Assembly: GCA_036502085.1 (NCBI GenBank)
Contig: DASXZD010000018.1
Coordinates: 16,094 to 80,093, forward strand
Direction: 5' to 3'
Length of the DNA stretch: 64,000 bases
Source of the DNA: Streptosporangiaceae bacterium
Lineage (GTDB): Bacteria > Actinomycetota > Actinomycetes > Streptosporangiales > Streptosporangiaceae
Of this stretch, positions 1 through 64,000 are shown piece by piece (the stretch's first letter is position 1; the number at the start of each line of letters is the position of its first letter). Both the position numbers and the translations under genes were made by a program. The notes under the pieces are model-generated. The model made no database searches and was not told the DNA's origin. It was given only the letters and a program-made list of their open reading frames with translations.

Positions 1-1561
1 GTTCCGCCGAGTCCAGCAGCAGCGTGAAGGCCGCGGCGCGGTGTCCCGAGGCCATCGCGACATCGGCCGCGGTACGCAGATCCGCGGCCGCCTCGGCGGG
101 TGATGACGCCAGCTCCGCGGCGGCTTCGTAGTGCTCCCGGGACTCGACCATGAACCGGTAGGCATAGGTGAGATGGCCCAGCGCCCGGGCCAGCCGGTGG
201 CTCATCTCGCCCGGCGGGTTGACCAGCGCGGCCCGCAGGTCATCGGCAACCGGGTCGAAGTCGTCCCGCCACGGCCGGGACGTCTCGACCCGTTCCTCGA
301 GATCCTCGGCGACGGACGTGGCCCATCGCAGGTGGGCCTCGCGGACCGCGCTCTCCTCGCCGCTGGCGGCCAGCCGGTCCAGCGCGTAGGCGCGGATGGT
401 CTCCAGCATCTGCCACCGGCTGCCGTCCGGGTCAGGACGGGTCAGCAGGCTCTTGTCGGTCAGCCGGCCGATCAGGTCAGCGACCATGCCCCGGTTGCCG
501 TCCGGCCAGACGGCCACGGCGGCGTCGAGGTCGAAGCCGCCGGTGAACGCGCCGGCCCGGCGGAACATCGCCCGCTCGTCGTCGTCGAGCAGGTCATGGC
601 TCCAGTCGATGACCGCCCGCAGCGAGCGGTGCCGCTCGTGCGGGCCGCGGCTCCCGGCGAGCAGCCGCAGGTAGTCGTCCAGGCCGGCCAGCAGGCCGTC
701 CGCGCCCAGCGACGCGCCGCGGGCCGCGGCCAGCTCGATCGCCAGCGGCACGCCGTCCAGCCGGGTGCACACCTCGCTGAGCACCTCGGGCGAGGCGGCG
801 AAACCAGGGTCGCAGGCCCGGGCCCTGTCCATGAACAGGGCCTCTGCCTCCGAGCCGGCGGTGCCGGATCCGTTGCCGACCAGGGACAGCGGCCGCACGG
901 GCACCGTGCGCTCGCCCGGGATGGCCAGCCGCTCGCGGCTGGTCGCCAGGACGGTCAGGCCGGCGCAGTCGGCCATCAGCTTCTCGACGAACGAGGCCAC
1001 CACCTCGAGCAGGTGCTCGCAGTTGTCGAGCACCAGCAGCGACCGGCCGCGGGACAGGTACTCGTGCAATGCCGCGTCCAGCGACTGCCCCGGCCGTTCG
1101 GTAATCCCCAGTAAAGCCGCGACCGCCTGGGTGACAAAGTTCTCGCGTACCGGCACCAGGTCAACGAACACGCTGCCGAACGGGTACTCGCCGGCCGCCG
1201 CCTCGGCGGCCCTGGCGGCCAGCCGGGTCTTGCCCACTCCGCCCGGCCCGACCAGGCTCACCACCCGCCGGTCGGCCAGCGCGGCCAGGATCGTGGCCTG
1301 CTCTCTGTCGCGGCCGATGAAGCTGGTCCTGGCGGCCGGCAGGCCGGTCACCGGCCCGGTGCCGGTCCTGGCCGACGGGATCGCGGCCACGGCCGGGGCC
1401 AGGTCGGCTAGCGCACGGCGGTCGGCCACGCCGAACTTCCGCAGCAGGGATGAGACGTGGCTCTCCACCGTACGGACCGAGATGTGCAGCCGGGAGGCGA
1501 TCTGGGCGTTGCTCAGATGCCCGCCAACGGCTTCGAGTACTTCAGCCTCTCGCTGAGACAT
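1..1561 (-). CDS. LuxR-family HTH regulator fused to an NB-ARC/AAA ATPase and TPR-like region (partial; C-terminus runs off the left edge)
   Basis: Own minus-strand translation from ATG at 1561: MSQREAEVLEAVGGHLSNAQIASRLHISVRTVESHVSSLLRKFGV (LuxR/GerE HTH), then GPGGVGKTRLA (Walker A) and LLVLDNCEHL. Absent from the ORF track because no stop lies inside the window. Confidence 0.8.
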   Translation of the reverse strand, partial: MSQREAEVLEAVGGHLSNAQIASRLHISVRTVESHVSSLLRKFGVADRRALADLAPAVAAIPSARTGTGPVTGLPAARTSFIGRDREQATILAALADRRVVSLVGPGGVGKTRLAARAAEAAAGEYPFGSVFVDLVPVRENFVTQAVAALLGITERPGQSLDAALHEYLSRGRSLLVLDNCEHLLEVVASFVEKLMADCAGLTVLATSRERLAIPGERTVPVRPLSLVGNGSGTAGSEAEALFMDRARACDPGFAASPEVLSEVCTRLDGVPLAIELAAARGASLGADGLLAGLDDYLRLLAGSRGPHERHRSLRAVIDWSHDLLDDDERAMFRRAGAFTGGFDLDAAVAVWPDGNRGMVADLIGRLTDKSLLTRPDPDGSRWQMLETIRAYALDRLAASGEESAVREAHLRWATSVAEDLEERVETSRPWRDDFDPVADDLRAALVNPPGEMSHRLARALGHLTYAYRFMVESREHYEAAAELASSPAEAAADLRTAADVAMASGHRAAAFTLLLDSAE

Positions 1562-1714
1562 ACCTGCGGAATGAGTAGGCACCACGCTCACATGACTTCC
1601 GATCCGTGGCAGATCAGTATCCAATCCGTGCTGAATCCGTGGTAACCACGGATGTTCCGGCCGCATCGCAGGAGCAGGCTGCAATCACAAAGAACGTACC
1701 TGAAGGAGGACCAA

Positions 1715-2308
1715 ATGAACCAGATGCAGATCACCGCAGCCAGGACTATCCGCTCCGCATTCACCCGCCGTGCCCTCCGGGCCGCCACCGTTGCCGGCGT
1801 GGCGGTCGTTGCCCTCGGCACGGCCGGCAGCTCCTTTGCCAGCACGAGCCACCACATGCGCACGAACGGCTTTGCGGCCACCGAGGAGTGCCTGAGCTGG
1901 TCGGGCACGATCCAGTACTTCCCGGCGCTGACCACCACGTCGCACGCCGTGACCGCCGTGCTGCACGGCACCCTGTCGAACTGCAGCTTTGACGGCATCG
2001 GCCAGACCTTCAGCGGCACCGTGTTCGGCGACCTGACCGGCACCGCGATCAGGTCCGGCGGCTCGGTGAGCGGCACCGTGGCCATCACCTGGCCGCAGGA
2101 CGCCAACCTCAACCCGACCATCTCGCCGATCTCGGTGTCCGGATCCGCGAACAAGTTCTCGTTCTCCGGCACGGTCAGCGCGGGTGCGGGTACCGGCCAG
2201 CAGCTGGAAGGCAGCTACGACACGATCAGCACCAAGAAGATCCCCGGCGGCTCGAGCCAGAGCATCCTCGGCAGCGCCCCGTTCGGCCTGTTCATCAACG
2301 AGGGCTGA
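1715..2308 (+). CDS. secreted hypothetical protein
   Basis: Track ORF 1652..2308. Start moved to ATG 1715, which follows GAAGGAGG. The N-terminus MNQMQITAARTIRSAFTRRALRAATVAGVAVVALGTAGSSFA looks like a signal peptide. No family recognised. Confidence 0.7.
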   Translation: MNQMQITAARTIRSAFTRRALRAATVAGVAVVALGTAGSSFASTSHHMRTNGFAATEECLSWSGTIQYFPALTTTSHAVTAVLHGTLSNCSFDGIGQTFSGTVFGDLTGTAIRSGGSVSGTVAITWPQDANLNPTISPISVSGSANKFSFSGTVSAGAGTGQQLEGSYDTISTKKIPGGSSQSILGSAPFGLFINEG

Positions 2309-2318
2309 CCGCCCCACC

Positions 2319-2356
2319 GCTTAGCCCCCGCCGGCCGTAGCCGGCGGGGGCTAAGC
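2319..2356. terminator. perfect 17-bp stem / 4-nt loop hairpin between convergent genes
   Basis: gcttagcccccgccggc-cgta-gccggcgggggctaagc, located 10 nt after the stop at 2308. Confidence 0.75.
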
Positions 2357-2397
2357 CATGGCCGGTGACGGGCCATCAGGCGTGAGAAGCCCGGACG

Positions 2398-2700
2398 CTA
2401 ACCGGCGCCGCCCAGTGCTGCCGGAGCCGGCGCCGTAGCGGCCATCGCGCCTAGCCGCCCGGAGAGCAGGTCCAGCTGATCGTGCGCGAGGGTGTAGCAG
2501 ATCGTCGTTCCCTGCCGCCGGGTGGTGACCAGCCCGGCCTCGCGCAGCACCTTCAGGTGGGCGGAGATGGTCGGCTGGGACACGTCGAAGAACTCGGTGA
2601 AGTCGCAGGCGCAGATCCCCGGCTCGGCCGCCAGGCGCTGCAGGATGCCCCAGCGCACCGGGTGGGCAAGGGCACGCAAGACATCAATCTCGTCGGTCAC
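2398..2700 (-). CDS. ArsR/SmtB-family transcriptional regulator
   Basis: LRALAHPVRWGILQRLAAEPGICACDFTEFFDVSQPTISAHLKVLREAGLV is a typical ArsR wHTH with Cys residues. Confidence 0.85.
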   Translation of the reverse strand: MTDEIDVLRALAHPVRWGILQRLAAEPGICACDFTEFFDVSQPTISAHLKVLREAGLVTTRRQGTTICYTLAHDQLDLLSGRLGAMAATAPAPAALGGAG

Positions 2701-2760
2701 CCTCTTAGTATATAGTCAGCAACTGATATAGTCTCTCTTCTATATAGAGTGGAGGCGATC
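2701..2760. promoter_or_regulatory. AT-rich divergent promoter/operator region
   Basis: Low-GC island between the ArsR gene and the gene at 2761. Contains the near-palindrome TATAGTCAG-CAA-CTGATATAG, repeated TATATAG, and GGAGG at 2751..2755. Confidence 0.45.
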
Positions 2761-3864
2761 ATGCCCGACCGAAGCGAGTCCGATCGAAGCGAGTCCGATC
2801 GAAGCACACCCGACAGAAGCGACGCGCACCCGCACCCGCACGACGACGTGCTCGACGAGAGCCTGAGCAGGCTGGCCGTCACCGGTCCCGAATTCCGCGG
2901 CGGCCTGTCCAACCACGGCCCGATGGCCGCCGAGGCGATGATCCGGCTCGGCCACGCCGAGGCGATCGAGCCGTGGCTCGACGGCTACCTGCGCCGGCTC
3001 GAGGAGGCGCCCCGCGCCACCGGCCGCATCACCGACCAGACCTGGCGCGAGGCGCTCGGCGTGCCGGGCCGGGTCGCCGACTGGGAGCTGTACCTGCGCG
3101 ACCAGTTCGAGACGGAGCCCTGGCCGCAGGTGCTGGCCCGCTGGTGGCCGCGGCTGGTGCCGGGCCTGGCCGCCGCGGCGACGCACGGCATCATCCGCAC
3201 CTCGCACGCGGCCCGCAGCCTCGCCCAGGCGCCCACCGCCGAGCGGCTCGCCGAGCTCGCCCGCGGCCTCGCCTACTGGGCATCCGGCTATCTCGAGCTG
3301 CCCGGCTCGCCGCGCACCGCCGGCCGGCTGGACGTCGCCGCCGCCGTCAGCGGCCTGCCGGTCGCCCCCGGCCCGGTGCCGCCCGGCCTGATCACCACCC
3401 GGCTGCGGACCAGTCTGGCCGCCGAGCCGCGCTTCCCGGCGGCGGTCGGCGCGCTGCGCCCGCCCGCCGACGTCCCGGCCGGCCTGCTCGCCCTGTCCAC
3501 TGCGTTCGCCCGGATCTTCCTGGTCTACGGCCGCACGCAGCCGATCGACTTCCTGCACGCGGTGACCGCCCCGGTCGCCGCGCGGTCCGCGCTCGGCCTG
3601 CTGCCCGCCGAAGTCGCCCGGCCCACCCACGACGCCCTCTGGCAGGTCGCCGCGGGACTGTACTCGGCCTACGCCGTCGACGCCGTGCCCGAGCCGCTGC
3701 CCGATGCCGACCCGCCCGCGCCCGGCACGCTGGCCGACCGCGCCGTCGCCACCGGCGACGTGCACGCCATCAAGCTGACCGAGGCCTGCCTGCGCCTGCA
3801 CGCCGAGTCGCCTGACCCGCTGCTGCTGCACGCCGCCGCCCGCGTCAGCGACCTGCTCGGCTAA
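2761..3864 (+). CDS. questin-oxidase-like (DUF4243-type) protein
   Basis: Track ORF 2749..3864. ATG 2761 lies 5 nt after GGAGG. GGLSNHGPMAAEAMIRLG resembles the questin oxidase family. The N-terminus carries an SESDR tandem repeat. Confidence 0.65.
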   Translation: MPDRSESDRSESDRSTPDRSDAHPHPHDDVLDESLSRLAVTGPEFRGGLSNHGPMAAEAMIRLGHAEAIEPWLDGYLRRLEEAPRATGRITDQTWREALGVPGRVADWELYLRDQFETEPWPQVLARWWPRLVPGLAAAATHGIIRTSHAARSLAQAPTAERLAELARGLAYWASGYLELPGSPRTAGRLDVAAAVSGLPVAPGPVPPGLITTRLRTSLAAEPRFPAAVGALRPPADVPAGLLALSTAFARIFLVYGRTQPIDFLHAVTAPVAARSALGLLPAEVARPTHDALWQVAAGLYSAYAVDAVPEPLPDADPPAPGTLADRAVATGDVHAIKLTEACLRLHAESPDPLLLHAAARVSDLLG

Positions 3865-3874
3865 CCCGGCCCCC

Positions 3875-4237
3875 TCAGCCGTCGCGGTGGACGGTGCCGG
3901 GGGAGAAGGCGGGCAGGCAGACGGCGATGTACTCCGCGCCGTCGGCGCCGGGCGAGCTGTAGCGCACCCACTCGCCCGGCGCGGTGTGCACCGCCTGGCC
4001 TGCCTGCACGGTCAGCTGGCCGCCGTCGAATTCGACCAGCAGGGCGCCGTTCAGCACGACCGTGAACTCGTCAAACTCGGGCCGCTGGCCAGGCTCGGAC
4101 CAGCCGGACGGGCTGCGCATGTGAGCCACGCTGAGCCGGGCCTCGCCGGTGGCGACCCGCCCGATGTACTCGTCGATCAGCTTGGGCGGCTCACCCGCGG
4201 CCGTGACCCGGCTCGGTGCATCGATCAGTTCAGGCAT
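3875..4237 (-). CDS. cupin-domain protein
   Basis: Track ORF 3875..4378. Start moved to ATG 4237 (MPELIDAP...). The beta-rich sequence ends GEWVRYSSPGADGAEYIAVCLPAFSPG. Confidence 0.7.
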   Translation of the reverse strand: MPELIDAPSRVTAAGEPPKLIDEYIGRVATGEARLSVAHMRSPSGWSEPGQRPEFDEFTVVLNGALLVEFDGGQLTVQAGQAVHTAPGEWVRYSSPGADGAEYIAVCLPAFSPGTVHRDG

Positions 4238-4278
4238 TCCGCAAGTATTGCTCACGGCCCGTTCGGAGGGATCCGGCG

Positions 4279-4635
4279 TCAGCTCTCGTCGTGGACGGTC
4301 AGCGTGACCTTGTCCGGGTAGAAGCACAGCAAGCCGGTGATGCCCTCGGCCGCGGGGATCGGCGACTGGTAGCTCCACACCACGTCCTCGTGCACCTCGC
4401 CGCCGACTTCGGCCGACCAGTACGAGGCGTCACCCTTGAACGGGCAGGTGGTCGCCGTGCTCGTCGGCCGCAGCAGGTCGGTGCGGACGTCCTCGGGGTG
4501 CAGGTAGAAGCGGGTGGGCAGCCCGGTCTCGTCCAGCAGGACGGGCCGGTCCGTCTCGGCCAGCTTCTGCCCGTTGAGGCTGACCTCGACGTGCATGCTG
4601 GCCGGGGTGATCGTGATCGTGTGTCCTTTTGCCAT
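4279..4635 (-). CDS. DUF427-domain protein
   Basis: CPFKGDASYWS and DVVWSYQSP are motifs typical of DUF427. Confidence 0.75.
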   Translation of the reverse strand: MAKGHTITITPASMHVEVSLNGQKLAETDRPVLLDETGLPTRFYLHPEDVRTDLLRPTSTATTCPFKGDASYWSAEVGGEVHEDVVWSYQSPIPAAEGITGLLCFYPDKVTLTVHDES

Positions 4636-4704
4636 GTGTGTGCCAACGGCCCGGCCGCCCCGCTGATTCCGCCGCCGACGGCGTTCCGGTCGTTGGCGGG
4701 GAGT

Positions 4705-5361
4705 TCACTGCTCCAGGCGCGGCTCGAGTGGCCGGAGCAGGGCCGTCGCGACCTGCACCGCGTCCTCGGTGAGGTCGTGAATGTCGCCGGAATCCTCCAC
4801 GATCGTCGCGGTCAGCTCGCGGATGCCGCCGAGCAGGATGATCGCCAGCGGCCGGGTCATCGGCACGGTCCCGGCCCGCCGGAACTGCTCGTTGTCGGCC
4901 AGTCGCACGATCAGTTCGGCCAGCGCATCCATCGCCCGGCGCTGCACCTGGCGGCCCACGGCGCCGAGCGCCGGGAGCTCGCGGATCCAGCTCACGTTCA
5001 GGGCGGGCTCGGACGCGACGCTGTCCACATAGGCGACGACGGCCTGCCGGACCTGCACTTCCCAGGGCGCCGTGAGGTCAACCGCGGCCGCGATCTGCGC
5101 GCCGAGCGCCTCGTTCATCATCTCCAGGAGCGCTACGTAGCACTCCTCCCGGCTGGCGAACTCGGCGTAGAAGGTGCGGCGCGAGGTGCGGGCGTGCCGG
5201 ACGATGTCGGCGATCTTGGTGTCCCGGAAGCCCTGCTCTTCGATGGACGCGGCCAGGCCGCGCATCAGCCGCTCGCGGAACGATGCGCCGTCCTCGACGT
5301 CGCCGGCCCGGCCGCCCTGGCGCGGCGCGGCGGTGTCGCGCAGGCCGGCGGCGGAGGTCAT
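4705..5361 (-). CDS. TetR-family transcriptional regulator
   Basis: GFRDTKIADIVRHARTSRRTFYAEFASREE is a TetR HTH. The gene is divergent from the P450 operon. Confidence 0.85.
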   Translation of the reverse strand: MTSAAGLRDTAAPRQGGRAGDVEDGASFRERLMRGLAASIEEQGFRDTKIADIVRHARTSRRTFYAEFASREECYVALLEMMNEALGAQIAAAVDLTAPWEVQVRQAVVAYVDSVASEPALNVSWIRELPALGAVGRQVQRRAMDALAELIVRLADNEQFRRAGTVPMTRPLAIILLGGIRELTATIVEDSGDIHDLTEDAVQVATALLRPLEPRLEQ

Positions 5362-5412
5362 GGTCGCAACGTATCCAATCGGGGCTTGTGCTCGCCAGGG
5401 CTTGTGCTCGCC

Positions 5413-5455
5413 TGGTACTCCAGCGTACCATGATCTCTGGTACTCGCGAGTACCA
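5413..5455. promoter_or_regulatory. two tandem palindromic operators (probable TetR sites)
   Basis: TGGTACTCCAGCGTACCA (5413..5430, imperfect) and TGGTACTCGCGAGTACCA (5438..5455, perfect 18-bp palindrome). Confidence 0.6.
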
Positions 5456-5493
5456 GATCAGGGCCGGGCGCACCGGTGCCGCAGGGAGGCGAG

Positions 5494-6855
5494 ATGGCCG
5501 TGAACACGCCGCAGGGGACCGCGCGGATCCCGCCCGGGCCGCGACTGCCCAGGCCGCTGCAGGGTCTGGCGTTCCTCGCCTCGCGCCGCAAAACCCTGCA
5601 GCTGCTGCGGCACCGCTACGGCCCGGCCTTTTCGATGGACATCCCGGTGTTCGGTCGGGTCGTGGCGATCAGCGACCCGGCGCTGGTCAAGCAGCTGTTC
5701 CTGACGTCGCCTGACGTTGCGGGCAACATTGAGGCCAACCTCGGCCGGGTGCTCGGCCGCGCCTCGCTGTTCAACCTGGAGGGCGCCGCGCACCACCGGC
5801 AGCGCAAGCTGCTCGTGCCGCCGTTCCACGGCAAGGCAATGCAGTCCTACGAGGCCATCATCGAGGAGGAGACGCGGCGCGAGGCCGCCTCCTGGCCGCA
5901 GGGCGTGCCGTTCGAGACGCTGGCGCCGATGATGCGGATCACGCTCAACGCGATCCTGCGCGCGGTATTCGGCGCCGAGGGTGACGAGTTCGAGGCGCTG
6001 CGCGAGCTGATGCCGCCGTGGGTGGCACTGGGATCCCGGCTGGCCGTGCTGCCGCTGCCGCGCACCGACCAGTGGCGCTGGACGCCCTGGGGCCGGTTCA
6101 CTGCCCGCCGCCGCGACTTCGACGCGATCATCGACCGGCTCATCGCCAGGGCGCTGGCCGACCCCGCGCTCGCCGAGCGCGGCGACGTGCTGTCGGTCAT
6201 GCTGCAGGCGCGCTACGACGACGGCGAGCGGATGACCAACCGCGAGATCGCCGACCAGCTGGTCACGCTGCTGGCGGCCGGTCACGAGACCACCGCGACC
6301 ACGCTGGCCTGGGCGGTCGAGCGGCTGCGCCGCCACCCGTCGGTCCTGTCCCGCCTGGCCGAGGAGGCAGACAGCGGCGGCTCGGAGCTTCGCCAGGCCA
6401 CGATCACCGAGATCCAGCGCGTCCGGCCGGTCATCGACATCACGGCCCGGCGGGTGAAGGCCGAGTCCCTGCGCCTGGGCGAGTGGGTGATCCCGCGGGG
6501 GTACACGGTCGTGATCGGGATCGGCCTCGTGCACGCCGACGACGCGGTCTTCCCCGACGCCGCGACGTTCTGTCCCGACCGGTTCGTCGGGGTCAAGCCC
6601 GGCCTTTACGAGTGGGTACCCTTCGGCGGCGGCAGCCGGCGCTGCCTCGGCGCGGCGTTCGCCAACATGGAGATGAACGTCGTGCTGCGCACCCTGCTGC
6701 GCGAGTTCGAGCTGAGCAGCACCGCCGAGCCCGGCGAGCGCTGGCATTCTCGCGGCGTCGCCTACGCGCCGGCCAAGGGCGGACTCGCGGTTGTGCGCCG
6801 CCGCCGCACCGTGGCCGCCGCCAGCCAGATCCAGCCGTCCGCCGCCCGCGCATAA
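5494..6855 (+). CDS. cytochrome P450
   Basis: FGGGSRRCLGAAFA heme-thiolate loop and AGHETT I-helix motif. ATG 5494 follows GGGAGG. Confidence 0.9.
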   Translation: MAVNTPQGTARIPPGPRLPRPLQGLAFLASRRKTLQLLRHRYGPAFSMDIPVFGRVVAISDPALVKQLFLTSPDVAGNIEANLGRVLGRASLFNLEGAAHHRQRKLLVPPFHGKAMQSYEAIIEEETRREAASWPQGVPFETLAPMMRITLNAILRAVFGAEGDEFEALRELMPPWVALGSRLAVLPLPRTDQWRWTPWGRFTARRRDFDAIIDRLIARALADPALAERGDVLSVMLQARYDDGERMTNREIADQLVTLLAAGHETTATTLAWAVERLRRHPSVLSRLAEEADSGGSELRQATITEIQRVRPVIDITARRVKAESLRLGEWVIPRGYTVVIGIGLVHADDAVFPDAATFCPDRFVGVKPGLYEWVPFGGGSRRCLGAAFANMEMNVVLRTLLREFELSSTAEPGERWHSRGVAYAPAKGGLAVVRRRRTVAAASQIQPSAARA

Positions 6856-6882
6856 CCTCGCAAACTTCAAGGAGTCCCGACA

Positions 6883-7743
6883 ATGCCCAGACTTCAGCGC
6901 CGCGTCATCAGCGGGCGCACCGTAATGATCTCCGGGGCCGGCTCCGGCATCGGCCGCAGCCTGGCCCGCCGGCTGTCCGCGGCGGGCTCGCCGGTCGCGA
7001 TCGCCGACATCGACGAGCGCGGGCTCAAGGAGACCGAGGCCACGCTGCGCGGACCGGTGCTGGCCACCGTGCTGGACGTCCGCGACGCCGACGCGCAGCA
7101 CGCGTTCGCCGCGGCCGTCCGCGAGTGGATGCCGCAGCCGCTCGGCGCGGTCTTCAACAACGCCGGCGTCGCGGTCGCCTCTTCGGTCATCGACGCGGTC
7201 CCCGAGGACGACGACTGGCTGCGGGAGATCAACTTTCACGGCGTGGTCAACGGCACCCGTGCGTTCCTGCCCATCCTGATCGAGCAGGACGAGGGTGTCA
7301 TCGTGAACACCTCGAGCGTGTTCGGGCTGGTCGGCATGCCCTACCAGAGCGCCTACTGCGCCTCGAAGTTCGCGGTCCGCGGCTTCACCGACTCGCTGCG
7401 CCAGGAGCTGCGCGGGACCGGCGTGCACGCGGTCAACGTGCACCCCGGCGGCATCACCACCAACATCGCCCGCAACGCCCGCATCCGCAAGGACCCTGAG
7501 GGCCGCGGTCGCACCCGCGAGCAGATGGCCCGCGAGTTCGAGGCGCTCACGATGACCTCGCCGGACAAGGCGGCGCAGGTCATTCACAACGGAGTGGAAC
7601 GCGGCCGTGCGCGGATCCTGGTCGGCCCGGACGCCTACCTCTTCGACGCGCTCGCCCGCGTCGCGCCGACGCGCTACTACGACGTCATATCCGTCTTGGA
7701 GGCGCGGATCCGCGCCCGCCGGGCGTCCGCCGCGACGAACTGA
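6883..7743 (+). CDS. short-chain dehydrogenase/reductase
   Basis: ISGAGSGIGRSLA Rossmann motif, NNAG, and YCASKFAV (YxxxK). Confidence 0.9.
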   Translation: MPRLQRRVISGRTVMISGAGSGIGRSLARRLSAAGSPVAIADIDERGLKETEATLRGPVLATVLDVRDADAQHAFAAAVREWMPQPLGAVFNNAGVAVASSVIDAVPEDDDWLREINFHGVVNGTRAFLPILIEQDEGVIVNTSSVFGLVGMPYQSAYCASKFAVRGFTDSLRQELRGTGVHAVNVHPGGITTNIARNARIRKDPEGRGRTREQMAREFEALTMTSPDKAAQVIHNGVERGRARILVGPDAYLFDALARVAPTRYYDVISVLEARIRARRASAATN

Positions 7744-7754
7744 AGGGGACCGCT

Positions 7755-9323
7755 ATGGCAACCGCACCCCAGGCCAACGGCCGCCCCGCCGCTGGCTTTC
7801 CTGCCGCTGGCCGCCCGGCGGCCGGGGCCGAGCATGTCGATGTGCTGATCATCGGCGCCGGGCTGTCCGGCATCGGCGCCGCGCACCACATCCAGGCCCG
7901 GTTCCCTGGCAAGTCGTACCTGATCCTGGAGGCCAGGGACGCGATCGGCGGCACCTGGGATCTGTTCCGCTACCCGGGCGTGCGGTCCGACTCCGACATG
8001 CAGACCCTGGGGTACCGCTTCCGGCCCTGGACCCAGGCCGAAGCGATCGCGGACGGGCCGTCCATCCTCAGCTACGTGCGCGCCACCGCTACCGAGGCAA
8101 GCATCGACGAGCACGTCAGGTTCGGCCACCGGGTCATCAGCGCGTCCTGGTCGACCGCCGACGCGCGGTGGACGGTCGAGGCCGCATTTGGTCAGGACGG
8201 CGAACCCGTCAGGTTCACCTGCGGCTTCCTGTACGGCTGCAGCGGCTACTACCGCTACGACCAGGGCTACTCGCCGCCGTTCGAAGGCGCGGAGCGGTTC
8301 GCCGGCCAGATCATCCACCCGCAGCACTGGCCCGAGGATCTCGACTACGCGGGCAAGCGCATCGTGGTGATCGGCAGCGGCGCCACCGCGGTGACGCTGG
8401 TCCCCGCGCTCACCGACCAGGCCGCGCACGTCACCATGCTGCAGCGCTCGCCGACCTACATCCTGTCGATACCGGGCAAGGACCCGATCGCCAACCGGCT
8501 GCGCAAGCTGCTCGGCAACCGCGCCAGCTACCCCATTACCCGGTGGAAGAACGTGGTGCTGGCCACCACGATCTTCCAGCTCAGCCGGCGGCGTCCCGAG
8601 CTGGTCAAGAAGCTGCTGCGGGCCGGGCTCAAGCGTCAGCTCCCGCCGGACTACGACATCGACACGCACTTCAAGCCGCGCTACAACCCCTGGGACCAGC
8701 GGCTCTGCCTGGTGCCCGACGGCGACCTGTTCAAGGCGCTCAGCGCCGGCCGCGCCTCGGTCGTCACCGGCCAGGTCAAGACCTTCACCGAGACCGGGAT
8801 CGATCTGGCCACCGGCGAGCACCTGGACGCCGACATCATCATTACCGCGACCGGGCTGAACCTGCTGCTGTTCGGTGGGATGACGCTCAGCGTCGACGGG
8901 CAGCCGGTCGCCGCGCCGCAGACCATGGCGTACAAGGGCATGATGCTCAGCGGCGTGCCCAACTTCGCCTTCACCGTCGGCTACACGAATGCGTCCTGGA
9001 CACTCAAGGCCGACCTGGTCAGCGAGTACGTCTGCCGGCTGCTCGCGCACATGGACGCCCGCGGCTACCGGCAGTGCGTGCCGGTGGACGACGACCCGAC
9101 CATCACCCGGCGACCGCTGCTCGACTTCATGGCCGGCTACGTGCTTCGTTCGGTCGACCAGCTGCCCAAGACCGGGTCGAAGGCGCCGTGGCGGCTCGGC
9201 ATGAACTACGCCCAGGACGTCCTTACGCTGCGCTACGGCCGGATCGGCGACTCGGTCATGCGCTTCTACGGCCCGGCCCCTGCCCGCCCGCAGCCCGCCG
9301 CCGACCTGCACCCGGTCGGCTAG
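7755..9323 (+). CDS. flavin-dependent (EthA-like Baeyer-Villiger) monooxygenase
   Basis: VLIIGAGLSGIGAA FAD motif, GGTWDLFRYPGVRSD, and a second VVIGSGATAV dinucleotide motif. Confidence 0.85.
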   Translation: MATAPQANGRPAAGFPAAGRPAAGAEHVDVLIIGAGLSGIGAAHHIQARFPGKSYLILEARDAIGGTWDLFRYPGVRSDSDMQTLGYRFRPWTQAEAIADGPSILSYVRATATEASIDEHVRFGHRVISASWSTADARWTVEAAFGQDGEPVRFTCGFLYGCSGYYRYDQGYSPPFEGAERFAGQIIHPQHWPEDLDYAGKRIVVIGSGATAVTLVPALTDQAAHVTMLQRSPTYILSIPGKDPIANRLRKLLGNRASYPITRWKNVVLATTIFQLSRRRPELVKKLLRAGLKRQLPPDYDIDTHFKPRYNPWDQRLCLVPDGDLFKALSAGRASVVTGQVKTFTETGIDLATGEHLDADIIITATGLNLLLFGGMTLSVDGQPVAAPQTMAYKGMMLSGVPNFAFTVGYTNASWTLKADLVSEYVCRLLAHMDARGYRQCVPVDDDPTITRRPLLDFMAGYVLRSVDQLPKTGSKAPWRLGMNYAQDVLTLRYGRIGDSVMRFYGPAPARPQPAADLHPVG

Positions 9324-9416
9324 CGGGCCGCCCGGTCGGCTGGGTCGGCTACAGCGGCGGCCCGGGCCCGGAACTCAGGCGGAGCGGGCGGGGTGAGCGT
9401 GTGCCGCGCCGAGCGC

Positions 9417-17659: not shown

Positions 17660-17696
17660 CTGGAGATATTCGGCACAGTGTGCCGTATATCTCCAG
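17660..17696. promoter_or_regulatory. 37-bp near-perfect palindrome in the mftA/mftR divergent region (candidate MftR operator)
   Basis: CTGGAGATATTCGGCACA-G-TGTGCCGTATATCTCCAG: 18-nt arms with 1 mismatch. Confidence 0.6.
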
Positions 17697-17703
17697 CACG
17701 GTA

Positions 17704-18507
17704 ATGTCACCGTGTGACGAAATCAAGAGCCCGGATGCGCCCGGGGTCCCGGTGAGCGCCGGCGTCACCTCAGCGTCCCGGCCGCATCAGCCGTCCCGGA
17801 AGCCCCGGCAGTCACAGCCGGAACAGCCGGAACAGCCGGAACGACCGGAACGACCGGAACAGCCGGAACGGCCCCCCCGGCCCCGGCGCGGCCGCCCGCG
17901 CGAGACGAGCGCCCGCGCGCTCGAACTCGCCGCGCTCCGGCTGTTCACCGAGCACGGCTTCGACCGGACCACGGTCAACCAGATCGCCGCGGCGGCCGGG
18001 GTCAGCAGGCGCACGTTCTTCCGCTACTTCGACGCGAAGTCGAGCGTGCTGTGGAACGAGTTCGACGGCGAGGTCGCGGCGATCGCCGCGGAACTGGCCC
18101 GGATGCCCGGCGACGTGCCGGTGATGGAGGCGATCAGGCGGGCCGTCCTCGCAGCCAACCATTACCGCGCCGAAGACGTGCCCGAGCTGCGGATGCGGAT
18201 GAACCTGATCGGCACGGTGCCCGAGCTCATCGCCAGCTCCGCCGTGCACTACGACGCATGGGAGCGCGCCGTCAGCGACTTCGCCGCCCGGCGCGCCGGG
18301 CTGGCGGCCGGCTCGCTCTACACGCTCGCGGTCGGCCGCGCCACGCTGGCCACCTGCCGGGCCGCTTACGAACGCTGGGCCGCGCGCGCCGACGCCGATC
18401 TCACCGTCTACCTCGACGCGGCCCTGCGCGCGCTCGCCGCCGGCTTCCGCGACGACACCCTCACCCCCGAGCCCTCAAGTCCCCGAGCCGGACCGCCGAG
18501 CCTCTAG
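17704..18507 (+). CDS. mftR: TetR-family mycofactocin system regulator MftR
   Basis: ALELAALRLFTEHGFDRTTVNQIAAAAGVSRRTFFRYFDAKSSVLW is a TetR HTH. The gene is divergent from mftA. Start is uncertain (ATG 17704 chosen). The N-terminal tail carries a PEQ/PER 9-nt repeat. Confidence 0.8.
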   Translation: MSPCDEIKSPDAPGVPVSAGVTSASRPHQPSRKPRQSQPEQPEQPERPERPEQPERPPRPRRGRPRETSARALELAALRLFTEHGFDRTTVNQIAAAAGVSRRTFFRYFDAKSSVLWNEFDGEVAAIAAELARMPGDVPVMEAIRRAVLAANHYRAEDVPELRMRMNLIGTVPELIASSAVHYDAWERAVSDFAARRAGLAAGSLYTLAVGRATLATCRAAYERWAARADADLTVYLDAALRALAAGFRDDTLTPEPSSPRAGPPSL

Positions 18508-18511
18508 CCGC

Positions 18512-19357
18512 TCAGCCGGCTGCAAAGCGGTGCCTCATCTCGCCGATGCCTTCGATCCGGCTGACCAGCTCGTCTCCGGGGGCCAGCCAGCGCGGCGGCG
18601 TCCGGCCCAGGCCGACCCCGGCGGGCGTCCCGGTGAAGATCACGTCACCGGGCAGCAGCGGCAGCGCCCCGGACAGCTTCACGATCAGCGCGGGTACCGA
18701 AAAGATCATCTCCCTGGTGTGCCCGCGCTGCATCTGCTCGCCGTTAACGGCGCAGCTCAGCTCCACATCGTTCGGATTACTGAATTCGTCCAGCGTCACC
18801 AGCCACGGGCCGATGGGAGCGAACCCGGGAAGCGACTTGCCCAGGCTGAACTGGGGCGGCGACGACGCCATCTGCAGCACGCGCTCGGAAATATCCTGCC
18901 CGACGGCGTAGCCGGCCACGTAGTCCAGCGCCTCGGAGAACCCGACGCGGCGGGCCAGCCGGCCCATGATGACGACCAGCTCGACCTCCCAGTCGGTGTG
19001 CCCGCCGGGCGGCAGCGTGATGTCGCCGCGCGGGCCGGTGACGCTGGAGGCAAACTTGGTGAACACCGGCGGCTCGCCGTCGGGCACGCCGAAGCCGGAT
19101 TCGTCGGCGTGCGCGCGGTAGTTCAGCCCGATGCCGAATACCTGGCGCGGGACCGGCGCCGGCGAGCCGAGCTCGGCCGGGTCGACCGGCACGCCGTTCT
19201 CCCAGGCGGCCGTCGCCGCCCAGCTGGTGAACGCGTCCCATTCCTCGTAGACGGCCTGCGGATCGGCGCCGAACCGCCCGCCGCTGTTCTTCTGGACGTC
19301 GAAGGCAAGCTCGCCGCGGATGACGGTCAGGCGCCCGGAAAGGTTAGCGATTCGCAC
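18512..19357 (-). CDS. fumarylacetoacetate hydrolase (FAH) family protein
   Basis: IGLNYRAHADE, DWEVELVVIMG and PGDVIFTGTPAGVG motifs. Confidence 0.88.
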   Translation of the reverse strand: MRIANLSGRLTVIRGELAFDVQKNSGGRFGADPQAVYEEWDAFTSWAATAAWENGVPVDPAELGSPAPVPRQVFGIGLNYRAHADESGFGVPDGEPPVFTKFASSVTGPRGDITLPPGGHTDWEVELVVIMGRLARRVGFSEALDYVAGYAVGQDISERVLQMASSPPQFSLGKSLPGFAPIGPWLVTLDEFSNPNDVELSCAVNGEQMQRGHTREMIFSVPALIVKLSGALPLLPGDVIFTGTPAGVGLGRTPPRWLAPGDELVSRIEGIGEMRHRFAAG

Positions 19358-19550
19358 GAGGCAGCTCCCGGAGGTGAGGCATGGTCCCGCTCAAGTATGG
19401 ACAGACGAGGCCGCCGGGCGCGGTACCGGGATGCGTAAAGGCAAGGTCAAGAGACCCGGACACCACGCGTCCCGCCCTATCGCGGCACCGGGCCGGCGCG
19501 CGAAGCTAGAGCCACGGCACCGTTCCGGCCCCCAGTCGAGGAGACCGCTC

Positions 19551-21377
19551 ATGCCCCGCCGCTGGCTGAACCTCACCGTCATCACGTCGATCTCCGCGGT
19601 CACGCTGACCGCCTTCGGCGCCGCCTCCCCGGCCTCGGCGGCCGCCGCGCCAGGCCTCGCCGCGCCCGCGCCGTGCTCCGCGGGCGCCCGCACGCTCTCC
19701 CCGCACGGCGCGCACCTGTACCCGGACACAGGAAACGGCGGCTACACCAGCGTGCACACCGACGTGGACATGGTCTACAACGCGGGCACGAACACGTTCC
19801 TGCCGGGCAACCACGTCGTGCTCACCGACCAGGCGACGCAGTGCCTGACCAGCTTCAGCCTCGACTTCGAGCGCACGTCGGCCAACGCGAAGGCCGGCCC
19901 GGACCTGTCGGTCCGGTCGGTGACGGTCAACGGCCAGCCGGCCGCGTTCACGTTCGCCCGGCCCGCCTACCCGGGCGACCCGCACGGGCCCGGCGACCCC
20001 AACCCGCTCGCGCACGAGGCCTCGCAGGACAACCCGGTCGGCGGCCCGCAGCACAACCCGCTGCCGCCGGCCTGCTCGCCCGAGTTGCCGGCGCCCGATC
20101 CGGCCAGGCAGGACGCGCTGAACGGCACGCCGTGCCCGGCCAACAAGCTGGTGATCACGCCCGCGGCCCCGGTCAGCAACGGGGCGACGTTCACCGTCCG
20201 GGTCGATTACACCGGCCGGCCCGGGGTGCACAACGACGGCGACGGCACCACCGAGGGCTGGTTCCGCTCCGGCGACGGCGGCTTCGTCACCACCGAGCCG
20301 GTCGGCTCCGAAGACTGGATGCCGCTTAACGACTACCCGACGGCCAAGCCCACCTACGATTTCCACGACACCGTGAACGCCGGCAAGATGGCCCTCGCGA
20401 ATGGCGTACTCGAGTCGACCAGAAGCAATAAGCCAAACCCTGAATTTCCGAACGGTTCCACCACGTATCACTGGCATTCGCGGGCCCCGATCGCCAGTTA
20501 CCTGGTGGAAGACAGCGTCGGTGATTACGACCTGACCGAGCGCACCGCAGACAACGGCACCCGGTATTACGAAGCGCAGGACGCCGCGATCCCGGCCGCG
20601 CAGCGGGCAAAAAACCGGGCCATCATGAACCAGCAGGAAAACATCACCGAATTCGAGAGCCAGTTCAGCGGGACCTACCCGTTCACCTCCGACGGCGTCA
20701 TCGTCGGCACCCCCTCGGCCAGCTTCGAGGAGGAGATGCAGACGATGATCACGTTCGCCGGCGGCCAGATCGGCCTGAGCGTCTTCTACCACGAGAACAT
20801 GCACCAGTGGTGGGGCGACAACGTGACCGAAGGCGGCTATGACATGACCTTCTACAAGGAAGGCATGGCCACGCTCGCCCAGTACCTGTTCGCCGCGCGC
20901 CAGGCGGAGAAGGCGGCCGGCGGCCCAGCGTCGGCGAAGGGCCAGGCCGCGTTCCAGGCCAGCCTGGTCCACCAGTTCAAGGCGACCTACGGCAGCGTCG
21001 GCGACTTCTGGACGGCCGCGCCGTCGAACCCGACGCCGTTCGGGCTGTTCTCGGGCTCCAGCACCTACGCGCGCCCGGCGGCGGCCTACATCGCGCTGCG
21101 CCAGATCCTCGGCAGCACCGACTTCACCCAGGCGCTGCAGCAGGTCCAGCGCGTCTACGGCGGCAGCCACATCACCGAAGCCCAGTGGGAGGCCGCCTTC
21201 CACCGGTGGATGCCCAACCGGAGCACGGCCTGCCAGGCCAAGCTCAGCGAGTTCTTCACCCAGTGGTTCGACACGGCCTACCCGGCCGGCGGCGGCATAG
21301 ACCGGCCGCGGATCACCGGCCCCGGCCTGGCCGGCCCCGGGTTCTACAACTCGGCCGGCGGCTGCACGCTCAGCTGA
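19551..21377 (+). CDS. secreted M1-family zinc metallopeptidase
   Basis: Start moved to ATG 19551 (MPRRWLNLTVITSISAVTLTAFGAASPASA, a signal peptide). HENMHQWWGD (HExxH) is followed by a downstream Glu in FYKEGMA. Confidence 0.85.
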   Translation: MPRRWLNLTVITSISAVTLTAFGAASPASAAAAPGLAAPAPCSAGARTLSPHGAHLYPDTGNGGYTSVHTDVDMVYNAGTNTFLPGNHVVLTDQATQCLTSFSLDFERTSANAKAGPDLSVRSVTVNGQPAAFTFARPAYPGDPHGPGDPNPLAHEASQDNPVGGPQHNPLPPACSPELPAPDPARQDALNGTPCPANKLVITPAAPVSNGATFTVRVDYTGRPGVHNDGDGTTEGWFRSGDGGFVTTEPVGSEDWMPLNDYPTAKPTYDFHDTVNAGKMALANGVLESTRSNKPNPEFPNGSTTYHWHSRAPIASYLVEDSVGDYDLTERTADNGTRYYEAQDAAIPAAQRAKNRAIMNQQENITEFESQFSGTYPFTSDGVIVGTPSASFEEEMQTMITFAGGQIGLSVFYHENMHQWWGDNVTEGGYDMTFYKEGMATLAQYLFAARQAEKAAGGPASAKGQAAFQASLVHQFKATYGSVGDFWTAAPSNPTPFGLFSGSSTYARPAAAYIALRQILGSTDFTQALQQVQRVYGGSHITEAQWEAAFHRWMPNRSTACQAKLSEFFTQWFDTAYPAGGGIDRPRITGPGLAGPGFYNSAGGCTLS

Positions 21378-21975
21378 CCCCGGCCGGCCCGTCGTCGGGC
21401 GGGGCCTCGCGGGGCACGATGAGGCGCGCCACCCGCACCCGTCTGCTGCCGGCCGGCCGCGCCCTCCGCCGCCGGTCCTCATACGGGCGCAGGACCTCGC
21501 GCAGCGCGCCGGCCACCTCGCGGGCTTCATCGGCGGTCAGCCAGTAGTCGCCGACGCCCAGATCGGCCAGGTCCCGCCACTGCGGCGGCTCGAGATCCCG
21601 GCGCTCGAAGAACTCATTGACGACGGCCCGGTTGCGCTCCAGGACCGTGCCCAGCACGGCGATCTCGGCGAGCGTCGTTTGCCCGGACGCGGATGAACCC
21701 ACCTCCACCGACCGGCCGGTGGCCTTCCACGGGCGGTCCCTGCCGTCCGCGCGCGGCTGGCCGGGCTCGACGATGCCCCACCGCTCCAGCGCCTTCAGGT
21801 GGTAGTTCGTCGCGCTCGGGCTGAGCCCGGTCAGCGTGGCGCACTCGGTCGCGGTGAGCTCGTCGCCGGACGTCAGCGCCTCGATGATGGCCAGCCGTGC
21901 CGGGTGCGCCAGGGCCCGGATGGCCCGCGGATCGGTGAGCACGATCCGGTCACCGTCGATCTGCTGTTCTGGCAT
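21370..21975 (-). CDS. ArsR-like winged-helix transcriptional regulator
   Basis: RAIRALAHPARLAIIEALTSGDELTATECATLTGLSPSATNYHLKALERWGIV. The gene is divergent from the MFS gene across an AT-rich spacer. Confidence 0.8.
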   Translation of the reverse strand: MPEQQIDGDRIVLTDPRAIRALAHPARLAIIEALTSGDELTATECATLTGLSPSATNYHLKALERWGIVEPGQPRADGRDRPWKATGRSVEVGSSASGQTTLAEIAVLGTVLERNRAVVNEFFERRDLEPPQWRDLADLGVGDYWLTADEAREVAGALREVLRPYEDRRRRARPAGSRRVRVARLIVPREAPPDDGPAGVS

Positions 21976-22027
21976 GCCGCCGATCGTACCGTTGACACCG
22001 AGACGTTAAGCAATCATTATATAGCAA

Positions 22028-23323
22028 ATGCTAAATATCTTCGGGCCGCTGCCCGGCCGCAGGGATCTGCTCGTGGCGATAGCCGGGCGCTCCGTCTCCG
22101 TGCTGGGCGACGAGGTGGCGCTCGTGGCCCTGATGCTCCGGCTGCAGGCGGCACACGCGCGCCCGTATGAGATCGCGCTGCTGCTCGCCGCGGGCATGCT
22201 CCCCATCGTCCTGCTCTACGGGGTAGCCGGCCGGGTGGCCGACTCGGCCGACTCGCGGCACATACTCGTCACCGCCAGCGTGGCCCAGGCCTGCTGCTGC
22301 GTGCCGCTGATCTTCGCCCGCGACGTGCCGGAGATGATCATCCTGGTCGCCCTGCTCGGCACCGGGGGAGCGTTCGCGCAGGCGACCTGGCAAGCGCTCA
22401 TGCCGCGGCTGGCGGGGGAGGACCGCATCGCGGCCGCGGTGTCGGCGCAGCAGAGCGGCTCATCTCTCGCCGCGGTGGCCGCGCCGGCGGCGGGGGGGCT
22501 GCTCTGCACATCCTTCGGCACCGGGGTCCCAGTCGCCGTCGACGGCGCCACGTTCGCGGTGATGGCCGTCGCCGCGCTGACCGTGCGGATCCGCCGGCGC
22601 GGCGCCGCCACAGCCGGTCTGGCTGGTCCGGGCGGCCCAGGCAGCAAGCGGGGCGGCTGGGCGATACTGCGGGCGGATGCCATCCTGGCGCCGCTCGTCG
22701 TCGGCCTGACCACGTTCGCGCTGCTCGCGATGATGGTGAACGTCGTGCTGGTCTTCCTCATCCGCGGCACGCTGCACGCGGCTCCGGCCTGGTACGGCGG
22801 CCTCGAGGCGATCTGGATGCTCGGGGTCATCGGCGGGGCGCTCGCGTCAGGCCGGATCCGCACCGACCATGTTCGCGCGCAGACCGCGTTCGCCGGGACC
22901 GGCCTGATAGCGCTGGCCTTCCTCGGCTATGGTCTCGCGCCGCGGGTGATCGCGCTCGTGCCGATAGCGGTGCTCGGCGGGCTGGGCAACGGCATGCTGA
23001 GCAGCTGCGTGGCCACGCTGGTGGTGACCCGCACCCCGGACGGCATGCGCGGCCGCGTCTCGGCCGCGCTGAACGGCGCGGTCAACAGCGCCTCGGTGGT
23101 CTCGCTCGCCGCCGGCGGCGGGCTGGCGCTGCTGCTGGATCCGCGGCAGATCTTCCTGGTCGCGGGGTCCCTGGGGCTGGCAGCTGGGGTGCTGGTCGCT
23201 ATGCGCGTTAGGAAGCAAGGAACTTTGCCGGGACCAGCGCGAGTCCCCATGGCGGCTCAGACGGCCGAGCCTGACCTGGTCGGCGCGCGGCCGAGCCGCG
23301 GGAGCCGGGATACGGGAGGATAG
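22028..23323 (+). CDS. MFS transporter
   Basis: About 12 hydrophobic segments. GRVADSADSRHILV is a loop 2-3 type motif. Confidence 0.85.
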   Translation: MLNIFGPLPGRRDLLVAIAGRSVSVLGDEVALVALMLRLQAAHARPYEIALLLAAGMLPIVLLYGVAGRVADSADSRHILVTASVAQACCCVPLIFARDVPEMIILVALLGTGGAFAQATWQALMPRLAGEDRIAAAVSAQQSGSSLAAVAAPAAGGLLCTSFGTGVPVAVDGATFAVMAVAALTVRIRRRGAATAGLAGPGGPGSKRGGWAILRADAILAPLVVGLTTFALLAMMVNVVLVFLIRGTLHAAPAWYGGLEAIWMLGVIGGALASGRIRTDHVRAQTAFAGTGLIALAFLGYGLAPRVIALVPIAVLGGLGNGMLSSCVATLVVTRTPDGMRGRVSAALNGAVNSASVVSLAAGGGLALLLDPRQIFLVAGSLGLAAGVLVAMRVRKQGTLPGPARVPMAAQTAEPDLVGARPSRGSRDTGG

Positions 23324-23389
23324 GCCCGAGCGGGTTGCGCACCCGCCGCACCAGGCGCGTCCGGGGCGGCGGCAGGAGAGGGATCCAGG

Positions 23390-23602
23390 ATGAACTACGT
23401 ACTGATCATGAAGAAGGGCGACGGCGCGCTGGTGGCCATCGGCCCGGTGTCGATCGAGTACCAGGCTTCGATGATGCGCGACGAGATCGAGGAAAGCTCG
23501 GACTGGACCGGCGTCGGCATCGCCCGCTTCATGAGCGAGGCGCAGGCCCGCGACGCCCTCGGCATGCCGGCCGCGACCCCCGACACCCTCGCCACGCCGT
23601 AG
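23390..23602 (+). CDS. small hypothetical protein (70 aa)
   Basis: ATG follows AGGAGAGGG. Balanced, non-repetitive composition. No family recognised. Confidence 0.5.
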   Translation: MNYVLIMKKGDGALVAIGPVSIEYQASMMRDEIEESSDWTGVGIARFMSEAQARDALGMPAATPDTLATP

Positions 23603-23672
23603 CCCGGGGCGTTGCCCGCCGCAACTCCTGAGTGGTGCGGGAAAGGCGGCGGGGCCAGCCGCTGCCGGCGCG

Positions 23673-23786
23673 GTGGTGTTCTACTGGCGCACGGTGATCA
23701 AGCTCCTGATCATGGCCCTGGCGATAGCAATGATCTCGCTGCTGGGCTTCGGAATATTCGTGATCTTGGAGAGCATCCGCGGGTAG
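23673..23786 (+). CDS. possible 37-aa single-TM peptide (below the track size cut-off)
   Basis: Own translation from GTG: VVFYWRTVIKLLIMALAIAMISLLGFGIFVILESIRG-stop. A 10-bp-stem hairpin CCTGCCGATC...GATCGGCAGG follows. Confidence 0.3.
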   Translation: MVFYWRTVIKLLIMALAIAMISLLGFGIFVILESIRG

Positions 23787-23881
23787 CGGGAGCCTGCCGA
23801 TCGGCCGGCCTATCGCCGCTGATCGGCAGGACATGGAGTTGCCGGTCACCCGGCCGCGCCCAGTCGGCCGGCCTGCGGGGG

Positions 23882-24274
23882 CTACTCCTCGAGCACGCCG
23901 GGGCTGGCCGGAACGTCGACCGAGTGCTCCCTGAGCACGGCGAGCGGGACGATCTCGAGGGCTCGCTCATGCGTTGAGGCCAGCACGACCGGCGACGCGA
24001 CCCCGTCCTGATGAGCGCGTAGCCAGTTCACCGCGGTCACGCACCAGCGGTCCCCCGGCACCAGCCCGGGGAAGTGAAACTGCGGCATCGGGGTGCTGAG
24101 GTCATTGCCGATGCTCCGTTGATGATCAAGGAAGTCGGCGGTCATCACTCCGCAGATCGTGTGGCTGCCCAGGTCGTCGGGACCGGTGTTGCAGCAGCCG
24201 TCCCGGTAGAACCCGGTCACCGGGTCGGTGCCGCACGGTTCGAGTTCGCCGCCAAGCACATTGCGATCCGCCAT
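23882..24274 (-). CDS. DUF2237-family protein
   Basis: GFYRDGCCNTGPDDLGSHTICGVMTADFL is characteristic. Confidence 0.8.
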   Translation of the reverse strand: MADRNVLGGELEPCGTDPVTGFYRDGCCNTGPDDLGSHTICGVMTADFLDHQRSIGNDLSTPMPQFHFPGLVPGDRWCVTAVNWLRAHQDGVASPVVLASTHERALEIVPLAVLREHSVDVPASPGVLEE

Positions 24275-24379
24275 CTCAGCAGTATGAGCCCCGCCGATCC
24301 GCGCGACAACCGGACAAGGGCAGCCGCCGGGGGTCTTTTGCGGTGGCCCCCAGCGGCTGCCGTCACGGCGGGACTCGGC

Positions 24380-25633
24380 TTACGCGACGTCGATCGTCGC
24401 GTCGGCCACGTTGACCGTGAGTCCCACGCCCAGGCCGAGCGGGTTGCCCGGCACCGTCACCTTGATCTGCAGCATGATGACCTTGATGCTGTTCGCGCTC
24501 CTGATCACCTTGTGCAGGGTTAGCGTCCCGATCCCGGCCAGGGTCACCTTGGTGTTCGGGGCCGGATTGACCGTGATCGGCACCCCGGCCACGACGAGAT
24601 CGAGGAAGGTCGAGTTGTCGCCGAACGTCGCGGGGTTACCGTCCGCGGTGACGTCCGCCTTGACTCCGGTGGCCGTCACCAGCCCGCCGAGCAGGCTCAG
24701 CCCCTCGATCGTGGACGTCACCTCGCCCGACACCGAGCTGGCCTTCGAGGTGCCTTCGGCGGTATCGGACACCGTTCCGCTGTCGATGACGCCGGGGACC
24801 GCCACGATCGCGCCCGCGTTGGTCCTGACCTTCCCGCCCGTGCCGAGGCACGCGAGCGGCTGCGGGAACAGCGGCCCGACGTTGAGCAGGCTGGCCAGGC
24901 TGGCCTTTGCCCCGTAGGCATCCCCGCTCAGCACGCCGGCCACCGGGCCGCCGAGGCTGCTGTGCGCGAACGACACCACGATCTGGGTCCCTGCCTTCGC
25001 CAGCGGCGTCGTGATCGTCACGTCGATGTGGATCGCGATCACGTTCAGGTTGGCCGTCTTCTTCGACACGTGCGACGTCTGCTGGTTGAGGATCACCGAC
25101 CCGATGCCCGGCAGGGCGATCCCGGTGTTCGGCGCGGGCTGCAGCAGGATCGGCAGCCCGAGCACCGTGAGGTTGGCGAACTGCGTCCCCGCGGCGCTGA
25201 CGCTGAACGCGCCCGTTGCGGTGTTCTGGCTGGTCGTGCTCTCCGAGGTCAGCGCGCCCACCGATACCAGGCCGCCGAGCAGGCTGATGTTCTGGACGGT
25301 AGAGGTAGCCGTCGAGGAGACGCCGGTGGCTGTCGCCTGCGTCGTCGTGCTGGTGGCGACCGTGCCGCTGGACAGCAGCGGCGGGGCGCTCACCGAGGCG
25401 ATGGAGTTCGTGTGGTCAAGGCCGACCTGTGAGGTGCAGCCCAGCGTCGACAGTGCCGAGCGCCCCGAGGTGATCAGGCCCGCGACGTTGACCTCGGTGC
25501 CGTACGCGGTCGCGCCGAAGCCGTTCTCGGCCGCGCTCGTTGTGCCGGCCAGCGCGGCCGGCGAGCGGGCCACCACGATCCCCGTCACCACGAGGGCCGC
25601 GGCAAGCCCCAGCAAAGTGATTTTTCTTAACAT
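24380..25633 (-). CDS. secreted protein with an internal two-fold duplication (choice-of-anchor-like)
   Basis: Signal peptide MLRKITLLGLAAALVVTGIVVARSPAALA. Two homologous halves each contain SLLGGLV...NPAPNT...G(I)G(S/T)..L. An AT-rich upstream region follows. Confidence 0.75.
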   Translation of the reverse strand: MLRKITLLGLAAALVVTGIVVARSPAALAGTTSAAENGFGATAYGTEVNVAGLITSGRSALSTLGCTSQVGLDHTNSIASVSAPPLLSSGTVATSTTTQATATGVSSTATSTVQNISLLGGLVSVGALTSESTTSQNTATGAFSVSAAGTQFANLTVLGLPILLQPAPNTGIALPGIGSVILNQQTSHVSKKTANLNVIAIHIDVTITTPLAKAGTQIVVSFAHSSLGGPVAGVLSGDAYGAKASLASLLNVGPLFPQPLACLGTGGKVRTNAGAIVAVPGVIDSGTVSDTAEGTSKASSVSGEVTSTIEGLSLLGGLVTATGVKADVTADGNPATFGDNSTFLDLVVAGVPITVNPAPNTKVTLAGIGTLTLHKVIRSANSIKVIMLQIKVTVPGNPLGLGVGLTVNVADATIDVA

Positions 25634-25962
25634 ATGCGCGCCTTCTCCCTGGAATAATGCTCCGAATAGGTCCTCGGCCGGACGTAGCGTATAACGGGAT
25701 TTCTCCGAGGGGAATCATTTGCGGCGAGTCACTTATTGCGACTCCCGGGACTATGCTTTACAATTCTCGCAATAAGAGCTAATCCGGCACTTCGGGTGCC
25801 CGTTGTCCGCCGCCGGGAGAGAAGGCGCAGGTGAAACTCGGATGCGGCCCAGTCAATCGCGCTGGTTAACCCTTTCCCCGTGCACCTTTTATGCCGTTTT
25901 CCCGGCAGCCCAGAAGAGCTGAAATCTTTTGCCGCACGCCGTGCCGCCGGGAGCGGCTAGTC

Positions 25963-26808
25963 TCAGCCTCGGCCGATGAACGGCATCTCGGTGGCGGTGA
26001 TGGTCAGGAACTGCACGTTCGCGTCCAGCGGCAGCGAGGCCATGTAGAGCACGGCGTCCGCGACGTGCCGCGGATCGAACATCGGCTCGGGCACCACCGA
26101 CCCATTGGCCTGCACCGCGCCGCGGCTGATCCCGAGGGTCAGCTCGGTGGCGGCGTTGCCGATGTCGATCTGCCCGCAGGCGATGTCGAACCCCCGGCCG
26201 TCCAGCGAGATCGACTTCGTCAGACCGGTCATCGCGTGCTTGGTGGCCGCGTAGCCGATCGTCCTCGGCCGCGGCGTCTGGGCGGAGATCGAGCCGTTGT
26301 TGATGATCCGCCCGCCGCGCGGCGACTGGGCCTTCATCATCCGCACCGCGTGCTGGGCGCACAGGAACGCGCCGGTCAGGTTGGTGTCCACGATCATGCG
26401 CCAGTCGGCCAGCGGCAGCTCATCGACCGAGCCCGGCTTCCCGAACGTGCCCGCGTTGTTGACCAGCAGGTCGATCCGCCCCCAGCGTTGCCCGACGGCG
26501 GCAAACAGCGCGGCGACGGACTCAGGCTCGGTGACGTCGGCGGGGACGACCAGCGCCGCCTCGTCCGGCCACCCGCCGGCCGGGTCGCCGCCCGCCGTGC
26601 CGTCAGCTGCCCCGGCTCCCGCGCCGTCGGCCGACACCGTCGCGGTCTCACGCAGCGCATCCTCGCGGCGGCCGGCCAGTGCGACCCGCCATCCGGTGCC
26701 CAGCAGCGCACGGGAAATGTGCCGGCCGAGCCCCGAGCTTGCCCCGGTCACCACCGCCACGCGGTCCGCTGCCATCTCGCCCTCCATCTGCTCGGAAGCT
26801 CTGCTCAT
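25963..26808 (-). CDS. SDR-family oxidoreductase
   Basis: Start moved to ATG 26808, giving an ATGA overlap with the upstream stop. [30 protein letters not shown]. Confidence 0.85.
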
Positions 26809-27767
26809 GACTCGCCCGCGTCGCGTCGCGCCCTGGCCCGCCGCTTGCCTTCGTGCATCGCCTGCACCCGGGCGATCGGAATCGCCCGGCCTTCGGTGAC
26901 CAGATCCGCGCTCAACGGCTGCGGCGCCGGCATCATGTCGGCCCACAGGTCGCGCTCGGCGACCAGCGCGGCGGCGTTGTGCACGGTGAAGTCGGCCGGC
27001 CTGACGTTATCGAGATCATCCCAGCCGACCGGGAACGACACCGGCACTCCCGGCCGCAGCCGCGGGCTGTAGGCGGCCACCACGGTCGCCCCGCCGGCCC
27101 GGGTGGAGTCGAGGAACACCTTGCCCGCCCGGTCCTCCACGATGAACGCGGTGGTGGCCAGCGCCGGATCCAGCCGTTCTGCGCGGGCCGCGATCGCCCT
27201 GGTCGCGGCGGCCGCCTCCTCGCTGGTCACCTGCTCGGCGACCGGGACGAGCACGTGCACGCCCTTCGCGCCGCTGGTCTTGACCGCGCCGGTCAGGCCG
27301 AGGTCGGCCAGCGCCTGGCGGACCAGCCTGGCCGCCTGCACCGCGAGCCCGAACGCGTCGCCCGGGGGCGGGTCGATGTCCAGCACGAGATAGGTCGGGT
27401 GGTTCAGCTCGCCGGCCAGGGCCAGCGTCGGGTGGTACTCCACCGCGCGCTGGTTGGCGAACCACAGCAGCGTCCGGCGGTCGTTGCACAGCGCGTACGA
27501 CACTTCGCGGTGCGAAGCCTCGGCCCACAGCGCCACCCGGCGCACCCACGGCGGGGTGTACTTGGGCAGGTTCTTCTGCATGAACGGGGCCTGCCCGCGC
27601 AGCACCCTGATCACCGACAGCGGCCGGTCCGCCAACGGCGGGATGATCCGGTCGCGCACCGCGTCGAGGTACTCCACCAGGTCGCGCTTGGTCGCGCCGG
27701 CCTCGTCGAACAGCGGCTGGTCGAGATTGGTCAGCGTGACCCCGTCGCGCGTCTCCTGTCCACTCAC
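26805..27767 (-). CDS. stand-alone LigD-type polymerase/primase domain protein (NHEJ PolDom)
   Basis: [12 protein letters not shown]-type [21 protein letters not shown] and VFLDSTR motifs of AEP primase-polymerases. Confidence 0.85.
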
Positions 27768-36174: not shown

Positions 36175-37554
36175 TTAGCCTGCCAGCACCTCCCTTATCC
36201 GGCCGTTGTCGGCGATCAGCAGGTTGCCGGCGCTGTCCGCCACGGCGCTCTGCGGCTGGTTGAGCTCGGCGGCGGTGGCCAGGCGGCCGTCGCCCGCGAA
36301 TCCTGCGGTGCCGTTGCCCGCGACCAGGTAGATGTCGCCGACGATCATCGGCTTGCCGTAGAAGGTGCCGGCCCGCTCGGCCACCACCCGGATCCGCTGG
36401 TTGAACGAGTCGGCGATCACCAGGTTGCCTGCGTTGTCGATCGAGATGCCGCCCGGGAAGTTGAGCCCGGTCTCGGTGGCCGGGCCGACCTTGCCGGAGT
36501 AGCCGTGATGGCCGTTGTCGGCCACCGTGTAGATGTCGCCGGCCGTCATCGCCTGCCCGTACAGGGTGCCCGTGCTGGCGGCGACCAGCCGGATCCGGCT
36601 GTCGTCGGTGTCGGCGATCACCAGGTTGCCGGCGGCGTCCACGGCCACGGTATTCGGAAGGTTCAGGAACGCGCTGGTGGCCGGGCCGCCGTCGCCCAGC
36701 GTGCTTCCGTTGCTGCCTGCCACGGTGTAGATGTCGCCGGCGGTCATCGGCTGCCCGTAGAAGGTGCCGGTGCTGGCGGCGACCACTCGAATCCGGCTGT
36801 TCAGCGAGTCGGCGATCAGCAGGTTGCCTGCGTGGTCCACCGCGACCCCGGACGGGAACGACAGCTTGGCGCTGGTGGCCGGGCCGCCGTCGCCGGCGAA
36901 CCCGCCGGTGCCGTTGCCGGCCACCGTGTAGATGTCGCCGGCCGTCATCGGCTTGCCGTAGAAGGTGCCGCTGCTCTCCGCGACGACCCGGATCCGCTGG
37001 TTGCGCGTGTCGGCGATCACCAGGTTGCCCGCGGCGTCCGCCGTCACGGCCTGCGGGCCGGCCAGTTCGGCGCTGGTGGCCGGGCTGCCGTTACCGGCGA
37101 ACCCGCCGATGCCGTTGCCGCCCAGGGTGTAGATGTCACCAGCGGTCATGGCCCGACCGTAGAACGTGCCGGTCGTGCGCGCGGCGACCTCGATCCGGTT
37201 GAAGTCGGCACCGGCGATCAGCGCGTTGCCCGCCGCGTCGACGGCCACGGCGGTCGCGCCGGCCTGGGCCAGGGTGGCCGGGCCGCCGTCGCCGGAGAAC
37301 GCGGCGTAGGTCACGCCGCAGATCTCGTCCTGAAGGTCCATCGCGGTGGCCGGGGCCGGGCCGCCGACACCGCCGGCGATCGTCGAGATATCCCCGGCCG
37401 CCGTGGCATGACCAGCTCTTAGCCCCGCGAAGCCGGTCGGCTGCGAGGCCGCGTGCGCCTGGCCGGAGCCGGTCAGGGCCGCCCCCGAGACCAGCATCGC
37501 CGCGGCCGCGGCGGCCACTGTCCGCCTGCCGCCGCGCAACTTGATGCCTCGCAT
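36175..37554 (-). CDS. secreted NHL-repeat beta-propeller protein
   Basis: Start moved to ATG 37554 (MRGIKLRGGRRTVAAAAAAMLVSGAALTGSGQAHA). Repeated GDGGPAT...P.GVAVD.AGNL.IAD..N.RIR units. Confidence 0.85.
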   Translation of the reverse strand: MRGIKLRGGRRTVAAAAAAMLVSGAALTGSGQAHAASQPTGFAGLRAGHATAAGDISTIAGGVGGPAPATAMDLQDEICGVTYAAFSGDGGPATLAQAGATAVAVDAAGNALIAGADFNRIEVAARTTGTFYGRAMTAGDIYTLGGNGIGGFAGNGSPATSAELAGPQAVTADAAGNLVIADTRNQRIRVVAESSGTFYGKPMTAGDIYTVAGNGTGGFAGDGGPATSAKLSFPSGVAVDHAGNLLIADSLNSRIRVVAASTGTFYGQPMTAGDIYTVAGSNGSTLGDGGPATSAFLNLPNTVAVDAAGNLVIADTDDSRIRLVAASTGTLYGQAMTAGDIYTVADNGHHGYSGKVGPATETGLNFPGGISIDNAGNLVIADSFNQRIRVVAERAGTFYGKPMIVGDIYLVAGNGTAGFAGDGRLATAAELNQPQSAVADSAGNLLIADNGRIREVLAG

Positions 37555-38230
37555 GTGGCTCCTCCTGATCGCTGCTGATGGCGTCCCGCCTGCGGCCATG
37601 CCTCCTGAGACCTCCGGAGCGGCACACCATCTGTCATTGAGACGCCCGATTGACGCCACAGGATTACCTCATGCGCCGATAAGGGGGAATTTTCTGCCGG
37701 GCGGACGGGGTGGCCGGACCGGACAGCCGGAGTCCTCGCTCATCTCTGAAGGTCATACGGCATGACGAGAGGGCGACGTCGACCTGGTGCCGGCCCAGGA
37801 GCTTGCTAGCCGTTGCCGATGGCCGTTCAGCCAGGCCCGGCCGACTTGCTACATACCTGGCGGCGCCAGCCGGCTGGCTGAGCCTGGCCAGCCGATCTCT
37901 TCGAGGAACTCCTCCACGGCGACGACCCGGCCGAGCACCGCGATCGAGCTGGACCAGCATCGGCGTCAGCCATGCCCACGACCTTAACGCCGTCGACGCA
38001 GAACCCCTTCGCCAGCCAGACCGGATACGAACCGGTCGGACTCTCAAGGTATTCGACCCCACAGGCGGCCACCCTGTGCCGTCGGAGGGCAAGACGGCGG
38101 CGCGACGGCGCCGAATAGAAGGTGTGCGGACCAGGCAGCGCCACACCACGGCCATGCCCTGGCCGCGGGCTGTCGGCCGTCCCGGGAGCGGGAGAAAACC
38201 ATGGAATCTGACGGTGCGAAGAGACTGGGC

Positions 38231-39619
38231 ATGAATCTGCATCGGGCGGGGCGGGTCGTCGCGGTGCTGGCGGCGGTGTGCGGGGCCGGGCTGGGTACGG
38301 CCGGAGCCGCGACAGCGGCGGCGGCGCAGACGGCGGCGGCGCAGACGGCGGCGGCGCAGACGGTGGCCTGGGGTACGACCAGCAGCGCCCCGGCGGGCGC
38401 ACGAGGGGAACTGTTCGGCGTGGCCGCGGCGTCAACGGCCGATGTTCTTGCCGTCGGCGGGTACAACCCGGGGGCGCCCCCGACGGCGGTGCTGACCAAG
38501 CCATACGCGGAGCACTGGGACGGCGCCGGGTGGAGTGCCGCGCGGGTGCCGCTGGGGCCGGTGTACCCGGCAGGCGAGCAGGCCGCCCAGCTCAACGGCG
38601 TGGCCGAGGCCGGCCCAAGTGATGGTTGGGCGGTCGGGACGGTCTCTGATACCTCGTCGCTGGCCAGCCGGACCCTCGCGTACCACTGGGACGGGACGGC
38701 CTGGACGCGCAGTCCGACCCCCAACCCAGCCGGCCCGGCGCTGGGCAACCAGCTCGACGCGATCGCGGCCAGGGCCACCGATGACGTGTGGGCGGCCGGC
38801 GGCGACAGCTTCCCGGCCGTTTCGCTGCTGCTGCACTGGAACGGCAGCACCTGGAGGCGGGTGAGCGTTCCCGATGCCGGCACGCTGAACGCCGTCGCGG
38901 TCGCGCCGGGACATGTCTGGGTCGCCGGCGGCAACCAGGTAGAACAGTCCGACGGGACGACCTGGGCCGCGCTGCCGCCCCTGCCGGTCCCGGCACAGTC
39001 CTCGCTGGTCATCGCGGGCCTCGCCGACACCGGCGCCGGGCTGTGGGCGGTGGGCACGCTGGAGAGCTCGTGCGGCGAGGGAGGGATCTGCCCCCGCTCC
39101 TACGCGGCATTGTGGAACGGCGCCACCTGGACCGCAGCACCAGCCGGCGCGGGCGACGACGGGCTCACGGGGGTAGTCGCCGCCGGGTCGACGGTGCTGG
39201 CCACCTCCGGGCCTGGGGTTCTGCGGCTCAGCCTGGCCGGCTCCACGGCGCAGGTCACTCCCGTGCCCGGTCCGGCGCAGCTCACCGCCATCGCCGCCGA
39301 CCCGGCGGGGAACCCGTGGGCGGTCGGCTGGACGGCCACCCGCACCAAGGTCACGCCCGCGATCATCAACGCGCCTGGCATCGGGCAGGGCGGCATCATC
39401 GTGACTACCGGTGCGTCCGGCGCCACGGTCACCTGGACCGGCCCGGCCGCCGGGGCCGCCAGCACAGATCCGGGCGGACGGCTCGCCGTCGGCGGCCTGC
39501 CTGACGGCAGCTACACGATCACCGCCGGCCTGCCCGGCTGCCCGCCCCGCACCGTACCCGCCACGGTAACCGCCGGAGTCGCCACTGCCGTCCGCGCTCG
39601 CATCAGCTGCCCAGCGTGA
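38231..39619 (+). CDS. secreted repeat protein (propeller-like HWDG..W units) with a C-terminal Ig/carboxypeptidase-regulatory-like domain
   Basis: Signal peptide MNLHRAGRVVAVLAAVCGAGLGTAGA. Repeated W.G..W motifs. AAAQT x3 repeat after the signal peptide. Confidence 0.75.
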   Translation: MNLHRAGRVVAVLAAVCGAGLGTAGAATAAAAQTAAAQTAAAQTVAWGTTSSAPAGARGELFGVAAASTADVLAVGGYNPGAPPTAVLTKPYAEHWDGAGWSAARVPLGPVYPAGEQAAQLNGVAEAGPSDGWAVGTVSDTSSLASRTLAYHWDGTAWTRSPTPNPAGPALGNQLDAIAARATDDVWAAGGDSFPAVSLLLHWNGSTWRRVSVPDAGTLNAVAVAPGHVWVAGGNQVEQSDGTTWAALPPLPVPAQSSLVIAGLADTGAGLWAVGTLESSCGEGGICPRSYAALWNGATWTAAPAGAGDDGLTGVVAAGSTVLATSGPGVLRLSLAGSTAQVTPVPGPAQLTAIAADPAGNPWAVGWTATRTKVTPAIINAPGIGQGGIIVTTGASGATVTWTGPAAGAASTDPGGRLAVGGLPDGSYTITAGLPGCPPRTVPATVTAGVATAVRARISCPA

Positions 39620-39656
39620 TCCGCAATCGGTCGGCCGGGGCGTGATGCGGGTGCGG

Positions 39657-40466
39657 TCACCGCCGCCAGGCGGGCGGGCGGCGCTCGAGGAACGCGCGGA
39701 TGCCCTCTTGCGCCTCGTCGCTGGCGAACAGCCGGGCCGACAGGGCGGCCATGACGGCAGCGTCGGCGGCGAGCCGGGCCCGGCGCGGGCCGGTGAGCAG
39801 CTTCTTGGTCTCCGCCGCGCCCTGCGGCGAGGTCTGCAAAAGCTGGTCGAGCAGTCCGGCGGTCACCCCGTCGAGTTCGTCCGCGCTGGTCGCGACCGTG
39901 ATCAGGCCGATCTCGGCCGCGGTCGCGGCGTCGAACGTCTCGCCGGTCAGGTAATACCTGGCGGCGGCGCGCGGCGGCATCAGGTCCAGTGTGGTCAGCG
40001 AGATGATCGCGGGCGCGAGACCGATCCTGGCCTCGGTGAACGCGAACGACGCGGCCTGCGAGGCGACGGCCAGGTCGCAGGCGCCGACGATGCCCATGCC
40101 GCCCGCCCGCACGTGCCCGCCGACCTTGGCGATCACCGGCTTGTCCAGCTCGATGATCGCGGTCATCATGCTCATCATCGCGCTGGTGGCGCCCGAGCTA
40201 GGCGATCCGGCGGTTGCGTCCGAGCCGCCGGCCGCATCCGAGCCGGGCGAGGTGCTGCTGGCCTCGGACAGGTCCGCGCCGGAGCAGAAGACCTTGCCGG
40301 TGTGCGTGAGCAGGACCGCGCGGACGGCCGGGTCGGCCGCGGCCGCGGCCAGGTGCCCGCCGAGCTCGGCGACCAGCGCCCGGGACAGGGCGTTCCGGTT
40401 CTTCGGCGAGTCGAGGGTGATGCTGGCGACCTGGTCGCCGACGTCGTACTGCACGAGGGAAGTCAC
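39657..40466 (-). CDS. enoyl-CoA hydratase/isomerase (crotonase) family protein
   Basis: NRNALS, FCSGADL and GGMGIVGACDLAVAS motifs. Confidence 0.88.
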   Translation of the reverse strand: MTSLVQYDVGDQVASITLDSPKNRNALSRALVAELGGHLAAAAADPAVRAVLLTHTGKVFCSGADLSEASSTSPGSDAAGGSDATAGSPSSGATSAMMSMMTAIIELDKPVIAKVGGHVRAGGMGIVGACDLAVASQAASFAFTEARIGLAPAIISLTTLDLMPPRAAARYYLTGETFDAATAAEIGLITVATSADELDGVTAGLLDQLLQTSPQGAAETKKLLTGPRRARLAADAAVMAALSARLFASDEAQEGIRAFLERRPPAWRR

Positions 40467-40567
40467 CGCAACGAGCGTAGCCTGACCCGCCGCGGCCCGG
40501 TCTTCAGCCCGCGATCCCCGCGATCACCAGCCGCGGTCCTCACCCCGCGGCCAGCAGCCCGCAATCC

Positions 40568-40897
40568 TCAGTCCTCCGTGACCAGCATCTCGCCGAGCCG
40601 GGACCAGTCGTCCTGCGGGACCTCGAAGTTCACGATCCTGGGCGTCTCGGCCAGGTGCGGCGGCAGCCATTGCTGCGCCTTCTTGAAGTGCTCGGACTGA
40701 ACGTGCGCGGTCCCGGCCGCGCCGTCGCGGAACGCCTCGACCAGGACGTACTCGTTCGGGTCATCGACGCTGCGGGACCAGTCGAACCACAGGCAGCCGG
40801 GCTCGGCCCGGCAGGCCTGAGTGAACTCGCGGGTGATCTCGGGCCACCGGTCGGCATGCTCGGGGCGGATCAGGAACTTGGCGGTGATGAAGATCAT
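40568..40897 (-). CDS. antibiotic-biosynthesis-monooxygenase (ABM) domain protein
   Basis: 109 aa with ferredoxin-like pattern EPGCLWFDWSRS...YVLVEAFRD..A...H..S.HF. Confidence 0.8.
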   Translation of the reverse strand: MIFITAKFLIRPEHADRWPEITREFTQACRAEPGCLWFDWSRSVDDPNEYVLVEAFRDGAAGTAHVQSEHFKKAQQWLPPHLAETPRIVNFEVPQDDWSRLGEMLVTED

Positions 40898-41080
40898 CGG
40901 TCTCTCTCGTCCGGTCGGGACCAGGTCTCACTCGTGATCTTAGATGGCGGGCGGCGGATGGCCTGTGCCAAAATTTGACGCCGCCCGGCGGGCTGCCGGC
41001 CTGCGCGGTCACGATCCTGGCACCCGCGGACGCCCGCCGCGCGGGCGGCGGCGTACCGCGATACCGGTCAGCATCCCGGT

Positions 41081-41755
41081 GTGACCGAGCAGGAGGTTCC
41101 CCCCGGCGGCGAACTCGTCGGCGATGACGTGCCGTGGCAGGCGTGGTCGCCGGCCGAGGCCGCGGAGCGGCTGGCCGGGGTGCCGGTGCCGTGGGCGGTC
41201 GCGGGCGGCTGGGCCGTCGACCTGTTCTGTGGCCAGACGACGCGCGAGCACGACGACCTGGAGATCGCCATCCCGGCGGCAGGCTTCCCGGCCGTCCGCG
41301 CCGCGCTCAGCGACCTGGAGTTCGACGTGATCGGGGACGGCTGGCGCTGGCCGGCCGACAGCGAGGCCTTTGGCCTGCACCACCAGACCTGGGGCCGGGA
41401 GCCTGGCACCGGGATCTACCGGATCGACGTGTTCCGCGAGCCGCACGACGCCGGGAGCTGCCGCGACGCCGGGATCCGGAACGACGACGGGATCCGGAAC
41501 GACGACGGGATCTGGATCTGCCGCCGCGACGAGAGCATCAGGCGGCCGTACGACGAAGTGATCCTGCGGTCCGCCGACGGCATCCCCTACGTCGCACCGG
41601 AGATCGTGCTGCTGTTCAAGGCCAAGCACGCCCGGCCGAAGGACGAGGCCGACTTCGCCGGCCTGCTGCCGCTGATCGGCCCGGACCGCCGGGACTGGCT
41701 GACGGCGGCCCTGCGCCAGGTGCACCCCGGCCACCACTGGCTGGCCTCGCTCTGA
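41081..41755 (+). CDS. nucleotidyltransferase-fold protein (aminoglycoside/lincosamide NTase-like)
   Basis: WAVAGGWAVDLFCGQTTREHDDLEIAI (GG...D.D). Contains a GIRNDD x2 tandem insertion. Confidence 0.7.
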   Translation: MTEQEVPPGGELVGDDVPWQAWSPAEAAERLAGVPVPWAVAGGWAVDLFCGQTTREHDDLEIAIPAAGFPAVRAALSDLEFDVIGDGWRWPADSEAFGLHHQTWGREPGTGIYRIDVFREPHDAGSCRDAGIRNDDGIRNDDGIWICRRDESIRRPYDEVILRSADGIPYVAPEIVLLFKAKHARPKDEADFAGLLPLIGPDRRDWLTAALRQVHPGHHWLASL

Positions 41756-41913
41756 CCGGCGCGGGCCGAGCCTGGCCCGGCTATCGATAGCCGGGCCGAG
41801 ACCAAATAGCAGGCGTGAAGCAGGGCACCCGAAACTGACCTCAGCTTCGGGTGTTACCATCTCCGACGGGTATTGAACCGCGGCGCGGAATGCTGACCTA
41901 ACCTGACCGCTGG

Positions 41914-42084
41914 CTACTCTTGGGTGACGCCGAGCTTTTCCGGGTGGGCCTCGCGATAGTGCTGGGTCAGCACTTCGCTCACCTTGCCGGGCCGGTGCGC
42001 GATCGTGCGCTCACAGATCTGACATCGCACGGTCGGCAAATGCGTGACCGTCACCGGGAAGCGGCGCGAACGTGAATTATTCAT
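41914..42084 (-). CDS. small 56-aa CxxC...HxxxxH protein (below the track size cut-off)
   Basis: Own translation: MNNSRSRRFPVTVTHLPTVRCQICERTIAHRPGKVSEVLTQHYREAHPEKLGVTQE-stop. GC3 is about 79%. Confidence 0.5.
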   Translation of the reverse strand: MNNSRSRRFPVTVTHLPTVRCQICERTIAHRPGKVSEVLTQHYREAHPEKLGVTQE

Positions 42085-42689
42085 CACCGCCAATTATGCC
42101 ACCTGCCGGCGAGTCAGCGATACTAGGTCGGCCACATCCGCGCCACATCCGTGTCACACCCGCACCGCATCCGAATGGCCCCGCAGGATTTGTCGGCCTA
42201 CCACATGGAACGACCGGATGTTTCCGTCTAGATCCGTGATCCATGTGATATATAACACTCTGCTCCCACTGGTCCCTTTACGTCCGGGTGGGCCCTTCTC
42301 CGCGCCCTAACGCCGCGGTTCGTACCGGCCTGGCCGTCGGCGACCTCGTCAAATGCACCCGTCTGACCGCCCGGCTACCACCGGTCCGACCCGCCCAAGC
42401 CGCCGGACGTTTTTCGCAGATGCCACTAATCCGGACCACGGCTTCGTCGCGGCCAGGACGCGGAAGGCTGATGCCGCGGCCTTTCCTGATCAGTCGCCGG
42501 CCGCCGGACCTGGCCGGAACGGCCGGCCGCGGCGGCATACCTTTCCGCGGCCGGTCGCCGGCCATTCTGCCGTCGTCGCCGCGGCCCTTTCGCGCGCGCC
42601 GGAGCGGAGGTCCCTGTCGCCGCCGGGGCCGGCCGCGACACAATGAGCAGACCTCCCAACGGGGGAACTGACAAGGAGGCTGAGCCGTC

Positions 42690-43646
42690 ATGAAGCCATG
42701 CGCGGTGGTCACTGGAGGAGCCGGCTTCCTCGGCTCCCACCTGTGCGAACGGCTGCTCGCCGACGGTTACGACGTGATCTGCCTGGATAACTTCTGCACC
42801 GGATCACCCGCCAACGTCGAGCACCTGATCGGAACCGGATCCTTCCGGCTGATCAAGGCGGACGTCACCGATTTCATTCACGTCGGCACCAAGGTTGACG
42901 TCGTGTTCCACTTCGCGTCGCCCGCCTCGCCGATCGACTACATGCAGCTGCCGGTCGAGACGCTGAAAGTCGGCTCGATCGGCACTCTGCACACGCTGGG
43001 CCTGGCCAGGGAATGGAAGGCCCGCTACCTGCTCGCCTCCACCTCGGAGGTGTACGGCGATCCGCGGGTGCATCCGCAGCCCGAGACCTACTGGGGGCAC
43101 GTGAACACCGTCGGCCCGCGCGGCGTCTACGACGAGGCCAAGCGGTTCGGCGAGGCCATGACGATGGCCTACCGGCGGACGCACGGCGTGAACACGGCCA
43201 TCATGCGGATCTTCAACACGCACGGGCCGCGGATGCGGCCGAGCGATGGCCGGGCCATCCCCACGTTCATCCGCCAGGCGCTGAACGGCGAGCCGATCAC
43301 CGTGACCGGGGACGGCAGCCAGACGCGATCGATCCAGTACGTCGACGACCTCATCGAAGGGTGCATGCGGCTCGTGCGGTCGGGGCATCCCGGGCCGGTC
43401 AACATCGGCAACCCGCAGGAGATCAGCATGACCGGCCTGGCCGAGACAATCCGCGACCTGACCGGCTCGCGCAGCCCGATCAGCTACGTGCCCCGGCCGG
43501 TGGACGACCCGTCGGTTCGTCAGCCGGACACCACGCTGGCCCGCGAGGCACTCGGCTGGCAGCCCGCCGTCGGCCTCGAAGAGGGCCTGCGGCGGACGAT
43601 CGACTACTTCCGGGCCGTCCGAGCCCGGCCGGCCAGCACGCCCTAG
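42690..43646 (+). CDS. UDP-glucuronate decarboxylase (UXS-type extended SDR)
   Basis: [30 protein letters not shown], and near-colinear UXS motifs ([16 protein letters not shown]). Confidence 0.88.
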
Positions 43647-43647
43647 G

Positions 43648-45735
43648 TCACCGCGTGGTGGCTCGCACCGCGGGCCCGCGCAGCGACTCGGCCAGGCAGT
43701 ACCGTACGGCCAGCACGATCCGTTCCGCGTCGCCTTCGGTCAGCTCGGACGACATCGGCAGCGCGAGCACGCGGGCGTCCAGCTCCTCGGTGACCGGCAG
43801 CCGCTCCCCGCCGCCGAGCGCGGTCAGGTGCAGCGCACGGAAGTACGGCTTGGTCTGCACGCCGCAGTCCAGCAGCGACCGCAGCAGATCGTCGCGCCCG
43901 GCCTCTTGCGGCACCCGCATCACCCAGTGCACGTACGAATGCCGGTCGCCCGACCGCACCGCCTGCGGGGCCAGCCCCGGGATCCCGGCCAGCCCGTCCC
44001 GGTAGACCGCGGCGATGCGATTGCGCCGCCGCACCAGGTCGGCCAGGATCGCGAGCTGGTCGAGCGCGTAGATCGCGTGCAGCTCGTCGATCAGCTCCGA
44101 ACGGCACCAGCCCGCCGGATCGTCCCGCATGGCCGCGGCGGCCGCGGCCGGGAGCACGACCGCGCCGCCCGCGCCGCCCGCCGACAGCACCTTGGCGAAG
44201 CTCATCGAGAACGCGTGCGCGTCGGCCTGCCGGGCCAGCGGGCGGCCCCAGTGCAGGCTGCCCAGTGACGCCGCGGCGTCGCTGACCAGCGGGACGCCCG
44301 CCTCGCGGCAGACCGGCGCCAGCGCCTGGTAATCGCACGGATTGCCGAAGGTATCGACGCAGACGACCACGCGTACCGGACGCGAGGCGAGCTCCGTACG
44401 GAGAAAATCGGGGTTCAGGTTCCAGAAGTGCTCGTCGACGTCGGCGAAACGCAGCTGGTAGCCGAGCTGCAGGAGAACTTCGGCGGTCGCCGGGAAGGTG
44501 AACGAGGGCAGCAGCGCGACGTCGCCGGGCGCGGCGGGGCCCGCGGTCGCGGCCACCGCCAGCCGCAGCGCCGCGGTCCCCGACGCGGTGGCTATCACCG
44601 TGTGCTCCTCGCCGACGTCGAGCGCCCGCGCCAGCCCGTCCCGCAGTTCCTCGGACCAGCGGTTGCCGTGCTTGACCTCACCGCTCCACAGGCTCGCCTG
44701 CTGCCGGGCGGCCACCAGGTCGGGACGCGCGGCACGCGGCGGGATGACCACCGGGACGGCCGGCTCGAGCACCGGGCGGCCGTCCGCGCGCAGCACCGCG
44801 ACCATCTCCTCCAGGTGCGGGCGCAGCGGGCCGACCCTGTGACCAGCCGCGATGAGCCTGCTCGTGTCGATGATCCCGCCGCCGTCGCCAGCCGCGGGGG
44901 GCCGGGGGAGCACCGCCGACGCCGAGCCGCACAGCTCGCGGATCTCCTCGGCCAGCGCGACGAGCGAGACCGGTTCGCCGCCGACGTTGTAGATCCCCGG
45001 CGCCACCCCGGACCTGACGATTCCGGCAAGATCATTATTCCTAACGAAGCATTTCAGTCCCGTGCTTACCGACATCGGGTAACCGGCGATGGCCTTGCGG
45101 ATCAGCCCGCCGGCCCAGCCCTCACGGCCCGGACCGCAGACTTCGGCGAGCCGCAGGATGGTCAGCAGCTCCGGGTCGACCGACCGGGCGAGCAGCCGTT
45201 CCTGCGCCAGCTTGGACAGCGCGTAGGTCCACCGCCCGGACGGGCCGGCGGCGGCCAGGCGGCGGCCGGCCGGCGCGGACCGCCACGGCGGGCAGGGCTG
45301 CCGCGCGATCTCGGCCGCCTCGTCGCACCACGCGTCGATCTGCTCGACCGTCCAGGGCAGCTCGGGCGGGGTGTCCTCGCGCAGCAGGCCGGCCGCGCGG
45401 CCGTACACCTGAGCCGAGGACATCAGCAGCACCGGGCGGCCGGCCAGCGCGGGCAGGATCCGGGCCGTGGCCACCGCGTTGCTGACCGGCAGCGTCCAGC
45501 TCCAGCGCGGCCGCGGGTCGGCCGAGCCGAGCAGGATCACGGCCAGCCCTTCGGGCAGCGGCGGCGGCTCGTCGGTCAGCACGTCGGTCATCAGCCACTG
45601 CGCCCCGGCGCGGACCAGCTTCTCCCTGGGCGGGCACCGGTCGATGACCGTCACGTCGCAGCCCGCGGCGAGCAGCGCCTCGGTCACCGCGCTGCCCACG
45701 AACCCCGACCCGCCGAACAGCACGAACTTGCTCAT
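43648..45735 (-). CDS. fusion protein: NAD-dependent epimerase/dehydratase (N-terminal) + DegT/DnrJ/EryC1-type PLP aminotransferase (C-terminal)
   Basis: Start moved to ATG 45735 (MSKFVLFGGSGFVGSAV). YALSK catalytic dyad. No stop before the aminotransferase part (ATASGTAALRLAV, FSMSFAKVLSAGG with the PLP lysine). Confidence 0.8.
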   Translation of the reverse strand: MSKFVLFGGSGFVGSAVTEALLAAGCDVTVIDRCPPREKLVRAGAQWLMTDVLTDEPPPLPEGLAVILLGSADPRPRWSWTLPVSNAVATARILPALAGRPVLLMSSAQVYGRAAGLLREDTPPELPWTVEQIDAWCDEAAEIARQPCPPWRSAPAGRRLAAAGPSGRWTYALSKLAQERLLARSVDPELLTILRLAEVCGPGREGWAGGLIRKAIAGYPMSVSTGLKCFVRNNDLAGIVRSGVAPGIYNVGGEPVSLVALAEEIRELCGSASAVLPRPPAAGDGGGIIDTSRLIAAGHRVGPLRPHLEEMVAVLRADGRPVLEPAVPVVIPPRAARPDLVAARQQASLWSGEVKHGNRWSEELRDGLARALDVGEEHTVIATASGTAALRLAVAATAGPAAPGDVALLPSFTFPATAEVLLQLGYQLRFADVDEHFWNLNPDFLRTELASRPVRVVVCVDTFGNPCDYQALAPVCREAGVPLVSDAAASLGSLHWGRPLARQADAHAFSMSFAKVLSAGGAGGAVVLPAAAAAAMRDDPAGWCRSELIDELHAIYALDQLAILADLVRRRNRIAAVYRDGLAGIPGLAPQAVRSGDRHSYVHWVMRVPQEAGRDDLLRSLLDCGVQTKPYFRALHLTALGGGERLPVTEELDARVLALPMSSELTEGDAERIVLAVRYCLAESLRGPAVRATTR

Positions 45736-45773
45736 CGATAATCCCTCGGCCTGTCTGCGCGACTTTGGCACAT

Positions 45774-46556
45774 CTAGTCGACGCCGAGGGGCGGCCTCCG
45801 GCCTACAGCCATCAGCTGTTTGCCGATGTCGGCCAGGACCGGATGGGCGGACAACTCGCGCTCCAGGGCCAGCTGCCCGTCCCAGTCGAGTGCCAGCTGC
45901 TCGGCCAGCCGCTCGCGGCCGAGCGGTACCCCGGCCGCCAGCAGCCCGCTCACCTCGACCTCGCGCAGCCCGGCGGCCTCGAAGGCCGCCGTAAGCCTGG
46001 CCCGGTCCATCAGGTGCATCTCGGCGTCGTGCCCGTCGACCGTCCAGCACCCCACCCGGGTGCGCAGCCGCTGCGCCGCCTCCGCCGGGCGGCCCGCGCG
46101 CAGCAGCTCCACGACCAGCGCCACCAGCGAGTCGACCAGCACCGCGACCCGCCCGCCGGGGCGGACCCAGCGGGCGAACCGGCGCACGGTGGCCTCGGGA
46201 TCGGCCGCGTACTGCAGCGAGCCGAGGGCGAGGACCAGGCCGGCTTCTGCTTCGGGCAGCTCCGCGGTCTCCATCGAGCCTTCGATCAGGGTGAAGCCGG
46301 GCCCGTGCCCCGCGCGCCTCAGCTCGGCGATCATCCCCGGCGCCTGCTCGATCCCGATGACCTGGTAGCCCAGCTCGGTCAGCCGGCCGACCCAGCGTCC
46401 CACGCCGCAGCCGGCGTCGATGATGGGACCTTGCTCCGGCAGGAGCTGGCGCACGCGCTCCCAGGCCAGGGTGTCGTAGGCGCGCCGGTGCGGGGCCTCG
46501 AAATGCTCGCTGTACGTGGGGGCGAGCGCGCTGTACAGCTCCTGGCTCGGGCGCAT
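45774..46556 (-). CDS. class I SAM-dependent methyltransferase
   Basis: Start moved to ATG 46556. IIDAGCGVGRW motif I. Confidence 0.85.
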   Translation of the reverse strand: MRPSQELYSALAPTYSEHFEAPHRRAYDTLAWERVRQLLPEQGPIIDAGCGVGRWVGRLTELGYQVIGIEQAPGMIAELRRAGHGPGFTLIEGSMETAELPEAEAGLVLALGSLQYAADPEATVRRFARWVRPGGRVAVLVDSLVALVVELLRAGRPAEAAQRLRTRVGCWTVDGHDAEMHLMDRARLTAAFEAAGLREVEVSGLLAAGVPLGRERLAEQLALDWDGQLALERELSAHPVLADIGKQLMAVGRRPPLGVD

Positions 46557-46558
46557 GC

Positions 46559-47653
46559 TCACCTTTCCTTTTCCTGGATGTGGCCCAGCTGCTTGCGGCC
46601 GGCTCGCCACAGCAGGTCATCCAGGTAGGTCGTGGGGCGCCAGCGCAGGTTGAGGCTGTAGTTGCTGCCGCAGCCCGCGCAGTCCTTGCGGAACAGCCGC
46701 GCGTGCTCCTCCCGGTAGTGCGCCGACTCGATTACCTCGGTGATCGGCCGCTGCCTGATGTTGAAGGCGGGGTCGTGCGCCCAGCACCCGCCGATCTCGC
46801 CCCTCGAATGGATCATGAGCTTGAGCTGGGACTCGGCGCACGGAACGTCGCGCTGCACGACCTCGGAGAAGTGCCCCGGGATGTAGTTCAGGTCGGAGTA
46901 GCGCGGCAGCCAGTGCGGGTCGGCGCGCTTGACCGCTTCGAGCTTGCCGAGCGCGGCGGCGATCTCGCCGGAGTCCAGCACCTTCTGCCGGCTCACCTCG
47001 GGCGCGCGGAACAGGAACGTGTGGTCGGTGGCGAGGTTCAGGTAGAGCTGGACCCGCAGTTCCTGCGCCAGCCGTGCGATGTCCGGCAGGTGATCGATGT
47101 TGTCCCGCATCACGGTGAAGTTCATCCGCACCTTGAGCTTGAGGCTATCCCGCTGCTCGATCAGGTTGCGCAGGTGCGTGATCGTGGTCTCGAACGCGCC
47201 GAGCCGCCCTCGTATCCGGTCGTGCACCAGGCCGTTAGGACCGTCCACCGAGATGTTGAAGCTCCGGACGCCGGCCGCCAGCACGTCCTGGACTGTCCCG
47301 GGTGTGAGCCGGATGCCGTTGGTGTTCAGGTGCATGCGGCGCATGCCCAGGTCGCGGGCGAACGCCATGAGCTCGATCGCGTCCGGCCTGATCAGCGGCT
47401 CGCCGCCGGTGAAGTTCGCCTTGAGGATCCGCAGCTCGGCGAGCTGGCGCAGCACGTCCTTCCACTCGTCGGTGGTCAGCTCGTCCTTGGTGTTCTCCAG
47501 CCAGCAGCTGCAGCTTTTGCAGCGCAGGTTGCAGTTCTCGGTCAGGAACAGCTCGGCGACCAGCGGCCGGACGTGCAGATTAGGGGCGATCTTCCGCTTG
47601 ACGGCCAGCTGGGTGAAGAAGCTGGCTAGCTGGATGTTCTCCGCAACTTTCAT
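46559..47653 (-). CDS. radical SAM protein with a Cys-rich C-terminal (SPASM/twitch-like) region
   Basis: Start moved to ATG 47653 (ATGA overlap with the upstream stop). CNLRCKSCSC = CxxxCxxC. GGEPL. C-terminal CAES...GGCW...CAGCGS. Confidence 0.88.
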   Translation of the reverse strand: MKVAENIQLASFFTQLAVKRKIAPNLHVRPLVAELFLTENCNLRCKSCSCWLENTKDELTTDEWKDVLRQLAELRILKANFTGGEPLIRPDAIELMAFARDLGMRRMHLNTNGIRLTPGTVQDVLAAGVRSFNISVDGPNGLVHDRIRGRLGAFETTITHLRNLIEQRDSLKLKVRMNFTVMRDNIDHLPDIARLAQELRVQLYLNLATDHTFLFRAPEVSRQKVLDSGEIAAALGKLEAVKRADPHWLPRYSDLNYIPGHFSEVVQRDVPCAESQLKLMIHSRGEIGGCWAHDPAFNIRQRPITEVIESAHYREEHARLFRKDCAGCGSNYSLNLRWRPTTYLDDLLWRAGRKQLGHIQEKER

Positions 47654-48492
47654 GAGACCTTCCTCGCGGTCACGAAAATGTTTGCGGACCCGAAGATCTT
47701 GCCGTCCAGGTAGATGGCCCGCTCGAACCATCCGCGTACCGGCCCGCGGGTCAGCAGGGCCGGCACCTGGAACCAGCGCCAGAACAGGTTCGCGCCCTCG
47801 ACGGTGACCGGCTCGAAGCCGTGCCCGCGCAGCAGCGCGAGCAGGTCGGCGCGCCGGTAGTTCGTGTGGCAGTCTCTGCCGACCGACATGTCGCCGCGCA
47901 GCCCGTCGGACAGGTCGACGAACCGCTCCTCGTACACCCGGCGGCCGAACCGGGCCTGGTACGCCGTCCGGTGCAGCCTCGGGAACCGGAACTTCGCGTT
48001 GTCCGGATCGAGGAACGAGAAGACATGACGCTGCGGAGCGGTCAGCACGAGCAGCCCGCCCGGCACCAGCACGCGATGGATCTCGTCGAGCAGGCGGCCT
48101 TCGTCGGGGACGTGCTCCAGTACGTCGAGCAGCGAGACCGAGTCGAACTCGGCCGGGCCGAAGCACAGCTCGCCGTGCACCGGGAGCAGGTGGAGGGGCA
48201 GCTGGACTTTCTTCTCTTTGAGTGCGGCGAGGTAGCCGGGGTGCGGGTCGGCGCCGGAGCACTGGAGCGAGGTCGTGGCGGCGAGCGCGCAGACGAATTC
48301 GCCTTCGCTGCAGCCCAGGTCGAGGTGGCGGCCCGCGCGCCCGGCGAGTTGCTGCCAGGCGAACGCGTACCGCCGCAGGTGATGCCGGGCGAACGGGTTC
48401 GGCTCGCGGGGGTTTGGCTTGTCGGTGTTTAGCTCACCGGGGTTCAGCTCAGCGGTCACGGCCGTCACGACACAATCGCGCGCACAGCGCAT
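47650..48492 (-). CDS. class I SAM-dependent methyltransferase
   Basis: HLDLGCSEGEF motif I and LLDVLEHVPDE. Start is uncertain (ATG 48492 overlaps the upstream gene by 44 nt; GTG 48459/48468 are alternatives). Confidence 0.8.
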   Translation of the reverse strand: MRCARDCVVTAVTAELNPGELNTDKPNPREPNPFARHHLRRYAFAWQQLAGRAGRHLDLGCSEGEFVCALAATTSLQCSGADPHPGYLAALKEKKVQLPLHLLPVHGELCFGPAEFDSVSLLDVLEHVPDEGRLLDEIHRVLVPGGLLVLTAPQRHVFSFLDPDNAKFRFPRLHRTAYQARFGRRVYEERFVDLSDGLRGDMSVGRDCHTNYRRADLLALLRGHGFEPVTVEGANLFWRWFQVPALLTRGPVRGWFERAIYLDGKIFGSANIFVTARKVS

Positions 48493-48985
48493 CCAGGGTC
48501 TCGATGATGTGGCCGGGCGTGGCTGCGGGCGCGACCGGCCGCTCGCGCAGCAGCCGGTCCTGCTCGGCGTCGTGCCCCGCGACCGCCGCGGGCAACTCGG
48601 CGGTGTCCCAGACGGCGATGACCGGACCGGTGCGCTCCTCCATCCGCAGGTAGTCGACCTGGTGGTCGTTGCCCATCTCGCCCCGCGCCGACATCCTGGC
48701 CACGGCGATCGGAACCTTGTGCAGCCGCTGGACGAGTCGCACCGTGTTGCCGGCGTGGGTGATGACGATGTCCGCGGTCTTGATCCGCGCCTCCAGGTCG
48801 TCGAAAGCGATGAAGGGACTGTGCGGGCACGGCGGCGCCACGGTCGAGGTGCCTGTCTGCGCGAAGACTTCGTAGCCGGCGCAGATCGGCGCGAGCGCGC
48901 CGATGAGCCGGTCGAACGGCCACGGCCCCATGCCCACCGTGACCAGGATGCGGGCTCTGCCGGGCACGTCGGCAGTGCTGGCCAT
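48449..48985 (-). CDS. Alg13-like / GT28 C-terminal-domain glycosyltransferase subunit (PssE-like)
   Basis: Start moved to ATG 48985. ILVTVGMGPWPFDRL...ADIVITHAGNTV...VPIAVAR. Confidence 0.75.
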   Translation of the reverse strand: MASTADVPGRARILVTVGMGPWPFDRLIGALAPICAGYEVFAQTGTSTVAPPCPHSPFIAFDDLEARIKTADIVITHAGNTVRLVQRLHKVPIAVARMSARGEMGNDHQVDYLRMEERTGPVIAVWDTAELPAAVAGHDAEQDRLLRERPVAPAATPGHIIETLDALCARLCRDGRDR

Positions 48986-49449
48986 CAGTACAGCTCCCCG
49001 ATCAGGACGGAGCGAGGTCGGGCGGCGGCCAGCGAAGGCCGCTGGATAAGCACCGCGGCCGCCAGCCGACCGCAGACCCGGCTCGCTGCCCCGGACGTGC
49101 TCACGATGTTGAAGGTCTCCAGCCACAGGGCGGGCACCCGCATCAGCCGCGCGGCGATGAACATCCCCACCGCGACGCCCGACCCGGCCGAGATGATCAC
49201 GTCGGGACGCTCCCGGCGCAGGATCCGCAGTGCGCGGATGATCGCGGCCAGCACGCCGAGCGGCCTGCGGACCGACTGCTCCCGCTCCCAGTGCACCCGC
49301 TCGCCGGCCAGCAGCGCGGTCGTATCCGCCGCCTGCACGGCGACCCAGGCCGCATCCTGGCGGGCCACCCACGGCTGGAGCGCGAGCAGGTCGAGCAGCA
49401 CCCCGCCGCTGCTCGAAACCAGCAGCACCCGGTAACGGTGATCCTCCAT
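48985..49449 (-). CDS. Alg14-like glycosyltransferase membrane-anchor subunit (PssD-like)
   Basis: Start moved to ATG 49449 (MEDHRYRVLLVSSSGGVLLDLLAL). DVIISAGSGVAVGMFIAARLMRVPALWLETF. Confidence 0.75.
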   Translation of the reverse strand: MEDHRYRVLLVSSSGGVLLDLLALQPWVARQDAAWVAVQAADTTALLAGERVHWEREQSVRRPLGVLAAIIRALRILRRERPDVIISAGSGVAVGMFIAARLMRVPALWLETFNIVSTSGAASRVCGRLAAAVLIQRPSLAAARPRSVLIGELY

Positions 49450-49823
49450 GGCACCCCCGCCCCTCGCCTGCACTCGCGGCCGACCGGGGGCATAAGCCGC
49501 AACTCGATCGCTAACCCTATCGAGCCGGCTGGCCCGGCCGAACTGGGTCCCCGACGCCCAGATCCCCTCGCCGATGGCGGCCGCATTCCAGCTCGCACCG
49601 GCATTCGGGCAGGTCAGCTTGTACCGGCATGCCCGATTCCTGGGCATACGATACGGGCTCGCCGGCCACCGCATCAAGAGCCGTGCCGCACGCTCAGCCC
49701 GCCGGCCACCCGCCCCAGCACCCCCCACACCCACTCCCCACTCGCCAGCCGAAGGGCGTCGGACCGCACATCGCTGCCCTCAGGCGGGCAGCAAACCGCA
49801 TATCGACACCCTTCGGGCCTGGG

Positions 49824-50576
49824 TCAGCCGGGCGGACGGCGGGCGACGAAGACCACGCGGGGGTCGCGGTCCTCTGTGGTCTGCTCGGTCATGGACTCGG
49901 CCGTGAAGCCGGCCTCGGCCAGCAGGCTGAGCCAGGCCTCGCGGCCGAACAGCCCGAGCCGGTGCGTCTCGTGCACGACCCGGACCGGAGCGTCGAGGTC
50001 GCGCAGCATGTACACGTAGTCGGTCAGGGTCCAGGTGTCGGCGGGATCCGGATCCCAGGACCACTCCAGGAAGCGCGCCGACCGGCCGTCGTCGCCGTCA
50101 CCGCCGCCGCAGCCGGTGCCCGCCTCGAAGGTCTCGGTGATGTTGTCGGGGATGAAGATCGCGACCCCGCCGGGGCGGCAGTGCGCGAAGGCGGTGGCCA
50201 TCACCTGCCTGAGGTCGGCCTCGCTGGTCATGTAGGCCACCGCGTTGTGCACGAGCACGGCGTCGAAGGTCCGGCCCAGCCGGATGGTCCGCATGTCGCC
50301 CAGGACGTGCCGGCAGTCCGGATTGAGCTTTGCTGACACCTCGAGCATGGCCTCGGACAGGTCGACCAGCGTGAAGTCGAACCGTGCCTTTAGGTGACTG
50401 GCGTTGCTCCCGCCGCCGCTGCCCAGTTCCAGCACGTCACGGACCGGACCCGTGGCCAGCCCGAATGCTCCCGCCATGAAGGCCGCTTCTTCCGCGTAGT
50501 CCTGCGGCGGCGAGATCAGCGGCCACCAGCTGGCCAGGTCCTGATAGAGGCGGTAGTCCGCGGTCGCGTCAGCCAT
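49824..50576 (-). CDS. class I SAM-dependent methyltransferase
   Basis: Start moved to ATG 50576 (MADATADYRLYQDL). VLELGSGGGSNASHL motif I. Confidence 0.85.
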   Translation of the reverse strand: MADATADYRLYQDLASWWPLISPPQDYAEEAAFMAGAFGLATGPVRDVLELGSGGGSNASHLKARFDFTLVDLSEAMLEVSAKLNPDCRHVLGDMRTIRLGRTFDAVLVHNAVAYMTSEADLRQVMATAFAHCRPGGVAIFIPDNITETFEAGTGCGGGDGDDGRSARFLEWSWDPDPADTWTLTDYVYMLRDLDAPVRVVHETHRLGLFGREAWLSLLAEAGFTAESMTEQTTEDRDPRVVFVARRPPG

Positions 50577-50781
50577 GACGCCCATTGTCGGGGTTATCCT
50601 CGACAGCGGCTGGCCACCGGCTCGGCCGGCGCACTCCCATTCATGATCATCTTGCCTTTGCATGCGTTCTGGCCATTTCATGACCCGTTTTGTCCCGTTC
50701 CGTGGGCACGGAACGCGTGCAAAGAAGCGGGGTTCTCCCCGTGATCGTGGCGGGAGCCCGGACCGGCCTTCGGTGCGCCGC

Positions 50782-50811
50782 TTGACATGCCAAGCAAATG
50801 CTCATTATAGT
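50782..50811 (+). promoter_or_regulatory. near-consensus sigma70/HrdB-type promoter
   Basis: TTGACA (50782..50787), an 18-nt spacer, then TATAGT (50806..50811). GAGGAGG and GTG 50840 lie downstream. Confidence 0.6.
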
Positions 50812-50839
50812 TAGCAGCAGACGATCCGAGGAGGAAATC

Positions 50840-51157
50840 GTGACCGACTACCGCACAGCGGGCAAGCAGCTGCAGGAGGAGTTCCTGAGCGCGGTTCGCA
50901 ACAGCCAGAACGCCGTTCTCGACGCGATCGAGACGTGGGCCAGCACGGTCAGGCAGATCACGCCGTCGGTGCCCGAGCTCAACGTGCCGTTCGCCGAGAA
51001 GCTGCCCAAGCCGCAGGACCTCGTGTCGAACGCCTACGACTTCGCCGAGAAGCTGCTGGCCAGCCAGCGGAAGTTCGCCGAGGACGTGCTCGAGGCGACC
51101 GCGATGCTGCCCAGCAAGGACGACGCTCCCGCCAAGAAGACCACCGCGGCCAAGTAA
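50840..51157 (+). CDS. conserved helical hypothetical protein (phasin-like composition)
   Basis: Start moved to GTG 50840, which follows GAGGAGG. VTDYRTAGKQLQEEFLSAVRNSQNAVLDAIETWAS... Confidence 0.7.
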   Translation: MTDYRTAGKQLQEEFLSAVRNSQNAVLDAIETWASTVRQITPSVPELNVPFAEKLPKPQDLVSNAYDFAEKLLASQRKFAEDVLEATAMLPSKDDAPAKKTTAAK

Positions 51158-51332
51158 GACCGTGCGAGCACGGCTCGGCTGGATCCAGCCGCCCGAGGAA
51201 CACGGCAGCGGCCGGAAGGCTCAGCCACAGGCGCGGCGGACCCGGATCGGGTTCGCCGCGCGACCATTTGTGCTTACGATACTGAGCAGATACATACATT
51301 ACGTCGGCTTTGCCGGGTCAGGGGCGGGATCG

Positions 51333-51704
51333 ATGGCGCACCCGTGGGACGCGCAGATGGAAGTCTTCGGTACCTTCATCCGCAACCAGCGCAAGCTGGC
51401 GAACCTGTCGCTCCGCCAGTTGGCCGAGCTCACCAGCCTGTCCAATCCCTACCTGAGCCAGCTCGAGCGCGGCATGCACCAGCCGTCCGTCCGCGTGCTC
51501 AAGCAGCTGTCCGGCGCGCTTAACGTGTCCGCCGAGATGCTGCTGGCGCAGGCCGGACTGCTCGACTCAGATCCGGCCGAGCCCGCGCAGCCCGATGCCC
51601 CGTCGGCGGCGTCCGTGGCGGCCGCCATCGGAGCCGACGACCAGCTCGACGCCGAGCAGAAGGCCGCGCTCCTCGCCGTCTACCAGAGCATGCTGCGCCC
51701 GTAG
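51333..51704 (+). CDS. XRE-family HTH transcriptional regulator
   Basis: Start moved to ATG 51333. LSLRQLAELTSLSNPYLSQLERGMHQPSVRVLKQLSGAL. Confidence 0.8.
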   Translation: MAHPWDAQMEVFGTFIRNQRKLANLSLRQLAELTSLSNPYLSQLERGMHQPSVRVLKQLSGALNVSAEMLLAQAGLLDSDPAEPAQPDAPSAASVAAAIGADDQLDAEQKAALLAVYQSMLRP

Positions 51705-51777
51705 CGCCCCCTCAGGCCCAGCGTGGCCTGCTCCGCGAGCCAGAGCAAAGAGGCGCCACCTCCGCCCGTAGCAGCCA

Positions 51778-52635
51778 TCAAGGCTGCGGCAGGCCGGCCT
51801 GGTCGAAGGCGGCGCTGACGGTCTGGTCGAGCAGCACCGCGAGCGTCATCGGGCCGACGCCGCCGGGCACTGGGGTGATCAGGCTGGCCACCTCGACCGC
51901 TTCGGCGAAGGCGACATCGCCCACCGGGCCGGGGCTGTAGCCAGCGTCGATCACGACCGCGCCCGGCTTGAGCCAGCCGCCGCGGACGAACTCCGCCCGG
52001 CCCACCGCCGCGACGACGATATCCGCGGTCCGGACGATCTCGGGCAGTTGCTCGGTCTTCGAATGGCAGTACGTGACGGTAGCGTCGCGGCCGAGCAGCA
52101 GCATGCCGGCCGGCTTGCCGAGAATGGGGCTGCGGCCGATCACGACCGTGTGCTGGCCGCTCAGCTTGACGTCGTAGGCATCGAGCAGCCGCATGATCCC
52201 GCCGGGGGTGGCGCCGGTGAACCCGCAGCGACCGAACGCTATCGCCGCGAAAGAGTGCATCGTCACCCCGTCCACGTCCTTGTCGGGCGATATCGCGTCG
52301 AACGCGGCCTGCTCGTCAATGTGCCGGGGCACCGGGTGCTGCAGCAGGATCCCGTGCACGCCGTCGTCCGCGGACAACCCGGAGATCACGCCGATCAGCG
52401 CCTCGGTGCTGACCTGCGCGGGCAGGGGCACGTGCCGTGAGTCGAGCCCGGCCTGACGGCACCGGGACTGCTTCATCTTCACGTAGGTAGCCGAGGCCGG
52501 ATCGTCGCCGACCAGCACCGTGGCCAGGCACGGGGCGGCGCCGGTCAGTTCGGTGAACCGGGCCGCGCGGCTGGCCACCGCCGCGACGGTCGCGGCGGCG
52601 AGCGCGGTCCCGTTCATCAGCGCGGCCTGAGGCAT
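51778..52635 (-). CDS. folD: bifunctional methylenetetrahydrofolate dehydrogenase/cyclohydrolase
   Basis: LVGDDPASATYVKMK, GILLQHPVP, DKDVDG and VIGRSPILGKP motifs. Confidence 0.92.
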   Translation of the reverse strand: MPQAALMNGTALAAATVAAVASRAARFTELTGAAPCLATVLVGDDPASATYVKMKQSRCRQAGLDSRHVPLPAQVSTEALIGVISGLSADDGVHGILLQHPVPRHIDEQAAFDAISPDKDVDGVTMHSFAAIAFGRCGFTGATPGGIMRLLDAYDVKLSGQHTVVIGRSPILGKPAGMLLLGRDATVTYCHSKTEQLPEIVRTADIVVAAVGRAEFVRGGWLKPGAVVIDAGYSPGPVGDVAFAEAVEVASLITPVPGGVGPMTLAVLLDQTVSAAFDQAGLPQP

Positions 52636-52720
52636 GCGGCTACCCTCACGTCCCTCGTCTGCGGATTCGGGCTCAGCCTAGCGGCTGGCCGGCCTGTCCG
52701 AATCGGCATACATTCGCAGC

Positions 52721-53407
52721 ATGAGTGAGTCTCTGCCGCTTTTCCCGCTGGGCACCGTGCTCTACCCCGGCTTGCTGCTGCCGCTGCACATCTTCGAGGA
52801 GCGCTACCGGCAGCTGGTGCGGGATCTGATGAACGGGCCCGATCCGCGGCAGTTCGGGGTGATCGCGATCAGGAAGGGCCGCGAAACCGGCGTGGACGGG
52901 GTGTCCGCGCTGTTCGAGATTGGCTGCACGGCGACGCTGCGCCGGGTCACCGAGCACGACGACGGCACGTTCGACCTAGTTACCGTGGGCACGCGGCGTT
53001 TCAGGCTGAAGTCACTCGACGATCCGGCGCCGTACCTGCAGGGCCAGGTCGAGTACCTCGCCGACGCCTACGACGCGGCCGGCGCCGGTGACTCCGAAGA
53101 CGAGGCGGCGGACGCGGTCCGCGCGGTGCAGCATGCGTTCGGCGAGTATCTCGGCGCGCTGGCCGCACGGGGGGCCGCCCGGCGCGGCGTTCCCGACCTG
53201 CCGGACGACCCGCTCGTGCTGTCCTACCTGGTGGCGGCGTCGATAGTGATCGACCTGCCGGACCAGCAGGCGCTGCTGGCCGAGCCGGACGCGCGGCACC
53301 GGCTCGAGGCCGAGCGCAGGCTGCTGGTCCGGGAGACCGCGATGCTGCGGACGCTCACCTCGATGCCGGCGCCCGACCTGAGGTACTCGCCCTCCAACCC
53401 CAACTGA
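52721..53407 (+). CDS. LON substrate-binding (N-terminal) domain protein
   Basis: LPLFPLGTVLYPGLLLPLHIFEERYRQLV. Confidence 0.85.
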   Translation: MSESLPLFPLGTVLYPGLLLPLHIFEERYRQLVRDLMNGPDPRQFGVIAIRKGRETGVDGVSALFEIGCTATLRRVTEHDDGTFDLVTVGTRRFRLKSLDDPAPYLQGQVEYLADAYDAAGAGDSEDEAADAVRAVQHAFGEYLGALAARGAARRGVPDLPDDPLVLSYLVAASIVIDLPDQQALLAEPDARHRLEAERRLLVRETAMLRTLTSMPAPDLRYSPSNPN

Positions 53408-53578
53408 CACGCCCCGTCTAGTCCTGAGATCCGGAAGCACCTCGGCGGAAGCTGGATTACCGCGGCTATTGACAACTCTTTTAACCACTTAGTTACGTAA
53501 CGGTTGCGCTGCCGTAGCCGATCGGCAGCAGTGGATTCGACACCAGCATCTAGATCAGCAAGCTGAGGGGACCCAGCG

Positions 53579-54614
53579 ATGCATTCTTTCAACCAGCCTA
53601 GGCGGACGCGGCGGCGGATCTGGCTCACGTGGCGCCTGATGGTTCCGATTGTGGCGGTCGCGACCCTCGTCGGGTTAGCCGAACCGGTCCGTGCGGGCTA
53701 GTCGGCGGACGCGGCCCAGGCGACGTTATCGGCCAGCCGGCACCAGTCGGCGGCACGCGCGCTGGCGGCATCCCGGGCCCGTGCGGCGCGGGCCCGCCTG
53801 ACTACGGCCCAGCTCATCCAGGCCGCGGGGGAGGTCGGCCCGCGGCTGCCTGTTCACCGCATGTCTCCGGTTGCGCGGGATATCCGGGTCCATCCTCCGG
53901 TCACCGGCGGCGCCAGGCTGCCCGCCACGGTCACGCCGCTGAGCGGATCGATGATCTCGCCGCAGAATGAGAACCAGACGTCGACGGTGCTGAGCTTGCA
54001 GGCGCAACTGACCGGAGGCTGTGGGAGCCCGTGCGGCGCGACGACCTACAGCGGAGTGACGTTCCAGTACCGGCTGGGCACAAGCGGCTCGACTGCTGCA
54101 GATCCAGGCTCAGTTCACCGACGGCGTTGGCGACACCTACACCACCTCACCGGTCACGGTTACATTCGACAAGCTAGGCAGCGGCGGCAACTTCGCTACC
54201 GCGACGGTCGGCCCCGTGACGGTCGGCCTGCAGTCAGGAAACATGGCGCTGTCGGCAACAGACGTATCGATCCCCGGCTTTGGCCTGGGCCTGTCGGTGT
54301 CGCGGACCTTCAATTCCTTGACGCCTGCCGTTCCCTCCATCTTCGGCCCCGGATGGACATCAAGCCTGCCGGTCCCCGGCAGCACCATGGACTGGGCAGC
54401 CGTGACCGACGACAGCAGCTACGCCGTGCTCATCGACAGCAGCTACGCCGTGCTCATCGACAGCAGCGGCACGGCGCTCACGTTCGCCGCCGGGACACCG
54501 TCGGGGGGGATCACCCCATACACCGCCCAGGGCGGGGCGTCTGCGGCGGGCCTGGACTTCTATATCTGGGGTTCGCTGTATGCGAACGCTTACCGAAATG
54601 GGTGGTGCACTTGA
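53579..54614 (+). pseudogene. decayed RHS/YD-repeat-type polymorphic toxin gene (N-terminal part only)
   Basis: ATG 53579 with signal peptide MHSFNQPRRTRRRIWLTWRLMVPIVAVATLVGLAEPVRA. In-frame TAG at 53699. Frame change near 54075..54100. GNMALSATDVSIPGFGLGLSVSRTFNS...FGPGWTS is the DUF6531/RHS entry motif. The gene terminates at 54614 with no RHS core. Confidence 0.7.
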
Positions 54615-55184
54615 TGAACAGATCACCTATATCTCTGCGGGAGAATTACCGTCGTTTCGAGGAGGTCATCGAAGCTGTCCGCTCCGAAGCTCATGACCTT
54701 AGTCGGCCTCAGGTCCGGCAGCGACTCTGGGCAGAAATGCGGTCGCGGGGGATTATGCCTGCGCCGCCGACGGTTGACCGTATCGTCGATGACATCATGA
54801 TCGGTTCCGGAGTAACTGGACGTGCGCGGCGGTCCGCGCGACGTCTTGCTGGGCGTGCGCGAACATGTCATTCTCAGCCCGGAGGCTCAAGATCCACTCG
54901 CTGTCGGCGAGGCCGACATCTTTGACGTGTGGCTCGATTGTGCCGGACCAGAGCCCGACTCTGGCGCTCCCGGCGACGACGAGCCGATCTCAGTCTTCCG
55001 CGGAGAGCAGCGCGTCGGGCTGCTCGGTCCGCAGGCCAGTCGTGCCTACCACCACGCGGTCCAGGAGGCCCGCGAAGCTGGCCTAGTGCCGGTGACCGTA
55101 ACCACCCGCAGCAAGGCTAGTGACGGGTCCTGGCAGCTGAATCTGGGCCTTCCGGCACGAGGTCAGTTGAGATTCCACGTCTGA
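54614..55184 (+). CDS. immunity-like orphan ORF(s), lower GC, apparently split over two frames (54614..54925 and 54822..55184)
   Basis: ATG overlaps the upstream stop (TGATG). MNRSPISLRENYRRFEEVIEAVRSEAHDL... then turns into an Arg-rich tail, while the +1 frame continues protein-like (VLLGVREHVILSPEAQDPLAVGEADIFDVWLD...). Confidence 0.4.
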
Positions 55185-55196
55185 TTCTGACGCTGT

Positions 55197-55556
55197 TCAA
55201 CTGCCTGCCGGTCCAGTCGGCTGACGGCCAGGGGGGTTCGGCGGCTCGCCCTCGGGGACCAGCCGACGTTCCGTGGTTCTGGGCCGGATCAGCGGAGTGA
55301 CCTGGCTGCGCACGAACATGCCGAACAGGGCGGTCATGATCCCGATCACCGCCCCGGTCTCCGAGTTGCTCCAGTGCCACCACTGGAATGCGATGCCGAG
55401 CGCGATGAAGGCCGTCACCAGGGACTGCGTTGCCGCCGACTCCAGCCTGACCCATTTCACGATGACCTTGAATACCTGCTCGACCTGCGAGGGACCCGAT
55501 CGGCCTGGGGGCGCCGTTGACTCGCCCGGGGGCGGCGGGACATTCCCCGCCATCAT
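55197..55556 (-). CDS. small two-TM membrane protein (holin-like topology)
   Basis: SLVTAFIALGIAFQWWHW and GAVIGIMTALFGMFV hydrophobic segments, with a Pro-rich N-terminus. Confidence 0.65.
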   Translation of the reverse strand: MMAGNVPPPPGESTAPPGRSGPSQVEQVFKVIVKWVRLESAATQSLVTAFIALGIAFQWWHWSNSETGAVIGIMTALFGMFVRSQVTPLIRPRTTERRLVPEGEPPNPPGRQPTGPAGS

Positions 55557-55647
55557 GAAGTCTTTGCCGTGTTATGCCACATACGGGGCAATGTTTCCAG
55601 GGACAGCTGGCCGCGTCAGGAACTCGCGGGAACTTCTGCCTCACCGG

Positions 55648-55824
55648 TCAGCAGGCGAGGCACCCGGTCGCGGTCATCGCGGTAGCCGCGGCCATCGCCT
55701 CGCAGATCGGACAGGACAGCTGCCGCGCCGCCGACTCCAGCGCCGCAGCGAATTCCGGCTGCTTTTCGCGCAGCAGCCTGCGCACGTACGCCCTGTTCTC
55801 TTGCGCCCGCTCACTGATGCTCAC
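55648..55824 (-). CDS. small 58-aa CxxC...CxxC protein (below the track size cut-off)
   Basis: Own translation from GTG 55824, which follows GAGAGGGGG: VSISERAQENRAYVRRLLREKQPEFAAALESAARQLSCPICEAMAAATAMTATGCLAC-stop. GC3 is about 88%. Confidence 0.55.
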   Translation of the reverse strand: MSISERAQENRAYVRRLLREKQPEFAAALESAARQLSCPICEAMAAATAMTATGCLAC

Positions 55825-55948
55825 GCACGGCCCCCTCTCGTCTGGGGCATGTCCTCCGGCCTGCAGCTACGAGACTCGCCGTAAGGCGGGTCATCCCGCA
55901 TAGGGCAGATGCCTTATCTTTCCGTACGGTGCGGTCTTATGCCTCTGG

Positions 55949-56611
55949 TCAGTTGTGGACTACGTCGGCGTGGTGACAGAAGTGCACCCGGGCGCCGGTC
56001 ATGGCCCGCAGGCGCTGGACCGAGTCCCGCCAGGCGGCCAGGTCGTCCGCCTGACCGGTCGGCAGCTTGTCGCGGGCCGGGCGCAGATACTGGCGCGGCG
56101 TGTATGCCGCGTCCCCGATCAGCAGGTCAGGCCCGCCGTCCTCGGACGAGACGAGCACGGACTGGTGCCCCACAGTGTGCCCGGGAGTGGTGATGACCGA
56201 CAGGCCGGGCAGCACCTCGGTGTCCCCGTCCAGCAGCTCGAACCTGGCGTTCATGAAGTCGAACCAGCCGCTCAGCTCCGGTGACTCGCGCCGCGCCCGG
56301 TCCAGCTCGGACCGCTGCACGTAGAACGGAGCGTGCCCGAACACGGCGTTCTGGCCGCAGTGGTCGAAGTGCAGGTGCGTGTTGATCACCAGCCCGATGT
56401 CGGCCGGCGTCATGTCCAGCTCGGCCAGCGCGTCGGCGGCCGACCGGTTGACCACCCGCCAGTCGCTCAGCCACTCATCGGGGCCGCCCACCCCGGTGTC
56501 GACCAGCACCGCACCCGAGGAATGGGTGACCACGAAGCCGTGCACGGGCCACCGCCCCCCGTCCAGGCCGCCCAGGGTGGCGAGCTGCAACCGCTTGATC
56601 TCCAGCGCCAT
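55949..56611 (-). CDS. MBL-fold metallo-hydrolase (lactonase-like)
   Basis: Start moved to ATG 56611 (MALEIKRLQ). THLHFDHCG = HxHxDH. Confidence 0.85.
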   Translation of the reverse strand: MALEIKRLQLATLGGLDGGRWPVHGFVVTHSSGAVLVDTGVGGPDEWLSDWRVVNRSAADALAELDMTPADIGLVINTHLHFDHCGQNAVFGHAPFYVQRSELDRARRESPELSGWFDFMNARFELLDGDTEVLPGLSVITTPGHTVGHQSVLVSSEDGGPDLLIGDAAYTPRQYLRPARDKLPTGQADDLAAWRDSVQRLRAMTGARVHFCHHADVVHN

Positions 56612-56766
56612 GGCCCCATCTAACCCCGCCGATACCTGATCCGCACCGGGGGCCGCGTGATTCCCGGCCTGGTACTGGTGGGTAGTTTGACGGGTATGAG
56701 CGGCAACCTGGCCGGATGTCCGGGTCCACGGCCGCGGGACGGCCACGAAGCACAGGAGGTGTCACG

Positions 56767-57660
56767 GTGACCACAGATTCCTACGCGGCCGCTACCGACC
56801 TGGTCACGCGCGCAGCGGCGGCCTACGTGGCCGGCGTGCCCGAGCACCCCGCGGACGAGGGCTTCTTCGGGCCGGCCAGCGTCACCTGGCGGGTGAACAC
56901 CGACCTGGGCGGGCCGATCGCCGGGCTGCGCGCGCTGATGCTGCAGGCGCTGCACCCGCTGGCCATGGCCGGCGTGGACCAGCACAGCGACTGGCGGCAG
57001 GATCCGGTCGGCAGGCTCGCCGCCACCTCCACCTACGTCACCACGATCAGCTTCGGCGAGCGAGCGGTCGCGGAACGGGCCGCGGCCCGGGTGCGCCGGA
57101 TCCACGAGCACGTCACCGGCGTGGACACGATCACCGGTCGGCCGTACGCGGCCGACGATCCCGCGCTGCTGCTGTGGGTGCACGCGGCGCTGGTCGACTC
57201 GTCGCTGGCCGGCTGCCGGTTCGTCGGCACCCCGCTGTCGCCCGCGGACGCGGACCGCTACGTGGCCGAGATGACGGTCGCGGCCGAGCTGGTCGGCGTG
57301 CCGCGTGAGATGATCCCCGCCGACGTCGCCGCGCTCGACGCGTACATCGCGTCGGTCCAGCCCGACCTGCGCTGCACGCCGGCCGCCAGCGAGTCGATGG
57401 CCTACCTGCTCGACCCGCCGGGCCTGGACGAGGACGTCGCCGAGATCTGGCAGGACGTGCGCGACGGCACGGTCGCCTCGCTGCCGGACTGGGCGGCCGG
57501 CCTGTACGGGTACTCCCGGCCCGGGCCGCTGAGCGACGCCCGCTGGAACGAGATCCGCCAGGCGCTCGGCGTCCTGGACGCGGTGTTCATCGGCGAGCCC
57601 GGCGTGCTCGAGGCGCGACAGCGGATCACCCTGCGGACGCGGGCAGCGCAGTGCTCATAA
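56767..57660 (+). CDS. oxygenase MpaB-family (DUF2236) protein
   Basis: FFGPASVTWRVNTD, LRALMLQALHPLAMAGV and RVRRIHEHV. Start GTG 56767 follows GGAGG (track start 56716). Confidence 0.8.
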   Translation: MTTDSYAAATDLVTRAAAAYVAGVPEHPADEGFFGPASVTWRVNTDLGGPIAGLRALMLQALHPLAMAGVDQHSDWRQDPVGRLAATSTYVTTISFGERAVAERAAARVRRIHEHVTGVDTITGRPYAADDPALLLWVHAALVDSSLAGCRFVGTPLSPADADRYVAEMTVAAELVGVPREMIPADVAALDAYIASVQPDLRCTPAASESMAYLLDPPGLDEDVAEIWQDVRDGTVASLPDWAAGLYGYSRPGPLSDARWNEIRQALGVLDAVFIGEPGVLEARQRITLRTRAAQCS

Positions 57661-57790
57661 ATAAAGCAGCACAGTGCTCATAAATAAAGCACAGTGCTCA
57701 TAGATAAAGGCTCATAAATAAAAGTTCCAAAATAAAAGTTCCAAAATAAAAACAGTGCTCATGAAGAAGGCACAGCGCTCATGAACAAGA
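57649..57790 (+). repeat. AT-rich degenerate tandem repeats spanning a stop codon and the next start codon
   Basis: Units CAGTGCTCAT[AG]A[AGT]TAAAG at 57649, 57672 and 57692; GCTCATAAATAAAAG; TTCCAAAATAAAAG x2; CAGTGCTCATGAAGAAGG at 57753; CAGCGCTCATGAACAAGAAGG at 57773. Confidence 0.85.
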
Positions 57791-59235
57791 AGGTCTACGC
57801 CGGCCTGGGGGTCGGCGCCGCGGCGGCGGTCGCCGTCCTCGCCCGCCGCCAGCTTGGCCAGCGCCTCGGCCCTGGCCTCGGCCGGCTGCGGTTCAGCCGC
57901 GGCCAGGCGACGCTCAAGCTCGTCGCCAGGGGCGGCGCGCGGTACGCCGCCAGCGCCCCGCGGCTGTTCGCCGCTGCGGGGGAGGGCCGGGAGCAGCTGC
58001 GCAACGAGCTGGCGCTGCAGACTGCCGAAGACGTCGCCGTCACGCTGGGGGCGATGAAGGGCGTGCTGATGAAGATCGGCCAGATGGCCAGCTACGTCGA
58101 CGACGGGCTGTCCCCGGCGGTTCGGCGCACGCTCAGCAGGCTGCAGGACAGCGTGCCGCCGATGAGCCCGGAGCTAGCCGCGCGCGTGCTGGAAGAAGAG
58201 CTCGGTCAGCCGCCGGAGCAGGTCTTCGCGCGCTGGGATCCCGAGCCGATCGCCGCCGCGTCGATCGGGCAGGTGCACCGCGCGATCACCCGCGACGGGC
58301 GCGCGGTCGCGGTGAAGGTGCAGTACCCGGGCATCGCCGAGACGATGGCCGCCGACCTGGAAAATGTCGCGCTGCTGCGCCGGATGCTCAAGATCACCGC
58401 GCCGAGCCAAGACGTCGACGCGCTCATCGCCGAGCTGCGCGAGCGCATCCTGGAAGAGCTCGACTACCGCAGGGAGGCGGAGAACCAGCGGATGCTGGCC
58501 GCGTTCTACGACGGCCACCCGACCATCCACATCCCCAAGATCATCGACGAGTTTTCCGGCCGCAGGGTGGTGACCAGCGAGCTCTCGGACGGCGTCCGGT
58601 TCGCCGAGCTGACCGGCTGGTCGCAGGCCGAGCGCGACCTGGCGGCGGAGACGATCTACCGCTTCGTGTTCCGCAGCCTGTACGAGGTCGGCGCGTTCAA
58701 CGGCGACCCGCACCCCGGCAACTACCTCTTCCACGGCGGCGGCCGGGTCACGTTCCTCGACTTCGGGCTGGTCAAGCACTTCAGCACGACCGAGCTCAAG
58801 CCGCTGGTGGACATGGTCCGGTGCATGTGCGTAGACAACGATCCCGAGGCGTTCAGGCGCAGCATGGAAGAGGCGGGGTTCCTCATTCCGAACGCACCGG
58901 TGAGCACCGAGGCCGTCGTCGATCACCTCGCCATTTTCTACGCCACCGTGCGCGTGCCGGGGCCGCAGACGATGACCGAAGAGTACGCGTCCTCCGTCGT
59001 GCGCAAGTTCTTCGACGTGCGCAGCCCGCTGGCCCCTTACGTGAGCGTGCCGCGGTCGTACGTGATCCTGCAGCGGATCAACCTGGGCCTGTTCGCGCTG
59101 CTCGGGCAGTTGCACGCGACCGGTGACTGGCGGGCCGTCGCCGAGGAGATCTGGCCGTTCGTGCAGGGCCCGCCGTCCACCCCGATGGGCGAGGCCGAGG
59201 CGGCCTGGCGGGCGCGCCGACTAGCCAGGGCGTAG
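57781..59235 (+). CDS. ABC1/UbiB/AarF-family atypical kinase
   Basis: PIAAASIGQVHRA, AVKVQYPG and GDPHPGNYLF motifs. Confidence 0.88.
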   Translation: MNKKVYAGLGVGAAAAVAVLARRQLGQRLGPGLGRLRFSRGQATLKLVARGGARYAASAPRLFAAAGEGREQLRNELALQTAEDVAVTLGAMKGVLMKIGQMASYVDDGLSPAVRRTLSRLQDSVPPMSPELAARVLEEELGQPPEQVFARWDPEPIAAASIGQVHRAITRDGRAVAVKVQYPGIAETMAADLENVALLRRMLKITAPSQDVDALIAELRERILEELDYRREAENQRMLAAFYDGHPTIHIPKIIDEFSGRRVVTSELSDGVRFAELTGWSQAERDLAAETIYRFVFRSLYEVGAFNGDPHPGNYLFHGGGRVTFLDFGLVKHFSTTELKPLVDMVRCMCVDNDPEAFRRSMEEAGFLIPNAPVSTEAVVDHLAIFYATVRVPGPQTMTEEYASSVVRKFFDVRSPLAPYVSVPRSYVILQRINLGLFALLGQLHATGDWRAVAEEIWPFVQGPPSTPMGEAEAAWRARRLARA

Positions 59236-59340
59236 CTCTTACCGGCGGGCCGGCCGGGCTCTTGGCGTCTGCGCTGGGCGCCTGACGGGGCTGGGGGCGG
59301 AGGGGGAACGCCGCTCCGTTAGGGAAAATTGAATGAAAAT

Positions 59341-59397
59341 GCCTTCGGCCAGGTACCGGCGGGGCTCGCACTGAGCCCGGCCGGCCTGGCCGAAGGC
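59341..59397. terminator. 13-bp perfect inverted repeat between convergent genes
   Basis: GCCTTCGGCCAGG (59341..59353) pairs with CCTGGCCGAAGGC (59385..59397). The loop contains a second small hairpin. Confidence 0.55.
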
Positions 59398-59434
59398 ACT
59401 CTTTAGATAAGGGCTGGTGAACCGCCGGGCCTAG

Positions 59435-60301
59435 CTAGAAGCTGTCATTCCAGGTGACCTTGAACGCGTTGCCGGTCGCGTTCAGGTTGCCGGGAGTGGC
59501 CAGGGCGTAGGACTGGCTGCCGTCGATCATGGTGATCTCGTCGTCGGGGAACGAGGAGATCTTGCCGATCGTGGCGCCGGACTTCACCGTGGCGGCGGTC
59601 AGGCTCCAGGTGCCGAAGTTGGGCAGCGGGAACTCGCCCCGCGGGCCGCTCGGTGCCTCGGCGATCCACTCGGCGCTGGTGTCGACGCAGGTCGCCGCGG
59701 CGCATGACTGGGTGGTGGTGAAGCTGTTGGCCGGGATGGTGGAGTCGGTGACGGTGAGCTTGTAGTTGGTGCTGGTCTTGATCACCGAAGCGGCGATCTG
59801 GTCGCCGGGGGCGACGGTGGTGCCGACGACCTGGATGCTATTGCTGGGGAACATCTCCCACCAGGTGTCGTAGAAGACAGATCCCTCGAAGCACTGGGCC
59901 AGCGTGCCGTCCTGCTCGACCGTGCTGCTGCTGAAGCCGTCGATGCCCACCCAGAAGACCGCGAGCTGGTCCTCGTTGGTATTGCAGACGATCGAGGGCT
60001 CCTTCCATTTGCCGGTGATCTTGCTGTAGGTGTTGCTGGCGGTGTTGTCGTCGGCGTAGCCGGCCCAGTTGAAGCTGCCGACCTGGGTCTGGCCCCCAAC
60101 GTGGATCACGTGGCCACCATGCTGGGGCGATCCGATCTTGAGATGCTCCAGAGCGACGCGGGCGGCCGCGGCTGCGCGGGCCTCCTTGGACGTGTGTGTT
60201 GCCGTGTGTGTTGCCGTGCTAGCGCCAGCGCTCGGGCTGATTGCCAGCGAGACGAGGGCTAGGGCGGGCAGAAGCATGAGCGAGGACCGCAGAAGGCGCA
60301 C
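59435..60301 (-). CDS. secreted G1-family (eqolisin-like) glutamic peptidase
   Basis: Signal peptide MRLLRSSLMLLPALALVSLAISPSAGA. NWAGY, FWVGIDG, VEQDG, WWEMFP and AEWIAEAP motifs. GTG 60301 follows GAAGGGGAG. Confidence 0.8.
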   Translation of the reverse strand: MRLLRSSLMLLPALALVSLAISPSAGASTATHTATHTSKEARAAAAARVALEHLKIGSPQHGGHVIHVGGQTQVGSFNWAGYADDNTASNTYSKITGKWKEPSIVCNTNEDQLAVFWVGIDGFSSSTVEQDGTLAQCFEGSVFYDTWWEMFPSNSIQVVGTTVAPGDQIAASVIKTSTNYKLTVTDSTIPANSFTTTQSCAAATCVDTSAEWIAEAPSGPRGEFPLPNFGTWSLTAATVKSGATIGKISSFPDDEITMIDGSQSYALATPGNLNATGNAFKVTWNDSF

Positions 60302-60375
60302 AGTGATCTCCCCTTCGAGGGCGCGGGGCCGGATACTTCCGCGATCGTAACTTTGGGAACGATTTGATCACAATG
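60296..60375 (-). promoter_or_regulatory. upstream block A shared with the S53 gene
   Basis: GCACAGTGAT.TCCCC, GCGGGG.CGGA, CGCGATCGTAACT (60340..60352) and ATCACAATG recur in the same order at 62816..62902. Confidence 0.55.
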
Positions 60376-60446
60376 GCTCATTTCGGGCGCATTTTGATAC
60401 GGCTTTGCCGACGTTAATGGGAACTATTTCCCGTTTGGGCACGCTG

Positions 60447-60485
60447 GCGCGGCCCCTGGGCGAAACGGTTTCCCAGGGGCCGCGC
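60447..60485. terminator. 14-bp perfect inverted repeat downstream of the S53 gene
   Basis: GCGCGGCCCCTGGG-cgaaacggttt-CCCAGGGGCCGCGC. Confidence 0.7.
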
Positions 60486-60501
60486 GGCGTTTGTCAGGCC
60501 G

Positions 60502-62721
60502 TCAGGCGGTGTATGTGTATTGGTCGGCCGTGGTGATCGCGCTGAGCGTGACGTCCTCGGCGGAAATCCGGATATCGACGGTACCGATCGCGTGGGCCGG
60601 CATCACCACCGTGCACTTGGTGGTGCTCGTGCAGTTAGCGGGCACGTCCTTCGTTCCGATCACGGCCATGTCGGCGCCGGCGATGGGCATGAAGCCGGTG
60701 CCGGTCACCGTGACCGTGGTCCCGCCGGCCTTCGTTCCCGACTTGGGCGAGATGGCCGTCACCTTCGTTCTGGTCAGCTTCGTCGCGTAGGCCTGGCACA
60801 TCATCGCCGCGAGCCCGGGGAAGAACTCGCTGGACGTCCCGCCCGCGCCGATCCCGGTGACCAGCGGCACGCCAAGGCCGGACGCCATGTCGTACCCGGC
60901 GGTCGCGGGGAACAGCCCGCCGAAGTAGCCGGACGGGGTGTAGTCGTTGTTGCCCAGCGTGATGTCGCCGAAGACCTCCGGCTCGTCGGCGCCGCCGGAG
61001 TAGATGTAGGCGTGGTCGACTCCGGTCTGCCCGTACATGCCCTGCGGCAGCACGCCCGCGTCGCCCGAGCCGTAGGCGGCGCAGAACGGCGAGGCGTCGA
61101 TCAGCGCGGCGACGGCCGCCCACAGCGGCGCCGCGGCGCTGGTGCCGCCGATCACCGTCCAGCCTCCCTTGTACCGGACGACGTACCCGCCGAAGGGATC
61201 GGCGTCGGCCGACACGTCAGGCTCCTGGCGGATGTGCCTGGTCACCGACGTCGGGCAGGCGGAGTTCGTCGCCGAGTCGCTGCCGATCAGGCCGGGGATC
61301 GCGGTCTGGTACTGGTAGGTCGGCATGCACCAGTAGCCGGACAGCCCGCCGCCGCCGGCGCCGTTGCCGCTCGACGACTCGTTCCACACGGTCTCGGCCG
61401 ACGCGCCGATCGTCGTGCCGCCGACGCCCTCCACGAACGGCTGAGCGGCCGGGTTCCCGGCCGACACGGCGCCCGCGTCCGGCCCGCCCGAGCGCAGGCA
61501 GCCGGTGGAGCCGGTGTCGCCCGCGGCCGCGAAGACCGTCTCGCCCTGGGTGTTGGCCTGCTCGAAGACGGTCTGCTCCTCGGAGACCAGCGTCTGGTCG
61601 GAGTACGCCTCGCAGCTTCCCCACGAGGTCGTGATGACCTGGTCCTGGTCGGCGGTGATGATCGCGTTGTAGATGTCGAAGCTGTCGGCGTCGGAGGCGT
61701 TCTTGCCCTGGTAGACGTCGATCGCGACATCAGGAGCGAGCCCCAGGACGTCCTCGATGTCCAGGGCTGCCTCGCCCTCGCCCGCGCCGGTGCCCGAGCC
61801 GCCGTCGACCTTCTTGTAGGTGACCGAGGTGGTCACCTTGTAGCAGGTCTTGTACTGGTTGATGTCAGTGGTCAGGTTGGGCTCTTGCTCGTAGACCGCG
61901 ACCCGGACTCCGGAGCCCAGGTCGCCCAGTCCGTACAGGGGCGCCATCAGGTAGTAGCTGGCGAACTGGTTCGCGGTGAAGCCGTCGTCGTTGACTCCGG
62001 CGGTCTTCGCGGCGGCGCACGCCTTCGGCCCGACCACGTCCGGCTGGCTGAGCGGGCGGCCGGCAGTCATTCCTCGCTGGGCGATTTTGGCTTTGAGTGC
62101 TGGCTTGGGCTTGGCGAGCATGCTGTGGTCGGGGTAGAGCGTGTTCAGGCCGAGCACTCCGGAGACGTAGGGCGCGGCTGCGGCGGAGAACTTCGGTGCC
62201 GCCGAGTTCGCGTAGGCGACCCGGCCGCCCGCGAGCCGGTATCGCGACAGCGAGATGCCGAACGCGTGCTCCGCAGCGGCCGCCGTCGTGCTGACCGGGA
62301 TCGACAGCCGGTTGGAGCTGACCGCGCCCGGCCTCAGCCCGGCCTGCCGCAGCGCGGCCCGGACGGCCGCTACCGACGCCAGCGTCGGCCCGAACCGCGG
62401 TCCGAACTGCCCCGGCCGCAGGAAGTGGTGGAAGAACGGCGACTGCCGGTTCGACAGGCCGGCCAGGAACGCGTTCAGGGCGGCCTGGTCACCGACCTTG
62501 AGCACCACGTCCAGGTGGAGCTTGCTCGCTGCGGCCAGCGGGCCGAGCCTGACCGCACCGTGGGGGAGCCGGGCGGGCGCGTCCGCCGTCAGCCGGATCG
62601 CCGCGGTGCTCTTAGAGGTCTTCAGCGGCTGCGCGCTGGACGGCACCGCGGACGCCACGGCGCCGCTGAGCCCGACGACGCTCGCCGCGCCGAGAGCCAG
62701 GAATCGTCTGCTGATGTTCAT
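60502..62721 (-). CDS. secreted S53-family (sedolisin/kumamolisin-like) peptidase with a pro-domain and a C-terminal IPT/TIG domain
   Basis: Start moved to ATG 62721, which follows GGAGG (MNISRRFLALGAASVVGLSGAVASA). GGTSAAAPLWAAVAALI catalytic Ser motif. C-terminal ISPKSGTKAGGTTVTVTGTGF. Confidence 0.85.
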   Translation of the reverse strand: MNISRRFLALGAASVVGLSGAVASAVPSSAQPLKTSKSTAAIRLTADAPARLPHGAVRLGPLAAASKLHLDVVLKVGDQAALNAFLAGLSNRQSPFFHHFLRPGQFGPRFGPTLASVAAVRAALRQAGLRPGAVSSNRLSIPVSTTAAAAEHAFGISLSRYRLAGGRVAYANSAAPKFSAAAAPYVSGVLGLNTLYPDHSMLAKPKPALKAKIAQRGMTAGRPLSQPDVVGPKACAAAKTAGVNDDGFTANQFASYYLMAPLYGLGDLGSGVRVAVYEQEPNLTTDINQYKTCYKVTTSVTYKKVDGGSGTGAGEGEAALDIEDVLGLAPDVAIDVYQGKNASDADSFDIYNAIITADQDQVITTSWGSCEAYSDQTLVSEEQTVFEQANTQGETVFAAAGDTGSTGCLRSGGPDAGAVSAGNPAAQPFVEGVGGTTIGASAETVWNESSSGNGAGGGGLSGYWCMPTYQYQTAIPGLIGSDSATNSACPTSVTRHIRQEPDVSADADPFGGYVVRYKGGWTVIGGTSAAAPLWAAVAALIDASPFCAAYGSGDAGVLPQGMYGQTGVDHAYIYSGGADEPEVFGDITLGNNDYTPSGYFGGLFPATAGYDMASGLGVPLVTGIGAGGTSSEFFPGLAAMMCQAYATKLTRTKVTAISPKSGTKAGGTTVTVTGTGFMPIAGADMAVIGTKDVPANCTSTTKCTVVMPAHAIGTVDIRISAEDVTLSAITTADQYTYTA

Positions 62722-62815
62722 TTCGCCTCCGCGGAAAGCTGGCAGGTCGCGCGCTGGCATTCCGGTTGAGGCTCCGATTTGGTACTAGGACGGCTATTAA
62801 CAAAGGACCACAGGC

Positions 62816-62902
62816 GACGCACAGTGATTCCCCCCTCACTCCAGGGATGCGGGGCGGACGAAACTTTCGCGATCGTAACTGTTATACCTATTAATCACAA
62901 TG
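62816..62902 (-). promoter_or_regulatory. upstream block B (copy of the G1 5' region) about 100 nt upstream of the S53 start
   Basis: Same ordered motifs as 60296..60375, including the RBS-like GGGGGGAATCACT and GTG at 62822. Confidence 0.55.
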
Positions 62903-62981
62903 ATCCCTTTAGTCTGGATTTATCCGGCTCTTGGTGATTCTGGTGCGGCTAAAGTAGTTTGCGCGGTTAAGTAGTTTCCGT

Positions 62982-63026
62982 GGTCGGGCGGGTCGGGCGG
63001 GTCGGGCGGGTCGGGCGGGTCGGGTG
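62982..63026 (+). repeat. 9-nt tandem repeat (GGTCGGGCG) x5
   Basis: Read directly. Lies just upstream of the NRDE gene start. Confidence 0.85.
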
Positions 63027-63072
63027 CGGGTGTGCGGGGGCGGCCGTAGCCGGGTCTGATCCAATGAGGGGC

Positions 63073-63942
63073 ATGTGCACGGCCATCGTGAGTGTCGAGC
63101 CCGGCGCTCCGCTGCTGCTGGCCGGCATCCGCGACGAGCTCGTCGATCGCGCCTGGCAGCCGCCCGCCGAGCACTGGCCGGACTACCCCGGGATCCTCGG
63201 CGGCCGTGACCTGCTGGCGGGCGGAACGTGGCTGGCGGTCGACCCGCCGGCCCGGCGCGCGGCGTGCGTGCTCAACGGCCGGGGCCGGCCGGCGGCACCG
63301 GATGCCCGCCGGTCACGAGGGGTGCTGCCGCTGCAGGCGGCGGCCGGCGGCCGGCCGGGGCCGGGCGGGCTGGCCAGCTTCGACCCGTTTCACCTGCTGA
63401 CCGTGACGCCGAGCGCGGCCACGCTGGACAGCTGGGACGGCGAGCAGCACACCGAGCGGGAACTCGGCCCCGGGCTGCACATGATCGTCAACAGCGGCCT
63501 GGCCGGCTCTCCAGGGGTCGTCGCGGGGCGGGAAGCCGGTCCGGCGGCGGGCCGGGGCGCTGTCGCGGGTCAGGGTGCCGCGGCCGGCCGGGGGGTGGCG
63601 GCGCGGAGCGCGGCGGGGCGGGACCTCGAAGTGGCGCGCATCGCGCATTTCCTGCCGCGGCTGACCGCCGCGGAGCGGCCCGGCCCGCGCCCCGGAGCTC
63701 CCGCCCCGCTCGCCTGGGGCGCCTGGCTGCCGCTGCTGAACGGCGATGGCCTCGATCCGGCCGACCCGCGCTCCCTGATCGTCCGGCGGGATCTCGGCGA
63801 TGGCCGGATCTGGGGGACGACATCGATATCGCTGGTCGCGCTGTCGGCCAGAGGCGTGCGCTACGACTTCACCGGCACGCCGGGCGATCCGCGAGCCTGG
63901 GACCCGGTACCGGACTCGTCCCATGCACCCGAATCCTCCTGA
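63073..63942 (+). CDS. NRDE-family (TANGO2/DUF833-like) protein
   Basis: Start moved to ATG 63073 (MCTAIVSVEPGAPLLLAGIRDE). GGTWLAV and NGRG. Contains an Ala/Gly/Arg-rich repeat insertion. Confidence 0.75.
   Translation: MCTAIVSVEPGAPLLLAGIRDELVDRAWQPPAEHWPDYPGILGGRDLLAGGTWLAVDPPARRAACVLNGRGRPAAPDARRSRGVLPLQAAAGGRPGPGGLASFDPFHLLTVTPSAATLDSWDGEQHTERELGPGLHMIVNSGLAGSPGVVAGREAGPAAGRGAVAGQGAAAGRGVAARSAAGRDLEVARIAHFLPRLTAAERPGPRPGAPAPLAWGAWLPLLNGDGLDPADPRSLIVRRDLGDGRIWGTTSISLVALSARGVRYDFTGTPGDPRAWDPVPDSSHAPESS

Positions 63943-64000: not shown

What the first reader, a model, noticed from the sequence alone, without database searches (positions are those of the whole stretch)
42690..49449. Sugar-modification operon combining an Alg14/Alg13-type split glycosyltransferase, a radical SAM enzyme, two methyltransferases and a fused epimerase-aminotransferase
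**Seen in sequence.** Six minus-strand genes are tightly coupled, with overlaps of 1 nt (TGATG), a possible 44 nt, and 4 nt (ATGA), then gaps of 2 nt and 38 nt. In order they are:
- Alg14-like (48985..49449)
- Alg13-like (48449..48985)
- SAM methyltransferase (47650..48492)
- radical SAM with CNLRCKSCSC and a Cys-rich C-terminus (46559..47653)
- SAM methyltransferase (45774..46556)
- SDR-aminotransferase fusion (43648..45735)

This operon is convergent, with a 1-nt gap, on a UDP-glucuronate decarboxylase (42690..43646).

**Established knowledge.**
- UXS/ArnA-type decarboxylation followed by a DegT-type transamination yields 4-amino pentoses.
- Alg13/Alg14-like pairs (PssD/PssE type) add a sugar to a lipid-linked intermediate.

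**Inference.** The operon may build a methylated amino-sugar-containing glycan or glycolipid in which the radical SAM enzyme performs an unusual step such as C-methylation, epimerisation or C-C coupling. No priming transferase, flippase or polymerase is visible in the window. I do not recognise this gene combination as a described pathway.
Basis: partly seen in the sequence, partly recalled or inferred. Interest (0 to 1): 0.6.

Follow-up and report, generated by a model that had tools for sequence, protein, structure and literature searches.

The report
Radical-SAM sugar-editing glycan cassette
This is a real, compact set of six genes, plus a neighbouring UDP-xylose synthase gene, that most likely makes, chemically edits and transfers an unusual amino sugar for a cell-envelope glycan. 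The same set recurs in rare, scattered soil bacteria from several phyla, and nobody appears to have characterised it or its radical-SAM enzyme.

Summary
All seven genes are intact at the stated coordinates, and only the start of the first methyltransferase is uncertain.

**Conservation.** In 70 related loci the core is split GT-B glycosyltransferase (Alg14/Alg13-like), methyltransferase, twitch-type radical SAM and methyltransferase. It is almost invariant, and radical SAM→MT2 are always adjacent. The SDR–DegT fusion occurs in 49 of 70 loci. A small polyprenyl-phosphate phosphoglycosyltransferase sits inside the cassette in 11–12 loci from three phyla, and a UXS orthologue in about 10.

**Distribution.** The cassette is rare: 3/151 genomes of its own family and 8/121 Micromonospora species. 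Non-actinobacterial copies nest inside actinobacterial clades. Here it lies in a strain-variable 9.4-kb segment that also holds the genome's only UXS.

**Radical SAM.** It passes no curated family cut-off. Its best fold matches are the sugar-editing enzymes BlsE and DesII.

**Reading.** Best fit is an accessory lipid-carrier glycan module whose radical step is unknown. No paper or curated model describes it.

**Prior scan findings.** The scan found this cassette at least three times before on other DNA and reached the same verdict. New here are the empty-site comparison, the rarity figures, the UXS linkage and the fold data.

The parts
42690..43646 (+). UDP-glucuronate decarboxylase (UDP-xylose synthase, UXS), convergent on the operon with a 1-nt gap. 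It is an accessory partner of the cassette.
   Evidence: E=1e-106 over residues 6-309 to human UXS1; Pfam Epimerase/GDP_Man_Dehyd. It is the only UXS orthologue in the 87%-complete genome, with the next best hit at 33% identity. Orthologues of at least 50% identity lie within 10 kb of the cassette in about 10 of 70 loci, in several separate clades.
43648..45735 (-). Fusion of an extended-SDR nucleotide-sugar C4-oxidoreductase-like domain (residues 1-~310) with a DegT-type PLP aminotransferase (residues ~330-695).
   Evidence: Pfam DegT 176 bits plus Epimerase. Invariant GGxGFxG, D32-R33, S106-S107, Y171xxxK175 and the PLP lysine K515 in SMSFAK. The SDR profile is closest to MoeE5 (UDP-GlcA 4-epimerase), GalE and UXS1. 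The aminotransferase is closest to TlmJ, DesI, WbpE and ArnB. Fused in 49 of 70 loci.
45774..46556 (-). MT2: class I SAM methyltransferase, always immediately downstream of the radical SAM gene.
   Evidence: Methyltransf_11/25. Weak PDB similarity to phosphoethanolamine N-methyltransferases and to the sugar N-methyltransferases CalS10, DesVI and TylM1. Present in 70 of 70 loci at +1066 to +1170 nt from the radical SAM start in nearly all.
46559..47653 (-). Radical SAM enzyme of an uncurated family, with C41x3C45x2C48 (+C50) and a twitch-type auxiliary-cluster motif C272x12Gx4C290 ... C325x2C328.
   Evidence: PF04055 81 bits. No NCBIfam cut-off is reached; the best is AhbD at 110 bits against a cut-off of 500. 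Relatives from four phyla are 52-84% identical and the 8 Cys are invariant. AF2 model pLDDT 74; Foldseek top hits are BlsE (E=2e-11), DesII, MoaA, SkfB and PqqE. No B12-binding or SPASM Pfam domain.
47650..48492 (-). MT1: class I SAM methyltransferase. Start uncertain (ATG 48492, GTG 48468 or GTG 48459).
   Evidence: Methyltransf_11/23. Homology starts at about residue 30. Fused in frame to the Alg13-like half in 36 of 70 loci and absent from 7. Weakly similar to RebM and MitM.
48449..48985 (-). Alg13/PssE-like donor-binding (C-terminal) half of a split GT-B glycosyltransferase.
   Evidence: NCBIfam PssE E=5e-16 (58.9 bits, cut-off 120) and WelK C-terminal half E=3e-9. AF2 pLDDT 92. Foldseek matches the nucleotide-sugar-binding halves of YjiC, human UGT2B, GtfA and MurG (TMq up to 0.61).
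48985..49449 (-). Alg14/PssD-like acceptor-side (N-terminal) half of the split GT-B glycosyltransferase. It has no membrane anchor.
   Evidence: NCBIfam PssD E=2e-18 (67.4 bits, cut-off 110), plus WelK N-terminal half and MurG. Pfam Alg14 E=1e-4. No hydrophobic N-terminal segment.

Best explanation
The six minus-strand genes, with the adjacent UXS, form a self-contained, horizontally mobile accessory module. It synthesises and edits an unusual sugar unit on the cytoplasmic face of the membrane for an envelope glycan or glycolipid.

**Shown**
- All enzymes are intact.
- The set is co-inherited.
- All six products are soluble.

**Inferred pathway**
1. The SDR domain oxidises a UDP-sugar at C4. 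The substrate is probably UDP-GlcA-derived or UDP-xylose, the latter supplied by the island's own UXS.
2. The fused DegT domain transaminates the keto sugar to a UDP-4-amino sugar.
3. A polyprenyl-phosphate phosphoglycosyltransferase starts a lipid-linked intermediate. It is encoded inside the cassette in some relatives. Here it would be a gene elsewhere, such as the C57 Bac_transf gene or a WecA-type enzyme.
4. The heterodimeric Alg14/Alg13-like GT-B enzyme adds the next sugar.
5. MT1, which is physically fused to the Alg13 half in half of all relatives, methylates at or right after transfer.
6. The twitch radical SAM abstracts a hydrogen from the sugar ring. Its fully Cys-ligated auxiliary cluster relays the electron, in an oxidation, decarboxylation or epimerisation-type step akin to BlsE, DesII or BtrN.
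7. The obligatorily adjacent MT2 methylates the group so created or exposed.

The exact substrate, the order of steps and the final acceptor are not known.
For: - **Gene identities:**
- **Co-conservation in 70 loci:** rSAM 70, MT2 70, Alg13 69, Alg14 67, MT1 60, fused SDR-AT 49. rSAM-MT2 adjacency survives rearrangement of the other genes.
- **Phosphoglycosyltransferase in the cassette:**
  - A small Bac_transf enzyme lies inside the cassette in 11-12 loci of Actinomycetota, Chloroflexota and Alphaproteobacteria.
  - In Actinoallomurus spadix it overlaps the SDR-AT gene by 4 nt.
  - It scores E=3e-81 against the EPS polyprenyl glycosylphosphotransferase model.
- **Acidobacteria copy:** it sits beside UDP-glucose dehydrogenase, an NDP-heptose pathway and a Wzy_C gene.
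- **Alg13-MT1 fusion:** one open frame in 36 of 70 loci.
- **UXS:** it is the genome's only copy and lies in the same strain-variable segment.
- **Radical SAM:** the best fold matches are the (nucleotide-)sugar-editing enzymes BlsE and DesII. The C-terminus has the 4-Cys twitch pattern.
- **Localisation:** none of the six proteins has a transmembrane segment.
Against: - No phosphoglycosyltransferase, flippase, polymerase or ligase is in this window. Most cassettes (about 58 of 70) lack a local phosphoglycosyltransferase, so the lipid-linked acceptor is inferred from a minority of contexts.
- PssD/EpsE-type Alg14 halves normally carry a membrane anchor, and this one does not.
- Radical SAM fold similarity to BlsE and DesII is modest (TM about 0.55-0.6, about 20% identity). 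It is nearly matched by the peptide-modifying SkfB, PqqE and SuiB.
- UXS accompanies only about 10 of 70 cassettes, and the Acidobacteria form has no aminotransferase nearby.
- No product has been observed anywhere.
Confidence: 0.55

Rival explanations
1. The cassette makes a soluble small molecule, a glycoside or nucleoside-type specialised metabolite. This would resemble the blasticidin/gougerotin logic (UDP-GlcA + glycosyltransferase + radical SAM BlsE + aminotransferase + N-methyltransferase) or the gentamicin garosamine logic (UDP-xylose + GT + oxidoreductase + aminotransferase + N-MT + radical SAM).
For: - All six proteins are soluble and the Alg14 half has no anchor.
- The best radical SAM fold match is BlsE.
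- There are UDP-GlcA/UDP-xylose links through UXS here and UGDH in Acidobacteria.
- The distribution is rare, patchy and HGT-like, as is typical of specialised metabolism.
- Most loci have no membrane machinery nearby.
Against: - No conserved transporter, regulator, resistance gene, nucleobase-releasing enzyme or peptide ligase accompanies the cassette.
- When extra conserved genes are present they include a polyprenyl-phosphate phosphoglycosyltransferase (alongside an unknown protein and a second radical SAM), and, in the one Acidobacteria locus, Wzy_C and heptose-pathway genes.
- Alg14/Alg13-type enzymes with known acceptors use lipid-PP-sugars (established knowledge).
Confidence: 0.2
2. The cassette does not build its own polymer. 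It decorates an existing housekeeping precursor or macromolecule, such as a wall-polymer linkage unit, a peptidoglycan precursor or a protein, with a single edited sugar.
For: - Most copies, including this one, carry no initiating transferase, flippase or polymerase.
- In Actinoallomurus the cassette lies directly downstream of mreCD-PBP2-rodA.
- The GT is MurG-like.
Against: - A cassette-encoded phosphoglycosyltransferase in 11-12 loci argues for starting a new lipid-linked unit.
- The mre adjacency is seen in only one genus.
Confidence: 0.2
3. The copy in this genome is an inactive remnant: an incomplete cassette lacking its phosphoglycosyltransferase.
For: The closest relatives (L013, L014, L016, L017, L019) have a phosphoglycosyltransferase next to the cassette and this window does not.
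Against: - All six ORFs are full length, with coding GC3 of 0.90-0.94 and invariant catalytic residues.
- A sibling MAG keeps the same arrangement at 95-97% identity.
- All Micromonospora, Actinoplanes and Kribbella copies also lack a local phosphoglycosyltransferase.
- The genome encodes other Bac_transf and WecA-type enzymes.
Confidence: 0.05

Closest known systems
PssD/PssE (Rhizobium leguminosarum), Cps14F/Cps14G (S. pneumoniae type 14), EpsE/EpsF (Lactococcus), WelK, eukaryotic Alg14/Alg13
   Same: A GT-B glycosyltransferase split into an approximately 150-aa acceptor half and an approximately 170-aa donor half, encoded by adjacent overlapping genes. In some relatives it sits next to a priming phosphoglycosyltransferase, as in PssA/D/E and Cps14E/F/G.
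   Different: - Scores fall below the NCBIfam cut-offs: 67 against 110 and 59 against 120 bits.
- The Alg14 half has no N-terminal membrane anchor.
- The Alg13 half is fused to a methyltransferase in half of the relatives.
- It is always paired with a radical SAM enzyme, which none of the known systems has.
BlsE (cytosylglucuronate decarboxylase, blasticidin S) and DesII (TDP-4-amino-4,6-dideoxyglucose deaminase, desosamine)
   Same: These are the best structural matches of the radical SAM model: Foldseek E=2e-11 and 4e-10, and a BlsE sequence-profile hit at E=2.5e-15. Both edit a sugar ring attached to a nucleobase or nucleotide. Both work in pathways with a DegT aminotransferase and an N-methyltransferase.
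   Different: - Identity is only about 20% and TM 0.55-0.6.
- The TIGR04466 score is 66 bits against a cut-off of 400, and DesII's TIGR04426 is not among the best 25 of 68 NCBIfam hits listed.
- This family has its own invariant 4-Cys twitch motif and an extra Cys after the CX3CX2C.
- The pathway context is a split GT, not a macrolide or nucleoside cluster.
Gentamicin A2 to X2 steps (GenM2 xylosyltransferase, GenD2, GenS2, GenN, GenD1)
   Same: The same logical set: a UDP-xylose-derived sugar, a glycosyltransferase, an oxidoreductase plus aminotransferase, an N-methyltransferase and a radical SAM enzyme (PMC4340712 abstract).
   Different: - GenD1 is described in PMC4340712 as a radical SAM C-methyltransferase and, from prior knowledge, is cobalamin-dependent; this enzyme has no B12 domain.
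- The oxidoreductase here is an extended SDR fused to the aminotransferase.
- No aminocyclitol genes are present.
- No homology beyond superfamily level was tested or found.
Campylobacter Pgl-type initiation (PglF/PglE/PglC/PglA) and ArnA/ArnB
   Same: An NDP-sugar C4 oxidation is followed by DegT transamination to a 4-amino sugar. A small monotopic Bac_transf phosphoglycosyltransferase sits next to these genes in some relatives.
   Different: - There is no acetyl- or formyltransferase.
- The SDR and aminotransferase are fused.
- The aminotransferase matches ArnB, PseC and DesI only at E=1e-26 to 1e-35, far below the equivalog cut-offs.

Membership tests
PssD/Cps14F and PssE/Cps14G split glycosyltransferase (NF041549 / NF041548) | Whole-protein score above the curated NCBIfam cut-off | tested here: not met
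   PssD scores 67.4 bits against a cut-off of 110. PssE scores 58.9 against 120. They are homologous but not equivalogs.
PssD/Cps14F and PssE/Cps14G split glycosyltransferase (NF041549 / NF041548) | Two adjacent genes encoding the N- and C-terminal halves of one GT-B fold | tested here: met
   The genes share a 1-nt overlap. The Alg14 half matches the MurG N-terminal half. The Alg13 model (pLDDT 92) matches the donor-binding halves of YjiC, UGT2B, GtfA and MurG.
PssD/Cps14F and PssE/Cps14G split glycosyltransferase (NF041549 / NF041548) | N-terminal membrane anchor on the Alg14-like half (from prior knowledge of Alg14, Cps14F and EpsE) | tested here: not met
   There is no hydrophobic N-terminal segment. 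The only window above 1.6 KD is an internal Rossmann strand at residues 84-102.
PssD/Cps14F and PssE/Cps14G split glycosyltransferase (NF041549 / NF041548) | Acts on a lipid-PP-sugar made by an adjacent priming phosphoglycosyltransferase | tested here: inconclusive
   There is no Bac_transf or MraY-type gene in the window. A homologous small phosphoglycosyltransferase lies inside the cassette in 11-12 of 70 relatives. Activity cannot be tested with these tools.
Radical SAM superfamily (PF04055) | CX3CX2C cluster motif and Pfam score above the gathering threshold | tested here: met
   C41NLRC45KSC48 is invariant in 12 sequences. PF04055 scores 81.3 bits against a threshold of 29.5.
SPASM subfamily (PF13186, 7-Cys motif, two auxiliary clusters) | Full CX9-15GX4C...CX2CX5CX3C...C motif or a PF13186 hit | tested here: not met
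   No PF13186 hit. Only four conserved C-terminal Cys are present.
Twitch-domain radical SAM enzymes (BtrN, MoaA type) | Abbreviated C-terminal domain with one auxiliary cluster: CX9-15GX4C plus a later CX2C | tested here: met
   C272-x12-G-x4-C290 and C325-x2-C328 are invariant. The model shows a beta-hairpin at 278-289 followed by a helix. Cluster binding itself cannot be tested here.
BlsE (TIGR04466) / DesII (TIGR04426) | Score above the equivalog cut-off | tested here: not met
   BlsE scores 65.9 bits against a cut-off of 400. DesII is not among the best 25 of 68 NCBIfam hits listed. The similarity is at fold level only.
Class B (cobalamin-dependent) radical SAM methylases (GenD1, GenK, Fom3) | N-terminal B12-binding domain | tested here: not met
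   Only PF04055 and Fer4_12 are found. The protein starts 40 residues before the CX3CX2C motif.
DegT/DnrJ/EryC1/StrS sugar aminotransferases (PF01041) | Pfam score above threshold and a conserved PLP-binding lysine (not the His of the dehydratase subgroup) | tested here: met
   The score is 175.7 bits against a threshold of 19.8. K515 in SMSFAK is invariant in 15 sequences.
Extended SDR nucleotide-sugar epimerase/dehydratase/decarboxylase (PF01370) | GxxGxxG NAD site and a Ser...YxxxK catalytic triad | tested here: met
   G8-G9-x-G11-F-x-G14, S106/S107 and Y171-x3-K175 are invariant. PF01370 is found in 15 of 15 members. An unusual insert of about 60 residues with a CPPW motif lies between the Ser and the Tyr.
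UDP-glucuronate decarboxylase / UDP-xylose synthase (UXS) | Full-length close similarity to biochemically and structurally characterised UXS | tested here: met
   E=1.3e-106 over residues 6-309 to human UXS1 (4gll, 2b69). The next class of hit (GalE) is at 6e-43. Activity was not assayed.

The most novel reading that the evidence does not exclude
The radical SAM-MT2 pair carries out a radical editing step not yet described in glycan assembly. It would act on a nucleotide-activated or lipid-linked sugar in complex with a split GT-methyltransferase. Candidate reactions are radical oxidation or decarboxylation of a uronic-acid or pentose residue followed by methyl capture. This would be the first radical SAM enzyme that is a core component of a polyprenyl-phosphate glycan pathway, and its product would be a new bacterial sugar.
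Probability: 0.35. Interest if true: 0.75.

Novelty: new variant of a known kind. Interest (0 to 1): 0.55.

Why it matters
Radical SAM chemistry on sugars is so far known mainly from antibiotic pathways such as desosamine, butirosin, blasticidin, gentamicin and tunicamycin.

Here a highly conserved enzyme (52-84% identical across four phyla), belonging to no curated family, is locked to a split glycosyltransferase and two methyltransferases. In some genomes it is also locked to a lipid-carrier initiating enzyme.

Solving it would do three things:
- Define a new radical SAM subfamily and its reaction.
- Probably reveal a new bacterial sugar.
- Explain a mobile envelope-glycan module of soil Actinomycetota, Chloroflexota, Acidobacteria and Alphaproteobacteria.

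Several cultured carriers exist (Actinoallomurus spadix, Micromonospora tulbaghiae, M. humi, Actinoplanes auranticolor, Kribbella monticola, Roseiarcus fermentans), so the question can be tested directly.

Tried and rejected
- **MT3 (49824-50681, -) as a seventh member: rejected.**
  - It has no homologue in any of the 70 loci.
  - Congeners without the cassette keep it at the same site, at 80-82% nucleotide identity.
- **Other conserved neighbours:** ORF clustering of all loci found none beyond the six genes and UXS. The next clusters were antisense artefacts or genus-specific synteny.
- **RiPP reading (SPASM-like enzyme plus hidden precursor):**
  - No conserved small ORF was found.
  - The genes are tightly coupled.
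  - No Rfam element was found either.
- **Anti-phage defence reading:** PADLOC gave only superfamily-level hits, to the viperin core and an MT domain.
- **Plasmid carriage:** no match in PLSDB.
- **Literature:** seven full-text searches found nothing on this gene set. They covered Alg13/14 with radical SAM, PssD/E, BlsE homologues, DVU_1556/TIGR04053 and twitch radical SAM with polysaccharide. Only gentamicin papers surfaced as an analogy.
- **Promoter and terminator scan:** nothing was found in the 375-nt upstream gap. The scan targets sigma-70 consensus, so this is uninformative for a high-GC actinomycete.
- **Residue-level comparison with the BlsE active site:** not possible, because the structure paper is not in the library.

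Full report
**1. The observation**

The window is 71% GC. It lies on contig C18 of a 3.9-Mb, 87%-complete assembly whose nearest named relatives are Streptosporangiaceae MAGs.

Domain searches confirm each assignment. The plus-strand gene 42690-43646 matches human UDP-glucuronate decarboxylase UXS1 at E=1e-106 over its whole length.

The junctions (TGATG, ATGA, 2-nt gap, 38-nt gap, and a 1-nt gap to the convergent UXS) are as described. Only the start of MT1 is doubtful:
- Similarity to relatives begins near residue 30.
- In-frame GTG codons at 48468 and 48459 would shorten the overlap to 20 or 11 nt.
- In 36 of 70 related loci Alg13 and MT1 are a single open frame. The odd overlap here therefore looks like the seam of a fusion/fission event.

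An independent MAG contig (L076) carries radical SAM-MT2-SDR/AT-UXS in the same arrangement at 95-97% protein identity. The arrangement is therefore not an assembly artefact.

**2. Conservation**

The radical SAM protein has hundreds of close relatives: 710 with E<=1e-10 among the 8000 candidates scored, and the best 120 all above 525 bits. A scan of one genome per species returned 70 usable loci. Using tblastn with the window's proteins, the counts out of 70 loci were:

| Gene | Loci |
|---|---|
| radical SAM | 70 |
| MT2 | 70 |
| Alg13-like | 69 |
| Alg14-like | 67 (+2 partial) |
| MT1 | 60 (+3 partial; absent in 7) |
| fused SDR-aminotransferase | 49 |
| related unfused aminotransferase | 9 |
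| distant DegT only | 9 |
| UXS orthologue (>=50%) | about 10 |
| MT3 | 0 |

- The gene order varies. For example, in the Kribbella, Nocardioides and Mycobacteriales forms the GT genes sit downstream of a reversed SDR-AT.
- MT2 nevertheless starts within about 1.07-1.17 kb of the radical SAM start in nearly every locus.
- Clustering all ORFs of all loci revealed no further widely conserved gene.
- The invariant unit is therefore GT (two halves) + radical SAM + MT2. MT1 and the amino-sugar branch are frequent additions.

**3. Context in other lineages**

A small polyprenyl-phosphate phosphoglycosyltransferase (Bac_transf, 202-235 aa, one N-terminal hydrophobic helix) is part of the cassette in 11-12 loci. 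It scores E=3e-81 against the EPS sugar-transferase model. The loci are:
- The window's closest relatives (Streptosporangiaceae MAGs L013 and L014; Actinoallomurus L016 and L017; L019)
- Solirubrobacterales
- A Chloroflexota MAG
- Roseiarcus and a Xanthobacteraceae MAG

In Actinoallomurus spadix its start overlaps the SDR-AT stop by 4 nt.

Several of the Solirubrobacterales, Chloroflexota and alphaproteobacterial loci also carry two further genes:
- A 301-324-aa protein with no Pfam or NCBIfam match
- A second radical SAM/SPASM gene

The Acidobacteria copy lies beside UDP-glucose dehydrogenase, an NDP-heptose pathway and a Wzy_C gene.

This window has none of these. The genome's Bac_transf genes (C57, C44), three MraY/WecA-type genes and two UGDH genes all lie on other contigs.

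**4. Distribution and mobility**

The cassette is rare:

| Sample | Genomes with the cassette |
|---|---|
| Window's own family (including this one) | 3 of 151 |
| The genus of locus L020 (Micromonospora) | 8 of 121 |
| Genomes sampled across the phylum (including this one) | 4 of 401 |
| PLSDB plasmids | none |

In a maximum-likelihood tree of the radical SAM, the Sphingobium, Roseiarcus, Xanthobacteraceae, Chloroflexota, Acidobacteria and 'Enterobacterales' MAG sequences nest inside actinobacterial clades. Nocardioides appears in two separate clades. This pattern indicates horizontal transfer.

Comparison with two congeners that lack the cassette gives an 'empty site':
- In G021 the enoyl-CoA hydratase gene and the MT3 gene are 1.0 kb apart, with one LigD-polymerase-like gene between them.
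- In G104 they are 17.5 kb apart with unrelated genes between.
- In this window they are 9.4 kb apart. The interval holds an ABM monooxygenase, a nucleotidyltransferase-like gene, UXS and the six-gene cassette.

UXS is the only UXS orthologue in the assembly. The cassette and UXS thus occupy one strain-variable segment. Together with the recurrent adjacency in other clades, this ties UDP-xylose, or its UDP-GlcA precursor, to the pathway.

Base composition of the segment does not stand out.

**5. The enzymes**

*Radical SAM*
- It has the CX3CX2C motif, a fourth invariant Cys two residues later, and an invariant C-x12-G-x4-C ... C-x2-C tail. This is the single-auxiliary-cluster 'twitch' pattern, not the 7-Cys SPASM pattern.
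- It has no B12 domain.
- It passes no NCBIfam cut-off. The best hits are the N-terminal barrels of AhbD, TIGR04053, PqqE and NirJ.
- An AlphaFold model (pLDDT 74, pTM 0.79) matches BlsE best (E=2e-11, TMq 0.59). DesII, MoaA, SkfB, PqqE, SuiB and viperins follow.
- The two top hits edit sugar rings attached to a nucleobase or nucleotide, and MoaA and viperin act on nucleoside triphosphates. This mildly favours a (nucleotide-)sugar substrate over a peptide.

*SDR-aminotransferase fusion*
- The SDR domain keeps the NAD site and the Ser/Tyr/Lys triad. It has a family-specific insert of about 60 residues.
- As a profile it is closest to MoeE5 (UDP-GlcA 4-epimerase), GalE and UXS1, all C4-oxidising UDP-sugar enzymes.
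- The aminotransferase domain keeps the PLP lysine. It is closest to TlmJ, DesI, WbpE and ArnB.

*Methyltransferases*
- MT2 weakly resembles phosphoethanolamine and amino-sugar N-methyltransferases (CalS10, DesVI, TylM1).
- MT1 weakly resembles RebM and MitM.

*Glycosyltransferase halves*
- The Alg13-like model (pLDDT 92) is the donor-binding half of a GT-B enzyme, matching YjiC, the UDPGA-binding domain of UGT2B, GtfA and MurG.
- The Alg14-like protein matches PssD, WelK and MurG N-terminal halves.

None of the six proteins has a transmembrane segment.

**6. Most likely mechanism**

The shown parts are the intact enzymes, their co-inheritance and their predicted folds. The inferred sequence is:
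1. UDP-sugar C4 oxidation and transamination by the fusion give a UDP-4-amino sugar.
2. A phosphoglycosyltransferase, either cassette-encoded or resident in the genome, primes a polyprenyl phosphate.
3. The split GT adds a sugar.
4. MT1, often covalently fused to the GT donor half, methylates.
5. The radical SAM performs a hydrogen-abstraction-initiated oxidation, decarboxylation or epimerisation-type step.
6. MT2 methylates the resulting position.

I put 0.55 on the general 'lipid-carrier envelope glycan module' reading. No single chemistry for the radical step deserves more than about 0.25.

Rival readings and my estimates:
- A soluble glycoside or nucleoside-type metabolite: 0.2.
- Single-sugar decoration of an existing precursor or macromolecule: 0.2.
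- An inactive remnant: 0.05.

**7. Comparison with known systems**

- The GT is homologous to PssD/PssE and Cps14F/G but fails their curated cut-offs. It lacks the usual anchor.
- The AT / radical SAM / N-MT trio echoes DesI/DesII/DesVI.
- The UDP-GlcA link and the top fold hit echo the blasticidin pathway (BlsE).
- The UDP-xylose, GT, oxidoreductase, AT, N-MT and radical SAM set echoes gentamicin A2-to-X2 (PMC4340712). That radical SAM is cobalamin-dependent, by prior knowledge, and this one is not.
- None of these is a membership. Each is an analogy or a superfamily relation (see the membership table).
- Seven literature searches and the Pfam, NCBIfam, PADLOC and Rfam libraries gave no description of this cassette.

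**8. Relation to earlier scan notes**

The scan has met this cassette before on other genomes: e1-3055524, e1-2838813, e1-2427592, and the first-reader notes e1-3055525 and e1-2433888. The earlier verdict was the same: real, about 70 loci, three or more phyla, uncharacterised. I re-derived those points independently.

- Within-taxon rarity figures
- The empty-site comparison with congeners
- The single-copy UXS linkage
- The count of Alg13-MT1 fusions
- The count of cassette-linked phosphoglycosyltransferases, including in the window's nearest relatives
- Fold evidence for the radical SAM and the Alg13 half

**9. Verdict**

This is a genuine, intact copy of a conserved but uncharacterised radical-SAM-containing glycan cassette. 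It is a new variant of the known phosphoglycosyltransferase plus split-GT plus nucleotide-sugar-tailoring scheme. Interest is moderate to high for glyco-enzymology (0.55). It is tempered because the function is inferred only from context and the scan has already flagged the cassette elsewhere.

Noticed in passing
window 40500-49830: The interval between the enoyl-CoA hydratase gene and MT3 is strain-variable. It is 1.0 kb (one LigD-polymerase-like gene) in congener G021 and 17.5 kb of unrelated genes in congener G104. Here it is 9.4 kb, holding ABM monooxygenase, a nucleotidyltransferase-like gene, UXS and the cassette. No integrase, tRNA or flanking repeat was looked for.
   Followed up: partly
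window 49824-50681 (-): A third SAM methyltransferase (MT3) lies 375 nt upstream of the operon on the same strand. It is a resident gene, 80-82% identical at nucleotide level in congeners that lack the cassette, and is absent from all 70 related loci. It is not part of the cassette.
   Followed up: yes
window 41756-42689: About 0.9 kb upstream of UXS has weak coding signal. The only plausible ORF is 41914-42093 (-), 59 aa, GC3 0.80, with a C-x2-C ... H-x4-H pattern reminiscent of a small zinc-binding protein. The 600 nt next to UXS have no convincing ORF and no Rfam match.
   Followed up: partly
L086 12655-13560, L088 12555-13508, L087 3843-4817 (also L042, L044, L066, L040, L069): An 'extended' form of the cassette in Alphaproteobacteria, Chloroflexota, Solirubrobacterales and an Acidimicrobiales MAG (L069) carries a conserved 301-324-aa protein. 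It has no Pfam or NCBIfam match and, in the Roseiarcus copy tested, one central hydrophobic stretch. Its C-terminal 'DAVAMDQSGC' motif may be worth a fold prediction.
   Followed up: partly
L086 7121-8302, L088 15233-16378, and L042, L066, L069: A second, unrelated radical SAM/SPASM gene (381-393 aa) accompanies the cassette in these loci. Its best NCBIfam hits are the tungsten-cofactor maturase-like and N-terminal-twitch families. It is absent from this genome.
   Followed up: partly
window 12378-13802 (-): A GT2 glycosyltransferase here is 37% identical to the GT2 that sits between rodA and the cassette in Actinoallomurus spadix, where the cassette follows mreC-mreD-PBP2-rodA.
   Followed up: no
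window 16612-17118 (-), inside ORF 15871-17463: Another radical SAM gene in the window, 29-30% identical to the cassette enzyme over its N-terminal barrel. It was not examined.
   Followed up: no
L010 / L011 (Acidobacteria): This cassette form has no nearby aminotransferase. It is followed by UDP-glucose dehydrogenase, an adh_short SDR, a GFO/IDH/MocA oxidoreductase, a full NDP-heptose pathway (GHMP kinase, nucleotidyltransferase, SIS, HAD, transaldolase-like) and a Wzy_C gene.
   Followed up: partly
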